Shown one piece after another: positions 1 to 64,000 of a stretch of 64,000 bases of DNA. The stretch is from sequence record PQ356294.1; one strand, written 5' to 3'. Both the position numbers and the translations under genes were made by a program. The number at the start of each line of letters is the position of its first letter. Position 1 is the first letter of the stretch. The notes beneath the pieces were generated by a model. It ran no database searches, had not been told where the DNA came from, and saw only the letters and a program-made list of their open reading frames with translations. The stretch comes from Escherichia phage Ec_YwIITB1.

Positions 1-188
1 GCCATTATATGACCTAATCCGCTCTTGTGGATATTTTTGTGTGTTTTATATTTTCCATCCTTAGAAAATTGTTCCCCGAATTGATACGCGTAGCGCATGT
101 TATCGAGTTGGACATTACTGAAAGTATGCTCGGAGCTATGTGCCATCATTGAAATGGCCAATAGACCAGCGAGTAGTGCTTTTCTCAT
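1..188 (-). CDS. secreted hypothetical protein, N-terminal part only (continues past window start)
   Basis: Minus-strand ATG at 188..186 preceded by GAGGT; translation MRKALLAGLLAISMMAHSSEHTF... is a typical signal peptide; frame open to position 1. Confidence 0.5.
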   Translation of the reverse strand, partial: MRKALLAGLLAISMMAHSSEHTFSNVQLDNMRYAYQFGEQFSKDGKYKTHKNIHKSGLGHIM

Positions 189-195
189 GCTTACC

Positions 196-657
196 TCATT
201 GAGTTTTAATTACTGCTTTAGAAGCCTTTCCTGGTAAACGACGACTGTTAATAATTGCCATCCTACATTGAAGTGACGGGTCTTTGAACTTCGCATTAGG
301 TTTACAAACTGTAAATCCAAGCCAAAGATTTCCATCTGTGATTTCTAAACGTCCAGGACGGTATTCAACCCCATCAATAAAATCCTCATCAATGTCAGGA
401 CGTGGAGGCATACTCAGGAATTCATTAACTTCTAAAACATGGTCTTTTATTTTGTGGAATAATTCAAAAACATATGTCTCATCAATCTCCCGTTGAATTG
501 CACGATCAAGAAGATGCTGAGAATATTTTAGATGAAACGATGAGACCCCTGCTGCTTTTGATGCCTCACGAATCTCATTGTTAATTTGACGAAACTCCGA
601 CTCAAAGTGACGACGAAGCTTATTTCGACGGATAAAAACTTCTGTGTTGATAGTCAT
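196..657 (-). CDS. regB: RegB endoribonuclease
   Basis: 153 aa, basic N-terminus MTINTEVFIRRNKLRR; residues E19, H48, R52, H68 are at the positions I recall as catalytic in T4 RegB; strong AGGAG upstream of ATG. Confidence 0.75.
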   Translation of the reverse strand: MTINTEVFIRRNKLRRHFESEFRQINNEIREASKAAGVSSFHLKYSQHLLDRAIQREIDETYVFELFHKIKDHVLEVNEFLSMPPRPDIDEDFIDGVEYRPGRLEITDGNLWLGFTVCKPNAKFKDPSLQCRMAIINSRRLPGKASKAVIKTQ

Positions 658-684
658 GTTATTCTCCTCTTAACTGATAGAAAA

Positions 685-714
685 ATTATACCACAGTCAA
701 GAGGAAAAGTAAAC
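685..714 (-). promoter_or_regulatory. T4-type early promoter upstream of regB
   Basis: Minus strand reads GTTTAC-18 nt-TATAAT about 30 nt upstream of the regB ATG. Confidence 0.6.
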
Positions 715-716
715 AG

Positions 717-995
717 TTATTCTTTAAATCTAATCAATTTATTCATAGACTTTGAAACTTCTGCACGGACCTCATGTAGGTTTTTAAGCTGTTCAAGACG
801 TTGCTCATAGTAAGCAATTTCATCTTCTTCAAGACAGTCCTGTGAATCTTCTTTAAGATAACGTGCATAGTCCTGGAAAGCTTTACGGACTACTTCCTGG
901 AAATCATCAAGACTTTGAATTTTCTTAGGAGCAACAGATACACGACGAGGGGCAGTATAATACTCATAACCAAACCCTGCGCTTAATTGAGCCAT
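717..995 (-). CDS. hypothetical protein
   Basis: ORF track 717..1037 begins with GTG; first ATG (MAQLSAGF...) at 995 overlaps upstream stop as TAATG. Confidence 0.5.
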
Positions 996-1261
996 TAATA
1001 TTTTTCCTCTGGTTGGAACACAGCACGACAAGCCCACATACTAGCTTCTTTGAGTTTCGTTTTAGCAATAGTTAACTGATCTAGGCTTTCAGCATAATTC
1101 TTTGCGAATTCGTAGTCTTCACAATTATCTAGTGCTTCCCAAAATTCGTCATATAAAGCATCAAAGATAAGTCCTAAACGAACTTCAGCGTCTTTGATAG
1201 CATTCACTTTATCGATTTTCTCTTCAGTGTGCGGCTTATAACCTTTAATGTCTTCAATCAT
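995..1261 (-). CDS. hypothetical protein (88 aa, acidic)
   Basis: ATG-initiated ORF in the leftward operon, start overlaps the upstream gene. Confidence 0.5.
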
Positions 1262-1475
1262 ATTCTACTTCCTCGCCCGTTCCCAAATCATATTCAACTA
1301 AACGAATAGGTTCATGAATGCCATATCCCTGAACAGAAATTTCTGTCGTAGGATAAATTCCACTAATATCACCCATATTCCACGCTTCATTAAATTGCTG
1401 TTCGCCTGAATTACTAAACCATTCTGCGAAAGCATTTAACACATCTTCAGAACCTTCAATAATTATCTTTGCCAT
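1254..1475 (-). CDS. hypothetical protein (73 aa)
   Basis: ATG at 1475 overlaps stop of upstream gene (TAATG). Confidence 0.5.
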   Translation of the reverse strand: MAKIIIEGSEDVLNAFAEWFSNSGEQQFNEAWNMGDISGIYPTTEISVQGYGIHEPIRLVEYDLGTGEEVEYD

Positions 1476-1837
1476 TACAAGCTCTCAGTAAAGGTACGAG
1501 CGATAACATCGCGCTGCTGTTCCGGAGTCAGAGAGTTAAAGCGAACTGCATAACCGGATACACGGATGGTCAGCTGCGGATATTTTTCCGGATGCTTAAC
1601 TGCATCTTCCAGCGTTTCACGACGCAGAACGTTAACGTTCAAGTGCTGACCACCTTCAATTTTAACTGTAGGCTGTGATTCAATTTCAATTTCACGGGCG
1701 TGCAAACCGTAGAAAATTTCTGGGTCTACAAAAGAGTCCTCTTTAAAGGTTTTAGAAACAATAATTCGTGCTTGAATACCATCTTCAAAATAAATAGTAC
1801 CTTTATGTGTGCCTTCAAGAATTTGATATGCTTTCAT
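1475..1837 (-). CDS. autonomous glycyl radical cofactor (GrcA/YfiD-like)
   Basis: C-terminal 55 aa ...[59 protein letters not shown] match the glycyl-radical domain of E. coli YfiD/GrcA with the RVSGY motif; GAGGT RBS; locally GC-rich. Confidence 0.85.
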
Positions 1838-1843
1838 ATAACC

Positions 1844-2173
1844 TCAATTAGAAAATAAATTTATCCAAGATTGTTCTTTAATTAAAAATGGCTCAGAATC
1901 ATATGCCATTAAACTTTGGGTGATTAGTCCTTTAAAAGGCCCATCAATAAATTCCATGGTAAAATATGGAATTTTATTCATTAGTCGTGCATTAGGAGCA
2001 GTGCACAAAACTCTGCATCCTTTGAATACGCCTTTTTGTAATTTGTATTGCTTAGGATAAAATTCGCTCAAGACGTTGTTATTTGCCAAAATTTCAAAAT
2101 GATTCACCAATTTATTTTTAATAGTTTTTGGCGAAAAATAAAGATATTCGAAAAGCTGTGTGTCTGTCATCAT
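1844..2173 (-). CDS. hypothetical protein
   Basis: ORF track 1844..2224; likely start at ATGATGA overlap with upstream stop (MMTDTQLF...). Confidence 0.45.
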   Translation of the reverse strand: MMTDTQLFEYLYFSPKTIKNKLVNHFEILANNNVLSEFYPKQYKLQKGVFKGCRVLCTAPNARLMNKIPYFTMEFIDGPFKGLITQSLMAYDSEPFLIKEQSWINLFSN

Positions 2174-2757
2174 TGCATTCCGATTACGAAAAACTGCGGA
2201 CGAGTAATACCACCAATGCAACATTTAATATTACAGCAGTGTTGCACAGTTTCAATATGAATATCGTAAATTTTATCCATATCAGGAGATTTAACAGGCT
2301 CATCGATTATATACAAAATTCGCGAAAGAGATAAACCTCTGAACTTGCTTCCTTTATTACCGATAAAACTACGGACAGAATCAGTAAATAAGCGGAATCG
2401 AATATCATCGCTAGAATAACGAGAAAATTCTTTTTTAATGTGGTCCGCAGAAATTTTAGCGTAAGATGAAGTATTAGAAAGAACAATAACTGTTCCACCG
2501 TCATACAACCAATTAGCAGCAAAGTTAGTCACAGCAATTGATTTACCGGATTGACGTCCACCATCTAGTCGAAGTGTGCAGTATTCTTTAAATAAATGTG
2601 GCGGATCAGGTACATAAAATCTATTACAAATTTCTTCTACTCTAGCATCAGAATGGTGTGTAAAAGCATTCATCAGGGATAGATAAGGACCAGTTAAAAA
2701 TGTTCTCATTTTGTTATCTCTAAATTTGGGCCATTCCATGGCGCATGAATTTTCCAT
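2170..2757 (-). CDS. P-loop NTPase-like hypothetical protein
   Basis: Walker A GGRQSGKS and Walker B-like ILYIIDE; alternative start MRTFLTG at 2709. Confidence 0.55.
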   Translation of the reverse strand: MENSCAMEWPKFRDNKMRTFLTGPYLSLMNAFTHHSDARVEEICNRFYVPDPPHLFKEYCTLRLDGGRQSGKSIAVTNFAANWLYDGGTVIVLSNTSSYAKISADHIKKEFSRYSSDDIRFRLFTDSVRSFIGNKGSKFRGLSLSRILYIIDEPVKSPDMDKIYDIHIETVQHCCNIKCCIGGITRPQFFVIGMQ

Positions 2758-2862
2758 TTCTGTATTTACCCATTACCGCGCTCAGGCTCGACCTTATTAC
2801 AGGTTGGCGGGAATCCCTCATAGAATCATGAGGTCCAGCTTGTTCCCATATTTCTTATTTGC

Positions 2863-3336
2863 TTATTTGAATGATTTGACGTACTGAATAGAGCCTTTGC
2901 TATTCACGAAAGCGATTTTACCATTTTTGTTATACATGGTAGCAGTACGCTGATAACCATAAGTTTGTTTACCAGATTGATAACCAACTAATGCGAAATT
3001 ATCTTCACCCATTTTATTCTGCTTAGCGCGGATACGTTCATGACCGTGTGCCATAAGAACCTTAGCGTCGCCAGTTGCAATGGATCTACGAGTTTTTTCA
3101 TCTTCAACTGTATTAACAAAATCGTCAAATGAATCAAATTTAGCATGAGATTTATTATACAGTTTTCCATCTACTGCATAATTATATCCCTGTACATCCA
3201 TCTCAACTTCTGTACCATCATCCAATACAGCAGTGATTTTTTGACCTTTTTTAAATTTCAAAAGATCAGTAAAAGATTCAGCGATAATTTGAGAATTAAT
3301 AGCTGCTTCAGTGATAAATTCTTGATATGTTTTCAT
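2863..3336 (-). CDS. internal head protein (capsid-targeting-sequence family, IPII/IPIII-like)
   Basis: N-terminus MKTYQEFITEA matches the T4 internal-protein capsid targeting sequence ending in a gp21-type LxE site; located beside denV and e as ipII/ipIII are in T4. Confidence 0.7.
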   Translation of the reverse strand: MKTYQEFITEAAINSQIIAESFTDLLKFKKGQKITAVLDDGTEVEMDVQGYNYAVDGKLYNKSHAKFDSFDDFVNTVEDEKTRRSIATGDAKVLMAHGHERIRAKQNKMGEDNFALVGYQSGKQTYGYQRTATMYNKNGKIAFVNSKGSIQYVKSFK

Positions 3337-3345
3337 GTGTTTCCT

Positions 3346-3762
3346 TTAAATGTAAATAGTTTTACCGTAGTATTTATACCAGTATGGCTTCATTAAAATT
3401 TTTTCATAGAGTCGTTGTTGACTCAATTTAATAGCTGATTTGCATGGATTATAATCATTTTTCCATTCTGCTGGAATATCGCTGATGTCAGGAACTTCAG
3501 TATCTTTTATACTAAACCCACGTTTTAAGCATTCCATTATAATGTCTGATTGACGCTTTCGCAAAAATTCTAACTTATCGTAAAAGAACGTGACATGACC
3601 AGAACCTAAAATAAACTCGGAAGATATTTTAAAATCTTTAACCCGTTTACCATTTGCCACGTGTTTACGAACTATACCAAAAACACGTGGCAATTCACGG
3701 TATTCCGCAATTAAATGTTGGTCAGCAAGTTCAGATACTAAAGTCAAATTAATACGAGTCAT
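3346..3762 (-). CDS. denV: endonuclease V (pyrimidine dimer DNA glycosylase)
   Basis: 138 aa, [17 protein letters not shown]...[10 protein letters not shown]...WYKYYGK matches T4 EndoV nearly throughout. Confidence 0.95.
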
Positions 3763-3821
3763 TTTATCTCTCCAAGTAACTGTGAATATACTATCGCAGT
3801 TTTAGGAGAAAATAAATAACT

Positions 3822-4352
<531 letters not shown>

Positions 4353-4793
4353 TTAAAAGAGGCTGTTCATTATTCGGTAAAGTGAAGGGCCCATCACATA
4401 TTGCCACTGAGTACGAGGAATAAGAGCAAAAGCATCCATCTCTGGAATCATAACGCCATCTTTATTTTCAAAATAAGACTCACAACAGCAATTTCTAAAC
4501 ATCTCATGCTCTACTGGAATCGTATAGTAAAATAACTGTAAGTCTTTATTACTAGAATATTTAAATACACCTAAGTCTTCTAGAAGGTCTGGATTATAAT
4601 TGCTAAAGCCAGTCTCTTCTAAGCATTCTCTTCGTGCTGCATCTAGCGCGCTTAAATCAGAATTTTCTACACGCCCCTTTGGAATATCCCAGCGATGTGC
4701 CATCATTCCATGCTTACGAGAACCAGTAACTCGTCCCATAAATAAATCTTTATCTTCTGTCATAAAGATAATACCAGCTGATAGTGTTTTCAT
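4353..4793 (-). CDS. nudE: Nudix hydrolase
   Basis: Nudix box GRVENSDLSALDAARRECLEETGF; probable start MKTLSAGIIF at ATGA overlap with upstream stop (ORF track extends to 4808). Confidence 0.85.
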   Translation of the reverse strand: MKTLSAGIIFMTEDKDLFMGRVTGSRKHGMMAHRWDIPKGRVENSDLSALDAARRECLEETGFSNYNPDLLEDLGVFKYSSNKDLQLFYYTIPVEHEMFRNCCCESYFENKDGVMIPEMDAFALIPRTQWQYVMGPSLYRIMNSLF

Positions 4794-5278
4794 TTTAATT
4801 TCCTGCATTCAGTGATAAAATTATTTAAATTTTGAGCATATTTCTTTTCATCAAAAATCTTTTGTTGCCTGCGCATCCGCCATGGCATTTCAATGAACAT
4901 GTACCATATTCCTGATAATATTGATGCTGTAAAAATATTAACAAGTATGATTAAAAGAATCCAATCTTCCGTTCTGCCTACTGGACTTTCTATAAAAAAG
5001 CAAAATACAAATGATGACACAGGAAAACTAATGATATACCACAGAATCATAATCTTATCTGTGAACCATTCAGCATTCGTTAACTTAGCACGGCCATTAT
5101 GAATACACACGAATTTATCATCTGTTACAGTAGATGGCTTAACTGCTTGATATCCCATTCTAAACTCCCTAATTAATCGTTTCTTTGTATCTTCAGAACA
5201 GCCGCTCCAGTCAACTCTATCAACTGAAATGCCATCGTCCCCATCATCTAAATCATACCAGTGAGTTTTTAAAATCAT
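4790..5278 (-). CDS. small membrane protein (e.2-region)
   Basis: 162 aa with hydrophobic helices; ATGA overlap with upstream stop. Confidence 0.55.
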   Translation of the reverse strand: MILKTHWYDLDDGDDGISVDRVDWSGCSEDTKKRLIREFRMGYQAVKPSTVTDDKFVCIHNGRAKLTNAEWFTDKIMILWYIISFPVSSFVFCFFIESPVGRTEDWILLIILVNIFTASILSGIWYMFIEMPWRMRRQQKIFDEKKYAQNLNNFITECRKLK

Positions 5279-5650
5279 TTAATTTTCCTACAATCACTCA
5301 CAAACTCTTCCATTGATTCTTTTTCAATATAAGACATATAGCTATTATATTCCTTTAATTGTATTTTGTAATCCTTTTTTCTTTGCCAATTTATTTTAAA
5401 ATTATCATAATGAAAATATAACATGGTACCAAAGAATGAAAATAATGAAATCGCTATAGTATAATGAAGTTCACTCCAAACTTCTATTATATCTACTATA
5501 CCGCTGACGTTACTGCGGATGTTTAAAATAAAACAGTCAATTAACAATCCAATAAAAACTACCCGCAAGAGCTGCAGCCAATGCCACAGCAAAAATTGAA
5601 AATGACTCAGAAAAAGAATATTTGACTTTATTTAGTTTTGGCTTTTGCAT
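5275..5650 (-). CDS. small membrane protein, apparently frameshifted
   Basis: ATG at 5650 with AGGAA RBS opens a 37-codon frame (MQKPKLNKVKYSFSESFSIFAVALAAALAG...) that overlaps the 105-aa ORF 5275..5592, which itself only has a TTG start; the two join if a T5 run near 5554..5558 is really T4. Confidence 0.4.
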
Positions 5651-6024
5651 CGTGATTCCTTAACAAATTTCATAATTTCATCAAATTCATACATATCTAG
5701 CTTAAGCTGGTGTTCCTTTTTAATCTTTTTACACTGAGCTTTCCAATCACGTACGCGTTTACGATAATGTCTTCCTTGATACCAGTATCCTACCCAATTT
5801 ACAGGTACTAATAAAAGCGGAACTACCAATGGAAGAATTAGTGTTGCTCCAAATATTACACCAGATTCAATATCAGTCATAACGTCTATAACCATTCCAG
5901 CAATCACCAAAATCACAAATGATACAGCTACCACAGGACCTATTAACACATCAGTAGAAATTAGCTGACGCTTTGGTTCATACTTCACGGGTTTACTTGG
6001 AAGGTATAGTGATGGCTTTGACAT
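5632..6024 (-). CDS. small membrane protein
   Basis: ORF track 5632..6045 starts at TTG; ATG (MSKPSLYLPSKP...) at 6024; hydrophobic helices. Confidence 0.5.
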   Translation of the reverse strand: MSKPSLYLPSKPVKYEPKRQLISTDVLIGPVVAVSFVILVIAGMVIDVMTDIESGVIFGATLILPLVVPLLLVPVNWVGYWYQGRHYRKRVRDWKAQCKKIKKEHQLKLDMYEFDEIMKFVKESRCKSQN

Positions 6025-6601
6025 ATTCTCTACATTCCTTAACAAATTTTTCTAATAATAAATCGCTTTCAAAATTGGGATTTTCTACGAATTTATCAAA
6101 AAGATCATCAACAATAGTTAAGATATTCTTTTTACTAAGAATACGCTTATTTTCATATTTTGTTTCAGAGTCAACTATAAGAGTAAAGAAATATTTCTTT
6201 CCCTGAAATTTTACCGTAGTATCAATATAAAATAAATTTGATTTTTGTAAATTACGTTTAAACCATGCATCACTTAAACTATAAACGCCAAGATAATCAT
6301 AATCGTCGTTTAAATAACAAACCGTCCATTCAGGAGAAATGAAATCAGTAAATTCAACATCAAAATCACATGTCAATGAATGAATTGATTCAATACTGTT
6401 AATGAGTATTCCAGGACGTATTAAAGACTTTTTACCTCTATAAAATCTTCCAGAAAGACTTTCATCAGTTTCATATGAAGACCCCCTATAGTAATTACGT
6501 CCTTCTGCCATACGTTTAAGAGCATTTAGTAATTGGTCTGGAACATCAACCTGTCTTTGGAACTCTTCAAACATTGAATTGAAATCACTTTGCATTTTCA
6601 T
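5993..6601 (-). CDS. hypothetical protein (202 aa)
   Basis: ATG-initiated ORF; C-terminal codons overlap the start region of the downstream gene. Confidence 0.55.
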   Translation of the reverse strand: MKMQSDFNSMFEEFQRQVDVPDQLLNALKRMAEGRNYYRGSSYETDESLSGRFYRGKKSLIRPGILINSIESIHSLTCDFDVEFTDFISPEWTVCYLNDDYDYLGVYSLSDAWFKRNLQKSNLFYIDTTVKFQGKKYFFTLIVDSETKYENKRILSKKNILTIVDDLFDKFVENPNFESDLLLEKFVKECREYVKAITIPSK

Positions 6602-6642
6602 TCCTATTTACTCCAAGTATAAGGGGCCGAAGCCCCTTATCA

Positions 6643-7236
6643 TTATTTCAGAGAATTAATGTATTCCTGAACATCGGCAGAGGTAGTTTCAACCCCGGAA
6701 ATATTACCATTAAAGGTTTCAACTCGAGCAAGAGTATCTTCAATATCAACCTTAGTCAGCGCTGCAATTTCAACTACATCATCGGCAGTACTAATTCCAA
6801 GGGCATTTGCCGCACGAGTTTCACGGATATATTCCAATTTAACTGCAAGCTCTTGACGAGCATCATCTAACTCAACTACTTTCTTGGCGATTTCAATTCG
6901 CATTTCAGCATAACCGTCAGCTTTAGTAGTCAACTGCTCAGCTGTTCGACGATATAGCAAGCCGAGTTTAGCGTGCATTGTTACATCTTGACCTTCGGAA
7001 AGAAGTTTACGAATTTCACGCTCTTTTGATTCAGCCTGTCGATTCTTTTCGACAATAAGTTCACGAATACGTTTTTCTTCATTAATAGATTTAACAGAAG
7101 CAGTTTTTAGATCTTTAATTTTATCAAGCAGTTTTGCCGCCGCAGCAGTATACTGTTCTTCAACAGATAGATTTTTAGCCATAGCAGAACCAAGTTTAGT
7201 GCGAATAAACTCAACAATTTTCTTTAGTGTGTTCAT
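6643..7236 (-). CDS. coiled-coil hypothetical protein
   Basis: 197 aa, heptad-rich K/E/R/A/L sequence; weak architectural resemblance to PspA/IM30 family, unverified. Confidence 0.5.
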
Positions 7237-7278
7237 AGTATTTCCTTAGGTTGATTAAAAATAAAATCTGTGGAAGAA

Positions 7279-7809
7279 TTATATCATACTATTTAAGAGA
7301 TGTAAACTATTTTTAATTTTACAAATTCGTTCAGCTTCTTCAACGGCGGCGGCGATAATGCTTTTAGCTATAGGAGTACTAATACTAGTAGCTTTTACAC
7401 TTAACACGATTTCTTTATCTTTACTAGGCCAACCCCATGATTTTTCACCATGAGTGCCTTTAATTACAGCAGACACCTCAAGTGAGCATCCACTGTCACA
7501 TGTTTTTACATTAACAACCCAAGGGTCACTTTTCTCAACCGATTTCTCAGCCGGTTTATCCCAGTAAATATTAAGAATACGTGGGACATCAAATTTAGCA
7601 GGGCAAATCTTAACTGTAAGACCTTCGCTTTCTAGCCAATTAATAAGAGGGCGTTCATACATGCGGCGATGTGGGCTTTGGACTCGACAAGCCTTGTGCC
7701 CATTGCTTGCGGCTTCACTAAGCTGTTCTAATACCTGTTTTTGCATTATTGATAAGATATCATCAAAAGATTTTTCGGAAGTTTCATTCAGTTCGGTATA
7801 AAGAGACAT
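7279..7809 (-). CDS. hypothetical protein
   Basis: ORF track begins at TTG (7824); ATG (MSLYTELNE...) at 7809 with GAGGAAA RBS. Confidence 0.5.
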   Translation of the reverse strand: MSLYTELNETSEKSFDDILSIMQKQVLEQLSEAASNGHKACRVQSPHRRMYERPLINWLESEGLTVKICPAKFDVPRILNIYWDKPAEKSVEKSDPWVVNVKTCDSGCSLEVSAVIKGTHGEKSWGWPSKDKEIVLSVKATSISTPIAKSIIAAAVEEAERICKIKNSLHLLNSMI

Positions 7810-7830
7810 AGCGGTTTTCCTCAAATTGTA

Positions 7831-7865
7831 GGCTCATAATATCTCAATCATGAGCCTGTGTAAAC
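7831..7865 (-). promoter_or_regulatory. T4-type early promoter with stem-loop (PeSL-like)
   Basis: Minus strand GTTTAC-N18-TATTAT; inverted repeat ggctcat/atgagcc encloses the -10 region. Confidence 0.55.
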
Positions 7866-8129
7866 TTATTTCATATTATTGAAATATTCTTCTGCGATTT
7901 CGTCGTTATCGTGGTAAACTTTAGAAGACAGTTTAACATAACCTTCTGCTGTAAACATATTAATCACAACTTTTACAGTATACCACTGACCATCTTCATT
8001 ACCCATTACTGCGTAAGTTTCAAACATCGGATGATCAGGACCGATAACTTTAATATCATTCACTGTACGACCGAAATCTTCTGAAACGCATTTCATAAAG
8101 AAGTTGAACAGTTCGCCGTAATTATCCAT
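7866..8129 (-). CDS. hypothetical protein (87 aa)
   Basis: ORF track starts at TTG 8141; ATG (MDNYGELF...) at 8129 with GGAG RBS. Confidence 0.5.
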   Translation of the reverse strand: MDNYGELFNFFMKCVSEDFGRTVNDIKVIGPDHPMFETYAVMGNEDGQWYTVKVVINMFTAEGYVKLSSKVYHDNDEIAEEYFNNMK

Positions 8130-8172
8130 TTCATTCTCCAAGTTGTTTTCTATATCAGTAGTTGATAGTTGT

Positions 8173-8202
8173 ATAGTACCATGGAAGAACAGAGATGTAA
8201 AC
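8173..8202 (-). promoter_or_regulatory. T4-type early promoter
   Basis: Minus strand aaaacgGTTTACa-N18-TACTAT upstream of gene 7866..8129. Confidence 0.5.
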
Positions 8203-8323
8203 CGTTTTGTGAAAAAAAGTTTTAGGGAATTCTGGGGCAGGGAGGGGCAATTAAAAGGTAGGATAATATATTATAAAGGGTATAAACTAAATGATGCCTA
8301 GAAAGGCCCAGAAAGGCCTAGAT

Positions 8324-8351
8324 ACCAAAAAGCCCTATCATTTAGATAGGG
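8324..8351 (-). terminator. intrinsic terminator hairpin
   Basis: Inverted repeat ccctatc/gataggg followed on the minus strand by a T-run, just after the stop of gene 8360..8923. Confidence 0.55.
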
Positions 8352-8359
8352 ATTTAAAA

Positions 8360-8923
8360 TTATTTATCTAGTTTAGTTATTATAGCTTCTGCAGCAGCTT
8401 TTAGCTTAGATGCGGTGTTAATACGATTTTTAATTTCAGTATACGCGTCGCCAAGAACATCAAGGCTATCAGAATAAACACTTACACTATTGCGTTCGCT
8501 ATTTGAAATAGAACCTTTAGTTTTGCGGTCAAAATCGGTGTACACGTCTTGAAGATCGCGGGCTGCCTTCTTTGCATCATCCAATGCATCAAGAGCTTTA
8601 TTCAAAGCATTAACGTATTTTTTAGTGTCGAACATATTCTTAGAAATTTTAACAGGTGCGCGTTCAGGAGTAGCTAACACAGATTTAGGAACCTGAGCAC
8701 CAGATGCCAATTTCTTGGAAATTTTGAAAAATGCTTTATTGAATTTATTTTCTTGACTCATTGTAAAAGAACTATTATCGATGTTGTACATTTCAATAGC
8801 TTTAGCTTTCCACTTAAGAAAATCGCCGCGGTCTTTTGGGTCCAAGTGGAAGAATACTTTAGTAAGATCTGCTTCAGATGGTAATTTTGCTGCTTCGGTT
8901 AAAAATTCGGCATAGGTTTTCAT
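8360..8923 (-). CDS. internal head protein-like (capsid-targeting-sequence family)
   Basis: N-terminus MKTYAEFLTEAA matches the T4 internal-protein targeting sequence; 187 aa. Confidence 0.65.
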   Translation of the reverse strand: MKTYAEFLTEAAKLPSEADLTKVFFHLDPKDRGDFLKWKAKAIEMYNIDNSSFTMSQENKFNKAFFKISKKLASGAQVPKSVLATPERAPVKISKNMFDTKKYVNALNKALDALDDAKKAARDLQDVYTDFDRKTKGSISNSERNSVSVYSDSLDVLGDAYTEIKNRINTASKLKAAAEAIITKLDK

Positions 8924-9011
8924 TTAAAATCCTTGAAATAATTTATCGGTTGGTTATTAATTATTTATTACTTTGTTATTATCCGTAACAGCATTCTATA
9001 TGTGATTCAAA

Positions 9012-9041
9012 CTAAAAAGCCCCAACCTTTTGGTCAGGGCT
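9012..9041 (-). terminator. intrinsic terminator hairpin
   Basis: agccccaacc-tttt-ggtcagggct hairpin followed on the minus strand by TTTTT, after the stop of gene 9049..9522. Confidence 0.55.
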
Positions 9042-9048
9042 AAGAATG

Positions 9049-9522
9049 TTATTTGATTTGTTTAGCAGACCAAATGCGGTCTTTAATAATTTTTTGGATG
9101 TCTTCAACATACTCAAGAGAGTGAACATGTGGATTATCTTTGAAACTATAAGCACGGGCTAGCTTTTGGCCTTCGGTTTTGATTACTAAAAGCTCTTTAA
9201 GGATAGCTTCATATTTAGAGATAATTCCTTTAACGATATTTTTTTCTTGTGCAGCTTTAGGATCTGCTTTAGGAGCAGGTTTACCCGAAGCCTTTGCAAA
9301 AGCAGCGCCAGTAGCAACTAAACTTTTCCAGGCCATACTAACTGCATTTCCAGTAAATCCTTCTGCTTTCATGTCGCGAGCAAATTGGAATCGTGATTCG
9401 TCAGAAGCATCTTTATAGGAATATTTACCCGCTGCAATGGCTGCTTTTGCGACAGCTTGAATTTCGGTGCTAGATGCTTCATTTAACACCGCTTCATTTA
9501 AAAATTGAGCATATGATTTCAT
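9049..9522 (-). CDS. internal head protein-like (capsid-targeting-sequence family)
   Basis: N-terminus MKSYAQFLNEAV; AGGAAA RBS; 157 aa. Confidence 0.6.
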   Translation of the reverse strand: MKSYAQFLNEAVLNEASSTEIQAVAKAAIAAGKYSYKDASDESRFQFARDMKAEGFTGNAVSMAWKSLVATGAAFAKASGKPAPKADPKAAQEKNIVKGIISKYEAILKELLVIKTEGQKLARAYSFKDNPHVHSLEYVEDIQKIIKDRIWSAKQIK

Positions 9523-9562
9523 CTTATTTCCTGTTTTAATTCGTGGATTTAATATACTACTG

Positions 9563-9570
9563 TATTTATA
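9563..9570 (-). promoter_or_regulatory. late promoter
   Basis: Minus strand TATAAATA about 40 nt upstream of the ATG at 9522. Confidence 0.5.
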
Positions 9571-9600
9571 CTAAAAAGCCCCAACCTTTCGGTCGGGGCT
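9571..9600 (-). terminator. intrinsic terminator hairpin downstream of the tRNA region
   Basis: agccccaacc-tttc-ggtcggggct hairpin followed on the minus strand by TTTTT; near-copy of the hairpin at 9012..9041. Confidence 0.55.
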
Positions 9601-9916
9601 AAGCCTTGCGGCAACCTTGTCGGGGTTCCACCTGCTAAGGCAAGTGTTTGTACGAAACGCCGGGATTTGAACCCGGTTATTAAGCAGTTGACGCTACTCA
9701 ATATTTTTAAAAGGCCATATCTCAACCATATCCGAACGTTCCGTCAAAAACGCTACTCGGCTTACAGCAAAAATATTTCCTCGAATCGATAATTCTGTGC
9801 GCCGTTTCAGCTGTGATGTAAGGGGACATTAACAGATCGTAAAGATTTGTTAATGCCAGTCCTTACCCAGGGAACATCAGTCCGACGACTTACCGGTAGC
9901 GACCCGGTTTCTTGTT

Positions 9917-9992
9917 TGGTCGAGGCAGTAGGGATCGAACCTACGACCTAGGACTTAGAAGGTCCTTGCTCTTCCTTCTGAGCTATGCCTCG
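9917..9992 (-). tRNA. tRNA-Arg (anticodon UCU)
   Basis: Manual cloverleaf: acceptor CGAGGCA/TGCCTCG, D stem GCTC/GAGC, anticodon loop CTTCTAA, T arm GTAGG-TTCGATC-CCTAC, encoded CCA. Confidence 0.85.
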
Positions 9993-10161
9993 AACCCATG
10001 ACTACGAGAATCACAATCTCGAGTTCTACCAACTGAACTACGGCCACATTAATACCTACTCCAACAATCAAGATGTCTTCACACGAAATTAAGAGAAGAG
10101 TGATCAGTTCAACCCCTATAATCGCGTCAAGTAGATATTAATGTGACAGTTGTCACAAATT
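9993..10161 (-). ncRNA. tRNA-like structured RNA (candidate counterpart of T4 stable RNA species 1/2)
   Basis: The 53 nt next to tRNA-Arg fold as acceptor strand GTGGCCG, D arm GTTC/GAAC, perfect anticodon arm CGAGA-TTGTGAT-TCTCG (GUG) and T-stem 5' strand, then run directly into tRNA-Arg with no T-stem 3' strand or acceptor 3' strand; hairpin tgtgaca/tgtcaca at 10141..10160. Confidence 0.4.
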
Positions 10162-10236
10162 TGGCGGACGTGATAGGATTCGAACCTATAACCAATCGCT
10201 TAACAGGCGATCGCTCTGCCATTGAGCTACACATCC
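10162..10236 (-). tRNA. tRNA-Asn (anticodon GUU)
   Basis: Manual cloverleaf: acceptor GGATGTG/CACGTCC, D arm GCTC-AATGGCA-GAGC, anticodon loop CTGTTAA, T arm ATAGG-TTCGAAT-CCTAT, encoded CCA. Confidence 0.8.
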
Positions 10237-10240
10237 AAAT

Positions 10241-10327
10241 TGGTGGGGAGTGGTGGAGTCGAACCACCCGAGTCGCAATGACAATGGATTTACAGTCCAC
10301 ACCGCTACCTCTACGGGATAACTCCCC
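10241..10327 (-). tRNA. tRNA-Tyr (anticodon GUA), class II with long variable arm
   Basis: Acceptor GGGGAGT/ACTCCCC, anticodon arm GTGGA-CTGTAAA-TCCAT, 15-nt variable arm, T arm GGTGG-TTCGACT-CCACC, encoded CCA. Confidence 0.75.
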
Positions 10328-10340
10328 TTAATTCTTAATT

Positions 10341-10415
10341 TGGTGGCCCTGGGTGGAATTGAACCACCATCTGGCGATTATGAGTCGCTTGCTTGAACCT
10401 TCCAGCTACAGGGCC
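10341..10415 (-). tRNA. tRNA with anticodon CAU (Ile by analogy to T4 tRNA-Ile; Met not excluded)
   Basis: Acceptor GGCCCTG/CAGGGCC, anticodon loop CTCATAA, T arm GGTGG-TTCAATT-CCACC, encoded CCA. Confidence 0.8.
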
Positions 10416-10416
10416 T

Positions 10417-10492
10417 TGGTGCTGATTGACGGAATTGAACCGCCGACCTTCCCATTACAAGTGAGTTGCTCTACCTACTGAGCTAAATCAGC
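10417..10492 (-). tRNA. tRNA-Thr (anticodon UGU)
   Basis: Acceptor GCTGATT/AATCAGC, D arm GCTC-AGTAGGTA-GAGC, anticodon loop CTTGTAA (stem has one mismatch), encoded CCA. Confidence 0.8.
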
Positions 10493-10497
10493 AAAAC

Positions 10498-10587
10498 TGG
10501 CGGAGGCGATAGGATTTGAACCTATGAGTCGCCGGAGCGACTGCCGGTTTTCAAGACCGGTGCATTAAACCACTCTGCCACGCCTCC
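10498..10587 (-). tRNA. tRNA-Ser (anticodon UGA), class II
   Basis: Acceptor GGAGGCG/CGCCTCC, anticodon arm ACCGG-CTTGAAA-CCGGT, long variable arm, T arm ATAGG-TTCAAAT-CCTAT, encoded CCA. Confidence 0.85.
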
Positions 10588-10589
10588 AG

Positions 10590-10663
10590 TCTCCATACAA
10601 GGATTTGAACCTTGGACCTCCTGATCCCAAATCAGGCGCTCTACCAAACTGAGCTACACGGAG
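10590..10663 (-). tRNA. tRNA-Pro (anticodon UGG)
   Basis: Acceptor CTCCGTG/TATGGAG (two G-U pairs), anticodon arm CCTGA-TTTGGGA-TCAGG, T arm CAAGG-TTCAAAT-CCTTG; CCA not encoded. Confidence 0.8.
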
Positions 10664-10673
10664 TAAATTAAAT

Positions 10674-10747
<74 letters not shown>

Positions 10748-10752
10748 AAATT

Positions 10753-10839
10753 TGGTGCGAGAAGTGGGACTCGAACCCACAAGGAAATCATTCCGCAGCA
10801 TTTTAAGTGCTGTGCCTTTACCAATTTGACCATTCTCGC
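10753..10839 (-). tRNA. tRNA-Leu (anticodon UAA), class II
   Basis: Acceptor GCGAGAA/TTCTCGC, anticodon arm CAGCA-CTTAAAA-TGCTG, long variable arm, T arm GTGGG-TTCGAGT-CCCAC, encoded CCA. Confidence 0.85.
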
Positions 10840-10840
10840 G

Positions 10841-10913
10841 CTGGGAATAAAGGACTCGAACCTTTGCATCCTGGAATCAAAATCCAGTGCCTTACCAACT
10901 TGGCTAATTCCCA
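10841..10913 (-). tRNA. tRNA-Gln (anticodon UUG)
   Basis: Acceptor TGGGAAT/ATTCCCA, anticodon arm CTGGA-TTTTGAT-TCCAG, T arm AAAGG-TTCGAGT-CCTTT; abuts tRNA-Leu, CCA not encoded. Confidence 0.8.
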
Positions 10914-10982
10914 ATTATTAACAAAGGCTCTCAAGCAAGAACCCTTGATGATAGAGGGTATTAATCAGTGCGGTATGAGTTA

Positions 10983-11010
10983 ATAATAACAAATAATTCT
11001 TAAAGCATAT
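10983..11010 (-). promoter_or_regulatory. candidate MotA-dependent middle promoter upstream of the tRNA cluster
   Basis: Minus strand aTATGCTTTAa (MotA-box-like) followed 12 nt later by TATTAT, about 70 nt upstream of the tRNA-Gln 5' end. Confidence 0.35.
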
Positions 11011-11017
11011 TTACCAT

Positions 11018-11302
11018 TTATGATAATACATATTTAATGCATTCAAGACCCAAAGGATTCTTGAAAATATCATATTCAAGAGGACCTTTTTCTGTTTCAA
11101 TAAAGAAATCAAAATTTACTGTATTAAATTTACGGTCTTCCTTTACTAATTTAACTTGAGAAGATGAACGGTCAATGTAAACCTTTTCAACTTCAAAATA
11201 TGTTAAAATGCCATAATCATCAATCAAAGCTTTAGCTGCTTCTTGATCATATTTATATCCATTTTCAATGGATGATACTTTCGCATAAAGAATCACTATC
11301 AA
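11018..11302 (-). CDS. hypothetical protein (94 aa)
   Basis: ORF in the tRNA-ipI intergenic accessory region; start overlaps upstream stop. Confidence 0.45.
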   Translation of the reverse strand: MIVILYAKVSSIENGYKYDQEAAKALIDDYGILTYFEVEKVYIDRSSSQVKLVKEDRKFNTVNFDFFIETEKGPLEYDIFKNPLGLECIKYVLS

Positions 11303-11709
11303 CCTCTATCAACAATAACATGAGTATGGGCATTTACAATTTGCCACCAATCGAAACGATTGGAACCATAATCTGGTTTATTTTCATTTTCTTTAATGAT
11401 ATCACGCAGTTTATCTTCTGTTTCAGCATACGCAATTAAATCATCATATCCACCACAAGGATAATAATTATCACCTGCGAATAAAAGAAAATTTACCTTA
11501 GATGGATTTACGTAATAATGGTCTTTAGGATATTTAGTTCCTCTCCAATCAATTACTTCAACATAACGATAAGAAAATCCATTTTTACTTTCAATCCAAC
11601 TCCACGCTTCAAAAGGAGTATTAAAAACTTTATCAGGTATTAAATTACCTTCAAAATGAGAAGGATTTGCATAATCCCCAGCATAAACATAGTATTCGTT
11701 AATACTCAT
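11299..11709 (-). CDS. hypothetical protein
   Basis: ORF track 11299..11748; probable ATG (MSINEYYVYAGDY...) at 11709 immediately after the upstream stop. Confidence 0.5.
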   Translation of the reverse strand: MSINEYYVYAGDYANPSHFEGNLIPDKVFNTPFEAWSWIESKNGFSYRYVEVIDWRGTKYPKDHYYVNPSKVNFLLFAGDNYYPCGGYDDLIAYAETEDKLRDIIKENENKPDYGSNRFDWWQIVNAHTHVIVDRG

Positions 11710-11710
11710 A

Positions 11711-11896
11711 CTATTCACCTTTAGAAATTTTATCCATAACAATAGCAATTAAACCAATTAAAAATGCTACTACAAGTGAAAAAACATTTTCTGCCGTAGT
11801 CAATAATCCACATATAAATCCAACAAACATTGAAAAACTGAAAGCGGAAGCAGAAATTGCAATAGCAACATTTCGAATTAATTCACAACGTTTCAT
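11711..11896 (-). CDS. small membrane protein (61 aa)
   Basis: ATG with GAGGAG RBS; hydrophobic segment SAFSFSMFVGFICGLLTT...VVAFLIGLIAIV. Confidence 0.5.
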   Translation of the reverse strand: MKRCELIRNVAIAISASAFSFSMFVGFICGLLTTAENVFSLVVAFLIGLIAIVMDKISKGE

Positions 11897-11916
11897 TTTA
11901 TTCTCCTCGGTAGTTG

Positions 11917-11954
11917 ATAGGGTAATAGTATCACAACTAAAACCCTATGTAAAC
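11917..11954 (-). promoter_or_regulatory. T4-type early promoter with stem-loop (PeSL-like module, copy A)
   Basis: Minus strand AT-rich upstream region, GTTTAC-N18-TACTAT; inverted repeat ataggg/ccctat encloses the -10; shares a 32-nt identical segment with copy B. Confidence 0.55.
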
Positions 11955-11966
11955 AACTTTGTGAAA

Positions 11967-12224
11967 TTATTTTAAATCTTCTAATCGTTTCTTCATCTTA
12001 GAACCATTTTTAGCAATTTCTCCTGCATCGGAGCATAACGCTAAAAGTGCTTTAACTTTAGTTTGGTCTCCTTTAAAAGATGAAGGATTGACCGCAGCAG
12101 CAAGTTCTTTAATACGAGAGAAAAGACGCTCAGCTTCAGCTAAAGCCATTCCAAGCTTTACTTCCATACCGTGGGAAGATTCAGTGATAGTAGTTTTTGT
12201 AGCAAACTCTTTGAAAGTTTTCAT
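11967..12224 (-). CDS. internal protein I-like small capsid-targeted protein
   Basis: 85 aa, N-terminus MKTFKEFATK...TE resembles the internal-protein targeting sequence; sits where ipI sits in T4 (between tRNAs and 57B). Confidence 0.55.
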   Translation of the reverse strand: MKTFKEFATKTTITESSHGMEVKLGMALAEAERLFSRIKELAAAVNPSSFKGDQTKVKALLALCSDAGEIAKNGSKMKKRLEDLK

Positions 12225-12244
12225 TTTATTTTCCTAATTAATTT

Positions 12245-12284
12245 TGATGAGGTAATAGTATCACTACCTCATCAGCATGTAAAC
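12245..12284 (-). promoter_or_regulatory. T4-type early promoter with stem-loop (PeSL-like module, copy B)
   Basis: Minus strand GTTTAC-N18-TACTAT; perfect 10-bp inverted repeat tgatgaggta/tacctcatca with the -10 in the loop. Confidence 0.55.
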
Positions 12285-12296
12285 AACTTTGTGAAA

Positions 12297-12981
<685 letters not shown>

Positions 12982-12982
<1 letters not shown>

Positions 12983-13707
12983 TATAGTACCTTTAGTGTA
13001 TTTTTAATTTTAGAAAAAAGTTCTTCAAGAGAACCATCGTTTGTAATTACTAAATCGCCATCACGAATTGGCAATCCAGCTTCTGTAATATGTGTATCAT
13101 TGGATTTTTGACCAGGACGAACTACATGAATTACTGTAGCACCCATCGCCCTAGCCGCATCCATTTCATGATCTTGACGGGTATCAGGAACGATATAATA
13201 ATCATAACCTGAGTTAAATTTATCAAGATAATCTAAAGCAAATAATTTTACCCAATACATGCGGTCGAAGTTATTAACAATCAAATCCGTACCTAGGGCT
13301 TGCATCAGACGACGGATTGACCATTGATCTTCAATATTATTTATAACGTCAGCAATCTTGTTAAATGCTACGAAATTAATTGATTCTTTTCCTTCGTCGT
13401 CAAAAACAAACACACCTTTAATCGGGCTTTTACTATTAAGATAGCAAAATGCTTGTTCCATAATCGTAATTACTTCTAATTTAGTCAGATTTAAATTAGT
13501 CTCACGATCATAGTCAATTCCTTCAAACTCTCTACGAGTTAAGCAAGGATAGTCAGTGTTTGCTGCAAATACACCCCATGCATAGGCCAATGCATCCTTA
13601 ATAGGACCAGCAAGTTGATATTTAACTGCAGAATAATTATTCATGATAAAATCTGCAGTAGTATCTTTTCCACTACGCTTTACACCACTTAAAAAGATCA
13701 GTTTCAT
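12982..13707 (-). CDS. 1: deoxynucleoside monophosphate kinase
   Basis: 241 aa, MKLIFLSGVKRSGKDT P-loop; matches T4 gp1 in length and N-terminus. Confidence 0.95.
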
Positions 13708-13756
13708 ATGTTTCTCCTCAAATTTAGTTAAGATTATAACACATGAAACTGAAGCA

Positions 13757-14287
13757 TTAAACTTCTGCTATAATTTTACCATCTTTTTCTACTTGAAAAT
13801 ACGTATAAGGAATCGTTGCTGTGCATACTAAGGCTGGGTCTGAATCTTCCGTGTAGCTAAATTCTACTTCAGACAGGTCAGAAACCCAAGGCTTATAAAA
13901 ATTTATTGACATCACGATTTCAGTTTTGCTATTATCTAAAATGTAAAGCGTAATGTATTCAGGACCTGTTTTTTGGGCAGTATTTTCGCCTGTAAGATAG
14001 TTACTAGTTCCTAGCATCCATTCATACATTCCTATCCACGACTTAAGCTCTTCGTCAACTATAAATCTCACGATGAGTGGATCGTATTCAAATGTAACTC
14101 CTGGACGTTGTGCTCTGCCTAGTCCAAACGGCCCAGTCACGGTATCAGTAACAGGTATCCTAATTCCTGGAATAGGAACTGACTGAGCATTTAAAGTAAA
14201 AGCAGATGTAGTATTACTATGTGGTATTGATACTACAAAGTTAGTTGTATTTGCTTGGTTAAAAATTTGTTGCAGTGCTTGCGACAT
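13757..14287 (-). CDS. 3: gp3 tail completion and sheath stabilizer
   Basis: ORF track begins at TTG 14368; ATG (MSQALQQIFNQ...) at 14287 gives 176 aa, the T4 gp3 length. Confidence 0.85.
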   Translation of the reverse strand: MSQALQQIFNQANTTNFVVSIPHSNTTSAFTLNAQSVPIPGIRIPVTDTVTGPFGLGRAQRPGVTFEYDPLIVRFIVDEELKSWIGMYEWMLGTSNYLTGENTAQKTGPEYITLYILDNSKTEIVMSINFYKPWVSDLSEVEFSYTEDSDPALVCTATIPYTYFQVEKDGKIIAEV

Positions 14288-14393
14288 ATATTCCTCATAA
14301 TGCTTTATAAATGTTGGTGGTATAATGGGTCTAAGTCCCTTCCATTCAATTCCAATTAGAACAAACAATAGAAAAGAATGGAAGATAATAGAA

Positions 14394-15218
14394 TTAGATA
14401 TTTGACCAGACTTTGTTTGCAGAGAAACGTTTTCCTTTTGAAACGAACTGCTGAAGCGGCATTAATACAACGTTCGCCCAGTCTTTCGGGGCGATTTCAA
14501 CGAGGCTACCCATAATATTACCGGGGATATATGCCTTAATCATTTGGTCTGCACCCCTAAATCCTTTCACTTGACTCCAATCAATTTTTAATTTCGTTTT
14601 ATTAGTAATAGTAGGTGTATTTGAATATTGCTTTAAAAGCTCTTCTAGAAATTGCTGACGAGCTTTAGGTGGAATATAGTGCAAGTTCAATCCATACATT
14701 AAATTATGTTTACCTAAACCAAGGTAAATTATCAAAGGAAATTTATCCCAGTAAGGAAGAGTTTCCTTGTGTTTAGCATCATAAGCAAAAGCATATATTC
14801 GTCCCGGCTGCGGGCGAACAACTTTATGTCCTTTTACTTGCTTAATAGTTTCAGCAAACCACTTTCTGGTTTTATTATTAATTGCTGCACCTTCATTACG
14901 AATTTTATCACGCAATGTTTGCCTGAATGAATTTATCATAAGCAGTTGTCTTTCTTGCTTATTGAGTTTATTCATTGGTTTTGATTCAAGCTTTTGAATC
15001 TTTTCAGCTGTTTTAATTCCTGAAGCATATTTTGACATTGCTGAAGTAAACGTAGAGTATTTGATTCCTCTTTCTTCAGCAAATTGCTTTCCTGTCATTC
15101 CTTTTGCTTTGGCCTTTTTATATTCAAGACCTATCTGAATCCATTTCTTTTCGTTTAATGATTGCTTAACCTTTGGAACTTGGGGAGTGCTTTCATTAAT
15201 TATTTGAAAAATAGCCAT
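14394..15218 (-). CDS. 2: gp2 DNA end protector protein
   Basis: 274 aa, same length and position as T4 gp2. Confidence 0.85.
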
Positions 15219-15670
15219 TATGCCCCCTTAAAGCCAAGAGCTCGTAATCCATCTTCTGTTAAAATTCTAAATTTTATTCCACGCTTTTCAGCTAAAGCTT
15301 GTGCTGCTTTCCATTTGTCAGTATTAACGGAATATGTATAAATTTCATTCATAAATCTTTTCTTCGCTGCAGTTGTTAGATGTGCTGGTTTAACTGGTGG
15401 TTGTGTTTCTTTTTTAGGTTTTATTTCAATAAAAAATTCTTGTCCAGAAGAATCTTTCATCCAAATATCCATGAAGTATCTACGTTTTTTCCCTTCTGCA
15501 TTACAAAAATAAGGAATTACTGCTGTTTCACTACCCCATGCAATAATTTCTGGATTTTTATCTAACCATTCAAAAAAGAATTTTTCCCAATTTGATCTAT
15601 ACGTAATTTTTTTAGGGTCACCTCTATATTTTGATATATTTTTAGGAACCCATTTTCCAGAATATGCCAT
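15218..15670 (-). CDS. 4: gp4 head completion protein
   Basis: 150 aa, same length and position as T4 gp4; ATG overlaps gp2 stop. Confidence 0.85.
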
Positions 15671-15681
15671 TGGATTCTCCT

Positions 15682-15689
15682 TATAAATA
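15682..15689 (+). promoter_or_regulatory. late promoter for gene 53
   Basis: TATAAATA 29 nt upstream of the gene 53 ATG. Confidence 0.6.
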
Positions 15690-15696
15690 GATAATA

Positions 15697-15704
15697 TATT
15701 TATA
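15697..15704 (-). promoter_or_regulatory. late promoter for gene 4 (divergent)
   Basis: Minus strand TATAAATA 27 nt upstream of the gene 4 ATG. Confidence 0.55.
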
Positions 15705-15717
15705 AACAGGAGGGCCC

Positions 15718-16308
15718 ATGCTCTTTACATTTTTTGATCCGATTGAATATGCGGCCAAAACGGTGAATAAAAACGCGCCGACTATTCCTATGACAGATAT
15801 TTTTAGAAACTATAAAGGTTATTTCAAACGTGCTCTTGCGGGGTACCGCTTACGTACTTATTATATTAAAGGTTCACCGCGCCCGGAAGAATTAGCAAAT
15901 GCTATATATGGAAATCCGCAGTTGTATTGGGTTTTATTGATGTGTAATGATAATTATGATCCGTATTATGGATGGATTACTTCGCAAGAAGCTGCTTATC
16001 AAGCATCTATACAAAAATACAAAAATATAGGTGGAGACCAAATAGTATATCATGTGAATGAGAACGGTGAAAAATTTTATAATTTAATATCATACGATGA
16101 TAATCCACATATTTGGTACGATAAAGGTGATAAAGCTAGAAAATATCCTCAGTATAAAGGTGCACTTGCCGCAGTCGATACGTATGAAGCTTCTGTTCTT
16201 GAAAATGAAAAACTTCGTCAAATAAAAATAATAGCAAAATCAGACATTAATTCATTTATGAACGACCTTATGCGTATAATGGAGAAATCTTATGGAAATG
16301 ATAAGTAA
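15718..16308 (+). CDS. 53: gp53 baseplate wedge protein
   Basis: 196 aa, MLFTFFDPIEYAAKTVNKNAPTIPMTD matches T4 gp53. Confidence 0.95.
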   Translation: MLFTFFDPIEYAAKTVNKNAPTIPMTDIFRNYKGYFKRALAGYRLRTYYIKGSPRPEELANAIYGNPQLYWVLLMCNDNYDPYYGWITSQEAAYQASIQKYKNIGGDQIVYHVNENGEKFYNLISYDDNPHIWYDKGDKARKYPQYKGALAAVDTYEASVLENEKLRQIKIIAKSDINSFMNDLMRIMEKSYGNDK

Positions 16309-18019
16309 TAACCTTAATTGGTTTGTTGGTGTTGTTGAAGATAGAATGGACCCATTAAAATTAGGTCGTGTTCGTGTTCGTGTAGTTGGTCTGCATCCAC
16401 CTCAAAGAGCACAAGGCGATGTAATGGGTATTCCAACTGATAAATTACCGTGGATGTCAGTTATTCAACCCATAACTTCCGCAGCAATGTCTGGAATTGG
16501 AGGCTCCGTTACTGGTCCGGTGGAAGGAACTAGAGTCTATGGTCATTTTTTAGACAAATGGAAAACTAACGGAATTGTCCTTGGCACGTATGGCGGAATA
16601 GTTCGTGAAAAACCTAATAGACTTGAAGGATTTTCTGATCCGACTGGACAGTATCCTAGACGTTTAGGAAATGATACTAACGTATTAAACCAAGGCGGAG
16701 AAGTAGGATATGATTCGTCTTCTAATATTATCCAAGATAGCAATCTAGATACTGCGATAAATCCTGATGATAGACCACTATCAGAGATTCCAACTGATGA
16801 TAATCCAAATATGTCAATGGCTGAAATGCTTCGCCGCGATGAAGGATTAAGACTAAAGGTTTATTGGGATACTGAAGGATATCCGACAATTGGTATTGGT
16901 CATCTTATCATGAAGCAGCCAGTTCGTGATATGACTCAAATTAATAAAGTTTTATCAAAACAAGTTGGTCGTGAAATTACCGGAAATCCGGGTTCTATTA
17001 CAATGGAAGAAGCAGTAACTTTATTTGAACGTGATTTGGCTGATATGCAACGTGACATTAAATCACATTCTAAAGTTGGCCCAGTTTGGCAAGCAGTTAA
17101 TCGTTCTCGTCAAATGGCATTAGAAAATATGGCATTTCAGATGGGCGTTGGTGGTGTAGCTAAATTTAACACAATGTTAACTGCTATGTTAGCCGGAGAT
17201 TGGGAAAAAGCATATAAAGCTGGTCGTGATTCATTGTGGTATCAACAAACAAAAGGCCGTGCATCTCGTGTTACCATGATTATTCTTACAGGTAATTTGG
17301 AATCATACGGTATTGAAGTGAAAACACCGTCTAGGTCTTTGTCAGCAATGGCTGCTACTGTAGCAAAGTCTTCTGATCCAGCTGATCCTCCTATTCCGAA
17401 TGATTCGAGAATTTTATTTAAAGAACCTGTTTCTTCATATAAAGGTGAATATCCGTATGTTCACACAATGGAAACTGAAAGCGGTCATATTCAGGAATTT
17501 GATGATACCCCTGGGCAAGAACGATACAGATTAGTTCATCCGACTGGAACATATGAGGAAGTATCGCCCTCAGGAAGAAGAACAAGAAAAACTGTTGATA
17601 ATTTGTATGATATAACAAATGCTGATGGTAATTTTTTGGTAGCCGGTGATAAAAAGACTAACGTCGGTGGGTCAGAAATTTATTACAACATGGATAATCG
17701 TCTTCACCAAATAGATGGAAGCAATACAATATTTGTACGTGGCGATGAAACTAAGACGGTTGAAGGTAATGGAACTATCCTAGTCAAAGGTAATGTTACT
17801 ATTGTAGTTGAAGGTAATGCTGACATTACAGTTAAAGGAGATGCTACTACTTTAGTTGAAGGAAACCAGACTAATACAGTAAATGGAAATCTTTCTTGGA
17901 AAGTTGCTGGGACAGTTGATTGGGACGTTGGTGGTGATTGGACGGAAAAAATGGCATCTATGAGTTCTATTTCATCTGGTCAATACACAATTGATGGATC
18001 GAGGATTGACATTGGCTAA
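16292..18019 (+). CDS. 5: gp5 baseplate hub and tail lysozyme (cell-puncturing device)
   Basis: 575 aa; internal lysozyme domain MAEMLRRDEGLRLKVYWDTEGYPTIGIGHL paralogous to e; C-terminal VxGxxxxx beta-helix repeats. Confidence 0.95.
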   Translation: MEMISNNLNWFVGVVEDRMDPLKLGRVRVRVVGLHPPQRAQGDVMGIPTDKLPWMSVIQPITSAAMSGIGGSVTGPVEGTRVYGHFLDKWKTNGIVLGTYGGIVREKPNRLEGFSDPTGQYPRRLGNDTNVLNQGGEVGYDSSSNIIQDSNLDTAINPDDRPLSEIPTDDNPNMSMAEMLRRDEGLRLKVYWDTEGYPTIGIGHLIMKQPVRDMTQINKVLSKQVGREITGNPGSITMEEAVTLFERDLADMQRDIKSHSKVGPVWQAVNRSRQMALENMAFQMGVGGVAKFNTMLTAMLAGDWEKAYKAGRDSLWYQQTKGRASRVTMIILTGNLESYGIEVKTPSRSLSAMAATVAKSSDPADPPIPNDSRILFKEPVSSYKGEYPYVHTMETESGHIQEFDDTPGQERYRLVHPTGTYEEVSPSGRRTRKTVDNLYDITNADGNFLVAGDKKTNVGGSEIYYNMDNRLHQIDGSNTIFVRGDETKTVEGNGTILVKGNVTIVVEGNADITVKGDATTLVEGNQTNTVNGNLSWKVAGTVDWDVGGDWTEKMASMSSISSGQYTIDGSRIDIG

Positions 18020-18053
18020 TATACTTCCAATGAGCGCTGATTTAGGAGAATCC

Positions 18054-18548
18054 ATGGAAGGTTCTTCTATCGACGTCACCTTTACCGCTCAATTAGAAAC
18101 AGGTGAAACGTTAGTATCTATAAATATAACTAGTTACGAAGAAACTCCTGGGGTTTTAGTAGAAGAAAATCGTTTATATGGAACGTATGAATCTGTGTTT
18201 GGATTTGGAAATGATGCGTTGAAATATCGTTTAGATAATGAATTTAAAACTGCTGCTTCATGGGAAGACCTTCCAACTGATTCTAATACCCAATTGTATT
18301 TATGGAAAGCTCCTCAGAACCTCCAGAAGACATTCACTTACGAAGTAACATTAATATATGACTACCAAGAACAAAGTGAATCTGGAGGTTCTGGTAGTAA
18401 TTCTAGGTCGTCTTCTGATACCACTGAACCAACGAATCCTCCAGCTCCAATAAGAAAAACTCTTGTTAAAAATTACACAAAAACTATAGTTGGAAATTGG
18501 AGTCGTTGGGCTAATAAATTGAGAAGCTACGTGTATGAGAGGCAATAA
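18054..18548 (+). CDS. 5.1: gp5.1-like hypothetical protein
   Basis: ORF track 17991..18548 overlaps gp5; ATG at 18054 has a GGAG RBS. Confidence 0.55.
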   Translation: MEGSSIDVTFTAQLETGETLVSINITSYEETPGVLVEENRLYGTYESVFGFGNDALKYRLDNEFKTAASWEDLPTDSNTQLYLWKAPQNLQKTFTYEVTLIYDYQEQSESGGSGSNSRSSSDTTEPTNPPAPIRKTLVKNYTKTIVGNWSRWANKLRSYVYERQ

Positions 18549-18842
18549 ATGTCAGGATTAAGCTATGATAAGTGTGTTACTGCTGGCCATGAAGCATGGC
18601 CTCCAACAGTTGTGAATGCTACACAAAGTAAAGTATTCACTGGAGGAATTGCTGTTCTCGTAGCAGGCGATCCAATTACAGAACATACAGAAATTAAAAA
18701 GCCATATGAAACACATGGCGGAGTGGCACAACCTAGAACTTCTAAGGTATATGTCACTGGAAAGAAAGCTGTTCAAATGGCTGATCCAATATCATGCGGT
18801 GATACAGTGGCTCAGGCATCATCTAAAGTATTCATTAAATAG
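18549..18842 (+). CDS. 5.4: gp5.4 spike tip protein (PAAR-like)
   Basis: 97 aa, same size and position as T4 gp5.4. Confidence 0.8.
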
Positions 18843-18850
18843 GATTTAAA

Positions 18851-20833
18851 ATGGCAAATACCCCTGTAAATTATCAATTAACAAGAACAGCAAATGCTAT
18901 TCCCGAGATATTCGTCGGGGGTACATTTGCTGAAATAAAACAAAACCTCATTGAGTGGCTTAATGGCCAAAATGAATTTTTGGATTATGATTTTGAAGGC
19001 TCAAGATTAAACGTTCTGTGTGACCTTTTGGCTTATAATACATTGTACATTCAGCAGTTTGGTAATGCTGCCTTGTATGAAAGCTTTATGCGTACTGCTA
19101 ATTTACGTAGTTCAGTAGTTCAAGCTGCACAAGATAATGGATATTTACCTACTTCAAAATCAGCTGCTCAAACTGAAATTATGCTAACTTGTACAGATGC
19201 ATTGAATAGAAATTACATTACTATTCCTCGTGGTACTCGCTTTTTAGCATATGCAAAGGATACTTCCGTTAATCCTTACAACTTTGTATCTACCGAAGAT
19301 GTTATTGCTATTCGTGATAAAAATAACCAATATTTTCCACGTTTAAAATTGGCCCAGGGGCGTATAGTAAGAACTGAAATCATTTATGATAAATTAACAC
19401 CTATTATCATTTATGACAAAAATATAGATAGAAACCAAGTTAAACTATACGTCGATGGAGCAGAATGGATTAACTGGACAAGAAAGTCAATGGTTCATGC
19501 TGGTTCTACATCAACAATTTACTACATGCGTGAAACTATTGATGGAAATACTGAGTTTTATTTTGGTGAAGGCGAGATTTCTGTTAATGCGGCAGAAGGA
19601 GCATTGACTGCTAATTATATTGGAGGTCTTAAACCTACCCAGAACTCTACGATTGTTATTGAGTACATCAGTACTAACGGTGCAGATGCGAATGGCGCAG
19701 TCGGATTTTCATATGCAGATACATTAACAAATATAACTGTCATCAACATTAATGAAAATCCAAACGATGACCCAGATTTTGTTGGGGCAGATGGCGGCGG
19801 TGATCCAGAAGATATTGAACGTATTCGCGAATTGGGTACTATTAAACGCGAAACCCAGCAACGCTGCGTAACTGCGACTGACTATGATACATTCGTTTCA
19901 GAGAGATTTGGTTCTATTATTCAAGCAGTTCAGACGTTCACTGATTCTACTAAACCTGGTTATGCATTTATTGCTGCTAAACCTAAATCAGGTCTGTATT
20001 TAACTACTGTACAGCGCGAAGATATTAAAAATTATCTCAAAGACTATAATTTAGCTCCTATTACGCCATCAATTATTTCTCCTAATTACCTTTTTATTAA
20101 GACTAATTTAAAAGTCACATATGCTTTAAATAAGCTGCAAGAATCCGAACAGTGGCTCGAAGGTCAAATAATTGATAAAATTGATCGTTATTATACCGAA
20201 GATGTAGAAATTTTTAACTCATCTTTCGCTAAATCTAAGATGTTGACATATGTAGATGATGCAGATCATTCTATCATTGGCTCATCCGCGACAATTCAAA
20301 TTGTTCGTGAAGTACAAAACTTCTATAAAACGCCTGAAGCAGGTATTAAATACAATAATCAAATAAAAGATCGTTCTATGGAATCTAATACGTTTTCATT
20401 TAATTCTGGACGAAAGGTTGTAAATCCTGATACTGGTTTAGAAGAAGATGTATTATATGACGTTCGCATAGTATCAACAGACCGAAATTCTAAAGGAATT
20501 GGTAAAGTTATTATTGGTCCATTTGCTTCTGGCGATGTTACAGAAAATAAAAACATTCGTCCGTATACAGGAAACGATTTTAACAAATTAGCAAATTCTG
20601 ATGGACGCGACAAATACTATGTTATCGGTGAAATAAATTATCCAGCTGATGTGATTTATTGGAATATCGCTAAAATTAATTTAACATCTGAAAAATTTGA
20701 AGTTCAGACCATCGAATTATATTCTGACCCAACCGATGATGTTATCTTTACTCGCGACGGTTCACTGATTGTATTTGAAAATGACTTACGTCCACAATAC
20801 TTAACTATCGATTTGGAGCCTATATCACAATGA
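18851..20833 (+). CDS. 6: gp6 baseplate wedge protein
   Basis: 660 aa, T4 gp6 length and position. Confidence 0.95.
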   Translation: MANTPVNYQLTRTANAIPEIFVGGTFAEIKQNLIEWLNGQNEFLDYDFEGSRLNVLCDLLAYNTLYIQQFGNAALYESFMRTANLRSSVVQAAQDNGYLPTSKSAAQTEIMLTCTDALNRNYITIPRGTRFLAYAKDTSVNPYNFVSTEDVIAIRDKNNQYFPRLKLAQGRIVRTEIIYDKLTPIIIYDKNIDRNQVKLYVDGAEWINWTRKSMVHAGSTSTIYYMRETIDGNTEFYFGEGEISVNAAEGALTANYIGGLKPTQNSTIVIEYISTNGADANGAVGFSYADTLTNITVININENPNDDPDFVGADGGGDPEDIERIRELGTIKRETQQRCVTATDYDTFVSERFGSIIQAVQTFTDSTKPGYAFIAAKPKSGLYLTTVQREDIKNYLKDYNLAPITPSIISPNYLFIKTNLKVTYALNKLQESEQWLEGQIIDKIDRYYTEDVEIFNSSFAKSKMLTYVDDADHSIIGSSATIQIVREVQNFYKTPEAGIKYNNQIKDRSMESNTFSFNSGRKVVNPDTGLEEDVLYDVRIVSTDRNSKGIGKVIIGPFASGDVTENKNIRPYTGNDFNKLANSDGRDKYYVIGEINYPADVIYWNIAKINLTSEKFEVQTIELYSDPTDDVIFTRDGSLIVFENDLRPQYLTIDLEPISQ

Positions 20834-23800
20834 CAGTAAAAGCACCTTCAGTCACTAGTCTCAGAATTTCCAAGTTATCCGCAAATCAGGTGCAAGTACG
20901 CTGGGATGACGTTGGTGCTAATTTCTACTATTTTGTAGAAATCGCTGAGACAAAGACGAACTCGGGGGAAAATCTCCCGAGTAATCAATATAGATGGATT
21001 AACTTAGGATATACTGCAAATAACAGCTTCTTTTTTGATGATGCTGACCCATTGACATCATACGTTATTAGAGTAGCTACAGCTGCACAAGATTTTGAGC
21101 AGTCTGATTGGATTTATACCGAAGAGTTTGAAACTTTTGCTACAAATGCTTATACATTTCAAAACATGATTGAAATGCAATTAGCCAATAAATTCATTCA
21201 GGAAAAATTTACTCTTAATAATTCTGATTATGTCAATTTTAATAATGACACTATAATGGCTGCATTGATGAATGAATCATTTCAGTTCAGTCCATCATAT
21301 GCTGATGTTTCATCAATAAGTAATTTTATTATTGGCGAAAATGAGTATCATGAAATACAAGGTTCTATTCAGCAAGTATGTAAGGATATTAATCGAGTTT
21401 ATTTGATGGAATCAGAAGGGATTTTATACCTTTTTGAGCGTTATCAACCTGTAGTTAAAGTATCCAATGATAAAGGTCAAACTTGGAAAGCTGTAAAGCT
21501 CTTCAATGACCGCGTAGGATATCCTTTATCTAAGACTGTATATTACCAATCTGCGAGCACAACATACGTTCTAGGATACGACAAGATTTTCTATGGCCGC
21601 AAATCGACTGATGTTAGATGGTCAGCTGACGATGTCAGATTTAGTTCGCAGGACATAACATTCGCTAAACTTGGTGATCAACTTCATTTGGGATTTGATG
21701 TTGAAATCTTTGGTACTTATGCTACATTACCTGCAAATGTGTATCGTATAGCTGAAGCTATTACTTGCACCGATGATTACATTTACGTTGTCGCCAGAGA
21801 CAAAGTTAGATACATAAAAACGAGCAATGCACCTATAGATTCTGATCCATTATCTCCAACATATTCAGAAAGGCTATTTGAACCTGATACAATGACTATA
21901 ACCGGAAATCCTAAAGCAGTATGCTATAAAATGGATTCTATTGGTGATAAAGTTTTTGCTCTTATTATCGGCGAAGTTGAAACATTAAATGCTAATCCTA
22001 GAACGTCAAAAATAATTGATTCTGCTGATAAAGGAATATATGTTTTAAATCACGACACAAAAACGTGGAAAAGAGTTTTTGGCAACACTGAAGAAGAAAG
22101 AAGACGTATTCAACCTGGGTACGCGAATATGTCAACTGATGGTAAATTAGTTTCTCTATCTTCGAGTAATTTTAAATTTTTAAGTGATAATGTTGTTAAT
22201 GACTCTGAAACTGTCGCAAAATATCAGTTAATCGGTGCTGTTAAATATGAATTTCCTCGTGAATGGTTAGCTGATAAGCATTATCATATGATGGCATTTA
22301 TAGCAGATGAAAAGTCTGATTGGGAAACTTTTACGCCTCAGCCGATGAAATACTACGCAGAACCATTCTTTAACTGGTCTAAAAAGTCTAATACACGGTG
22401 CTGGATAAACAACTCTAATAGGGTTGTGGTAGTTTATGCAGATTTAAAATATACTAAAGTTATAGAAAATATTCCGGAAACATCGCCAGATAGATTAGTT
22501 CATGAATACTGGGATGATGGCGATTGTACTATAGTAATGCCAAACGTTAAATTCACGGGATTTAAAAAATATGCGTCTGGGATGCTTTTTTATAAATCCT
22601 CTGGTGAAATAATTTCTTATTATGATTTTAACTATCGAGTGAGAGACACGGTTGAAATAATTTGGAAGCCAACTGAAATATTTTTAAAAGCATTTTTACA
22701 AAACCAAGAGCATGAAACTCCTTGGTCACCAGAAGAAGAGCATGGATTAGCTGACCCTGATTTAAGACCATTGATTGGCACAATGATGCCTGATTCTTAT
22801 TTACTACAAGATTCGAATTTTGAGGCATTTTGCGAAGCATATATTCAATATCTTTCTGATGGATATGGAACTCAGTATAACAATTTACGAAATTTAATTC
22901 GTAACAAATATCCACGAGAAGAGCATGCGTGGGAGTATTTGTGGTCAGAGATATATAAAAGAAACATTTATTTAAATGCTGACAAACGTGATGCTGTTGC
23001 AAGATTTTTCGAATCACGTAGCTATGATTTTTATTCTACTAAAGGAATTGAAGCATCATATAAATTTCTTTTTAAAGTTCTTTATAATGAAGAGGTTGAA
23101 ATTGAAATTGAATCTGGTGCTGGTACTGAATACGATATAATCGTTCAATCTGATTCTTTAACTGAAGACTTGGTAGGACAAACGATTTATACAGCTACAG
23201 GAAGATGTAATGTTACTTATATAGAAAGAAGTTATTCTAATGGTAAATTGCAATGGACCGTAACTATTCATAATCTTTTGGGAAGATTAATTGCTGGTCA
23301 AGAAGTTAAAGCAGAAAGACTCCCTAGTTTTGAAGGCGAAATTATTCGTGGAGTTAAAGGAAAGGATTTGCTTCAAAACAATATAGACTATATTAATAGA
23401 AGTAGATCATACTATGTAATGAAAATTAAATCCAATTTACCTTCTTCCCGCTGGAAATCTGACGTTATTCGTTTTGTTCATCCAGTAGGATTTGGATTTA
23501 TAGCAATTACCCTTTTAACGATGTTTATTAATGTTGGTTTAACTCTTAAACATACAGAGACCATAATTAATAAATACAAAAACTATAAATGGGATTCTGG
23601 ATTGCCTACTGAATATGCTGATAGAGTAGCTAAATTAACTCCAACCGGTGAAATTGAGTATGATTCAGTAACAGGCGAAGCAATTTATGAGCCTGGCCCA
23701 ATGGCTGGTGTAGAATATCCTCTTCCTGATGACTATAATGCTGAAAATAATAATTCAATATTTCAAGGTCAATTGCCTTCTGAACGACGCAAGTTAATGA

Positions 23801-23928
23801 GTCCTCTATTTGACGCATCTGGAACAACATTTGCACAGTTTAGGGATTTAGTTAATAAACGTCTAAAAGATAATATAGGAAATCCAAGAGACCCTGAAAA
23901 TCCAACACAGGTTAAAATAGATGAATGA
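20830..23928 (+). CDS. 7: gp7 baseplate wedge protein
   Basis: 1032 aa, T4 gp7 length and position. Confidence 0.95.
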   Translation: MTVKAPSVTSLRISKLSANQVQVRWDDVGANFYYFVEIAETKTNSGENLPSNQYRWINLGYTANNSFFFDDADPLTSYVIRVATAAQDFEQSDWIYTEEFETFATNAYTFQNMIEMQLANKFIQEKFTLNNSDYVNFNNDTIMAALMNESFQFSPSYADVSSISNFIIGENEYHEIQGSIQQVCKDINRVYLMESEGILYLFERYQPVVKVSNDKGQTWKAVKLFNDRVGYPLSKTVYYQSASTTYVLGYDKIFYGRKSTDVRWSADDVRFSSQDITFAKLGDQLHLGFDVEIFGTYATLPANVYRIAEAITCTDDYIYVVARDKVRYIKTSNAPIDSDPLSPTYSERLFEPDTMTITGNPKAVCYKMDSIGDKVFALIIGEVETLNANPRTSKIIDSADKGIYVLNHDTKTWKRVFGNTEEERRRIQPGYANMSTDGKLVSLSSSNFKFLSDNVVNDSETVAKYQLIGAVKYEFPREWLADKHYHMMAFIADEKSDWETFTPQPMKYYAEPFFNWSKKSNTRCWINNSNRVVVVYADLKYTKVIENIPETSPDRLVHEYWDDGDCTIVMPNVKFTGFKKYASGMLFYKSSGEIISYYDFNYRVRDTVEIIWKPTEIFLKAFLQNQEHETPWSPEEEHGLADPDLRPLIGTMMPDSYLLQDSNFEAFCEAYIQYLSDGYGTQYNNLRNLIRNKYPREEHAWEYLWSEIYKRNIYLNADKRDAVARFFESRSYDFYSTKGIEASYKFLFKVLYNEEVEIEIESGAGTEYDIIVQSDSLTEDLVGQTIYTATGRCNVTYIERSYSNGKLQWTVTIHNLLGRLIAGQEVKAERLPSFEGEIIRGVKGKDLLQNNIDYINRSRSYYVMKIKSNLPSSRWKSDVIRFVHPVGFGFIAITLLTMFINVGLTLKHTETIINKYKNYKWDSGLPTEYADRVAKLTPTGEIEYDSVTGEAIYEPGPMAGVEYPLPDDYNAENNNSIFQGQLPSERRKLMSPLFDASGTTFAQFRDLVNKRLKDNIGNPRDPENPTQVKIDE

Positions 23929-24925
23929 TTCAAGTGTTATCTATCGTGCGATAGTTACTTCAAAATTTAGAACAGAAAAAATGTTGAATTTTTATAATTC
24001 AATTGGGAGTGGTCCGGATAAAAACACTATCTTTATCACATTTGGAAGATCAGAACCGTGGTCATCAAATGAAAATGAGGTGGGCTTTGCTCCACCTTAT
24101 CCTACCGATTCCGTATTAGGTGTAACTGACATGTGGACTCATATGATGGGAACCGTAAAGGTTCTTCCATCTATGCTTGATGCGGTTATTCCTCGTAGAG
24201 ATTGGGGAGATACTAGATATCCGGATCCATACACATTTAGAATTAACGATATTGTAGTATGTAACTCAGCTCCTTACAATGCTACTGAATCAGGCGCAGG
24301 CTGGCTAGTATATCGTTGTTTAGATGTTCCTGACACAGGAATATGCTCAATAACATCTTTGACTGACAAAGATGAATGCATTAAGTTAGGTGGAAAATGG
24401 ACTCCTTCTGTTAGGTCAATGACTCCTCCTGAAGGTCGAGGAGACGCGGAAGGAACAATCGAACCTGGAGACGGATATGTTTGGGAATATCTTTTTGAGA
24501 TTCCGCCTGATGTATCTATAAATAGATGCACAAATGAATATATCGTGGTTCCTTGGCCTGAGGAATTAAAAGAAGACCCAACTAGATGGGGGTATGAAGA
24601 TAATCTCACTTGGCAACAAGATGATTTTGGATTAATTTATCGCGTTAAGGCAAATACTATCCGTTTTAAAGCATATTTAGATTCAGTTTATTTTCCTGAG
24701 GCTGCATTGCCGGGAAATAAAGGATTTAGACAAATATCAATAATCACGAATCCTCTTGAAGCTAAAGCTCATCCAAATGACCCAAACGTTAAAGCTGAAA
24801 AAGATTATTATGATCCGGAAGATTTAATGAGGCATTCGGGCGAAATGATTTATATGGAAAATAGGCCACCTATTATCATGGCAATGGATCAAACAGAAGA
24901 AATCAATATTCTGTTTACATTTTAA
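23921..24925 (+). CDS. 8: gp8 baseplate wedge protein
   Basis: 334 aa, T4 gp8 length and position. Confidence 0.95.
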   Translation: MNDSSVIYRAIVTSKFRTEKMLNFYNSIGSGPDKNTIFITFGRSEPWSSNENEVGFAPPYPTDSVLGVTDMWTHMMGTVKVLPSMLDAVIPRRDWGDTRYPDPYTFRINDIVVCNSAPYNATESGAGWLVYRCLDVPDTGICSITSLTDKDECIKLGGKWTPSVRSMTPPEGRGDAEGTIEPGDGYVWEYLFEIPPDVSINRCTNEYIVVPWPEELKEDPTRWGYEDNLTWQQDDFGLIYRVKANTIRFKAYLDSVYFPEAALPGNKGFRQISIITNPLEAKAHPNDPNVKAEKDYYDPEDLMRHSGEMIYMENRPPIIMAMDQTEEINILFTF

Positions 24926-24928
24926 ATT

Positions 24929-24955
24929 AAGGGAGCCCATGGGCTCCCTTTTTTC
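24929..24955 (+). terminator. intrinsic terminator after gene 8
   Basis: Hairpin gggagccc-atg-ggctccc followed by TTTTTTC. Confidence 0.6.
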
Positions 24956-24957
24956 TT

Positions 24958-24965
24958 TATAAATA
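24958..24965 (+). promoter_or_regulatory. late promoter for gene 9
   Basis: TATAAATA 25 nt upstream of the gene 9 ATG. Confidence 0.6.
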
Positions 24966-24989
24966 CTATAAACTCATAAGGAAACCGCT

Positions 24990-25856
24990 ATGTTCATTCA
25001 AGAACCAAAGAAATTGATTGATACCGGCGAAATTGGTAACGCTTCTACTGGTGATATCTTATTCGACGGTGGTAATAAAATTAATAGTGATTTTAACGCA
25101 ATTTATAATGCGTTTGGCGATCAGCGCAAAATGGCAGTAGCAAATGGAACTGGAGCAAATGGCCAAATTATCCATGCTACTGGATATTATCAAAAGCACT
25201 CTATAGCAGAGTACGCAACTCCAGTAAAAGTTGGCACTAGACATGATATTGATACCTCTACTGTAGGTGTTAAAGTTATCATTGAAAAAGGCGAACTTGG
25301 CGACTGTGTTGAATTTATTAACTCAAATGGATCAATATCAGTTACTAATCCTTTAACAATTCAGGCTATTGATTCAATCAAAGGCGTTTCGGGTAATTTG
25401 GTAGTAACTAGCCCATACAGTAAAGTTACTTTACGATGTATTTCATCTGATAATTCTACATCGGTTTGGAATTATTCTATTGAAAGCATGTTTGGACAAA
25501 AGGAATCACCAGCTGAAGGTACATGGAATATTTCTACATCTGGATCAGTTGACATTCCACTATTTCACCGCACTGAATATAACATGGCTAAATTGTTAGT
25601 TACGTGCCAATCAATAGATGGAAGAAAAATTAAAACAGCAGAAATAAATATTCTTGTGGATAATGTTAATTCAGAGGTCATTTCTTCTGAATATGCTGTC
25701 ATGCGAGTTGGGAATGAAACTGAAGAAGACGAAATCGCTAATATTGCATTTAGTATTAAAGAAAATTATGTAACGGCGACTATAAGTTCTCCAACTGTCG
25801 GTATGAGAGCAGCAGTTAAAGTTATCGCTACGCAGAAAATCGGGGTGGCTCAATAA
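24990..25856 (+). CDS. 9: gp9 baseplate wedge protein (long tail fiber socket)
   Basis: 288 aa, T4 gp9 length and position. Confidence 0.95.
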   Translation: MFIQEPKKLIDTGEIGNASTGDILFDGGNKINSDFNAIYNAFGDQRKMAVANGTGANGQIIHATGYYQKHSIAEYATPVKVGTRHDIDTSTVGVKVIIEKGELGDCVEFINSNGSISVTNPLTIQAIDSIKGVSGNLVVTSPYSKVTLRCISSDNSTSVWNYSIESMFGQKESPAEGTWNISTSGSVDIPLFHRTEYNMAKLLVTCQSIDGRKIKTAEINILVDNVNSEVISSEYAVMRVGNETEEDEIANIAFSIKENYVTATISSPTVGMRAAVKVIATQKIGVAQ

Positions 25857-27664
25857 TGAAACAAAATATTAATATCGGTAATGTTGTTGATGATGGTACC
25901 GGTGACTACCTGCGTAAAGGTGGTATAAAAATAAATGAAAACTTTGATGAACTTTATTATGAGCTTGGCGATGGAGATGTTCCATATTCAGCCGGTGCCT
26001 GGAAAACTTATGATGCTTCATCCGGTCAAACACTAAAAGCTATGTGGGGGAAATCATACGCTATTAATACCTCTTCTGGAAGAGTATTTATAAATCTTCC
26101 AAAAGGAACTGTCAATGATTATAATAAAGTAATTAGAGCTAGGGATGTATTTGCAACATGGAACGTTAACCCAGTTACTTTGGTAGCTGCTTCCGGGGAT
26201 ACAATTAAAGGGTCTGCAGTACCATCAGTTGAAATTAATGTTCAATTCAGTGATTTAGAGCTCGTTTATTGCGCTCCAGGACGTTGGGAGTATGTCAAAA
26301 ACAAACAAATTGATAAAATTATTAGTTCAGATATTAGTAATGTAGCTCGCAAAGAATTTTTAGTAGAAGTCCAAGGGCAAACAGACTTTTTAGATGTTTT
26401 CCATGGAACTAGTTATAACGTAAATAACATCAGAGTAAAACACCGCGGTAACGAATTATATTACGGCGATGTATTTAGTGAAAACAGTGACTTTGGCTCT
26501 CCGGGGGAAAATGAAGGAGAATTAATTCCTCTTGATGGATTTAATATTCGATTAAGACAGCCTTGTAATATTGGCGATACTGTTCAAATTGAAACGTTTA
26601 TGGATGGCGTATCACAGTGGAGAAGTTCATATACAAGACGTCAAATTAGAGTGTTAGATTCAAAATTAACGTCAAAGACTTCTTTAGAAGGAAGCATTTA
26701 CGTTACTGATTTATCAGCGATGAAATCAATTCCATTCTCTGCGTTTGGATTAATTCCTGGCGAACCCATTAATCCTAATTCTCTCGAGGTTCGTTTTAAT
26801 GGAATTTTACAGCAACAGGCTGGAACAGCTGGGTATCCTCTGTTTTTGTGCGAAGGCGCTAATTCAGATACGCAAGAAGGATGTATATCTCTTGGTGGCG
26901 AATGGAAAGAATCAAACACAGATTATTCTATAGAATATGAAGATGGAAAACCTACAAGTCTTTTATTTGATAGAAAATTTGAATCAGGCGATATAATCGT
27001 TATAACGTGGTTCAATAATGATTTAGGAACTCTTTTAGAAAAAGATGACATCATTGAATTAACGGATGACCGTTATGTTAGTAAAGGATCATCTACCGAA
27101 GTTACTGGTGATGTAGCCTTAACGGATTTTGATAAAATCGGTTGGCCAAATGTTGAAAAAGTTGATTCTTATACTAGAACGTATAATTCAATATCATCTA
27201 TTTTCGATAGCATTTATCCTGTAGGTTCAATTTATGAAAATGCTATAAACCCAAATAATCCGGTGACTTATATGGGGTTTGGTTCGTGGAAATTATTTGG
27301 TAAAGGACAAGTTTTAGTAGGATGGAATGATGATGTTACAGATCCAAACTTTGCATTAAACAATAATGATTTAGATTCTAGCGGAAATCCTTCACATACT
27401 GCCGGTGGAACAGTTGGAACAACGTCAGTAACGCTTGAAAATGCAAATCTTCCTGCGACTAAAACTGACGAAAGAGTTTTAATTGAAGATGAAAATGGAT
27501 CAGTTATTATTGGAGGTTGTCAATATGACCCAGATGAAACTGGTCCTATATATACAAAATATCGTGAAGACTATGCAACAACAAACTCTTCACATACTCC
27601 TCCTGCTAATATTAGTAATATTCAACCGTCTATTACTGTATACCGTTGGATAAGGATTGCATAA
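25856..27664 (+). CDS. 10: gp10 baseplate wedge protein
   Basis: 602 aa, T4 gp10 length and position. Confidence 0.95.
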
Positions 27665-28323
27665 TGAGTTTACTTAATAATAAAGCGGGAGTTATTTCCC
27701 GCTTAGCAGATTTTCTTGGTTTTAGAACTAAGAAAAATGATATTTCGGTTATGAATAATCAGCCAGTAGGTGCTGTAACAATTTCACAAATAGCAAAAGG
27801 GTTTTATGACCCAAATGTAGAATCTGCTATTAATGATGTTAGAAATATGGCAGAGCAACAGGTTGGAGCTGTATTAGTTAATATAAGTGGCGTATCTCCT
27901 ACTGGCGTGCAGCAAACAGACTATTGGTCATTTGAAGGAACTGTCAATGATACTTCAGCCAAACCAGGTGACCCGGTTATTGTTAACATGTTTGGCATTC
28001 CTGTTAAAGCTACTAATGGAATGACTTCAATCGAATTTACCAGTGCCGTTAGAACAGCTCTACAGGAAATGGTTGCAAAATTTATTGCAATTGATTCATT
28101 TGAAGACCATCCTACCATAGGAAATAAAATACAAGTTAAGTATTTAGATAACCAAGAACATATCTTAGAACAATACTCTGATAAAGGAATTACTTTCAAA
28201 CAAGAAATAATTTCTCCTTCTAAACCTGGGTATGGAACTTGGCAATTATTAGGTGCGCAAACTGTTACGCTAGATAGTCACACACAACCTACAGTATTTT
28301 ATTATTTTGAGAGAATAGCATGA
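27664..28323 (+). CDS. 11: gp11 baseplate wedge protein (short tail fiber attachment)
   Basis: [23 protein letters not shown] at the ATGA overlap with gp10 stop gives 219 aa, the T4 gp11 length (ORF track extends upstream to 27646). Confidence 0.9.
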
Positions 28324-29870
28324 GTAACAATACATATCAGCACGTATCAAATGAATCAAAATATGTTAAATTCGATCCTACTGGATCGAATTTTCCTGAC
28401 ACTGTCACGACAGTGCAGTCTGCATTATCAAAAATAAGTAATATCGGCGTAAATGGTATTCCTGATGCAACTATGGAAGTTAAAGGAATAGCAATGATTG
28501 CGTCAGAACAAGAGGTTTTAGATGGAACTAATAACTCTAAAATCGTTACACCAGCTACATTAGCAACAAGATTATTGTATCCAAATGCTACTGAAACTAA
28601 ATATGGTTTAACGCGCTATTCAACAAATGAAGAAACTTTAGAAGGCTCAGATAATAATTCGTCGATAACTCCACAAAAATTGAAATACCATACTGACGAT
28701 GTATTCCAAAACAGGTATTCATCTGAATCATCAAATGGAGTTATTAAAATATCATCTACACCTGCGGCTTTGGCTGGTGTAGATGATACTACGGCAATGA
28801 CTCCATTAAAAACCCAAAAACTTGCAATAAAATTAATTTCACAAATAGCTCCTTCAGAAGACACAGCATCAGAATCTGTTAGAGGTGTAGTTCAGTTATC
28901 AACTGTCGCTCAAACTCGTCAAGGAACTCTTCGCGAAGGATATGCAATTTCCCCATATACCTTTATGAATTCCGTTGCAACACAAGAATATAAGGGTGTT
29001 ATACGTTTAGGAACGCAGTCGGAAATTAACAGTAATTTGGGAGATGTTGCAGTAACAGGCGAAACATTAAATGGTCGAGGAGCTACTGGTTCTATGCGCG
29101 GTGTAGTAAAATTAACGACGCAAGCCGGTATTGCCCCTGAAGGTGATAGCTCTGGAGCATTAGCGTGGAACGCAGATGTAATTAATACTCGTGGTGGACA
29201 AACTATTAATGGTTCTTTAAATTTAGACCATCTTACAGCAAATGGAATTTGGTCACGCGGTGGAATGTGGAAAAATGGCGATCAACCTGTTGCCACTGAA
29301 AGATATGCGTCCGAAAGGGTTCCAGTTGGAACTATTATGATGTTTGCGGGTGATTCAGCACCTCCAGGTTGGATTATGTGTCACGGTGGAACCGTGTCAG
29401 GTGACCAATTTCCTGATTATAGAAACGTAGTTGGATCAAGATTTGGTGGTGATTGGAATAATCCTGGTATTCCTGATATGCGAGGTCTTTTCGTCAGAGG
29501 AGCCGGTACTGGCGGTCATATTTTAAATCAACGAGGACAAGATGGTTATGGAAAGGATAGACTTGGTGTAGGATGTGACGGAATGCATGTTGGTGGTGTC
29601 CAGGCACAACAAATGTCATACCATAAACACGCCGGTGGTTGGGGAGAACATAACAGAAGTGAAGGCCCATTTGGCGCGTCAGTTTATCAAGGATATCTTG
29701 GAACTAGAAAATATGCCGACTGGGATAATGCTTCATACTTCACTAATGATGGATTTGAATTAGGTGGACCGAGAGATGCTCATGGTACACTTAATCGTGA
29801 AGGATTAATTGGTTATGAAACTAGACCATGGAATATATCATTAAACTATATTATTAAAATTCATTACTAA
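28320..29870 (+). CDS. 12: gp12 short tail fiber
   Basis: 516 aa at the T4 gp12 position. Confidence 0.9.
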
Positions 29871-29879
29871 GGATTACAA

Positions 29880-31349
29880 ATGATTGAATTAAAAGAGTTA
29901 CCTTTTGTTGATAGCGCTCCTGACGAAGGTCAAGAGCGTATTTCATGGATTAAAAATGGTGAAGAAATATTAGGAGCTAGTACTAAGTATGGAAATGATG
30001 GATCAATGAATAGACCTATTGTTTCCGTGTTTAAAAATGTCGAAGTTCTTGATGAAAATGTGGGAATTCTTAAAACTGCCATTGAAACATCACAGAAAGA
30101 TATTAAAACAATTCAAGGAGTTTTAGATGTATCAGGAGATATAGAAGCGCTATCACAGATCAGCGTTAATAAAAATGATATATCAAGTTTAAAGACGCTC
30201 ACAAGTGAACATACTGATATATTAAATGGTACAAATACTACGGTTGATAATATTCTTTCTGATATTGGTCCATTTAATTCGCAAGCAAATTCAGTTTATA
30301 GAACGATTAGAAATGATTTGCTGTGGATTAAAAGGGAACTAGGACAATATGCTGGACAAGATATTAATGGTCTTCCTGTTGTAGGAAATCCTAGCACAGG
30401 AATGAAGCATCGCATTATTAATAATACTGATGTCATCACTTCACAAGGAATACGTTTAAGCGAATTAGAAACAAAATTTATTGAATCTGATGTAGGTTCG
30501 CTTACAATCGAAGTAGGAAATCTTAGACAGGAATTAGGACAAAGACCGCCTTCATTTAGTGAAAGTATATATTCGCGTGTGCATAATTTAGATCAATCAC
30601 AAATTAATCTTAATTCCGAAATTAAATCTATCAAAACTTCTATTGGATATCCAGGAAATACTTCAATAATCACAGATGTTAACACTAATACACGAGAAAT
30701 TTCAGCTTTAACTGATGAGCTAAATAAAAGCGGAGGTGTTAAACAGCGATTAACTGTCATTGAAACATCAATTGGCTCAGATGATATTCCTTCTAGTATT
30801 AAAGGACAAATCAAAAATCACACAACTTCAATCGAAGCTCTAAATGGAATCGTCGGTGAAAACACTTCGTCTGGTTTAAGAGCGAATGTTTCATGGTTAA
30901 ATCAAATTGTTGGAACTGACTCCAGCGGAGGACAACCGTCTCCTTCTGGATCTCTATTAAACCGAGTTTCAGTTGAAGGAGAAGTTTCTGTTTTTAGGCT
31001 GAATAATGTTCAAAATCTACAAGTAGAGATAGGAAATAATAGAACAATTCAGGAATTAAAGGGCAAGTTATTGAGCTTACTTCCTTTATAAATGGAAATA
31101 ATCCTGACGGATCAACTGTTGAAGAACGCGGATTAACCAATTCTGTAAAAACGAACGAAACCAACATTGCAGCACACACACAGGAAGTAAGTAGTAATAC
31201 AGCCAAGAAGTAGTATATCTTCATTACAGGCGGATGTTCAGACTTTACAGGAAGCAGGTTATATTCCTGAAGCTCCAAAAGATGGCCAAGCTTACGTTCG
31301 TAAAGACGGCGAATGGGTATTACTTTCTACCTTTTTATCACCAGCATAA
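29880..31349 (+). CDS. wac: fibritin (neck whiskers), frame-disrupted in this sequence
   Basis: 403-codon ORF ends at TAA 31089; the continuation [17 protein letters not shown]... is in another frame to TAG 31211, and the C-terminal foldon [30 protein letters not shown] is back in the original frame. Confidence 0.8.
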
Positions 31350-31380
31350 CATGGGGCCGCAAGGCCCCAAAGGATTTTAA

Positions 31381-33082
<1,702 letters not shown>

Positions 33083-33123
33083 TAAATATTATAAACTAAT
33101 TAAAGCCCAGATTAGGAGAAATC

Positions 33124-36261
<3,138 letters not shown>

Positions 36262-36292
36262 ATATATTAAAGCATATTAAAGAGGATTAAAA

Positions 36293-38272
36293 ATGACTTT
36301 ATTATCTCCGGGCATTGAGCTCAAAGAAACTACGGTTCAAAGCACCGTGGTTAATAACTCTACTGGTACAGCAGCTTTGGCCGGTAAATTCCAGTGGGGT
36401 CCTGCTTTTCAAATTAAACAGGTTACGAATGAAGTAGATTTAGTTAATACTTTTGGTCAACCTACAGCTGAAACTGCTGACTATTTTATGTCTGCAATGA
36501 ATTTCTTACAATATGGAAATGATTTGCGAGTCGTGCGTGCTGTCGATAGAGATACCGCTAAAAACTCATCTCCGATTGCCGGTAATATTGAATACACTAT
36601 TTCTACCCCAGGTAGTAACTACGCGGTTGGAGATAAAATCACGGTTAAGTATGTTTCAGAAGATGTTGAAACAGAATGTAAAGTTACCGAAGTAGATGCT
36701 GATGGAAAAATTAAGAAAATTAATATTCCTACTGCAAAAATTATCGCTAAAGCAAAAGAAGTAGGCGAATATCCAGAATTAGGTTCTAATTGGACCGCGG
36801 AAATTTCTTCGTCTTCCTCTGGTTTAGCTGCAGTAATAACTCTTGGAAAAATTATTACTGATTCTGGTATTTTATTAGCTGAAATTGAAAATGCCGAAGC
36901 TGCTATGACAGCGGTTGAATTTCAGGCAAGTCTCGAAAAATATGGAATTCCAGGAGTAGTAGCTCTTTATCCAGGTGAATTAGGCGATAAAATTGAAATT
37001 GAAATCGTATCTAAAGCTGACTACGCAAAAGGAGCTTCTGCATTACTCCCAATTTATCCGGGCGGTGGTACTCGTGCATCTACTGCTAAAGCAGTGTTTG
37101 GATATGGGCCGCAAACTGACTCACAGTACGCTATTATAGTTCGTCGTAATGATGCTATTGTTCAAAGCGTTGTTCTTTCAACTAAGCGTGGCGAAAAAGA
37201 TATTTACGATAGTAACATCTATATTGATGACTTTTTCGCAAAAGGCGGCTCAGAATATATTTTTGCAACTGCACAAAACTGGCCAGAAGGATTCTCTGGA
37301 ATTTTAACTCTGTCTGGTGGATTATCATCAAATGCTGAAGTGACAGCAGGAGATTTGATGGAAGCTTGGGACTTCTTTGCTGACCGTGAATCTGTTGACG
37401 TTCAGCTGTTTATTGCGGGTTCTTGCGCCGGCGAATCTTTAGAAACAGCATCTACTGTCCAAAAACACGTCGTTTCAATTGGTGATGCTCGCCAGGATTG
37501 CTTAGTATTGTGCTCACCACCACGTGAAACTGTAGTTGGAATTCCTGTAACTCGTGCAGTAGATAATTTAGTTAACTGGAGAACTGCAGCAGGTTCATAC
37601 ACTGATAATAACTTTAATATCAGTTCAACCTATGCAGCAATCGATGGCAACTACAAATATCAGTATGACAAATATAATGATGTAAATCGTTGGGTTCCAT
37701 TAGCTGCTGACATTGCTGGTTTATGCGCAAGAACTGATAACGTTTCTCATACTTGGATGTCTCCGGCTGGTTATAATCGTGGTCAAATTCTTAACGTTAT
37801 TAAACTTGCTATTGAAACTCGCCAGGCGCAGCGCGATCGTTTATATCAAGAAGCTATCAACCCGGTAACTGGTACAGGTGGCGATGGTTACGTATTGTAC
37901 GGTGATAAAACAGCTACTTCTGTTCCTTCTCCGTTTGATCGTATTAACGTTCGTCGTCTGTTTAATATGTTGAAAACGAATATCGGACGTAGTTCAAAAT
38001 ATCGTTTATTCGAATTAAACAACGCGTTTACTCGTTCATCGTTCCGCACAGAAACTGCCCAATACTTACAGGGAATTAAAGCTCTCGGTGGAATTTATGA
38101 ATATCGTGTAGTTTGCGATACAACAAATAATACTCCGTCAGTAATTGATAGAAATGAGTTTGTTGCAACATTCTACATTCAACCGGCTAGAAGCATTAAC
38201 TACATTACCTTAAACTTCGTAGCAACTGCTACTGGTGCAGATTTCGATGAGTTAACTGGTCTTGCAGGTTAA
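36293..38272 (+). CDS. 18: gp18 tail sheath protein
   Basis: 659 aa, T4 gp18 length and position. Confidence 0.95.
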   Translation: MTLLSPGIELKETTVQSTVVNNSTGTAALAGKFQWGPAFQIKQVTNEVDLVNTFGQPTAETADYFMSAMNFLQYGNDLRVVRAVDRDTAKNSSPIAGNIEYTISTPGSNYAVGDKITVKYVSEDVETECKVTEVDADGKIKKINIPTAKIIAKAKEVGEYPELGSNWTAEISSSSSGLAAVITLGKIITDSGILLAEIENAEAAMTAVEFQASLEKYGIPGVVALYPGELGDKIEIEIVSKADYAKGASALLPIYPGGGTRASTAKAVFGYGPQTDSQYAIIVRRNDAIVQSVVLSTKRGEKDIYDSNIYIDDFFAKGGSEYIFATAQNWPEGFSGILTLSGGLSSNAEVTAGDLMEAWDFFADRESVDVQLFIAGSCAGESLETASTVQKHVVSIGDARQDCLVLCSPPRETVVGIPVTRAVDNLVNWRTAAGSYTDNNFNISSTYAAIDGNYKYQYDKYNDVNRWVPLAADIAGLCARTDNVSHTWMSPAGYNRGQILNVIKLAIETRQAQRDRLYQEAINPVTGTGGDGYVLYGDKTATSVPSPFDRINVRRLFNMLKTNIGRSSKYRLFELNNAFTRSSFRTETAQYLQGIKALGGIYEYRVVCDTTNNTPSVIDRNEFVATFYIQPARSINYITLNFVATATGADFDELTGLAG

Positions 38273-38929
38273 TTGATTATGGGGCTTCGGCCCCTATTCT
38301 CGAGGAAACAAGTGATTATTTCTAAGTTTGTTAAAGTGAAAATTGTACCATCAAATTTTAAACATTATCAATCAAAGGGTTATAAATTAACACCTCTTGG
38401 AGCGGTTAAACATGGATTTAGGTATTATGAAATTGATGTTAAAGTTGAAGACATTAAAGGTAATACCGCGTATGTAAAATGCCGTTGCGATAAATGTGGA
38501 ATTGAATATAACCAACGCATTGGAAGAAACACTGATATTTGTCGTGATTGCCGTCATAAAGATAAAATGCGCAATAATTCATATGGTTCCGCGAATAAAG
38601 GAAAAACAGTAGAATGTATGCATGGCGTAAATCATCCAAGATGGAACCCAAATAAATCTGAAATGCGTGAATATATTTCATTGGTATATAAAGAAACTCG
38701 TAAGCATAAGAAAATTTGGTCAAAATGGCCAAATGCTGATAAAATAGGAGTGTGCGGTACAAAAGGTGCTTACCAACTTGATCATAAGGTATCTATCAAA
38801 TACGGTTTTGATAATTTAATTCCTGTTGAAATAATTGGCGGTATTAATAATTTAGAAATAATCACTTGGGAATCTAACCGAGAAAAATCAAAAAGAAATA
38901 GTGTAGATCTTTGGGATTTACTAGAATGA
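38273..38929 (+). CDS. HNH-family homing endonuclease (Mob-like), free-standing
   Basis: 218 aa between genes 18 and 19; N-terminal zinc-ribbon cysteines CRCDKCG...CRDCRH and C-terminal HNH-like region YQLDHKVSIKYGF...NNLEIITWESNREKSKRN. Confidence 0.65.
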   Translation: MIMGLRPLFSRKQVIISKFVKVKIVPSNFKHYQSKGYKLTPLGAVKHGFRYYEIDVKVEDIKGNTAYVKCRCDKCGIEYNQRIGRNTDICRDCRHKDKMRNNSYGSANKGKTVECMHGVNHPRWNPNKSEMREYISLVYKETRKHKKIWSKWPNADKIGVCGTKGAYQLDHKVSIKYGFDNLIPVEIIGGINNLEIITWESNREKSKRNSVDLWDLLE

Positions 38930-38955
38930 TTCTAAAGGCCTGTTTCGGCAGGCCA

Positions 38956-39022
38956 TATAAATACACTATATCCTTAATTCTTTAATTCTATATGCCCTAG
39001 GTTAAACATAGGGATATAAATA
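38956..39022 (+). promoter_or_regulatory. two late promoters upstream of gene 19
   Basis: TATAAATA at 38956..38963 and 39015..39022. Confidence 0.55.
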
Positions 39023-39036
39023 CTACAGAGGCTAAT

Positions 39037-39528
39037 ATGTTTGTAGATGATGTAACACGAGCGTTTGAATCTGGTGATTTTGCTCGACCTAACTTATTCC
39101 AAGTAGAAATTTCTTATCTTGGACAAAATTTTACGTTTCAATGTAAAGCCACTGCTTTACCAGCTGGTATTGTAGAAAAAATTCCAGTCGGTTTTATGAA
39201 CCGTAAAATTAACGTAGCAGGCGATCGTACATTCGATGACTGGACTGTTACAGTAATGAACGATGAGGCACATGATGCTCGCCAGAAGTTTGTTGATTGG
39301 CAAAGCATTGCTGCTGGGCAAGGGAACGAAATTACTGGTGGAAAACCAGCAGAGTATAAAAAGAGTGCTGTTGTTCGCCAATATGCTCGTGACGCTAAAA
39401 CTGTAACAAAAGAAGTTGAAATTAAAGGCCTGTGGCCTACTAACGTGGGTGAACTTCAATTAGATTGGGATTCAAACAATGAAATCCAAACCTTTGAAGT
39501 AACTCTCGCTCTCGATTATTGGGAATAA
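39037..39528 (+). CDS. 19: gp19 tail tube protein
   Basis: 163 aa, T4 gp19 length and position. Confidence 0.95.
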   Translation: MFVDDVTRAFESGDFARPNLFQVEISYLGQNFTFQCKATALPAGIVEKIPVGFMNRKINVAGDRTFDDWTVTVMNDEAHDARQKFVDWQSIAAGQGNEITGGKPAEYKKSAVVRQYARDAKTVTKEVEIKGLWPTNVGELQLDWDSNNEIQTFEVTLALDYWE

Positions 39529-39560
39529 AATGAATGGGGAGAAATCCCCATCCTGCTTAA

Positions 39561-41185
<1,625 letters not shown>

Positions 41186-41186
<1 letters not shown>

Positions 41187-41425
41187 TGGAAGGTTTAATT
41201 GAAGCTATTAAATCAAACGACCTCGTAGCCGCTCGTAAATTATTTGCTGAAGCCATGGCTGCAAGAACGACTGATTTAATTAAAGAAGAAAAAATCGCTA
41301 TCGCTCGTAATTTCTTAATCGAAGGTGAAGAACCTGATGACGAGGATGATGACGAAGACGAAGATAGTGATGATAAAGACGACAAAAAAGACAAAGACTC
41401 TGACGAAGACGAGGATGATGAATAA
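41186..41425 (+). CDS. 67: gp67 prohead core protein
   Basis: 79 aa, [20 protein letters not shown] with acidic D/E-rich C-terminus as in T4 gp67. Confidence 0.9.
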
Positions 41426-41850
41426 TGCTTCTGATCCCTGAAACTCATGAATTGGTTCTCGAGAATGTCGAAGCACTTATTCCTGAAGCACAGGGTCGCT
41501 TTGACGAATTGTCTTCTGCTTTAAATAAAGACGATATAAATACAATTGTCGAGAATATGCTTGATGATGAAACTGATTTAGCGGTTGCATTAGCTTCTAT
41601 TAATGAAAATATGCCGTTAAATGAATTTATCGTTAAACATGTTTCTGCCCGTGGTGAAATTACTCGCACCAAAGATCGCAAAACCCGCGAACGTAATGCA
41701 TTTCAAACTACCGGGTTGTCTAAAGCAAAACGTAGACAAATTGCTCGTAAAGCTACCAAAACGAAGATTGCCAATCCAGCAGGTCAATCTCGTGCTCAGC
41801 GTAAGCGTAAAAAAGCTCTTAAACGCCGTAAAGCATTAGGATTAAGCTAA
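41425..41850 (+). CDS. 68: gp68 prohead core protein
   Basis: 141 aa, T4 gp68 length and position. Confidence 0.85.
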
Positions 41851-42488
41851 TGAATGAACCCCAATTACTAATTGAAACTTGGGGTCAACCTGGCGAAATT
41901 ATTGATGGCGTACCAATGCTTGAATCTCATGATGGAAAAGACTTAGGTTTAAAACCGGGTTTATACATCGAAGGAATATTCATGCAAGCGGAAGTCGTCA
42001 ATAGAAATAAACGTCTTTATCCAAAACGTATATTAGAAAAAGCGGTAAAAGACTATATTAATGAGCAAGTTTTAACTAAACAAGCTCTCGGAGAATTAAA
42101 TCATCCTCCACGCGCTAATGTTGACCCGATGCAAGCCGCTATCATTATAGAAGATATGTGGTGGAAAGGAAATGACGTATACGGACGAGCTCGTGTTATT
42201 GAAGGTGACCACGGTCCTGGAGATAAATTAGCAGCTAATATTCGTGCCGGATGGATTCCAGGAGTTTCTTCTCGTGGATTAGGTTCATTGACTGACACAA
42301 ATAAAGGTTATCGTATCGTAAACGAAGGATTCAAATTAACTGTAGGTGTTGATGCAGTATGGGGTCCAAGTGCTCCAGATGCATGGGTAACTCCTAAGGA
42401 AATTACCGAATCACAGACGGCGGAAGCCGATACAAGTGCCGATGACGCCTATATGGCTCTCGCAGAGGCCATGAAAAAAGCGTTATAA
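41850..42488 (+). CDS. 21: gp21 prohead core scaffold protease
   Basis: 212 aa, T4 gp21 length and position. Confidence 0.9.
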   Translation: MNEPQLLIETWGQPGEIIDGVPMLESHDGKDLGLKPGLYIEGIFMQAEVVNRNKRLYPKRILEKAVKDYINEQVLTKQALGELNHPPRANVDPMQAAIIIEDMWWKGNDVYGRARVIEGDHGPGDKLAANIRAGWIPGVSSRGLGSLTDTNKGYRIVNEGFKLTVGVDAVWGPSAPDAWVTPKEITESQTAEADTSADDAYMALAEAMKKAL

Positions 42489-42518
42489 ATATTATTATCT
42501 AAACAACAGGACTACAAA

Positions 42519-43328
42519 ATGCTTAAAGAACAACTGATTGCTGAAGCGCAAAAAATTGATGCTTCCGTTGCTCTTGATAGTATTTTCGAATCAGTTAATA
42601 TTTCTCCGGAAGCAAAAGAAACTTTCGGCACTGTATTCGAAGCTACCGTCAAGCAGCACGCCGTTAAATTAGCTGAATCTCATATCGCTAAAATTGCTGA
42701 AAAAGCAGAAGAAGAAGTAGAAAAAAATAAAGAAGAAGCCGAAGAAAAAGCTGAGAAGAAAATCGCTGAGCAAGCTTCTAAATTCATCGACCATCTTGCA
42801 AAAGAATGGCTCGCTGAAAATAAATTAGCAGTTGATAAAGGCATCAAAGCCGAACTATTTGAATCCATGCTTGGTGGATTAAAAGAGCTCTTTGTTGAAC
42901 ACAACGTTGTTGTTCCAGAAGAATCAGTTGATGTTGTAGCTGAAATGGAAGAAGAGCTGCAAGAACATAAAGAAGAATCAGCTCGTCTGTTCGAAGAACT
43001 CAATAAGCGTGACGCATATATCAATTATGTGCAGCGTGAAGTGGCATTGAGCGAAAGTACTAAAGATCTGACTGAGTCTCAAAAAGAAAAAGTCTCTGCT
43101 CTGGTCGAAGGTATGGATTATTCAGATGCATTCTCAAGTAAATTGAGTGCCATCGTAGAAATGGTGAAGAAGTCTAATAAAGATGAAAGCACTATTACTG
43201 AGGGTATAAATACTCCTGATACTGAAGCAGCCGGACTGAATTTCGTCACTGAAGCTGTAGAAGATAAAACTGCACCTGGTGCAGAAGATATTGTAAGTGT
43301 ATATGCGAAAGTCGCATCTCGTTTCTAA
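42519..43328 (+). CDS. 22: gp22 prohead core scaffold protein
   Basis: 269 aa, acidic coiled-coil, T4 gp22 length and position. Confidence 0.9.
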   Translation: MLKEQLIAEAQKIDASVALDSIFESVNISPEAKETFGTVFEATVKQHAVKLAESHIAKIAEKAEEEVEKNKEEAEEKAEKKIAEQASKFIDHLAKEWLAENKLAVDKGIKAELFESMLGGLKELFVEHNVVVPEESVDVVAEMEEELQEHKEESARLFEELNKRDAYINYVQREVALSESTKDLTESQKEKVSALVEGMDYSDAFSSKLSAIVEMVKKSNKDESTITEGINTPDTEAAGLNFVTEAVEDKTAPGAEDIVSVYAKVASRF

Positions 43329-43346
43329 TTTTAAAGGTTAACACAA

Positions 43347-44908
43347 ATGACTATCAAAACTAAAGCTGAACTTTTGAACAAATGGAAGCCATTACTGGAA
43401 GGTGAAGGTTTACCGGAAATTGCTAATAGCAAACAAGCGATTATCGCTAAAATCTTTGAAAACCAGGAAAAAGATTTCCAGACAGCTCCAGAGTACAAAG
43501 ACGAAAAAATCGCCCAGGCGTTCGGTTCTTTCTTAACAGAAGCTGAAATCGGTGGTGACCACGGTTACAACGCTACTAACATTGCTGCTGGTCAGACTTC
43601 TGGCGCAGTAACTCAGATTGGCCCAGCTGTTATGGGTATGGTACGTCGTGCTATTCCTAACCTGATTGCTTTCGATATTTGCGGTGTTCAGCCGATGAAT
43701 AGCCCGACTGGCCAGGTATTTGCACTGCGTGCAGTATATGGTAAAGACCCAATCGCTGCTGATGCTAAAGAAGCATTCCACCCAATGTATGGTCCAGATG
43801 CAATGTTCTCTGGTCAGGGTGCTGCTAAGAAATTCGCGCTAGCACACAAACTACTGTAAGTTGGAACCATTTACACCTATTTCTTCCAGGAAACTGGTAC
43901 TGTATATCTGCAAGCTACCTCTAGTTAAAGCAAATTGATACAAGTGCTTCTGACGCAGCTAAATTAGATGCTGAAATTAAGAAACAAATGGAAGCTGGCG
44001 TATTGGTAGAAATCGCTGAAGGTATGGCTACTTCTATCGCTGAACTTCAGGAAGGTTTCAACGGTTCTACCGATAACCCATGGAATGAAATGGGATTCCG
44101 TATCGATAAACAAGTTATCGAAGCTAAATCTCGTCAGCTGAAAGCTGCTTACTCTATCGAATTAGCACAAGACCTCCGCGCTGTTCACGGTATGGATGCT
44201 GATGCTGAACTGTCTGGTATTCTGGCTACCGAAATCATGCTGGAAATCAACCGTGAAGTTGTTGATTGGATTAACTACTCAGCTCAGGTTGGTAAATCTG
44301 GTATGACCCTGACTCCGGGTTCTAAAGCTGGTGTATTTGACTTCCAGGATCCGATTGATATTCGCGGTGCTCGCTGGGCAGGTGAATCCTTTAAAGCTCT
44401 GTTGTTCCAGATTGACAAAGAAGCAGTTGAAATTGCTCGTCAGACCGGTCGTGGTGAAGGTAACTTCATTATCGCTTCCCGTAACGTAGTTAACGTTCTG
44501 GCTTCAGTTGATACTGGCATTTCTTATGCTGCACAGGGTCTGGCTACCGGCTTTAACACTGATACTACCAAGTCAGTATTTGCTGGTGTTCTGGGTGGTA
44601 AATACCGTGTATACATCGACCAGTATGCTAAACAGGATTATTTCACTGTAGGTTATAAAGGTCCGAACGAAATGGATGCTGGTATTTACTACGCTCCATA
44701 TGTAGCTCTGACTCCGCTGCGTGGTTCCGATCCGAAGAACTTCCAACCGGTAATGGGATTCAAAACTCGTTACGGTATCGGTATCAACCCATTTGCAGAA
44801 TCCGCTGCTCAGGCTCCGGCTTCTCGCATCCAAAGCGGTATGCCTTCTATTCTTAATAGCCTTGGTAAAAACGCTTACTTCCGCCGTGTATATGTTAAAG
44901 GTATCTAA
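43347..44908 (+). CDS. 23: gp23 major capsid protein, frame-disrupted in this sequence
   Basis: ORFs 43347..43859 (170 aa, MTIKTKAELLNKWKPLLEGEG...) and 43988..44908 (306 aa, ...MEAGVLVEIAEGMATSIAELQEGFNG... to YFRRVYVKGI) match the N- and C-terminal parts of T4 gp23; the 130 nt between them encodes the conserved middle in alternating frames with two in-frame TAA stops. Confidence 0.9.
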
Positions 44909-44922
44909 TCTTTGACGATTTA

Positions 44923-44952
44923 AGGGACCTTCGGGTCCCTTTAGTTGTTTTT
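44923..44952 (+). terminator. intrinsic terminator after gene 23
   Basis: Hairpin agggacc-ttcg-ggtccct followed by a T-rich run. Confidence 0.6.
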
Positions 44953-44956
44953 ATGG

Positions 44957-44964
44957 TATAAATA
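44957..44964 (+). promoter_or_regulatory. late promoter for gene 24
   Basis: TATAAATA 28 nt upstream of the gene 24 ATG. Confidence 0.6.
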
Positions 44965-44991
44965 AATCATATAAACCAAAAGGAAAGCGCA

Positions 44992-46275
44992 ATGGCTAAA
45001 ATCAACGAACTTCTGCGCGAATCAACCACAACGAATAGCAACTCAATCGGTCGCCCAAATCTCGTTGCTTTGACTCGCGCTACCACTAAATTAATATATT
45101 CTGACATTGTAGCAACGCAAAGAACTAATCAACCTGTTGCTGCTTTTTATGGTATCAAATACCTTAACCCGGATAACGAATTTACATTTAAAACTGGTGC
45201 TACTTACGCCGGCGAAGCTGGGTATGTAGACCGAGAACAAATCACAGAATTAACAGAAGAGTCTAAATTAACTCTCAATAAAGGCGATTTATTCAAATAT
45301 AATAATATCGTTTATAAAGTATTAGAAAATACACCATTTGCTGATATTGAAGAAAGTGATTTAGAATTAGCTCTTCAGATTGCAATTGTTCTTTTAAAGG
45401 TTCGTCTATTTTCTGATGCTGCAGTAACAAGCAAATTTGAAAGCTCTGATAGTGAAATTGCGGATGCTAGATTCCAGATTAATAAATGGCAAACCGCAGT
45501 TAAATCTCGTAAACTTAAAACTGGCATCACAGTCGAATTAGCACAAGATTTAGAAGCAAACGGATTCGATGCTCCTAATTTCTTGGAAGATTTGCTTGCA
45601 ACTGAAATGGCGGATGAAATCAATAAAGATATTTTACAGTCTTTGATTACAGTGTCAAAACGCTATAAAGTTACAGGAATTACTGATACTGGATTCATTG
45701 ATTTGAGTTATGCATCTGCACCTGAAGCTGGTCGTTCATTATACCGAATGGTATGTGAAATGGTTTCGCATATCCAAAAAGAATCAACTTATACTGCAAC
45801 GTTCTGTGTTGCTTCAGCTCGTGCCGCTGCGATTCTTGCTGCATCAGGTTGGTTAAAACATAAACCGGAAGATGATAAATATCTTTCACAAAATGCCTAC
45901 GGGTTCTTAGCTAATGGTTTACCGCTTTATTGCGATACCAACAGTCCATTAGATTATGTAATCGTTGGCGTAGTAGAAAATATCGGTGAAAAAGAAATTG
46001 TTGGATCAATTTTCTATGCTCCGTATACAGAAGGTCTTGACTTAGATGACCCTGAACATGTAGGTGCATTTAAAGTTGTAGTTGATCCAGAAAGTTTGCA
46101 GCCATCTATCGGTTTATTAGTTAGATATGCTTTATCTGCAAATCCTTACACTGTAGCAAAAGATGAAAAAGAAGCAAGAGTAATTGATGGTGGAGATATG
46201 GATAAAATGGCGGGTCGTTCAGATTTGTCTGTTTTATTAGGTGTTAAGCTACCAAAAATTATCATTGATGAATAA
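44992..46275 (+). CDS. 24: gp24 capsid vertex protein
   Basis: 427 aa, gp23 paralogue at the T4 gp24 position. Confidence 0.9.
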   Translation: MAKINELLRESTTTNSNSIGRPNLVALTRATTKLIYSDIVATQRTNQPVAAFYGIKYLNPDNEFTFKTGATYAGEAGYVDREQITELTEESKLTLNKGDLFKYNNIVYKVLENTPFADIEESDLELALQIAIVLLKVRLFSDAAVTSKFESSDSEIADARFQINKWQTAVKSRKLKTGITVELAQDLEANGFDAPNFLEDLLATEMADEINKDILQSLITVSKRYKVTGITDTGFIDLSYASAPEAGRSLYRMVCEMVSHIQKESTYTATFCVASARAAAILAASGWLKHKPEDDKYLSQNAYGFLANGLPLYCDTNSPLDYVIVGVVENIGEKEIVGSIFYAPYTEGLDLDDPEHVGAFKVVVDPESLQPSIGLLVRYALSANPYTVAKDEKEARVIDGGDMDKMAGRSDLSVLLGVKLPKIIIDE

Positions 46276-46305
46276 AACAAAGGGACCGAAAGGTCCCTTT
46301 TTTAT
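46273..46305. terminator. bidirectional terminator between gene 24 and rnlB
   Basis: Hairpin agggacc-gaa-aggtccct flanked by a T-run on the plus strand and an A-run upstream. Confidence 0.6.
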
Positions 46306-47310
46306 TTAACTTACCAATTCAATCCAAGCCGGACGAAGTACATCTTGTACCATTTTAACTAATTCCTTCTTAATCAAAGAAGGATTATCCGCTTGAGTTA
46401 GAGTAATACCTTCACGAGAAGTTTCTTCCAAAATATCTTGAACCGTTAGCCCCATCACCTTTCCAAAATCTTTTGGACCAATTTCACCAATTTTAGAAAT
46501 AACGTTATTTACTCGGTTCAGTGTAACGTAACAAGCTAAAATTCCAAGCAATTTATTATCAGCTTCTGACAGTTCAACTTTAGCTTTAATAGGCTTATCA
46601 GACTTTTTCTTTTCACTAAATTTAGAGTTCTTGCATTTGATAGCTACGCGATTGCCGTTATGCATCCAAGAAGGATAACAAGGTTTCAATACATATCCTT
46701 CAGCGGTAAATACTTCGCCTTTTACTTCAGCATTCCAAACGCATTTATTTGCATCAACTAATCCAGCATGGTCTACCGTAAAATTATAATCCTGGACGAC
46801 AGAATCTAAATCATTTGGCAATTTAATAAGTTCTTCAAATTTACCGCGACCTAAAAGTGGAGCCATTTTAAATTTAAATGTATTACAGAATGATTCCATC
46901 ATATAATCATCGACATAAGTCACATCACCACTTTCTGTAGTAACAATAATGTCAAATACATAAAAATCTTTATCGCCATAATCGACATTCTTCTGAATGC
47001 CAGGTCCAGCGAATTCGCCAAAAACTTGATAAGATACAACCGCTGAAGTTTCCATAATTTCTTGTACTGCTTTAATGGAATCAGAGTAATTCTTCAAAAT
47101 AATTTCATACCCAAAGAAATCTTCAGCAGGAAGAATAGGACCAGTACGTTTAGCGCAAGTTACTTTATCACGCTCAATAATCAATGAGAAATTTGTGCCG
47201 TGAATCTTTTCACGAGCTACCCACTCCCCACCAGTCAATCCCAAGCTATAAAGTTTTTCAATGAATTTAGAATTGTAATGATTTTCAAGACTGCTATACT
47301 TTTTAAACAT
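46306..47310 (-). CDS. rnlB: RNA ligase 2
   Basis: 334 aa; nucleotidyltransferase motif I around K35 (EKIHGTNFS); T4 Rnl2 length and position. Confidence 0.9.
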
Positions 47311-47319
47311 AATTAATCC

Positions 47320-47598
47320 TCAAAATGTAATTTCTAACCAATCACCATCACGCTGATCACTATTGACTTTAAAGCTAAATCCTTCTTTTCTCAGCCAATC
47401 ACCAATTTCTTCAGTAATCAATTTATCACGAGCAGTACAATAATAACTAAAATATGTTTTACCTTGTTCAGCTGCTTTATTAGCAAGTTCCGAAAAATCT
47501 TTAATAAAACACTCTAACTTAAACTGTTTACTTTTAAGTGCTTTTTCACGTAATTGATTAGCAAAAGATTCATTTTCATAAAGATCATACTGTTCCAT
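47320..47598 (-). CDS. hypothetical protein (92 aa)
   Basis: ATG-initiated ORF between rnlB and hoc. Confidence 0.5.
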   Translation of the reverse strand: MEQYDLYENESFANQLREKALKSKQFKLECFIKDFSELANKAAEQGKTYFSYYCTARDKLITEEIGDWLRKEGFSFKVNSDQRDGDWLEITF

Positions 47599-47601
47599 TT
47601 T

Positions 47602-47799
47602 TCACCTTTTATTAATATGTCTTTTTCTATAGACAACTTTTTCTCGAGTTTCAAATTTATTCTTAGCAGTCATAGCTCGAGCCCATAATACAGCCACTTC
47701 TTTCGCCTGTAAGTTCAATTCACGAGCAATTTCAATGAATGACTTTCCAGACTCATGAAGAGTAAACACCACAACCTCAGTTCTCATAATCAATCTCAT
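47602..47799 (-). CDS. hypothetical protein (65 aa)
   Basis: Small ATG-initiated ORF between rnlB and hoc. Confidence 0.45.
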   Translation of the reverse strand: MRLIMRTEVVVFTLHESGKSFIEIARELNLQAKEVAVLWARAMTAKNKFETREKVVYRKRHINKR

Positions 47800-47894
47800 G
47801 TTATCGAGTTGATGCCATTATATACATCATTTTCTGAGTATGTTTTGTGTGCTTTCAAAATGAAGAAAGGGGCCGAAGCCCCTTATGATTATGA

Positions 47895-49324
47895 TTATGG
47901 ATAGGTATAGATGATACCAGTTTCTAAAGCAGTTTTATGAATGATGTATCCATTGCGTGATTCTTGAACATCAACTTCTGGATAGTCTTTCATCATCTTC
48001 TGAAGAGTGTAACGATGCAGGTAGTATTTACTGTCTGGATCTTCAGTTTTCCAATCTTTACCTTCTTCGGTCATTTTTTGGATTTCATCCATAACCCACC
48101 AGCCGCACCAGATATAAGCCGAAGTACGATGTGGAAGAGGATGAACATAAGGCAATTCACCTTCTGGTTCCGGAGCAACTTTATCAGTTACCTGAACTTG
48201 GCCTGTTGCTTTAACTGTTTTACTATCATAGTCGGTTGCTGTAACGACAGCAGTAACTTCAATAGTTTGACTTCCAATAGATGAGGTGTCAACGGTGTAT
48301 ACATTAGTTGACCCTTCTACAGGAGAAGAATCTTTCTTCCATGAATAAGTAATTTGAGCTGCTTCAGGTGCTCCGTGACATTAGCCGTAAATGTAGCCGA
48401 AGCATCTTGCTGAACGTTAATAGAAGGAGGAGTCAATGTAACCTGTGGATTCATTGTCTTCTTATTAACTGTCAATGATACTTCATTAGAAGTAACTTCC
48501 TTTGCATCATAATTTTCAGCCGTTACTTGGGCTACACACTTAACTGTTTTAGCTCCAACTGTGGTAGGAGTATAGTTAAATGTAGTAGTAGTTTCTCCAT
48601 CGACCAGAGAACCGTCAACATACCACTGATACGTAGCAGACGCTCCTGGTGGCTGTGAAGCCAAGGTAGCAGTAAATTGAACTGGGGTTCCAATAACTCC
48701 TGCTGGAGGATTAGCAGGAGTTACGGCTAACGTAGTTGTCTGTGTTTTCTTATTAACAGTCAGTGACACTTCATTAGAAGTAACTTCCTTTGCATCATAA
48801 TCTGTCGCGGTTACTTGAGCTACACACTTAATTGTTTTAACTCCGCTTGCGTCAGGAGTGTAATTGAATGTAGTGCCAGTTGCTTCGCCCACAGGAGAAC
48901 CGTCAACGTGCCATTGATACGTAGCGTTTGCACTTGGTGGCTGTGAAGCTAAGGCAGCGGTAAATTCAATTGGAGTTCCAATCACTCCAGCATCAGGGCT
49001 ACCAGGAGTTACAGCTAAAATAGTTGTTTGTGTCTTATTTTGAACCGTGATAGTTGTCGTAGTTTCTGCTGTTTCAGGTTCAGGTTCAGATTCAGATTCT
49101 GGAACTGTATTTGTTGCAACGACTTTAATAGTCTTTTGACCTGCAGGTCCTTTTAATACATAGCCAAAAGTTGCCGCTTCTCCATCTTGCGGAACATTAT
49201 CTACACTCCAAGCATAGGTAATAGTTCCATCTCCAGTTTCACCACTGGGTGTAGCAGTAAACTGCTTGGTTTCATCAATAACTCCTGTTGGGGTTTTAGG
49301 AGTTATATCAACTGTAAAAGTCAT
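47895..49324 (-). CDS. hoc: Hoc outer capsid protein (Ig-like domains), frame-disrupted in this sequence
   Basis: N-terminal ORF 48317..49324 (MTFTVDITPKTPTGVIDETKQFTATPSG...) with repeated Ig-like domains ends after ...ANVT; the fourth domain and the capsid-binding C-terminus (...APEPEGELPYVHPLPHR... to IIYTYP) are intact in the +2 frame down to 47895; the junction is at a GG run near 48373. Confidence 0.85.
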
Positions 49325-49333
49325 AAGTTATCC

Positions 49334-50014
49334 TTATTTTAATGTTACGAAAGAAGAATTACGTGTTTCACGAATTAGAACTGATCCGTCGCGATTAATG
49401 TAATAAATTAAGCTAAATAAAGTTTGATGCGCAGACGCATGCTCAAAACTGGTTGGGCGAGATTTCCAATCTGGAGTTTCAGCAATCCATTGGTAAATCC
49501 ACCAAGGAACAGTGCAGAATCCTGGATTTTTTCCAATCAGCTGAAGATTCGGGCTAAAGTTTTCCGGAAGAGTAAATACAGACGGCTTTTCAGATTCAAT
49601 AATCTCAGCTACAGCCTGCTCGAATTTTTCTTCAACAAAAGGAGTATCTTCAATCAAAACATCGGTATTTTCAGGAATTTTATCCATTTCTACTACTTCA
49701 ATTTTAATGTCAGATTTAACCGGAGAATCAATCAGAAGTGCTGCCTCTGGATTGACTTCTTCATCGTCATATTTTAATCCGTCTGCGGCATCAGCAGCAT
49801 CAATTAAGTCTTTAATAGATAACCCATCAGTCTCTGGCATAGGTTCACTAGCGAGCTTCTGGAGGGCTTCTTCAATATCAACAACGATATTATCAAAAGA
49901 TTTATTCTTTTTGACTTTTATACCAAACTGTTCAGCATATTCAGCTAATTTAGCTTTAGCTTCTTTATTATCATCAAGAGCCTTCAGCTCTGCAATATAA
50001 TCTTTATCTATCAT
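49334..50014 (-). CDS. inh: Inh, inhibitor of prohead protease
   Basis: 226 aa at the T4 inh position next to hoc. Confidence 0.8.
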   Translation of the reverse strand: MIDKDYIAELKALDDNKEAKAKLAEYAEQFGIKVKKNKSFDNIVVDIEEALQKLASEPMPETDGLSIKDLIDAADAADGLKYDDEEVNPEAALLIDSPVKSDIKIEVVEMDKIPENTDVLIEDTPFVEEKFEQAVAEIIESEKPSVFTLPENFSPNLQLIGKNPGFCTVPWWIYQWIAETPDWKSRPTSFEHASAHQTLFSLIYYINRDGSVLIRETRNSSFVTLK

Positions 50015-50064
50015 AATATTTCCTCAGTATAAATATAGATATATTTATTACATGGTATTTAGAC

Positions 50065-51576
50065 ATGACTGACATTAAAGTACATTTTTATGATTTTAGT
50101 CACGTGAGAATTGATTGTGAAGAAAGTACATTTCATGAACTCCGTGATTTCTTTAGCTTTGAAGCCGATGGGTATCGTTTTAATCCAAAGTACAGATATG
50201 GTAACTGGGATGGACGAATCCGTCTTTTAGATTATAATCGTCTTCTTCCATTCGGCTTAGTCGGGCAAATTAAAAAGTTCTGTGATAACTTTGGCTATAA
50301 AGCCTGGATTGACCCACAGATTAACGAAAAAGAAGAATTATCAAGAAAAGATTTTGATGAATGGCTTTCTAAATTAGAAATCTATTCAGGAAATAAAAGA
50401 ATTGAACCGCATTGGTATCAAAAAGATGCAGTGTTCGAAGGATTAGTTAATCGTCGTAGAATTCTTAATCTTCCAACATCCGCAGGTAAATCTTTAATTC
50501 AAGCTTTGCTTGCTCGATATTATTTGGAAAATTATGAAGGCAAAATTCTTATCATTGTTCCAACAACTGCTCTGACAACTCAGATGGCTGATGACTTTGT
50601 TGACTATCGTTTATTCAGTCATGCAATGATAAAGAAAATCGGCGGTGGAGCATCAAAAGATGATAAATATAAAAATGATGCACCAGTCGTTGTTGGTACA
50701 TGGCAAACTGTAGTAAAACAACCGAAAGAATGGTTCTCACAGTTTGGAATGATGATGAATGACGAATGCCATCTTGCTACAGGAAAAAGTATTTCATCTA
50801 TCATATCAGGTTTAAATAACTGTATGTTTAAATTTGGTTTATCTGGTTCATTGCGCGATGGCAAAGCCAATATCATGCAGTATGTTGGAATGTTTGGTGA
50901 AATATTTAAGCCAGTAACGACCTCTAAATTAATGGAAGATGGACAAGTAACTGAGTTAAAAATTAATAGTATTTTTCTTCGCTATCCCGATGAGTTCACT
51001 ACTAAATTAAAGGGAAAAACTTACCAAGAAGAAATAAAAATTATTACTGGACTCAGTAAAAGAAATAAATGGATCGCTAAATTAGCTATTAAGCTTGCAC
51101 AAAAAGATGAAAACGCTTTTGTCATGTTTAAACACGTATCACATGGTAAAGCTATTTTCGATTTAATTAAAAATGAATACGATAAAGTTTATTACGTATC
51201 AGGGGAAGTTGATACCGAAACCCGCAATGTAATGAAAACCTTAGCTGAAAACGGTAAAGGAATAATTATAGTAGCTAGTTATGGTGTATTTTCTACCGGT
51301 ATTTCAGTTAAAAATCTGCATCACGTTGTTTTAGCACACGGTGTTAAATCTAAAATTATTGTATTACAAACAATCGGTCGTGTATTACGTAAGCATGGTT
51401 CCAAAACAATCGCAACAGTCTGGGACCTCATAGATGATTGTGGTGTTAAACCAAAATCTGCTAATACGAAAAAGAAATACGTTCATTTGAACTATCTTTT
51501 AAAACACGGCATTGATCGTATTCAGCGCTACGCAGATGAAAAATTTAATTACGTAATGAAAACAGTTAATTTATAA
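50065..51576 (+). CDS. uvsW: UvsW helicase
   Basis: 503 aa; SF2 helicase motifs (Walker A LPTSAGKS, DEAD-like MNDECH); T4 UvsW length. Confidence 0.95.
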   Translation: MTDIKVHFYDFSHVRIDCEESTFHELRDFFSFEADGYRFNPKYRYGNWDGRIRLLDYNRLLPFGLVGQIKKFCDNFGYKAWIDPQINEKEELSRKDFDEWLSKLEIYSGNKRIEPHWYQKDAVFEGLVNRRRILNLPTSAGKSLIQALLARYYLENYEGKILIIVPTTALTTQMADDFVDYRLFSHAMIKKIGGGASKDDKYKNDAPVVVGTWQTVVKQPKEWFSQFGMMMNDECHLATGKSISSIISGLNNCMFKFGLSGSLRDGKANIMQYVGMFGEIFKPVTTSKLMEDGQVTELKINSIFLRYPDEFTTKLKGKTYQEEIKIITGLSKRNKWIAKLAIKLAQKDENAFVMFKHVSHGKAIFDLIKNEYDKVYYVSGEVDTETRNVMKTLAENGKGIIIVASYGVFSTGISVKNLHHVVLAHGVKSKIIVLQTIGRVLRKHGSKTIATVWDLIDDCGVKPKSANTKKKYVHLNYLLKHGIDRIQRYADEKFNYVMKTVNL

Positions 51577-51601
51577 GGGCTTCGGCCCTTTGGAGAAAAA
51601 G

Positions 51602-51832
51602 ATGTTACTAGAATTTAAACAATTTCTTTATGAAGCTTCTATTGATGAATTTATGGGTAAAATTGCCTCTTGTCAAACAATAGAAGGTTTAGAAGAACTT
51701 GAAGCTTATTACAAGAAAAGAGTTAAAGAAACTGAATTAAAAGATACTGATGACATCTCAGTCAGAGATGCTTTGGCAGGAAAAAGAGCTGAATTAGAAG
51801 ATTCAGACGATGAAGTAGAAGAAAGCTTTTAA
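51602..51832 (+). CDS. uvsW.1: UvsW.1
   Basis: ORF track starts at TTG 51590; ATG (MLLEFKQFLYEASIDEF) at 51602 with GGAG RBS gives 76 aa. Confidence 0.8.
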   Translation: MLLEFKQFLYEASIDEFMGKIASCQTIEGLEELEAYYKKRVKETELKDTDDISVRDALAGKRAELEDSDDEVEESF

Positions 51833-51887
51833 ATTAAAAAAGGCCCAACCAAAAAGGAAGGGCCAAAACTATAGACTAAAGGTCACA

Positions 51888-52055
51888 CTATAGCAAAAGT
51901 TGTGTTTCATTTAATTGTTCTTCCGAACTTTCTGAAACTGGTAGTTCTTTAATGTAATTATAACAAGGCCCAGGATGTACAGGACCTTTGTCTGTTTCAA
52001 CAACCAATGCAGAATCGATTGGAGTTTTACAGACAACACAAATCTTATCTGACAT
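51888..52055 (-). CDS. small zinc-ribbon hypothetical protein (uvsY.-2 position)
   Basis: ORF track starts at GTG 52118; ATG (MSDKICVVCKTPID...PCYNY) at 52055 with AGGAG RBS. Confidence 0.5.
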   Translation of the reverse strand: MSDKICVVCKTPIDSALVVETDKGPVHPGPCYNYIKELPVSESSEEQLNETQLLL

Positions 52056-52080
52056 GATTGTCTCCTTTTGAATATAGTAA

Positions 52081-52088
52081 TATTTATA
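52081..52088 (-). promoter_or_regulatory. late promoter upstream of the uvsY operon
   Basis: Minus strand TATAAATA about 25 nt upstream of the ATG at 52055. Confidence 0.5.
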
Positions 52089-52159
52089 AACCCATTTTAA
52101 TCCGCATTTCTTGCACACGGATTAAGCAAGCTTCCATCTCTGCTAAATTATATATCTAT

Positions 52160-52384
52160 TTATATAACTCTCATATGCATATCAATGCCCATATCTTTAG
52201 AATAAAAATATTCATCAAGATATCCGGCAAATTTTCCTTTAACATAAAGTACATCTTCACCACATGGATGGTCGGCCAGGATACGAATATCCTGACGCTT
52301 GAGATTATACTTTTTCATTAAGAATTGAATTTCCGTTTCGAATTCTTCTTCATAATTAAAAGCATCATCAATGCTATATCTCAT
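52160..52384 (-). CDS. hypothetical protein (uvsY.-1 position)
   Basis: 74 aa; ATG overlaps the uvsY stop. Confidence 0.55.
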   Translation of the reverse strand: MRYSIDDAFNYEEEFETEIQFLMKKYNLKRQDIRILADHPCGEDVLYVKGKFAGYLDEYFYSKDMGIDMHMRVI

Positions 52385-52797
52385 TATTTTCCAGCCTCAA
52401 ATGCTCGCATGTCTTGAATATGCTTAATAGCAAATCCGCGCGATTTAATAGCATCAAGAGCTCCGCTACAGAAATCCAATAAAATTCCCCAATACTGCAA
52501 TGAAGTATCAACTTTTAAAACATCCTTATCAGCTGATAGAACTGTCTTCATTTCTGATTTCTCATAGCGGTCCATACTAAATTCATCACCATCTCCTCGT
52601 CCCGAGTAGTAGTCTAATCTAGCTTTAAGAGCAACTTTTTTCTGTGCGTCAATTCTAAGCATTTCCTTTTTAATACTTGAATGCTTATTGAGCCATTTAC
52701 TATATAACATCACATTATTAGCTGCTTCATACTGTAATTTAGTCGAATCTATAAACACATCTTTCTTCAATTCTTCTTGAAGATCTTCTAATCTCAT
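52384..52797 (-). CDS. uvsY: UvsY recombination mediator
   Basis: 137 aa, MRLEDLQEELKKDVFIDSTKLQYEAANN matches T4 UvsY. Confidence 0.95.
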   Translation of the reverse strand: MRLEDLQEELKKDVFIDSTKLQYEAANNVMLYSKWLNKHSSIKKEMLRIDAQKKVALKARLDYYSGRGDGDEFSMDRYEKSEMKTVLSADKDVLKVDTSLQYWGILLDFCSGALDAIKSRGFAIKHIQDMRAFEAGK

Positions 52798-52863
52798 ATT
52801 GCTCTCTATTCAATTGTTATTGGATGGACTTAGATTCATTATACCACGTTTATACGTGAAGCA

Positions 52864-53262
52864 TTATACTCTGTTACTGGAAGCCAGTTGTAGTTTTATC
52901 TGCTCAATATCATCAGGGTTATCGATGACTGAAAAGCGTATTTCTACTATCAGAGTATAATCATCATAAACCGGTATTACATTAACTGCTAATTTATCAA
53001 TACGTGGCTCGTAGTTTCTTACTGCGCTTTCAATGTTACGCTCAACAGTATCAGCAGTAAGAGGAGTCATATTCTCAAAAAGTTGATCAGATAAATCGCA
53101 TCCAAATTCTGGGTCAAATGGCCTTGACCCTTTCCTGGTTGTAATAATTCCTAAAAGGCTATTTTTAATTGACCTTAATCCAAGAGATCTTGAAACATCT
53201 TTGTCCCAATCCATTTTCATTTCTGGGTCAATGTCAGAATAAAGCTTATTAATATTTGCCAT
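52864..53262 (-). CDS. 25: gp25 baseplate wedge protein
   Basis: 132 aa, [23 protein letters not shown] matches T4 gp25. Confidence 0.95.
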   Translation of the reverse strand: MANINKLYSDIDPEMKMDWDKDVSRSLGLRSIKNSLLGIITTRKGSRPFDPEFGCDLSDQLFENMTPLTADTVERNIESAVRNYEPRIDKLAVNVIPVYDDYTLIVEIRFSVIDNPDDIEQIKLQLASSNRV

Positions 53263-53888
53263 TACAATAGCTCAAAGAATTCTTTGAGTCCTCTTATTAC
53301 ATGAGCGTGAGTTTTTCCACACTCTGGACACTTAATTGGAACAGCCAAATAAACAGTAGGCTTTAAAAGCATATCTTTTATAGCTACAATATCTGACTCT
53401 GTGATGATAGAGTATAAATCTTCCAGTTCTTTTTCATTTAAATCTTCAACTGGAATGCTTTCACCGTTAGCATGAATCGTTTCTATGCATGATACTATCA
53501 TGTGGGCTATATTTTTATCATCAAAAATTTTAGGGTAATGGAACTTAATTTTAATGTCACCCAGTGTATACCAGAGGTCTTCTGGTGCATCTATTTGTGT
53601 ATGTAATAGATTTATATGGGTTGGTATTTCAGCTCCGCAGGTGCACTTCCAGGAATTTTCATGATTAACTTCTCCAAGAGAATGTGCCCATAAATGAATC
53701 AGCAGTAGTTCTGATTCTTGACGGTTTAAATCTTTTGCATTTGTGCATTCTTTGATTAGCTTTTTAACGATCTCTTCTACTGAACCGTTCTTTTTAGCAG
53801 TAATAAGTTCTAGATATTCTTTAAGAGTAAATGCGCGGCAGTTGATTATTTTAGAACCAACTCTCACGTCAAATTTGTATTCATACAT
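53262..53888 (-). CDS. 26: gp26 baseplate hub protein
   Basis: 208 aa, T4 gp26 length and position. Confidence 0.9.
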
Positions 53889-53909
53889 ATTTAGCTCCTT
53901 TATTTATCA

Positions 53910-53921
53910 TATTTATAAATA
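53910..53921. promoter_or_regulatory. divergent overlapping late promoters for genes 26 and 51
   Basis: TATTTATAAATA reads TATAAATA on both strands, between the divergent starts at 53888 and 53939. Confidence 0.55.
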
Positions 53922-53938
53922 GAATAAAAGGAGCATCT

Positions 53939-54688
53939 ATGGCAAACATTATTCGTTGTAAATTACCAGATGGTGTTCATCGTTTTAAACCATTTACGGT
54001 AGAAGATTATCGAGATTTTTTGTTAGTTCGAAACGATATAGAACATCGGTCACCACAAGAACAAAAAGAAATAATTGCTGATTTAATTGCTGATTATTTT
54101 GGAGACTATCCGAAGACTTGGCAACCATTTATATTTTTGCAGGTATTTGTAGGGTCAATAGGTAAAACTAAAGTACCGGTCACATTTGTATGTCCAAAAT
54201 GCAAAAAAGAAAAGACAGTTCCATTTGAAATATATCAAAAAGAATTAAAGGAACCTGTTTTTGATGTAGCTAATGTTAAAATTAAATTAAAGTTTCCTTC
54301 TGAGTTTTATGAAAATAAAGCAAAGATGATTACTGAAAATATTCATTCCGTTCAAGTAGATGAAATGTGGTATGATTGGAAGGAAATTAGCGAATCGAGT
54401 CAAATAGAACTTGTTGATGCCATCGAGATAGAAACATTAGAAAAAATTCTCGATGCAATGAATCCTATTAATTTAACGTTGCATATGTCATGTTGTAATA
54501 AGTATGTAAAAAAATACACTGATATAGTAGATGTGTTTAAGCTATTAGTTAATCCAGATGAGATATTTACTTTTTATCAAATCAATCACACGCTCGTAAA
54601 AAGTAATTATAGTTTAAATTCAATAATGAAAATGATTCCTGCTGAGCGCGGATTCGTATTAAAACTGATTGAGAAGGATAAACAATAA
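53939..54688 (+). CDS. 51: gp51 baseplate hub assembly catalyst
   Basis: 249 aa, T4 gp51 length and position. Confidence 0.9.
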
Positions 54689-55863
54689 TGAGTATGTTGC
54701 AACGCCCAGGATATCCAAATCTCAGCGTTAAATTATTTGATAGCTACGACGCTTGGAGTAATAATAGATTTGTTGAATTAGCTGCTACTATTACCACATT
54801 AACTATGCGGGATTCTCTTTATGGCCGAAATGAAGGAATGCTGCAGTTTTATGATTCTAAAAATATCCATACAAAAATGGATGGGAACGAAATAATTCAG
54901 ATTTCTGTGGCTAATGCAAACGATATTAATAATGTTAAAACAAGAATTTATGGATGTAAGCATTTTTCAGTGTCAGTAGATTCAAAGGGTGATAACATCA
55001 TTGCTATTGAATTGGGAACTATTCATTCTATAGAAAATCTTAAATTTGGCAGACCGTTTTTCTCTGATGCAGGTGAATCTATAAAGGAAATGCTTGGCGT
55101 CATTTATCAGGATCGCACGTTATTAACTCCAGCAATAAATGCTATAAATGCTTATGTTCCTGATATTCCATGGACTAGCACATTTGAAAACTATTTGTCG
55201 TATGTCAGGGAAGTTGCTCTAGCTGTAGGAAGTGACAAATTTGTATTTGTGTGGCAAGACATCATGGGAGTTAACATGATGGACTATGATATGATGATAA
55301 ATCAAGAACCGTATCCAATGATTGTCGGTGAGCCATCTTTAATAGGTCAATTCATCCAAGAATTAAAATATCCATTAGCATATGATTTCGTTTGGTTGAC
55401 TAAATCGAATCCTCATAAACGTGACCCAATGAAAAACGCTACTATCTATGCGCATTCATTTTTAGATTCTTCAATACCAATGATTACTACAGGAAAGGGC
55501 GAAAACTCTATTGTAGTGTCAAGGTCAGGTGCTTATTCTGAAATGACTTATAGGAATGGCTATGAAGAAGCTATTCGTCTTCAAACTATGGCGCAATATG
55601 ACGGCTATGCTAAATGTTCTACTGTCGGTAATTTTAACTTGACTCCTGGTGTTAAAATTATTTTTAATGATAGTAAAAACCAATTTAAAACAGAATTTTA
55701 CGTTGATGAAGTTATCCATGAATTATCCAATAATAATTCAGTAACTCATCTATATATGTTCACTAATGCAACGAAACTGGAAACAATAGACCCAGTTAAG
55801 GTTAAAAATGAATTTAAATCTGATACTACCACTGAAGAAAGTAGTTCTTCCAATAAGCAATAA
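54688..55863 (+). CDS. 27: gp27 baseplate hub protein
   Basis: 391 aa, T4 gp27 length and position. Confidence 0.95.
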
Positions 55864-56341
55864 AGAAGTTTCTATTCCTAAAATGGGTCTTAAACATTAT
55901 AACATTTTAAAAGATGTTAAAGGTCCTGATGAAAATTTAAAACTTCTTATTGATTCTATTTGTCCGAATTTATCACCAGCAGAAGTTGATTTTGTTTCTA
56001 TTCATTTATTGGAATTTAATGGAAAGATTAAATCTCGTAAAGAAATAGATGGTTATACTTATGACATTAATGATGTTTATGTGTGCCAAAGATTAGAATT
56101 TCAATACCAAGGAAATACATTTTATTTTAGACCTCCTGGAAAATTTGAACAATTTTTAACGGTGAGCGATATGTTATCCAAATGCTTGCTTAAGGTCAAT
56201 GATGAAGTTAAAGAAATTAATTTTCTTGAGATGCCAGCATTCGTTTTAAAATGGGCAAATGATATTTTTACAACTTTAGCAATTCCTGGCCCTAATGGTC
56301 CAATAACTGGAATTGGTAATATTATTGGATTATTTGAATGA
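55808..56341 (+). CDS. 28: gp28 baseplate hub distal subunit
   Basis: 177 aa, T4 gp28 length; overlaps the gp27 3' end. Confidence 0.85.
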
Positions 56342-58110
56342 AAAAGCCACAAGAAATGCAAACGATGCGTAGAAAAGTTATTTCAGATAATAAACCAACA
56401 CAGGAAGCGGCTAAATCCGCTTCTAACACTTTATCTGGGCTTAATGACATTTCTACAAAATTGGATGATGCTCAAGCTGCTTCCGAATTAATAGCTCAAA
56501 CCGTTGAAGAAAAATCGAATGAAATAATTGGAGCAATTGACAATGTAGAAAACGCAGTGAGTGATACTACTGCTGGTTCTGAGTTAATTGCTGAAACTGT
56601 AGAAATTGGCAACAATATTAATAAAGAAATTGGTGAATCACTCGGAAGTAAATTAGATAAATTAACGAGTTTACTAGAACAAAAAATTCAAACAGCCGGA
56701 ATTCAACAAACAGGAACTAGTTTAGCTACGGTTGAAAGCGCTATTCCTGTTAAAGTCGTTGAGGATGATACAGCTGAATCTGTTGGTCCTTTATTACCAG
56801 CTCCTGAAGCGGTTAATAATGATCCTGATGCTGATTTTTTCCCTACCCCTCAACCAGTTGAACCTAAACAAGAATCGCCAGAAGAAAAACAGAAAAAAGA
56901 AGCATTTAACTTAAAATTATCTCAAGCTTTAGATAAATTAACAAAGACTGTTGATTTTGGATTTAAGAAATCTATTTCAATTAGTGATAAAATATCAAGC
57001 ATGTTATTTAAGTATACCGTTAGTGCTGCTATTGAAGCTGCTAAAATGACTGCAATGATATTGGCTGTTGTTGTTGGAATAGATCTGTTAATGGTTCACT
57101 TCAAATATTGGTCAGATAAATTTTCACAGGCATGGGATTTGTTTAGTACAAACTTTACCAAATTCTCAAGCGAAACCGGAACTTGGGGTCCTTTATTACA
57201 GAGCATCTTTGAATCTATTGATGAAATTAAAAAGTTCTGGGAAGCTGGAGACTGGGGCGGATTGACAGTAGCTATTGTCGAAGGACTTGGAAAGGTTCTT
57301 TTTAATTTAGGAGAGCTTATTCAACTTGGAATGGCTAAATTATCTGCGGCAATTCTTCGAGTTATTCCTGGTATGAAGGATACTGCTGATGAAGTAGAAG
57401 GAAGAGCGCTAGAAAATTTCCAAAATACTACAAATGCTTCTCTTAGCAAAGAAGACCAGGAAAAAGTTGCGAATTATCAATATAAAAGAATGAATGGAGA
57501 CCTTGGTCCGATAGCAGAAGGGCTAGACAAGATTGCGAACTGGAAAACTCGCGCATCTAACTGGATTCGTGGTGTTGATAATAAAGAAGCACTAACGACT
57601 GATGAAGAACGAGCAGAGGAAGAAGAAAAATTAAAACAACTTTCACCAGAAGAAAGAAAAAATGCTTTAATGAAAGCTAATGAAGCCCGGGCCGCGATGA
57701 TTCGTTTTGAAAAATATGCTGATTCAGCTGATATGAGTAAAGACTCAACGGTTAAATCAGTTGAAGCTGCCTATGAAGACCTTAAAAAACGGATGGATGA
57801 CCCGGATTTAAATAATTCACCGGCAGTTAAAAAAGAACTTGCTGCTAGATTTTCTAAAATTGATGCTACTTATCAAGAGCTCAAGAAAAATCAGCCTAAT
57901 GCCAAACCTCAAACTTCTGCTAAATCGCCAGAAGCAAAACAAGTCCAGGTAATAGAAAAGAACAAAGCACAGCAAGCTCCTGTTCAACAAGCATCTCCTT
58001 CAATCAATAATACTAATAATGTTATTAAGAAAAATACTGTCGTTCATAATATGACACCCGTAACGAGCACGACTGCTCCTGGTGTATTTGATGCGACTGG
58101 AGTTAATTAA
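56338..58110 (+). CDS. 29: gp29 baseplate hub and tail length determinator
   Basis: 590 aa, T4 gp29 length and position. Confidence 0.95.
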   Translation: MKKPQEMQTMRRKVISDNKPTQEAAKSASNTLSGLNDISTKLDDAQAASELIAQTVEEKSNEIIGAIDNVENAVSDTTAGSELIAETVEIGNNINKEIGESLGSKLDKLTSLLEQKIQTAGIQQTGTSLATVESAIPVKVVEDDTAESVGPLLPAPEAVNNDPDADFFPTPQPVEPKQESPEEKQKKEAFNLKLSQALDKLTKTVDFGFKKSISISDKISSMLFKYTVSAAIEAAKMTAMILAVVVGIDLLMVHFKYWSDKFSQAWDLFSTNFTKFSSETGTWGPLLQSIFESIDEIKKFWEAGDWGGLTVAIVEGLGKVLFNLGELIQLGMAKLSAAILRVIPGMKDTADEVEGRALENFQNTTNASLSKEDQEKVANYQYKRMNGDLGPIAEGLDKIANWKTRASNWIRGVDNKEALTTDEERAEEEEKLKQLSPEERKNALMKANEARAAMIRFEKYADSADMSKDSTVKSVEAAYEDLKKRMDDPDLNNSPAVKKELAARFSKIDATYQELKKNQPNAKPQTSAKSPEAKQVQVIEKNKAQQAPVQQASPSINNTNNVIKKNTVVHNMTPVTSTTAPGVFDATGVN

Positions 58111-58118
58111 GGAATAAT

Positions 58119-59213
58119 ATGGCAATTGTTAAAGAAATAACTGCTGATTTAATTAAAAAGTCCGGTGAGAAAATTTCAGCCGGACAGAGTACTAAATCAG
58201 AAGTAGCAACTAAAACATACACTGCCCAGTTTCCAACTGGGCGTGCTAGTGGTAATGACACTACAGGGGACTTCCAGGTAACAGATCTATATAAGAATGG
58301 ATTATTATTTACTGCATACAATATGTCATCTAGGGATTCTGGAAGTCTTAGATCGATGAGATCTAACTACTCTTCTTCATCTTCGAGTATTTTAAGTACA
58401 GCTAGAAACACTATTAGTAGTACAGTATCAAAACTATCAAATGGATTAATATCAAATAACAATTCAGGAACAATAAGTAAAGCTCCTGTCGCAAACATTC
58501 TTTTACCAAGATCTAAATCTGACGTTGATACGTCATCACATAGATTTAATGATGTTCAAGAAAGTCTTATCAGCAGAGGCGGAGGTACTGCTACTGGCGT
58601 GTTAAGTAATATTGCTTCAACTGCAGTATTTGGGGCACTGGAAAGTATAACACAAGGTATAATGGCTGATAATAATGAACAGATTTATACGACAGCCAGA
58701 AGTATGTATGGCGGTGCTGAGAATAGAACTAAAGTGTTTACTTGGGATTTGACGCCACGTTCAACAGAAGATTTGATGGCTATTATCAATATCTATCAAT
58801 ATTTTAACTATTTTTCTTACGGTGAAACTGGCAAATCTCAATATGCTGCTGAAATAAAGGGGTATTTAGATGATTGGTATCGTTCTACATTAATTGAACC
58901 TTTATCTCCGGAAGACGCAGCTAAAAATAAAACACTATTTGAGAAAATGACATCGAGCTTAACTAACGTTCTAGTAGTTTCAAACCCGACAATTTGGATG
59001 GTGAAAAACTTTGGTGCAACATCTAAGTTTGATGGAAAAACGGAAATATTTGGTCCATGCCAAATTCAAAGTATTAGATTTGATAAAACACCTAATGGTA
59101 ATTTTAACGGATTAGCTATTGCTCCAAACCTCCCTAGTACATTTACTCTTGAGATTACTATGAGAGAAATTATCACGTTAAACCGTGCTTCTTTATATGC
59201 GGGGACTTTTTAA
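58119..59213 (+). CDS. 48: gp48 baseplate-tail tube junction protein
   Basis: 364 aa, T4 gp48 length and position. Confidence 0.95.
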   Translation: MAIVKEITADLIKKSGEKISAGQSTKSEVATKTYTAQFPTGRASGNDTTGDFQVTDLYKNGLLFTAYNMSSRDSGSLRSMRSNYSSSSSSILSTARNTISSTVSKLSNGLISNNNSGTISKAPVANILLPRSKSDVDTSSHRFNDVQESLISRGGGTATGVLSNIASTAVFGALESITQGIMADNNEQIYTTARSMYGGAENRTKVFTWDLTPRSTEDLMAIINIYQYFNYFSYGETGKSQYAAEIKGYLDDWYRSTLIEPLSPEDAAKNKTLFEKMTSSLTNVLVVSNPTIWMVKNFGATSKFDGKTEIFGPCQIQSIRFDKTPNGNFNGLAIAPNLPSTFTLEITMREIITLNRASLYAGTF

Positions 59214-60178
59214 TGTATTCTTTAGAGGAATTTAACAATCAAGCAATAAACGCAGATTTTCAACGTAATAATATGTTTAGCTGCGTTTTTGCGACAACTC
59301 CATCAACTAAAAGCTCTTCGTTGATAAGTTCAATTAGCAACTTTTCTTATAATAATTTGGGTCTAAATTCAGATTGGTTAGGATTGTCTCAAGGCGATAT
59401 TAATCAGGGAATTACCACGCTAATTACTGCTGGCACACAAAAACTGATAAGAAAATCAGGGGTTAGTAAATATCTTATTGGTGCCATGAGTCAACGTACA
59501 GTTCAAAGTTTATTGGGCTCATTTACAGTTGGTACATATTTAATTGACTTCTTTAATATGGCATATAATTCGTCTGGGTTGATGATATACTCTGTAAAAA
59601 TGCCAGAGAATAGATTATCCTATGAAACTGACTGGAACTATAATTCTCCTAATATTCGTATAACTGGGAGAGAATTAGACCCTTTGGTTATTTCATTTAG
59701 AATGGATTCAGAGTCGTGTAATTATCGTGCGATGCAAGACTGGGTTAATGCCGTTCAAGACCCAGTAACTGGACTGCGTGCTTTGCCGCAAGATGTCGAG
59801 GCAGATATTCAGGTTAATCTTCATGCTCGTAATGGATTACCTCATACTGCGGTGATGTTCACCGGATGTATTCCAGTGTCAGTGAGCGCTCCTGAGTTAT
59901 CATATGATGGAGATAACCAAATAACTACATTTGATGTTACTTTTGCATACAGAGTCATGCAGGCTGGGTCTGTTGATAGACAAGCTGCGCTTGAGTGGCT
60001 TGAATCTGCTGCTATAAATGGCATTCAAAGCGTTCTCGGAAATAGTGGAGGCGTCACTGGATTATCTAATTCGCTTTCACGACTTAGTAGATTAGGGGGA
60101 ACTGCTGGAAGCATTTCAAACATTAATACTATGACGGGAATTGTCAACTCGCAAAGTAAAATATTAGGAGCAATATAA
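59213..60178 (+). CDS. 54: gp54 baseplate tail tube initiator
   Basis: 321 aa, T4 gp54 length and position. Confidence 0.95.
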   Translation: MYSLEEFNNQAINADFQRNNMFSCVFATTPSTKSSSLISSISNFSYNNLGLNSDWLGLSQGDINQGITTLITAGTQKLIRKSGVSKYLIGAMSQRTVQSLLGSFTVGTYLIDFFNMAYNSSGLMIYSVKMPENRLSYETDWNYNSPNIRITGRELDPLVISFRMDSESCNYRAMQDWVNAVQDPVTGLRALPQDVEADIQVNLHARNGLPHTAVMFTGCIPVSVSAPELSYDGDNQITTFDVTFAYRVMQAGSVDRQAALEWLESAAINGIQSVLGNSGGVTGLSNSLSRLSRLGGTAGSISNINTMTGIVNSQSKILGAI

Positions 60179-60182
60179 CAAT

Positions 60183-60206
60183 GGGGACCGGTCCCCATAT
60201 TTTTAT
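60183..60206. terminator. terminator hairpin between gene 54 and the alt region
   Basis: Palindrome ggggaccggtcccc followed by ATATTTTTATTT. Confidence 0.55.
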
Positions 60207-60493
60207 TTACGGAATGATATAAAAGCAGCAACTGAAGCGACTAAACTGTCTTCAATATAAACTTCAATTTTTACCGGAGCTTCTGACTCAAATTTACCTG
60301 TTACTACACCTTGAAAAATGCTTTCAGTCTGTTCTGGCTTTGAAAAATTTTCAGAAGGAAAAATTCCGAACTTTTTATCTGTTCCAAAAATTTTGATAAA
60401 TTCATCATAAACTGCTTCATTGAAAGCGTTATCAGCAGGAATAACGCCTTCAACTACAAGTTCTTGACCTAAAAAGCGTAAAGAAGATTTCAT
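60203..60493 (-). CDS. hypothetical protein (alt-downstream small ORF)
   Basis: 96 aa ORF downstream of alt, preceded by an early promoter. Confidence 0.55.
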   Translation of the reverse strand: MKSSLRFLGQELVVEGVIPADNAFNEAVYDEFIKIFGTDKKFGIFPSENFSKPEQTESIFQGVVTGKFESEAPVKIEVYIEDSLVASVAAFISFRK

Positions 60494-60524
60494 TTTGTGT
60501 TCCTCATGTTATGTCAGTAAGACT

Positions 60525-60554
60525 ATTATAACACAGCACGAGGGACTTGTAAAC
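60525..60554 (-). promoter_or_regulatory. T4-type early promoter
   Basis: Minus strand GTTTAC-N18-TATAAT; the -35 overlaps the alt stop codon. Confidence 0.6.
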
Positions 60555-62611
60555 TACATCTTGAACTTTTTAGACATTCCGTTGATGTTAACCAAAGAAG
60601 CCAAGATTTGAGAAACTTCGTTTTCCTCTTCTTTTGATTCTTCTACAAGGAATTGATTAAACCCAGCCATTGGACGAACTTCACCAGTTTCCATTAGATG
60701 ATCGCCATCATATACCGATTCTTCTAATTGTTCAGAAGGAGGAACGATTGTGCCTTCAATTAGATACTTGTTATAAGCAGTTTCTTTCATCATGTACGTG
60801 CTCACTTTATTAATCTTCAGCAAAATTCCACGTGGTAGAATAACTTCAGCTTCTGATGGAAATCCTGATAAATGACCTGGAACGATAACTTTGATTCGCT
60901 CAGCCCCTTTAATTACCATACCTACGCTAGCTTCAGCATCTTCATTAGCATATGCAGAATGACTACCCATATGCATTAAATCTTCAGCATCAACAGAACC
61001 TTCTCCTTCACCAGAAAATACTGCGCCGGAATCATCTAGAGCCATATAGTTTTTACCATGCTCACCGAAGATATTTGGTTTAAGCGATGTTGATACGAAG
61101 TTCTTGAAATAGAACATTTTATTTTCAATATTATGGCGTAAAGTTTTAAAAGTAACTTCTTGTCCACGATAAAGCGTAATTCCCGGAGGAAGAACTGAAC
61201 CTTTGGCAAAGGCAGAATCCAGCGTCTCGATGTGTTTAATAGCTCGTTCCATATATTCTTCACGGGTAGAATCTGGTTTACCCAAGAGGAACGAGTTCAT
61301 TTCAACATATGAATCTGCACAATAATCTTCAATTACAACAGACTCAGCCTGAGTTAATCCTTTTGGAGTTACTTCAGTGCTTGCGTATTCATATGCCTGA
61401 GCAGCAGATTCATTAATCAATTTATAAATGCCATTCATGACAAATTGAATAATAGCTACCTTTTCGTCTGGCGTAGCTTTAGAACCTTTAACTAAATCAT
61501 TGATAATTTTCTTAATAACATCAAAGCTATTAGAAATATTAATGTCAGCGAGATCGCTCAAAATTTTATCGGTTTTATAATCAAAAAATTCTTTATTCTT
61601 TAAATATTCTTGAGAACCTTGATATGTTATATCGCTCTGCAGTCTGATAGACGGATCGCGTAAACGTGCATGGGCCAATGCAATATGATTTCGGAGGCTT
61701 TCTAGTTCATAATCGTTAGATTTAAAACGAGAAGCACTTCTCATACCACCGATAGCTCCTTTGCTGAAGTTGGAACCAATCTGAATAACGCCAGAGTTCA
61801 TTGGTCCTTCTGCTTTATATACCGGAACTTTAGATTCAAACTCTTGATATTTCTTGGCGGCGAAGCTATCGCCCTGAAGTGAAGCATCGACAGTAGAATA
61901 TTGAGCTTGCGCTGCCAATCGACGACTAATTTTAGTTTTCTGAATAACAGCTTGATCCGTGCGCTTATCATTTTCTAAAGCAATAGAAGCAGCAACAGCA
62001 ACAGCTTTAGGAACAGCATTACCTGTTTTAACATCTACATAAACATCACCAACCTTTGATTCAACTTTTGTGAATAACTCAGTTGAAATAGGAGGTACAC
62101 CTGGAATGTCTTCTAAATTGGCATTTTTACGGTAAACCATAATATATGCATACTTTTTATCATAATCCCAGATTTCCTTTAAAAGAACATATCGACCTGC
62201 TCCTTTAGTACGTACTAAACGGTCAGCAATAACTTGCATCTGACGAGCTGCGCCATTTGTTTTACTTTTTAGTACGCGGAATAGGCATGCATCAATTTTA
62301 TACTGTTTCATTGTTTGAAGAGCAGTATCAAAAACCGCATTAATGACACCAATTGGATTTCCACCCAAGTTTTTAAGTTTAACTAATGATAGTTTCTCAT
62401 TAACACCTATCATTACGATATGCATCATTTTATCGCCTGGCTTAACGTTTTTATTTGTATCACCGCCAGAGGTGTATGTACAAAATCTAAATCCAGGAAG
62501 CACACTTTCTTCGCCGGCTTGAATAGCAAAAATTTGAGGTATTTTATGCTTAGGATTTAAGTTAACAACCGGCGCCGAAGCGCCGTCAAATAATTCTGTA
62601 ATAAGTTCCAT
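60554..62611 (-). CDS. alt: Alt ADP-ribosyltransferase (capsid-packaged, injected)
   Basis: 685 aa (T4 Alt is 682); C-terminal ART domain with R (YRGQ), STS (NFVSTSL) and E-x-E-like (EAEVILPRG) motifs. Confidence 0.85.
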   Translation of the reverse strand: MELITELFDGASAPVVNLNPKHKIPQIFAIQAGEESVLPGFRFCTYTSGGDTNKNVKPGDKMMHIVMIGVNEKLSLVKLKNLGGNPIGVINAVFDTALQTMKQYKIDACLFRVLKSKTNGAARQMQVIADRLVRTKGAGRYVLLKEIWDYDKKYAYIMVYRKNANLEDIPGVPPISTELFTKVESKVGDVYVDVKTGNAVPKAVAVAASIALENDKRTDQAVIQKTKISRRLAAQAQYSTVDASLQGDSFAAKKYQEFESKVPVYKAEGPMNSGVIQIGSNFSKGAIGGMRSASRFKSNDYELESLRNHIALAHARLRDPSIRLQSDITYQGSQEYLKNKEFFDYKTDKILSDLADINISNSFDVIKKIINDLVKGSKATPDEKVAIIQFVMNGIYKLINESAAQAYEYASTEVTPKGLTQAESVVIEDYCADSYVEMNSFLLGKPDSTREEYMERAIKHIETLDSAFAKGSVLPPGITLYRGQEVTFKTLRHNIENKMFYFKNFVSTSLKPNIFGEHGKNYMALDDSGAVFSGEGEGSVDAEDLMHMGSHSAYANEDAEASVGMVIKGAERIKVIVPGHLSGFPSEAEVILPRGILLKINKVSTYMMKETAYNKYLIEGTIVPPSEQLEESVYDGDHLMETGEVRPMAGFNQFLVEESKEEENEVSQILASLVNINGMSKKFKM

Positions 62612-62614
62612 GAT

Positions 62615-64000
62615 TTATCCTTGAACGAACTTGTAAGGCATGTTTGTAATATCTATGCAAGACGCAATAATTCCAAGAGATGATTCTACTTTTTGTTTAA
62701 CATTTGATGAAACAAATGATGCAAAGTCAACTCTGTCTTCTATTTCAATATCATCTGTCATTGCAACTACTTCACCAGTTTCCATTAGACGATCACCGTC
62801 ATAAATTACTGATTCGGTGAGTTCTTCGGTAGTCATAACTTCAGCTTGAATAAGCTTGTTGTTAGTTTTAGCTGTTCCATCATTGTAAGATGCGTCGGTT
62901 ATTTTATTGACTTTGACCATCAATCCACGCGGCAAAATGACTTCCATTTCATTTGAAGGCGCTAAACTTCCACCTGGTAAAACAACGTTGACTTTATCAG
63001 CCCCAGTAATAACCCATCCAATTCCAACTAAATTATCGCTAGAATTAACAAGTCCTTCATCGTTTTTATCGATAGAAATGTTTAGACGCTTTTCGTCTGG
63101 TAAAACACCCACAGCTGAATCAGTCATCCAAGTACCAAAAATGTTTGGATATAATGATGTTGATACAAAATTTCTAAAATAAAAAACTCGATTTTTTACC
63201 AATGCTTCATATATTGAAGGAGCAGTCATGCTTTGAGCACGATAAACTGTAATGCCTTCTGGTATACGGTCACCATTTTCAAAGGCTGAATCTAAATTAT
63301 TTATCGCAGATTCAATTTCTTTTTCACTCATTACCTCATATCGTTCTGGATTATATAATCCCAAAAGAGCATTATTCATGTCTACATATCCTGAACCTAC
63401 GTATTCACGAATTCCGCGTTTTTGTGCCGGTGTGTATTTAGATGAATCTTTATTTTCGACTATAGAATGCAATGACCATCCAACGGTAAGAGCATATCCA
63501 CGTAATTCTCTTCGAATAATCTTTGTTTTTATTGCATTCCAAGAATTTTGCACTAACTCATTCGCAGCATCTTGATTTAAATGCGAATGCTTGTTAATAT
63601 TTCTTTCTAACCAAGCACCTTTATATTTTTCTAAAGTATCATCAACTATAGAAGCAATAGTTTCTAAAGTTTTTATTGAAGTAATAGATTCTTTTCGTAA
63701 TCTTTCTAAAGCTTTATTTTTTATTTCTGCATTAACATCAGATTCTTTATCTTCAGGAATTATAGAAGCTTCTCTGAATGCCATTCCAGCTGTAACACTA
63801 TTAAGAGCATTCTCTAATGCAAATCCTGAAGTAGAAATAACAGTTAATTCGTTAGCATCAGAAATTAAAGGCGCGTCAGCGGGTTTATTTAATTCTGCTG
63901 CTGAAGCCTCAAATTTTTGAAACATTGGTGTTTCAAATCTAGAAGATTCTAATGATTGACTTTGTGCAATTGCTCTACGGGAAATTTTAACTTTAACGAT
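62615..64000 (-). CDS. second Alt-family ADP-ribosyltransferase, 5' end beyond the window
   Basis: C-terminal 300 aa paralogous to alt (YFRNFVSTSLYPNIFG, EMEVILPRGLMVKVNKI, DGDRLMETGEV); frame stays open upstream of the first ATG (63925) to the window edge. Confidence 0.75.
   Translation of the reverse strand: MVKVKISRRAIAQSQSLESSRFETPMFQKFEASAAELNKPADAPLISDANELTVISTSGFALENALNSVTAGMAFREASIIPEDKESDVNAEIKNKALERLRKESITSIKTLETIASIVDDTLEKYKGAWLERNINKHSHLNQDAANELVQNSWNAIKTKIIRRELRGYALTVGWSLHSIVENKDSSKYTPAQKRGIREYVGSGYVDMNNALLGLYNPERYEVMSEKEIESAINNLDSAFENGDRIPEGITVYRAQSMTAPSIYEALVKNRVFYFRNFVSTSLYPNIFGTWMTDSAVGVLPDEKRLNISIDKNDEGLVNSSDNLVGIGWVITGADKVNVVLPGGSLAPSNEMEVILPRGLMVKVNKITDASYNDGTAKTNNKLIQAEVMTTEELTESVIYDGDRLMETGEVVAMTDDIEIEDRVDFASFVSSNVKQKVESSLGIIASCIDITNMPYKFVQG

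Follow-up and report, generated by a model that had tools for sequence, protein, structure and literature searches.

Hoc of the T4-like phages is nonessential in the laboratory and binds the capsid through its C-terminal domain (PMC10385173). The closest described system, T4 Hoc (PDB 5vf3, 8t1x and others), is a string of Ig-like domains of the 376-aa type whose gene lies between inh and 24.3, and the homologues that we found measure 376, 472 or 568-570 aa. Broken copies of hoc are present in other deposited T-even genomes, in about 3-4 of roughly 96 sampled records. In phage T6 (MH550421.1) an additional T is inserted at hoc nt 473 (nt 873 of sequence L067) and the gene is left unannotated; in SV76 (OM339528.1, species Tequatrovirus T2) hoc carries deletions of 11, 1 and 2 nt (indel at nt 866-869 of sequence L068); in vB_EcoM_G29 (MK327940.1) it is split into two CDS near codon 136. 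In all three the gene was broken by small indels, the neighbouring genes are intact and the loss is tolerated. Our literature search for natural hoc frameshifts found nothing specific. The frame-breaking indels of T6 and SV76 fall in the same A-run of hoc (nt 468-473, GGAGT[T]AAAAAG), which may be a recurrent hot spot or else a lesion that classical laboratory T-even phages inherited from a common ancestor.

The window analysed here, a stretch of 64 kb, is part of a Tequatrovirus (T4-like) genome and extends from regB and the tRNA region to alt, with the genes of the baseplate, neck, tail and head between them. It shares long collinear blocks with Escherichia phage EPIMAM01 at a DNA identity of about 95-98%, and when the EPIMAM01 genes were each compared with the window, about 65 shared genes were intact and four protein-coding genes were broken. 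Among 50,697 phage records, the best match to the window hoc was 94.9% identical; for gene 23 the best match among phage records was 97.5%. A homology search with the repaired Hoc protein (see below) returned nothing nearer than 91%. Exact look-ups of 15 window proteins among about 15 billion proteins found only widely shared ones, and the private proteins of the window, including Inh, RnlB and eight others, had no exact match in that collection. Contigs carrying identical UvsW, gp12 or 24.2 turned out to be relatives at 88-97%, in all of which hoc, gene 23 or wac is intact. The nearest Logan contig (L074, SRR36615658) is 99.8% identical over 2.6 kb and covers only genes 11-12, far from hoc.

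The hoc gene of the window is flanked by inh (49334-50014) and 24.3 (47602-47799), within the order inh-hoc-24.3-24.2-rnlB that is found in annotated relatives, and in phage G29 a terminator is annotated at the place 3' of hoc that matches the one listed in Table 1. As given, the gene contains no uninterrupted frame joining the Ig-like domains to the binding domain, since the frame changes after codon 317. The product of the 335-aa ORF reads ...TFTANVT and then EHLKQLKLLIHGRKILLL; the +2/-1 frame, GAPEAAQITYSWKK...IIYTYP, is free of stops down to 47895 and corresponds to the normal Hoc C-terminus. The stranded 3' part encodes the remainder of the fourth Ig-like domain and the capsid-binding domain, and its first mechanical start codon is a TTG at 48155. 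A tblastn search with EPIMAM01 Hoc assigned residues 1-315 to frame -1 and residues 316-474 to frame -3; the two segments met at 48374, and the second was 100% identical to the window. Inserting one base between 48375 and 48373 yields a 476-aa Hoc that aligns straight across the junction with T4 Hoc (PDB 5vf3_Z), a match far above chance (E-value in Table 1).

Table 1. Coordinates of hoc, its separated parts and the adjoining terminator in the 64-kb window.
Feature	Coordinates	Strand	Content or basis
hoc	47895-49324	-	Repaired product matches T4 Hoc 5vf3_Z with E = 8e-211; Pfam PKD, Ig_3, I-set; synteny
ORF present	48317-49324	-	335 aa: Hoc residues 1-317, 18 out-of-frame residues, TAG (48317-48319)
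Lesion site	48373-48376	-	GTC AC/GG AGC (slash at the gap); one base lost between C (48375) and GG (48374-48373)
Out-of-frame tail EHLKQLKLLIHGRKILLL	48320-48372	-	Overlaps would-be Hoc codons 318-335 (GAPEAAQITYSWKKDSSP)
Stranded 3' part of hoc	47895-48374	-	-1/+2 frame; 159 codons and stop
Probable intrinsic terminator	47866-47886	-	G+C-rich hairpin GGGGC-TTCG-GCCCC, then T-rich run; just 3' of the hoc stop

The repaired protein is a Hoc by its whole architecture. Pfam recognised PKD (residues 200-267) and I-set (293-378) above their cut-offs and Ig_3 (293-359) at 28.0 bits, just under the cut-off of 30 bits, and these matches together with the alignment to T4 Hoc reveal the string of N-terminal Ig-like domains. 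The alignment with T4 Hoc is end to end, residues 395-476 being almost identical to T4 Hoc 295-376, and the stretch from residue 318 to 476 matches EPIMAM01 Hoc at 100%. Compared with the 376-aa type of T4, the repaired protein is about 96 aa longer, the equivalent of one extra Ig-like domain, and falls with the 472-aa class that is common among relatives; unlike T4 Hoc, the window gene as given is interrupted after residue 317. The initial annotation had placed a +2 change of frame after ...TFTANVT, and this is what we observe, with 317 native codons followed by 18 out-of-frame codons to the TAG. It had also described both the fourth Ig-like domain and the C-terminus as intact in the new frame. 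This holds for the C-terminus, with its complete identity to EPIMAM01, but not for the fourth domain, which the break bisects, as residue 317 lies inside both the Ig_3 and the I-set match.

To place the lesion among its relatives, 27 related hoc sequences were gathered from phage records, IMG/VR, metagenomes and assemblies. All 27 are in frame at the site and each has one base more than the window. Neither IMG/VR nor 241 million metagenome records contained the deletion allele, and the 335-aa product was absent from about 15 billion proteins; a metagenome search for the intact site as a degenerate pattern returned mostly chance matches and three real hoc genes. Around the break, hoc is 99.1% identical to EPIMAM01, with three private differences in 711 columns and no local cluster of private differences about the gap. 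Over the 480 nt that follow the break, the window differs from EPIMAM01 in four codons and from LF73P3 in seven, all of them synonymous in the Hoc frame, and in ten relatives compared over this part synonymous changes exceed non-synonymous ones by about 3-10 to 1. By this pattern of substitution, the stranded part has been under purifying selection effectively until the present. With no non-synonymous difference downstream of it, the lesion must be either extremely recent or not real. An established pseudogene would be expected to show several lesions and relaxed selection downstream; we found a single lesion and no non-synonymous change, in contrast to the multi-lesion decay of hoc in SV76. 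It is to be noted that a very young knockout would look the same.

The identity of the missing base can be approached through the alleles of the relatives. At the wobble position of the Thr-317 codon, which precedes a Gly or Asp codon, 21 of the 27 carry T (ACT) and six carry G (ACG); in three of the latter the sequence reads ACG GGT and thus contains a GGG run. The right-hand haplotype of the window, GGA GCA CCT GAA GCA, is found in six relatives and always after GTT ACT, while its left-hand GTC is found in seven and always before ACT GAT. ACG is never linked to GGA GCA CCT (0/6), and the two allele classes that meet at the site carry ACT without exception (13/13). Furthermore, the GG of the window equals the native GG of 21 relatives (AC-T-GG/GA). 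Because both parental allele types carry ACT, the lost base is most likely a lone, non-repeated T and not a G of a run.

This bears on the mechanism that had been proposed in the initial annotation, a loss at a short G run that the restoration of one G would undo. An added G does repair the frame, and does so synonymously, but the placement of the loss in a G run disagrees with the 21 ACT relatives and with the haplotype GGA GCA CCT, which follows ACT in six cases out of six. Slippage from GGG to GG, whether in phage replication or in a homopolymer-sensitive sequencing chemistry, could draw on the six ACG relatives, on the three of these that read ACG GGT, on the frame being mended by a G and on another lesion of the window that is a homopolymer change, from four to five Ts at 5555. 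The run would however have counted three bases at best, and slippage-prone tracts in phages have been defined as 6 or more nt (bioRxiv 10.1101/2025.10.21.683753). No homopolymer of at least 4 nt was detected between a point 60 nt upstream of the site and one 80 nt downstream. With the absence of linkage between ACG and the right-hand haplotype, we regard G-run slippage as improbable; it would in any case not be a separate outcome, only a possible cause of either an artefactual or a real gap. A contingency locus was also considered and rejected, as there is no homopolymer tract at the hoc break: the window has GG, and three relatives have at most GGG, where 6 nt or more would be needed.

The hoc gap is accompanied by lesions at four other loci in the same record. 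Gene 23 (43347-44908, + strand) is split into 43347-43859 and 43988-44908 by a patch (43838-43930) with at least three small indels within about 90 nt and in-frame TAA and TAG stops. In this patch, EPIMAM01-type and T4-type blocks form a fine mosaic that is broken at the joins, and nothing resembling it was found among 735 DNA matches or 1377 protein matches. The wac gene (29880-31346, + strand) is in frame up to about 31040 and its foldon end is back in frame; between them lies a divergent block of 168 nt (31043-31210) that encodes good fibritin only in another frame and contains four stops in the frame of the gene. The best match of the block among 511 records was 84% identical. Compared with phage sb1, its differences distribute over codon positions 1, 2 and 3 as 15, 10 and 28, a signature which implies that the block is a genuine allele flanked by two lesions, one -1 and one +1. 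For the gene 23 and wac patches, the best DNA matches among phage records were 88% and 84% identical, respectively, and protein identity stayed under 90%; IMG/VR contained no match to intact copies of either. As no close reference allele was found, the lesions of these two genes are defined by reading frame only.

The small ORF at 5275-5650 (- strand; phrog_2330, a 124-aa hypothetical protein) is frameshifted by a run of five Ts, read on the coding strand, at about 5555 (window 5550-5560), where all 156 matching records have four and the four closest differ by that base only. In the tRNA cluster, a private 25-nt deletion at 9976-9992 (- strand) has taken away the 3' end of tRNA-His (acceptor and T-arm), the spacer and three nt at the start of tRNA-Arg, so that ARAGORN calls two overlapping tRNAs; in the best matches (eight records listed, all at 100% identity), the flanks map to two segments with 25 nt between them.

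The gene 23 lesions carry particular weight, as gp23 is the essential major capsid protein (PMC3012670). A gene 23 broken in this way cannot belong to a viable phage, from which it follows that the record contains reconstruction errors, and the gene 23 lesions are almost certainly of this kind. Since about 65 genes shared with EPIMAM01 are intact, such errors must be local and not general.

We consider it probable (about 0.65) that the hoc gap is likewise an artefact of sequence reconstruction and that hoc is probably intact in the real phage. The record holds lesions in gene 23 that are biologically impossible, and the hoc lesion is absent from every independent sequence. The window alone joins GTC (48377) to GGA GCA CCT (from 48373), two markers that never occur together in the 27 relatives, and the gap falls in the 3 nt between them; the association of GTC with GAT has a p of about 0.004 (Fisher, our own estimate). 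The hoc, gene 23 and wac lesions are all situated at switches between allele types, and we infer that they share one origin. The most likely setting would be the merging of two related hoc alleles that were present in one sample or read set. If the reads of two related phages existing side by side were reduced to a consensus column by column, alleles could be switched and indels left behind. Indels are not left by precise homologous recombination, and a switch of alleles within 3 nt is beyond a k-mer assembler. We consider a consensus of mixed reads the most economical common cause, an argument that for hoc depends on one linked site (48377). The odds point the same way: with about 4-5 independent lesion loci in 64 kb, the chance of striking the 1.4-kb hoc is about 10% (a rough estimate), to be set against the base rate of about 3-4% for broken hoc among deposited relatives. 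Frameshifted essential genes are reportedly named as a quality flag in the Phage Annotation Guide, and the window resembles known consensus or assembly errors in phage records in that the essential gene 23 is frameshifted and the lesions are private to the record. It differs from them in that only four protein-coding genes and one tRNA locus are hit within 64 kb and in that hoc was not broken at a homopolymer, which sets aside the commonest class of sequencing error. The earlier assignment of the hoc break to the same class of artefact as the gene 23 and wac disruptions therefore stands as the best-supported reading, stripped of its G-run cause and with the reservation that the lesions differ in character: in hoc there is a single clean loss, whereas those of gene 23 and wac are clustered in strongly divergent patches. 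It also counts against an artefact that four of the five lesion loci (the small ORF, tRNA-His, wac and hoc) are in dispensable genes, which make up about 40% of the window; random placement would bring four of five there with a chance of about 0.09 (estimate), and genuine mutations that the phage tolerates would give the same picture.

A genuine and very recent loss-of-function frameshift in hoc, in a phage that stays viable, is the alternative that has to be weighed most closely, although we hold it to be rather unlikely. In its favour, Hoc can be dispensed with in the laboratory and attaches to the capsid by its C-terminal domain (PMC10385173), hoc is broken in the T-even genomes described above, the event is single and clean in a conserved context, and further private lesions of the window are also in dispensable genes. 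The lesion positions in T6 and SV76 (the A-run near nt 468-473) and in G29 (codon 136) differ from that in the window. Against a real knockout stand the absence of any non-synonymous change in the stranded part relative to the closest relatives, the privacy of the lesion among the 27 relatives and its absence from the large collections, and the non-biological lesions of gene 23 in the same record. Several independent private knockouts in 64 kb of a fresh isolate would moreover be an unusual mutational load. If the knockout were real, its product would be a soluble 335-aa fragment of 35 kDa comprising three full Ig-like domains, about 25 residues of the fourth and the 18-residue tail; as this fragment is devoid of the capsid-binding domain, the capsids would have no Hoc fibres. 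The lesions in hoc, wac and gene 23 might also all be real, as imprecise joins from recombination between two co-infecting T4-like phages across blocks of divergent alleles, the defective recombinant being kept by complementation in a mixed population; we judge this very improbable. Still less credible is a recoding event, a programmed -1 ribosomal frameshift that would yield full-length Hoc despite the split in the gene. The required shift is indeed -1, a weakly shift-prone A_AAG (AGA AAG) is present within the 70-nt overlap, and GAAGGTG precedes the TTG at 48155; Ig-like domains in other phages are sometimes appended by programmed frameshifts (reportedly described by Fraser et al. in 2006). 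A search of the upstream frame over its last 105 nt, overlap included, found no X XXY YYZ heptamer, however; the fold of 48240-48345 (- strand) has -22.8 kcal/mol with z = -0.84 and is equalled or bettered by 32 of 200 shuffles, and none of the 27 relatives, all of which read straight through, requires a frameshift. A shift at A_AAG would in addition put out-of-frame sequence in place of 14 residues of an Ig-domain strand. We rejected programmed frameshifting for its lack of slippery heptamer, stimulatory structure and conservation alike. Internal re-initiation was rejected as well: the sole mechanical start is the TTG at 48155, and the SD-like sequence before it is poorly spaced, at only 2-4 nt.

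Either way the outcome is ordinary, a problem of record quality or one more case of a known and tolerated gene loss. If the gap is an artefact, it serves only to mark a problem of quality: resequencing or polishing has to precede annotation of the record, and the entries for Hoc, gp23 and fibritin should describe intact proteins or carry a low-quality label. If it is real, the window would represent a natural Hoc-less Tequatrovirus, adding one case to T6, the T2-like SV76 and G29, with a bearing on studies in which the Ig-like domains of Hoc are credited with adherence to mucus and cell surfaces, and on employing this phage for Hoc display. Were the recombinant origin true, the record would let the error-prone formation of mosaics in T-even phages be seen directly.

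Several further features of the window were recorded along the way. Where EPIMAM01 carries another gene together with internal protein II, the window has a DUF7412 ORF (2863-3336, - strand), and no ipII homologue was found in the 64 kb. An extra ORF of about 205-218 aa, located between genes 18 and 19 (38273-38929, + strand) and absent from EPIMAM01, had no Pfam match; it belongs to phrog_5104, function not assigned. The acidic linker SESEPEPE of the window Hoc is four residues longer than in the 472-aa relatives. Finally, the second Ig-like domain of hoc is tandemly duplicated (48456-49048, - strand), its copies being about 75-78% identical in DNA.

Follow-up and report, generated by a model that had tools for sequence, protein, structure and literature searches.

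The last part of the 64,000-nucleotide stretch of Escherichia phage Ec_YwIITB1 DNA analysed here (the window) carries two Alt-family ADP-ribosyltransferase (ART) genes in tandem, which raises the questions of which of the two corresponds to T4 alt, whether the second copy is peculiar to this phage, and whether it acts on host proteins of its own. A first-pass annotation had placed the pair at 60554-64000, and the ORF listing of the window contains both frames there on the minus strand, as are all features cited below except the hairpin, which is given by position. Both ORFs match PF03496 (ADPrib_exo_Tox), with 74.8 bits for the downstream ORF (AltB) and 123.5 bits for the upstream ORF (AltA) against a Pfam gathering threshold of 23.4 bits, and they align with each other in BLASTP at 30% identity over 496 columns (E=6e-46). 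The C-terminal blocks on which their paralogy had been proposed (FYFKNFVSTSL/FYFRNFVSTSL, EAEVILPRG/EMEVILPRG and DGDHLMETGEV/DGDRLMETGEV) are all present.

Identity of the two genes and layout of the alt locus

AltB is complete (685 aa; 60554..62611, minus strand) and is assigned as an Alt paralogue from the ORF listing, the tree described below and PHROG 802, which it matches over residues 1-685 (E=3e-254). Its homology to T4 Alt is full-length and includes the Alt-specific N-terminal domain; for the upstream ORF, the same family comparison covers the visible residues ~224-684. AltA is cut by the window edge, which leaves the 3' two-thirds of the gene (codons ~224-684 of ~684; 62615..64000, stop codon 62615-62617). 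Its frame is open at the edge, as first described: no stop interrupts the 461 codons up to base 64000. The first in-window ATG of this frame lies at 63925, and Alt homology extends upstream of it, where IVKVKISRRAIAQSQ aligns with Alt residues 224-238. In phage KNP5 (97% nucleotide identity at the locus), the upstream gene encodes 684 aa; the window AltA therefore probably runs ~670 nt past base 64000, in keeping with the earlier expectation of a full-length gene. Both copies look intact, AltB being complete and AltA open throughout its part within the window.

The name alt had, however, been given to the wrong member of the pair. The upstream ORF is 92% identical in amino acid sequence to T4 Alt (NP_049811), and its DNA is co-linear with that of T4 at 92% nucleotide identity (blastn), whereas the 685-aa ORF is 41-46% identical to T4 Alt, the range reflecting the alignment used. 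In the neighbour-joining tree, AltA and AltB form separate clades with 100% bootstrap each, both including Tequatrovirus and Dhakavirus members. The full-length KNP5 counterpart of the upstream ORF falls inside the AltA clade; the 685-aa ORF does not cluster with T4 Alt but lies in the AltB clade with JS98 altb and WG01 ORF199 (100% bootstrap), so that it is monophyletic with annotated altb genes, and it sits, as an AltB-group gene should, immediately 3' of alt. Judged by sequence, the edge-truncated upstream ORF is the T4 alt orthologue, and the 685-aa gene should be labelled an Alt paralogue (altB), not alt.

The gene order at the locus is DNA ligase - alt.1 - alt (AltA) - AltB - alt.-3, followed by gp54 on the opposite strand, which places AltB between alt.1/DNA ligase and alt.-3/gp54. 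The T4 order is kept inside the window (gp29-gp48-gp54, alt.-3, AltB and its upstream neighbour AltA); for alt.1 and the ligase gene, which fall past its edge, the positions were taken from KNP5, T2 and T6. The gap between AltA and AltB is 3 nt long (62612-62614). AltB is in turn followed by a homologue of alt.-3 (96 aa, DUF5498; 60203..60493, minus strand), identified by Pfam PF17602 (E=1.4e-64) and by synteny with T4 alt.-3, with an early-type promoter-like site on its 5' side (60553..60525, minus strand; promoter scan) and a hairpin on its 3' side (60181-60198; terminator scan). The phage is a Tequatrovirus, i.e., a T-even phage, and its alt locus forms the end of the window.

Distribution of the gene pair, its loss in T4 and selection on AltB

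The duplication had been implied to be a trait of the phage at hand, a view that the distribution of the pair contradicts. Among 509 matching phage records, 394 cover at least 80% of 60100-64000, and the C-terminal 448 aa of AltB are encoded at 95% identity or more in 401 of the roughly 500 related records. The two-gene layout is also found in T2 and T6, and the synteny matches KNP5 and JS98. The AltB genes of the window, KNP5, T2 and T6 all have a length of 2,058 nt; the product of the window gene is 99% identical to KNP5 gp154, and the T2 and T6 proteins AYD82791 ('alt.-1') and AXN58232 ('alt.-2') are full-length AltB orthologues of 685 aa at the same position. In the Dhakavirus JS98 the pair is annotated as alta/altb (altb being ABX11128), and this altb and WG01 ORF199, also from a Dhakavirus, are ~50% identical to the window AltB. 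Set beside these annotated AltB-type genes (JS98, WG01, T2, T6, KNP5), the window AltB is one more member and differs from them in nothing notable. The Alt/AltB pair is already known, annotated and normal in most T4-type phages.

T4 is the exception among T4-type phages because one copy has been deleted. The window segment 60574-62263 is absent from T4 and is flanked by two copies of the 9-bp direct repeat CTAAAAAGT, the upstream copy (62264..62272, minus strand) marking the left and the downstream copy (60565..60573, minus strand) the right breakpoint, as identified from the blastn co-linearity break and the junction sequences. Positions 60001-64000 contain these two copies of the repeat and no other; they lie 1,699 bp apart, and one is retained in T4. 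What is left of AltB in T4 is alt.-1/alt.-2, which corresponds to the first ~116 AltB codons at ~92% nucleotide identity: alt.-1, once translated, reads almost exactly like AltB residues 1-54, and alt.-2 matches residues 56-116 in another frame. The T4 copy carries a frameshift after codon ~54 together with the 1,699-bp deletion, whereas the window AltB is intact. By these sequences, T4 lost AltB through repeat-mediated deletion between the CTAAAAAGT copies plus a frameshift. The statement in the first-pass annotation that T4 has a single alt gene is right for intact genes, but T4 keeps an AltB remnant besides. With the pair in T2 and T6 and a remnant in T4, the arrangement is simply conserved, the outcome that the annotation had itself named as contrary to its proposal. 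The T4-type junction was found in 91 of 502 records; since ~18% of related phages, T4 included, are without AltB, the gene is non-essential on some hosts at any rate.

Where it is kept, AltB is under strong purifying selection. Its dN/dS is 0.037-0.052 at dS 0.08-0.24, with a dN of 0.010-0.011 against T2 and T6. AltA, compared between T4 and T2/T6, gives a dN of 0.19 and a dN/dS of 0.37. That AltB is tightly constrained and AltA fast-evolving suggests different selective regimes for the two genes.

Domain organization and catalytic residues of AltB

AltB consists of an N-terminal alpha/beta domain (aa 1-235; 61907..62611, minus strand), which at 67.5% identity to Alt is the part best conserved between the paralogues, a middle all-helical region (aa 236-470; 61202..61906, minus strand), which at 24% identity is the most diverged, and a catalytic core (aa 471-631; 60719..61201, minus strand) delimited by motif positions and Foldseek. 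The Pfam ART match begins at aa 416 and takes in the C-terminal helices of the middle region; over the ART domain, AltB and T4 Alt are 38% identical. The N-terminal domain searched alone had no Pfam match at E<=10, and neither paralogue had a match in NCBIfam. PF26846 is listed for Alt/AltB proteins in precomputed annotations. A sequence search of the PDB returned a marginal match to CdtA only (E=0.076) and no solved Alt structure.

The Arg, Ser-Thr-Ser and Glu-x-Glu motifs that define ARTs of the R-S-E clade occur in AltB in the required order, as R482 (61166-61168), S507-T508-S509 (61085-61093) and E587-A-E589 (60845-60853, all minus strand), each placed by motif position. R482, S507, S509, E587 and E589 are invariant among 28 AltA/AltB sequences. 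AltA has the corresponding YRAQ, STS and EME motifs. In T4 Alt, mutation of the second Glu of the ExE motif, reported as E577A, abolished activity (PMC11404850). An AF2 model of AltB built from 28 sequences is of moderate confidence (mean pLDDT 74.9), with the ART core mostly at 70-90. The fold assignment, which uses this model, is supported by Foldseek matches to Vis toxin, C3bot, CDTa, iota and VIP2 as the top PDB entries (probability 1.00, E 4e-8 to 1e-5, target TM-scores 0.6-0.7 for the single-domain toxins), and the catalytic domain is predicted to adopt the C3/VIP2/Vis-type ART fold of the R-S-E clade. These toxins (Vibrio Vis, C. botulinum C3, CDTa, iota Ia and VIP2) share the fold and the R/STS/ExE triad with AltB; however, they are only 16-21% identical to it in sequence and have neither the N-terminal and helical domains of Alt nor the gp21-cleaved propeptides.

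By similarity to Alt, AltB is a putative ADP-ribosyltransferase, and arginine would be its expected acceptor. Its low dN/dS, intact catalytic residues and gp21 motifs (below), together with the modelled ART fold, make it look functional.

Expression and head-protease signals

AltB has its own ribosome-binding site, AAGGA (62618..62622, minus strand; read from the sequence), which lies within the last AltA codons, 6 nt ahead of the AltB ATG. The AltA start and promoter fall outside the window and were read in its relatives: the late promoter TATAAATA precedes the AltA ATG by 23-30 nt in KNP5, T4, T2 and T6. A late promoter belonging to AltB itself was considered and rejected, as no TATAAATA is found in the window between 60000 and 64000; AltB is therefore probably co-transcribed late with AltA. 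An internal TATAAATA is present within the alt genes of T2 and T6 and absent from the window and KNP5.

T4 Alt is a mono-ADP-ribosyltransferase carried in the phage head and injected into the host. It is cut by the gp21 prohead protease at ITE-6 and LTE-619 (PMC5694885), and AltB carries both sites as sequence motifs. Its codons 1-6 (62594..62611, minus strand) encode MELITE, the same as the N-terminal propeptide of T4 Alt. L629-E630-E631, at the position aligned with the second site, and the 54-residue C-terminal tail that follows (60557..60727, minus strand) form the counterpart of the Alt C-terminal propeptide by alignment; AltA has ELTE at this position. E631 is invariant in the 28 AltA/AltB sequences, the tail contains the conserved DGDHLMETGE block, and residues 629-685 are modelled as disordered (pLDDT <50). 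By analogy with Alt, AltB would be cleaved by gp21, packaged in the head and injected; a literature search found no virion proteomics for AltB.

AltB thus resembles T4 Alt in its three-part build, MELITE, the R/STS/ExE residues, the L-x-E before the tail and its genomic position, and differs in its separate orthologous clade and its overall divergence. We consider it very probable that the window ends in a Tequatrovirus alt locus with two ancient paralogues, AltA and AltB, which share one build and would act in four Alt-like steps, a mechanism drawn by analogy with T4 Alt. Both proteins consist of a conserved N-terminal alpha/beta domain with a MELITE propeptide, a variable helical middle, and a C-terminal ART domain of the R-S-ExE type with a propeptide behind it. 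First, both genes would be transcribed late from TATAAATA just upstream of AltA, with AltB translated from its own AAGGA site, its start 3 nt past the AltA stop. Second, both products would become part of the prohead core and be shortened by gp21 at both ends (ITE-6; L-x-E near residue 619/631). Third, both would be injected together with the DNA; T4 ModA and ModB, by comparison, are small proteins of the early class, synthesized after infection. Fourth, as soon as infection begins, both would use NAD+ to mono-ADP-ribosylate arginines of host proteins.

Discussion

The first-pass annotation had suggested that a duplicated ART could hit different host proteins, a plausible idea, since the two enzymes differ in the sequence that surrounds and separates their catalytic motifs. 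The STS-to-ExE segment varies in length and sequence between AltA and AltB, and just before ExE the window AltB reads SGFPSEAE where AltA reads SLAPSNEME. Fixed differences between the clades within the ART core are few (H493/A, I576/V, L597/M, E619/Q and S626/E), and these five sites indicate no specific change in target recognition. One reading, to which we would give slightly less than even chances, is that AltB is the more conserved injected ART of the T-even phages, with targets distinct from those of Alt, and has gone unstudied only through its deletion in T4. If so, the T4-based view of the first seconds of T-even takeover misses an enzyme injected by ~80% of the sequenced relatives.

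Another account, which we regard as somewhat unlikely, is that AltB, although active and injected, is redundant, modifying the same targets as AltA (RNA polymerase alpha and the other Alt substrates) and merely raising the dose. RNA polymerase alpha Arg265 is a known Alt substrate site, both paralogues have the catalytic motifs and the ExE signature of the arginine type, and T4 grows without AltB. Yet AltA and AltB have remained separate from each other in different genera, their helical middles and STS-ExE segments have diverged, and AltB is constrained where AltA evolves fast; these points speak against redundancy and identify no target.

That AltB is decaying or catalytically dead, at most filling the head core as a structural protein while AltA is the sole enzyme, appears very improbable. 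Such a role would accord with the description of Alt as a head-core protein besides its enzymatic function (PMC11404850), and with the loss of AltB from T4 and ~90 other records without obvious harm. It is hard to reconcile with a full-length open frame in the window, KNP5, T2 and T6, a dN/dS of 0.04-0.05 that lies below the AltA value, invariant R482, STS and ExE, and a modelled ART core (pLDDT mostly 70-90) resembling NAD-bound toxins. The view that alt was duplicated recently and only in the lineage of this phage, as the earlier annotation implied and as the single intact alt of reference T4 might suggest, is refuted by the tree and by the same pair in T2 and T6, and we give it practically no credence, given paralogues merely 30-46% identical, identically placed AltB orthologues in T2, T6, KNP5, JS98 and WG01, fully supported clades across two genera and a decayed AltB in T4.

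As a genomic observation the pair adds nothing new, being annotated in hundreds of genomes and discussed in print: Alt duplications, and with them the idea of expanded targets, already appear in genome papers of 2006, 2014 and 2026. Two Alt paralogues with an 'expanded targets' proposal were reported for 6phi13 and SHFML-11 (PMC13600099), and tandem extra Alt genes or fragments near alt are described for 44RR (ORF187c/188c), RB49 (ORF183c), Acinetobacter phages ZZ1 and Ac42, and Bp7 (PMC1524935; PMC4177764). No experimental work on the second Alt copy was found in the searchable literature. What the comparison does bring out is that T4 is atypical at its alt locus, most natural T-even phages carrying a second, tightly conserved and presumably injected Alt-family enzyme. 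Across the Alt arrays (44RR, RB49, ZZ1, Ac42, Bp7, WG01), copy number (1-3), orientation and completeness vary; among array phages, orthology to AltB was assessed for JS98 and WG01. The 'three ART genes' of Shigella phage sb4 are no triple: that record is riddled with frameshifts, and its annotation is broken into fragments. WG01, by contrast, has a genuine triple of Alt-family genes. The T4 record annotates alt.-1/alt.-2 as an old duplication of the alt start.

Two tandem Alt-family genes at the alt locus

The last 3.4 kb of the window hold two minus-strand ORFs, a complete 685-aa ORF in the ORF listing (AltB, 60554-62611) and an upstream truncated ORF (AltA), whose stop codon (62615-62617) lies 3 bases upstream of the AltB ATG; the names follow the JS98 annotation alta/altb. 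A reading frame check found no stop in AltA across all 461 codons to base 64000, so the frame is indeed open at the window edge, as the first-pass annotation had noted. The listed start of this ORF is an internal ATG at 63925, and since the residues encoded upstream of it (IVKVKISRRAIAQSQ...) still align with Alt, the AltA start lies outside the window. The two products are homologous (E=6e-46, 30% identity, 496 columns), both score above the gathering threshold for Pfam ADPrib_exo_Tox (PF03496), and both match PHROG 802, 'Alt-like RNA polymerase ADP-ribosyltransferase'. With all three motif blocks quoted in the first-pass annotation also found, these results confirm its claim of two related ADP-ribosyltransferase (ART) genes in tandem. 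However, it had taken the 685-aa ORF for the alt gene. In an alignment of both window ORFs with T4 Alt and the two KNP5 genes, AltB is 46% identical to T4 Alt (99% to KNP5 gp154) versus 92% for AltA; judged by this alignment, the true alt orthologue is the truncated upstream ORF, and the labels had been swapped.

The region is a Tequatrovirus alt locus. Directly before it lie the plus-strand genes gp29, gp48, and gp54, and within it is a minus-strand alt.-3 homologue (60203-60493, 96 aa, DUF5498). A terminator scan on both strands found a GC-rich palindromic hairpin (60181-60198) between gp54 and alt.-3.

T4 carries a remnant of AltB

The first-pass annotation gave T4 a single alt gene, which holds to the extent that no intact second copy is present. 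Just downstream of alt, however, the T4 record annotates the small ORFs alt.-1 and alt.-2, remarking that the two together represent an old duplication of the beginning of alt; this stretch translates to MELITELFDGASAPVVTLNPKHKIPQIFAIQAGEESVLPGFRFCTYTSGGDTNK, near-identical to AltB residues 1-54, and beyond a frameshift resumes as residues 56-116. By blastn, T4 and the window are co-linear from 64000 down to 62264 and again from 60573 downward, and window positions 60574-62263 are absent from T4. The breakpoints coincide with the only two copies of CTAAAAAGT in the region (62264-62272 and 60565-60573, 1,699 bp apart), one of which is kept in T4; AltB was thus lost from T4 through a short-repeat deletion and a frameshift. 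The T4 condition at this locus is derived, not ancestral.

Distribution and age of the pair

Megablast of 60100-64000 matched 509 phage records, the best of which (Ec_MI-02, KNP5, and pSs-1) are ~97% identical; at least 80% of the stretch is covered in 394 of the 509. The C-terminal 448 aa of AltB are encoded at no less than 95% identity in 401 records, and the T4-type deletion junction occurs in one piece in 91 of 502. An intact 2,058-nt AltB gene is present in T2, where it is labelled 'alt.-1', and in T6, whose record reads 'alt.-2; apparent insertion in alt.-2; also similar to alt'. In Dhakavirus JS98, alta and altb occupy matching positions. RB49 combines alt with a C-terminal fragment, and JK45 and JD18 each carry one copy. 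In a neighbour-joining tree of 12 full-length proteins, an AltA clade (T4, KNP5 gp155, JS98 alta, WG01_200, and JK45) and an AltB clade (the window gene, KNP5 gp154, JS98 altb, and WG01_199) each received 100% bootstrap support and include members of both genera, placing the alt duplication before the Tequatrovirus/Dhakavirus split.

Escherichia phage WG01 (L004, 744-6856) carries three tandem full-length Alt-family genes (631, 693, and 707 aa), the first of which (ORF201) falls outside both clades in the tree, so the locus acts like an expandable set of presumably injected ARTs. Shigella phage JK45 (L007, 2843-4930), classified as a Tequatrovirus, has a lone alt gene without AltB whose product is 73% identical to JS98 alta versus 42% to T4 Alt, which points to horizontal replacement at this locus. 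The '3 ADP-ribosyltransferases' of Shigella phage sb4 (L005) were rejected as an artefact of what looks like a frameshift-rich assembly; its alt, AltB, gp48, and DNA ligase genes are each annotated as several fragments.

The pair is already known and is a usual feature of this phage group. Reports of Alt duplications date from 2006 (T4 alt.-1/alt.-2, 44RR, and RB49; PMC1524935) and 2014 (ZZ1, Ac42, JS98, and Bp7; PMC4177764). The exact pair, at 43% identity, is described for 6phi13 and SHFML-11 in a genome paper of 2026, which proposes an expanded target range (PMC13600099). Across the locus, SHFML-11 and the window share 94.7% identity, and many RefSeq records annotate 'Alt-like RNA polymerase ADP-ribosyltransferase (x2)'. 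Searches of the accessible literature turned up no experimental work on AltB. The remaining interest is a conserved second enzyme left uncharacterised because T4 lacks it.

AltB is conserved as a predicted ADP-ribosyltransferase

The AltB frame is intact and of the same length in the window, KNP5, T2, and T6, and pairwise dN/dS values of 0.037-0.052 (dS 0.08-0.24) indicate strong purifying selection. Its catalytic residues are in place (R482, S507-T508-S509, and E587-A-E589), with R482, S507, S509, E587, and E589 invariant in 28 AltA/AltB sequences; T4 Alt becomes inactive when the second Glu of its ExE motif is mutated (reported as E577A; PMC11404850). The AlphaFold model (mean pLDDT 74.9) has four parts: an N-terminal alpha/beta domain (residues 1-235), an all-helical middle (236-470), the ART core, and a low-confidence tail (629-685). 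Its top Foldseek matches in the PDB are exclusively R-S-E ART toxins (Vis, C3, CDTa, iota, and VIP2; E 4e-8 to 1e-5). Pfam and NCBIfam profile searches added nothing for the N-terminal domain, and a PDB sequence search found no solved Alt structure.

Predicted expression and processing

In T4, Alt belongs to the prohead core, with about 40 copies per head; the gp21 protease cuts it at ITE-6 and LTE-619 before it is injected with the DNA (PMC9026906; PMC5694885). AltB has the identical N-terminus MELITE, and its L629-E630-E631 aligns with LTE-619; past E631, a conserved DGDHLMETGE block lies in a tail that the model shows as disordered. In KNP5, T4, T2, and T6, the late promoter TATAAATA precedes the alt ATG by 23-30 nt; none occurs within window 60000-64000. 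The gap between the AltA stop and the AltB ATG is 3 nt, and an AAGGA site precedes this ATG by 6 nt. By these likenesses to T4 Alt and the promoter position in relatives, AltB would be co-transcribed late with AltA, packaged, trimmed by gp21, and injected, and would catalyse arginine-directed mono-ADP-ribosylation of the ExE type.

An extra TATAAATA inside alt of T6 (L009, 4076-4083) and T2 (L010, 5518-5525), ~715 nt upstream of AltB and absent from the window and KNP5, could provide T2 and T6 with an internal late promoter for AltB. A near-consensus sigma-70/T4-early-type promoter-like site (60525-60553, minus strand; TTTACA, 17-nt spacer with TG, TATAAT; 11 of 12 matches) directly follows the AltB stop and precedes the alt.-3 homologue, so this homologue may be expressed early, independently of the late alt genes.

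AltA is the more variable member

AltA is far more variable than AltB (T4 versus T2/T6, dN 0.19, dN/dS 0.37) and, by these rates, is the fast-evolving member of the pair. Its length is 697 aa in T2 and T6 versus 682 in T4, and a local patch reading PERYEVMSEKEIESAINN in the window versus PDERTSILTAPEIEQAIDN in the otherwise 97%-identical KNP5 suggests mosaic exchange. The helical middles of AltA and AltB are 24% identical, the STS-to-ExE segments differ in length and sequence, and the two genes are under very different constraint (dN/dS). None of these features identifies a target, but together they lead us to lean towards AltB targets that have diverged from those of Alt.

Other observations in the window

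The major capsid gene gp23 (43347-44908, plus strand) is split into two plus-strand ORFs in different frames (43347-43859, 170 aa; 43988-44908, 306 aa). In three-frame translation of 43835-43990, the gp23-like peptide moves through frames 0, 2, 0, 2 in ~130 nt, implying at least three indels; since gp23 is essential, the split probably reflects an error of sequencing or assembly in a variable patch. ARAGORN made 11 calls in a minus-strand tRNA cluster (9917-10913; Arg, His, Asn, Tyr, Met(CAT), Thr, Ser, Pro, Gly, Leu, and Gln); against the 8 tRNAs of T4, those for Asn, Tyr, and His would be additional. His (9976-10048) is a doubtful call that shares 17 nt with Arg (9917-9992).
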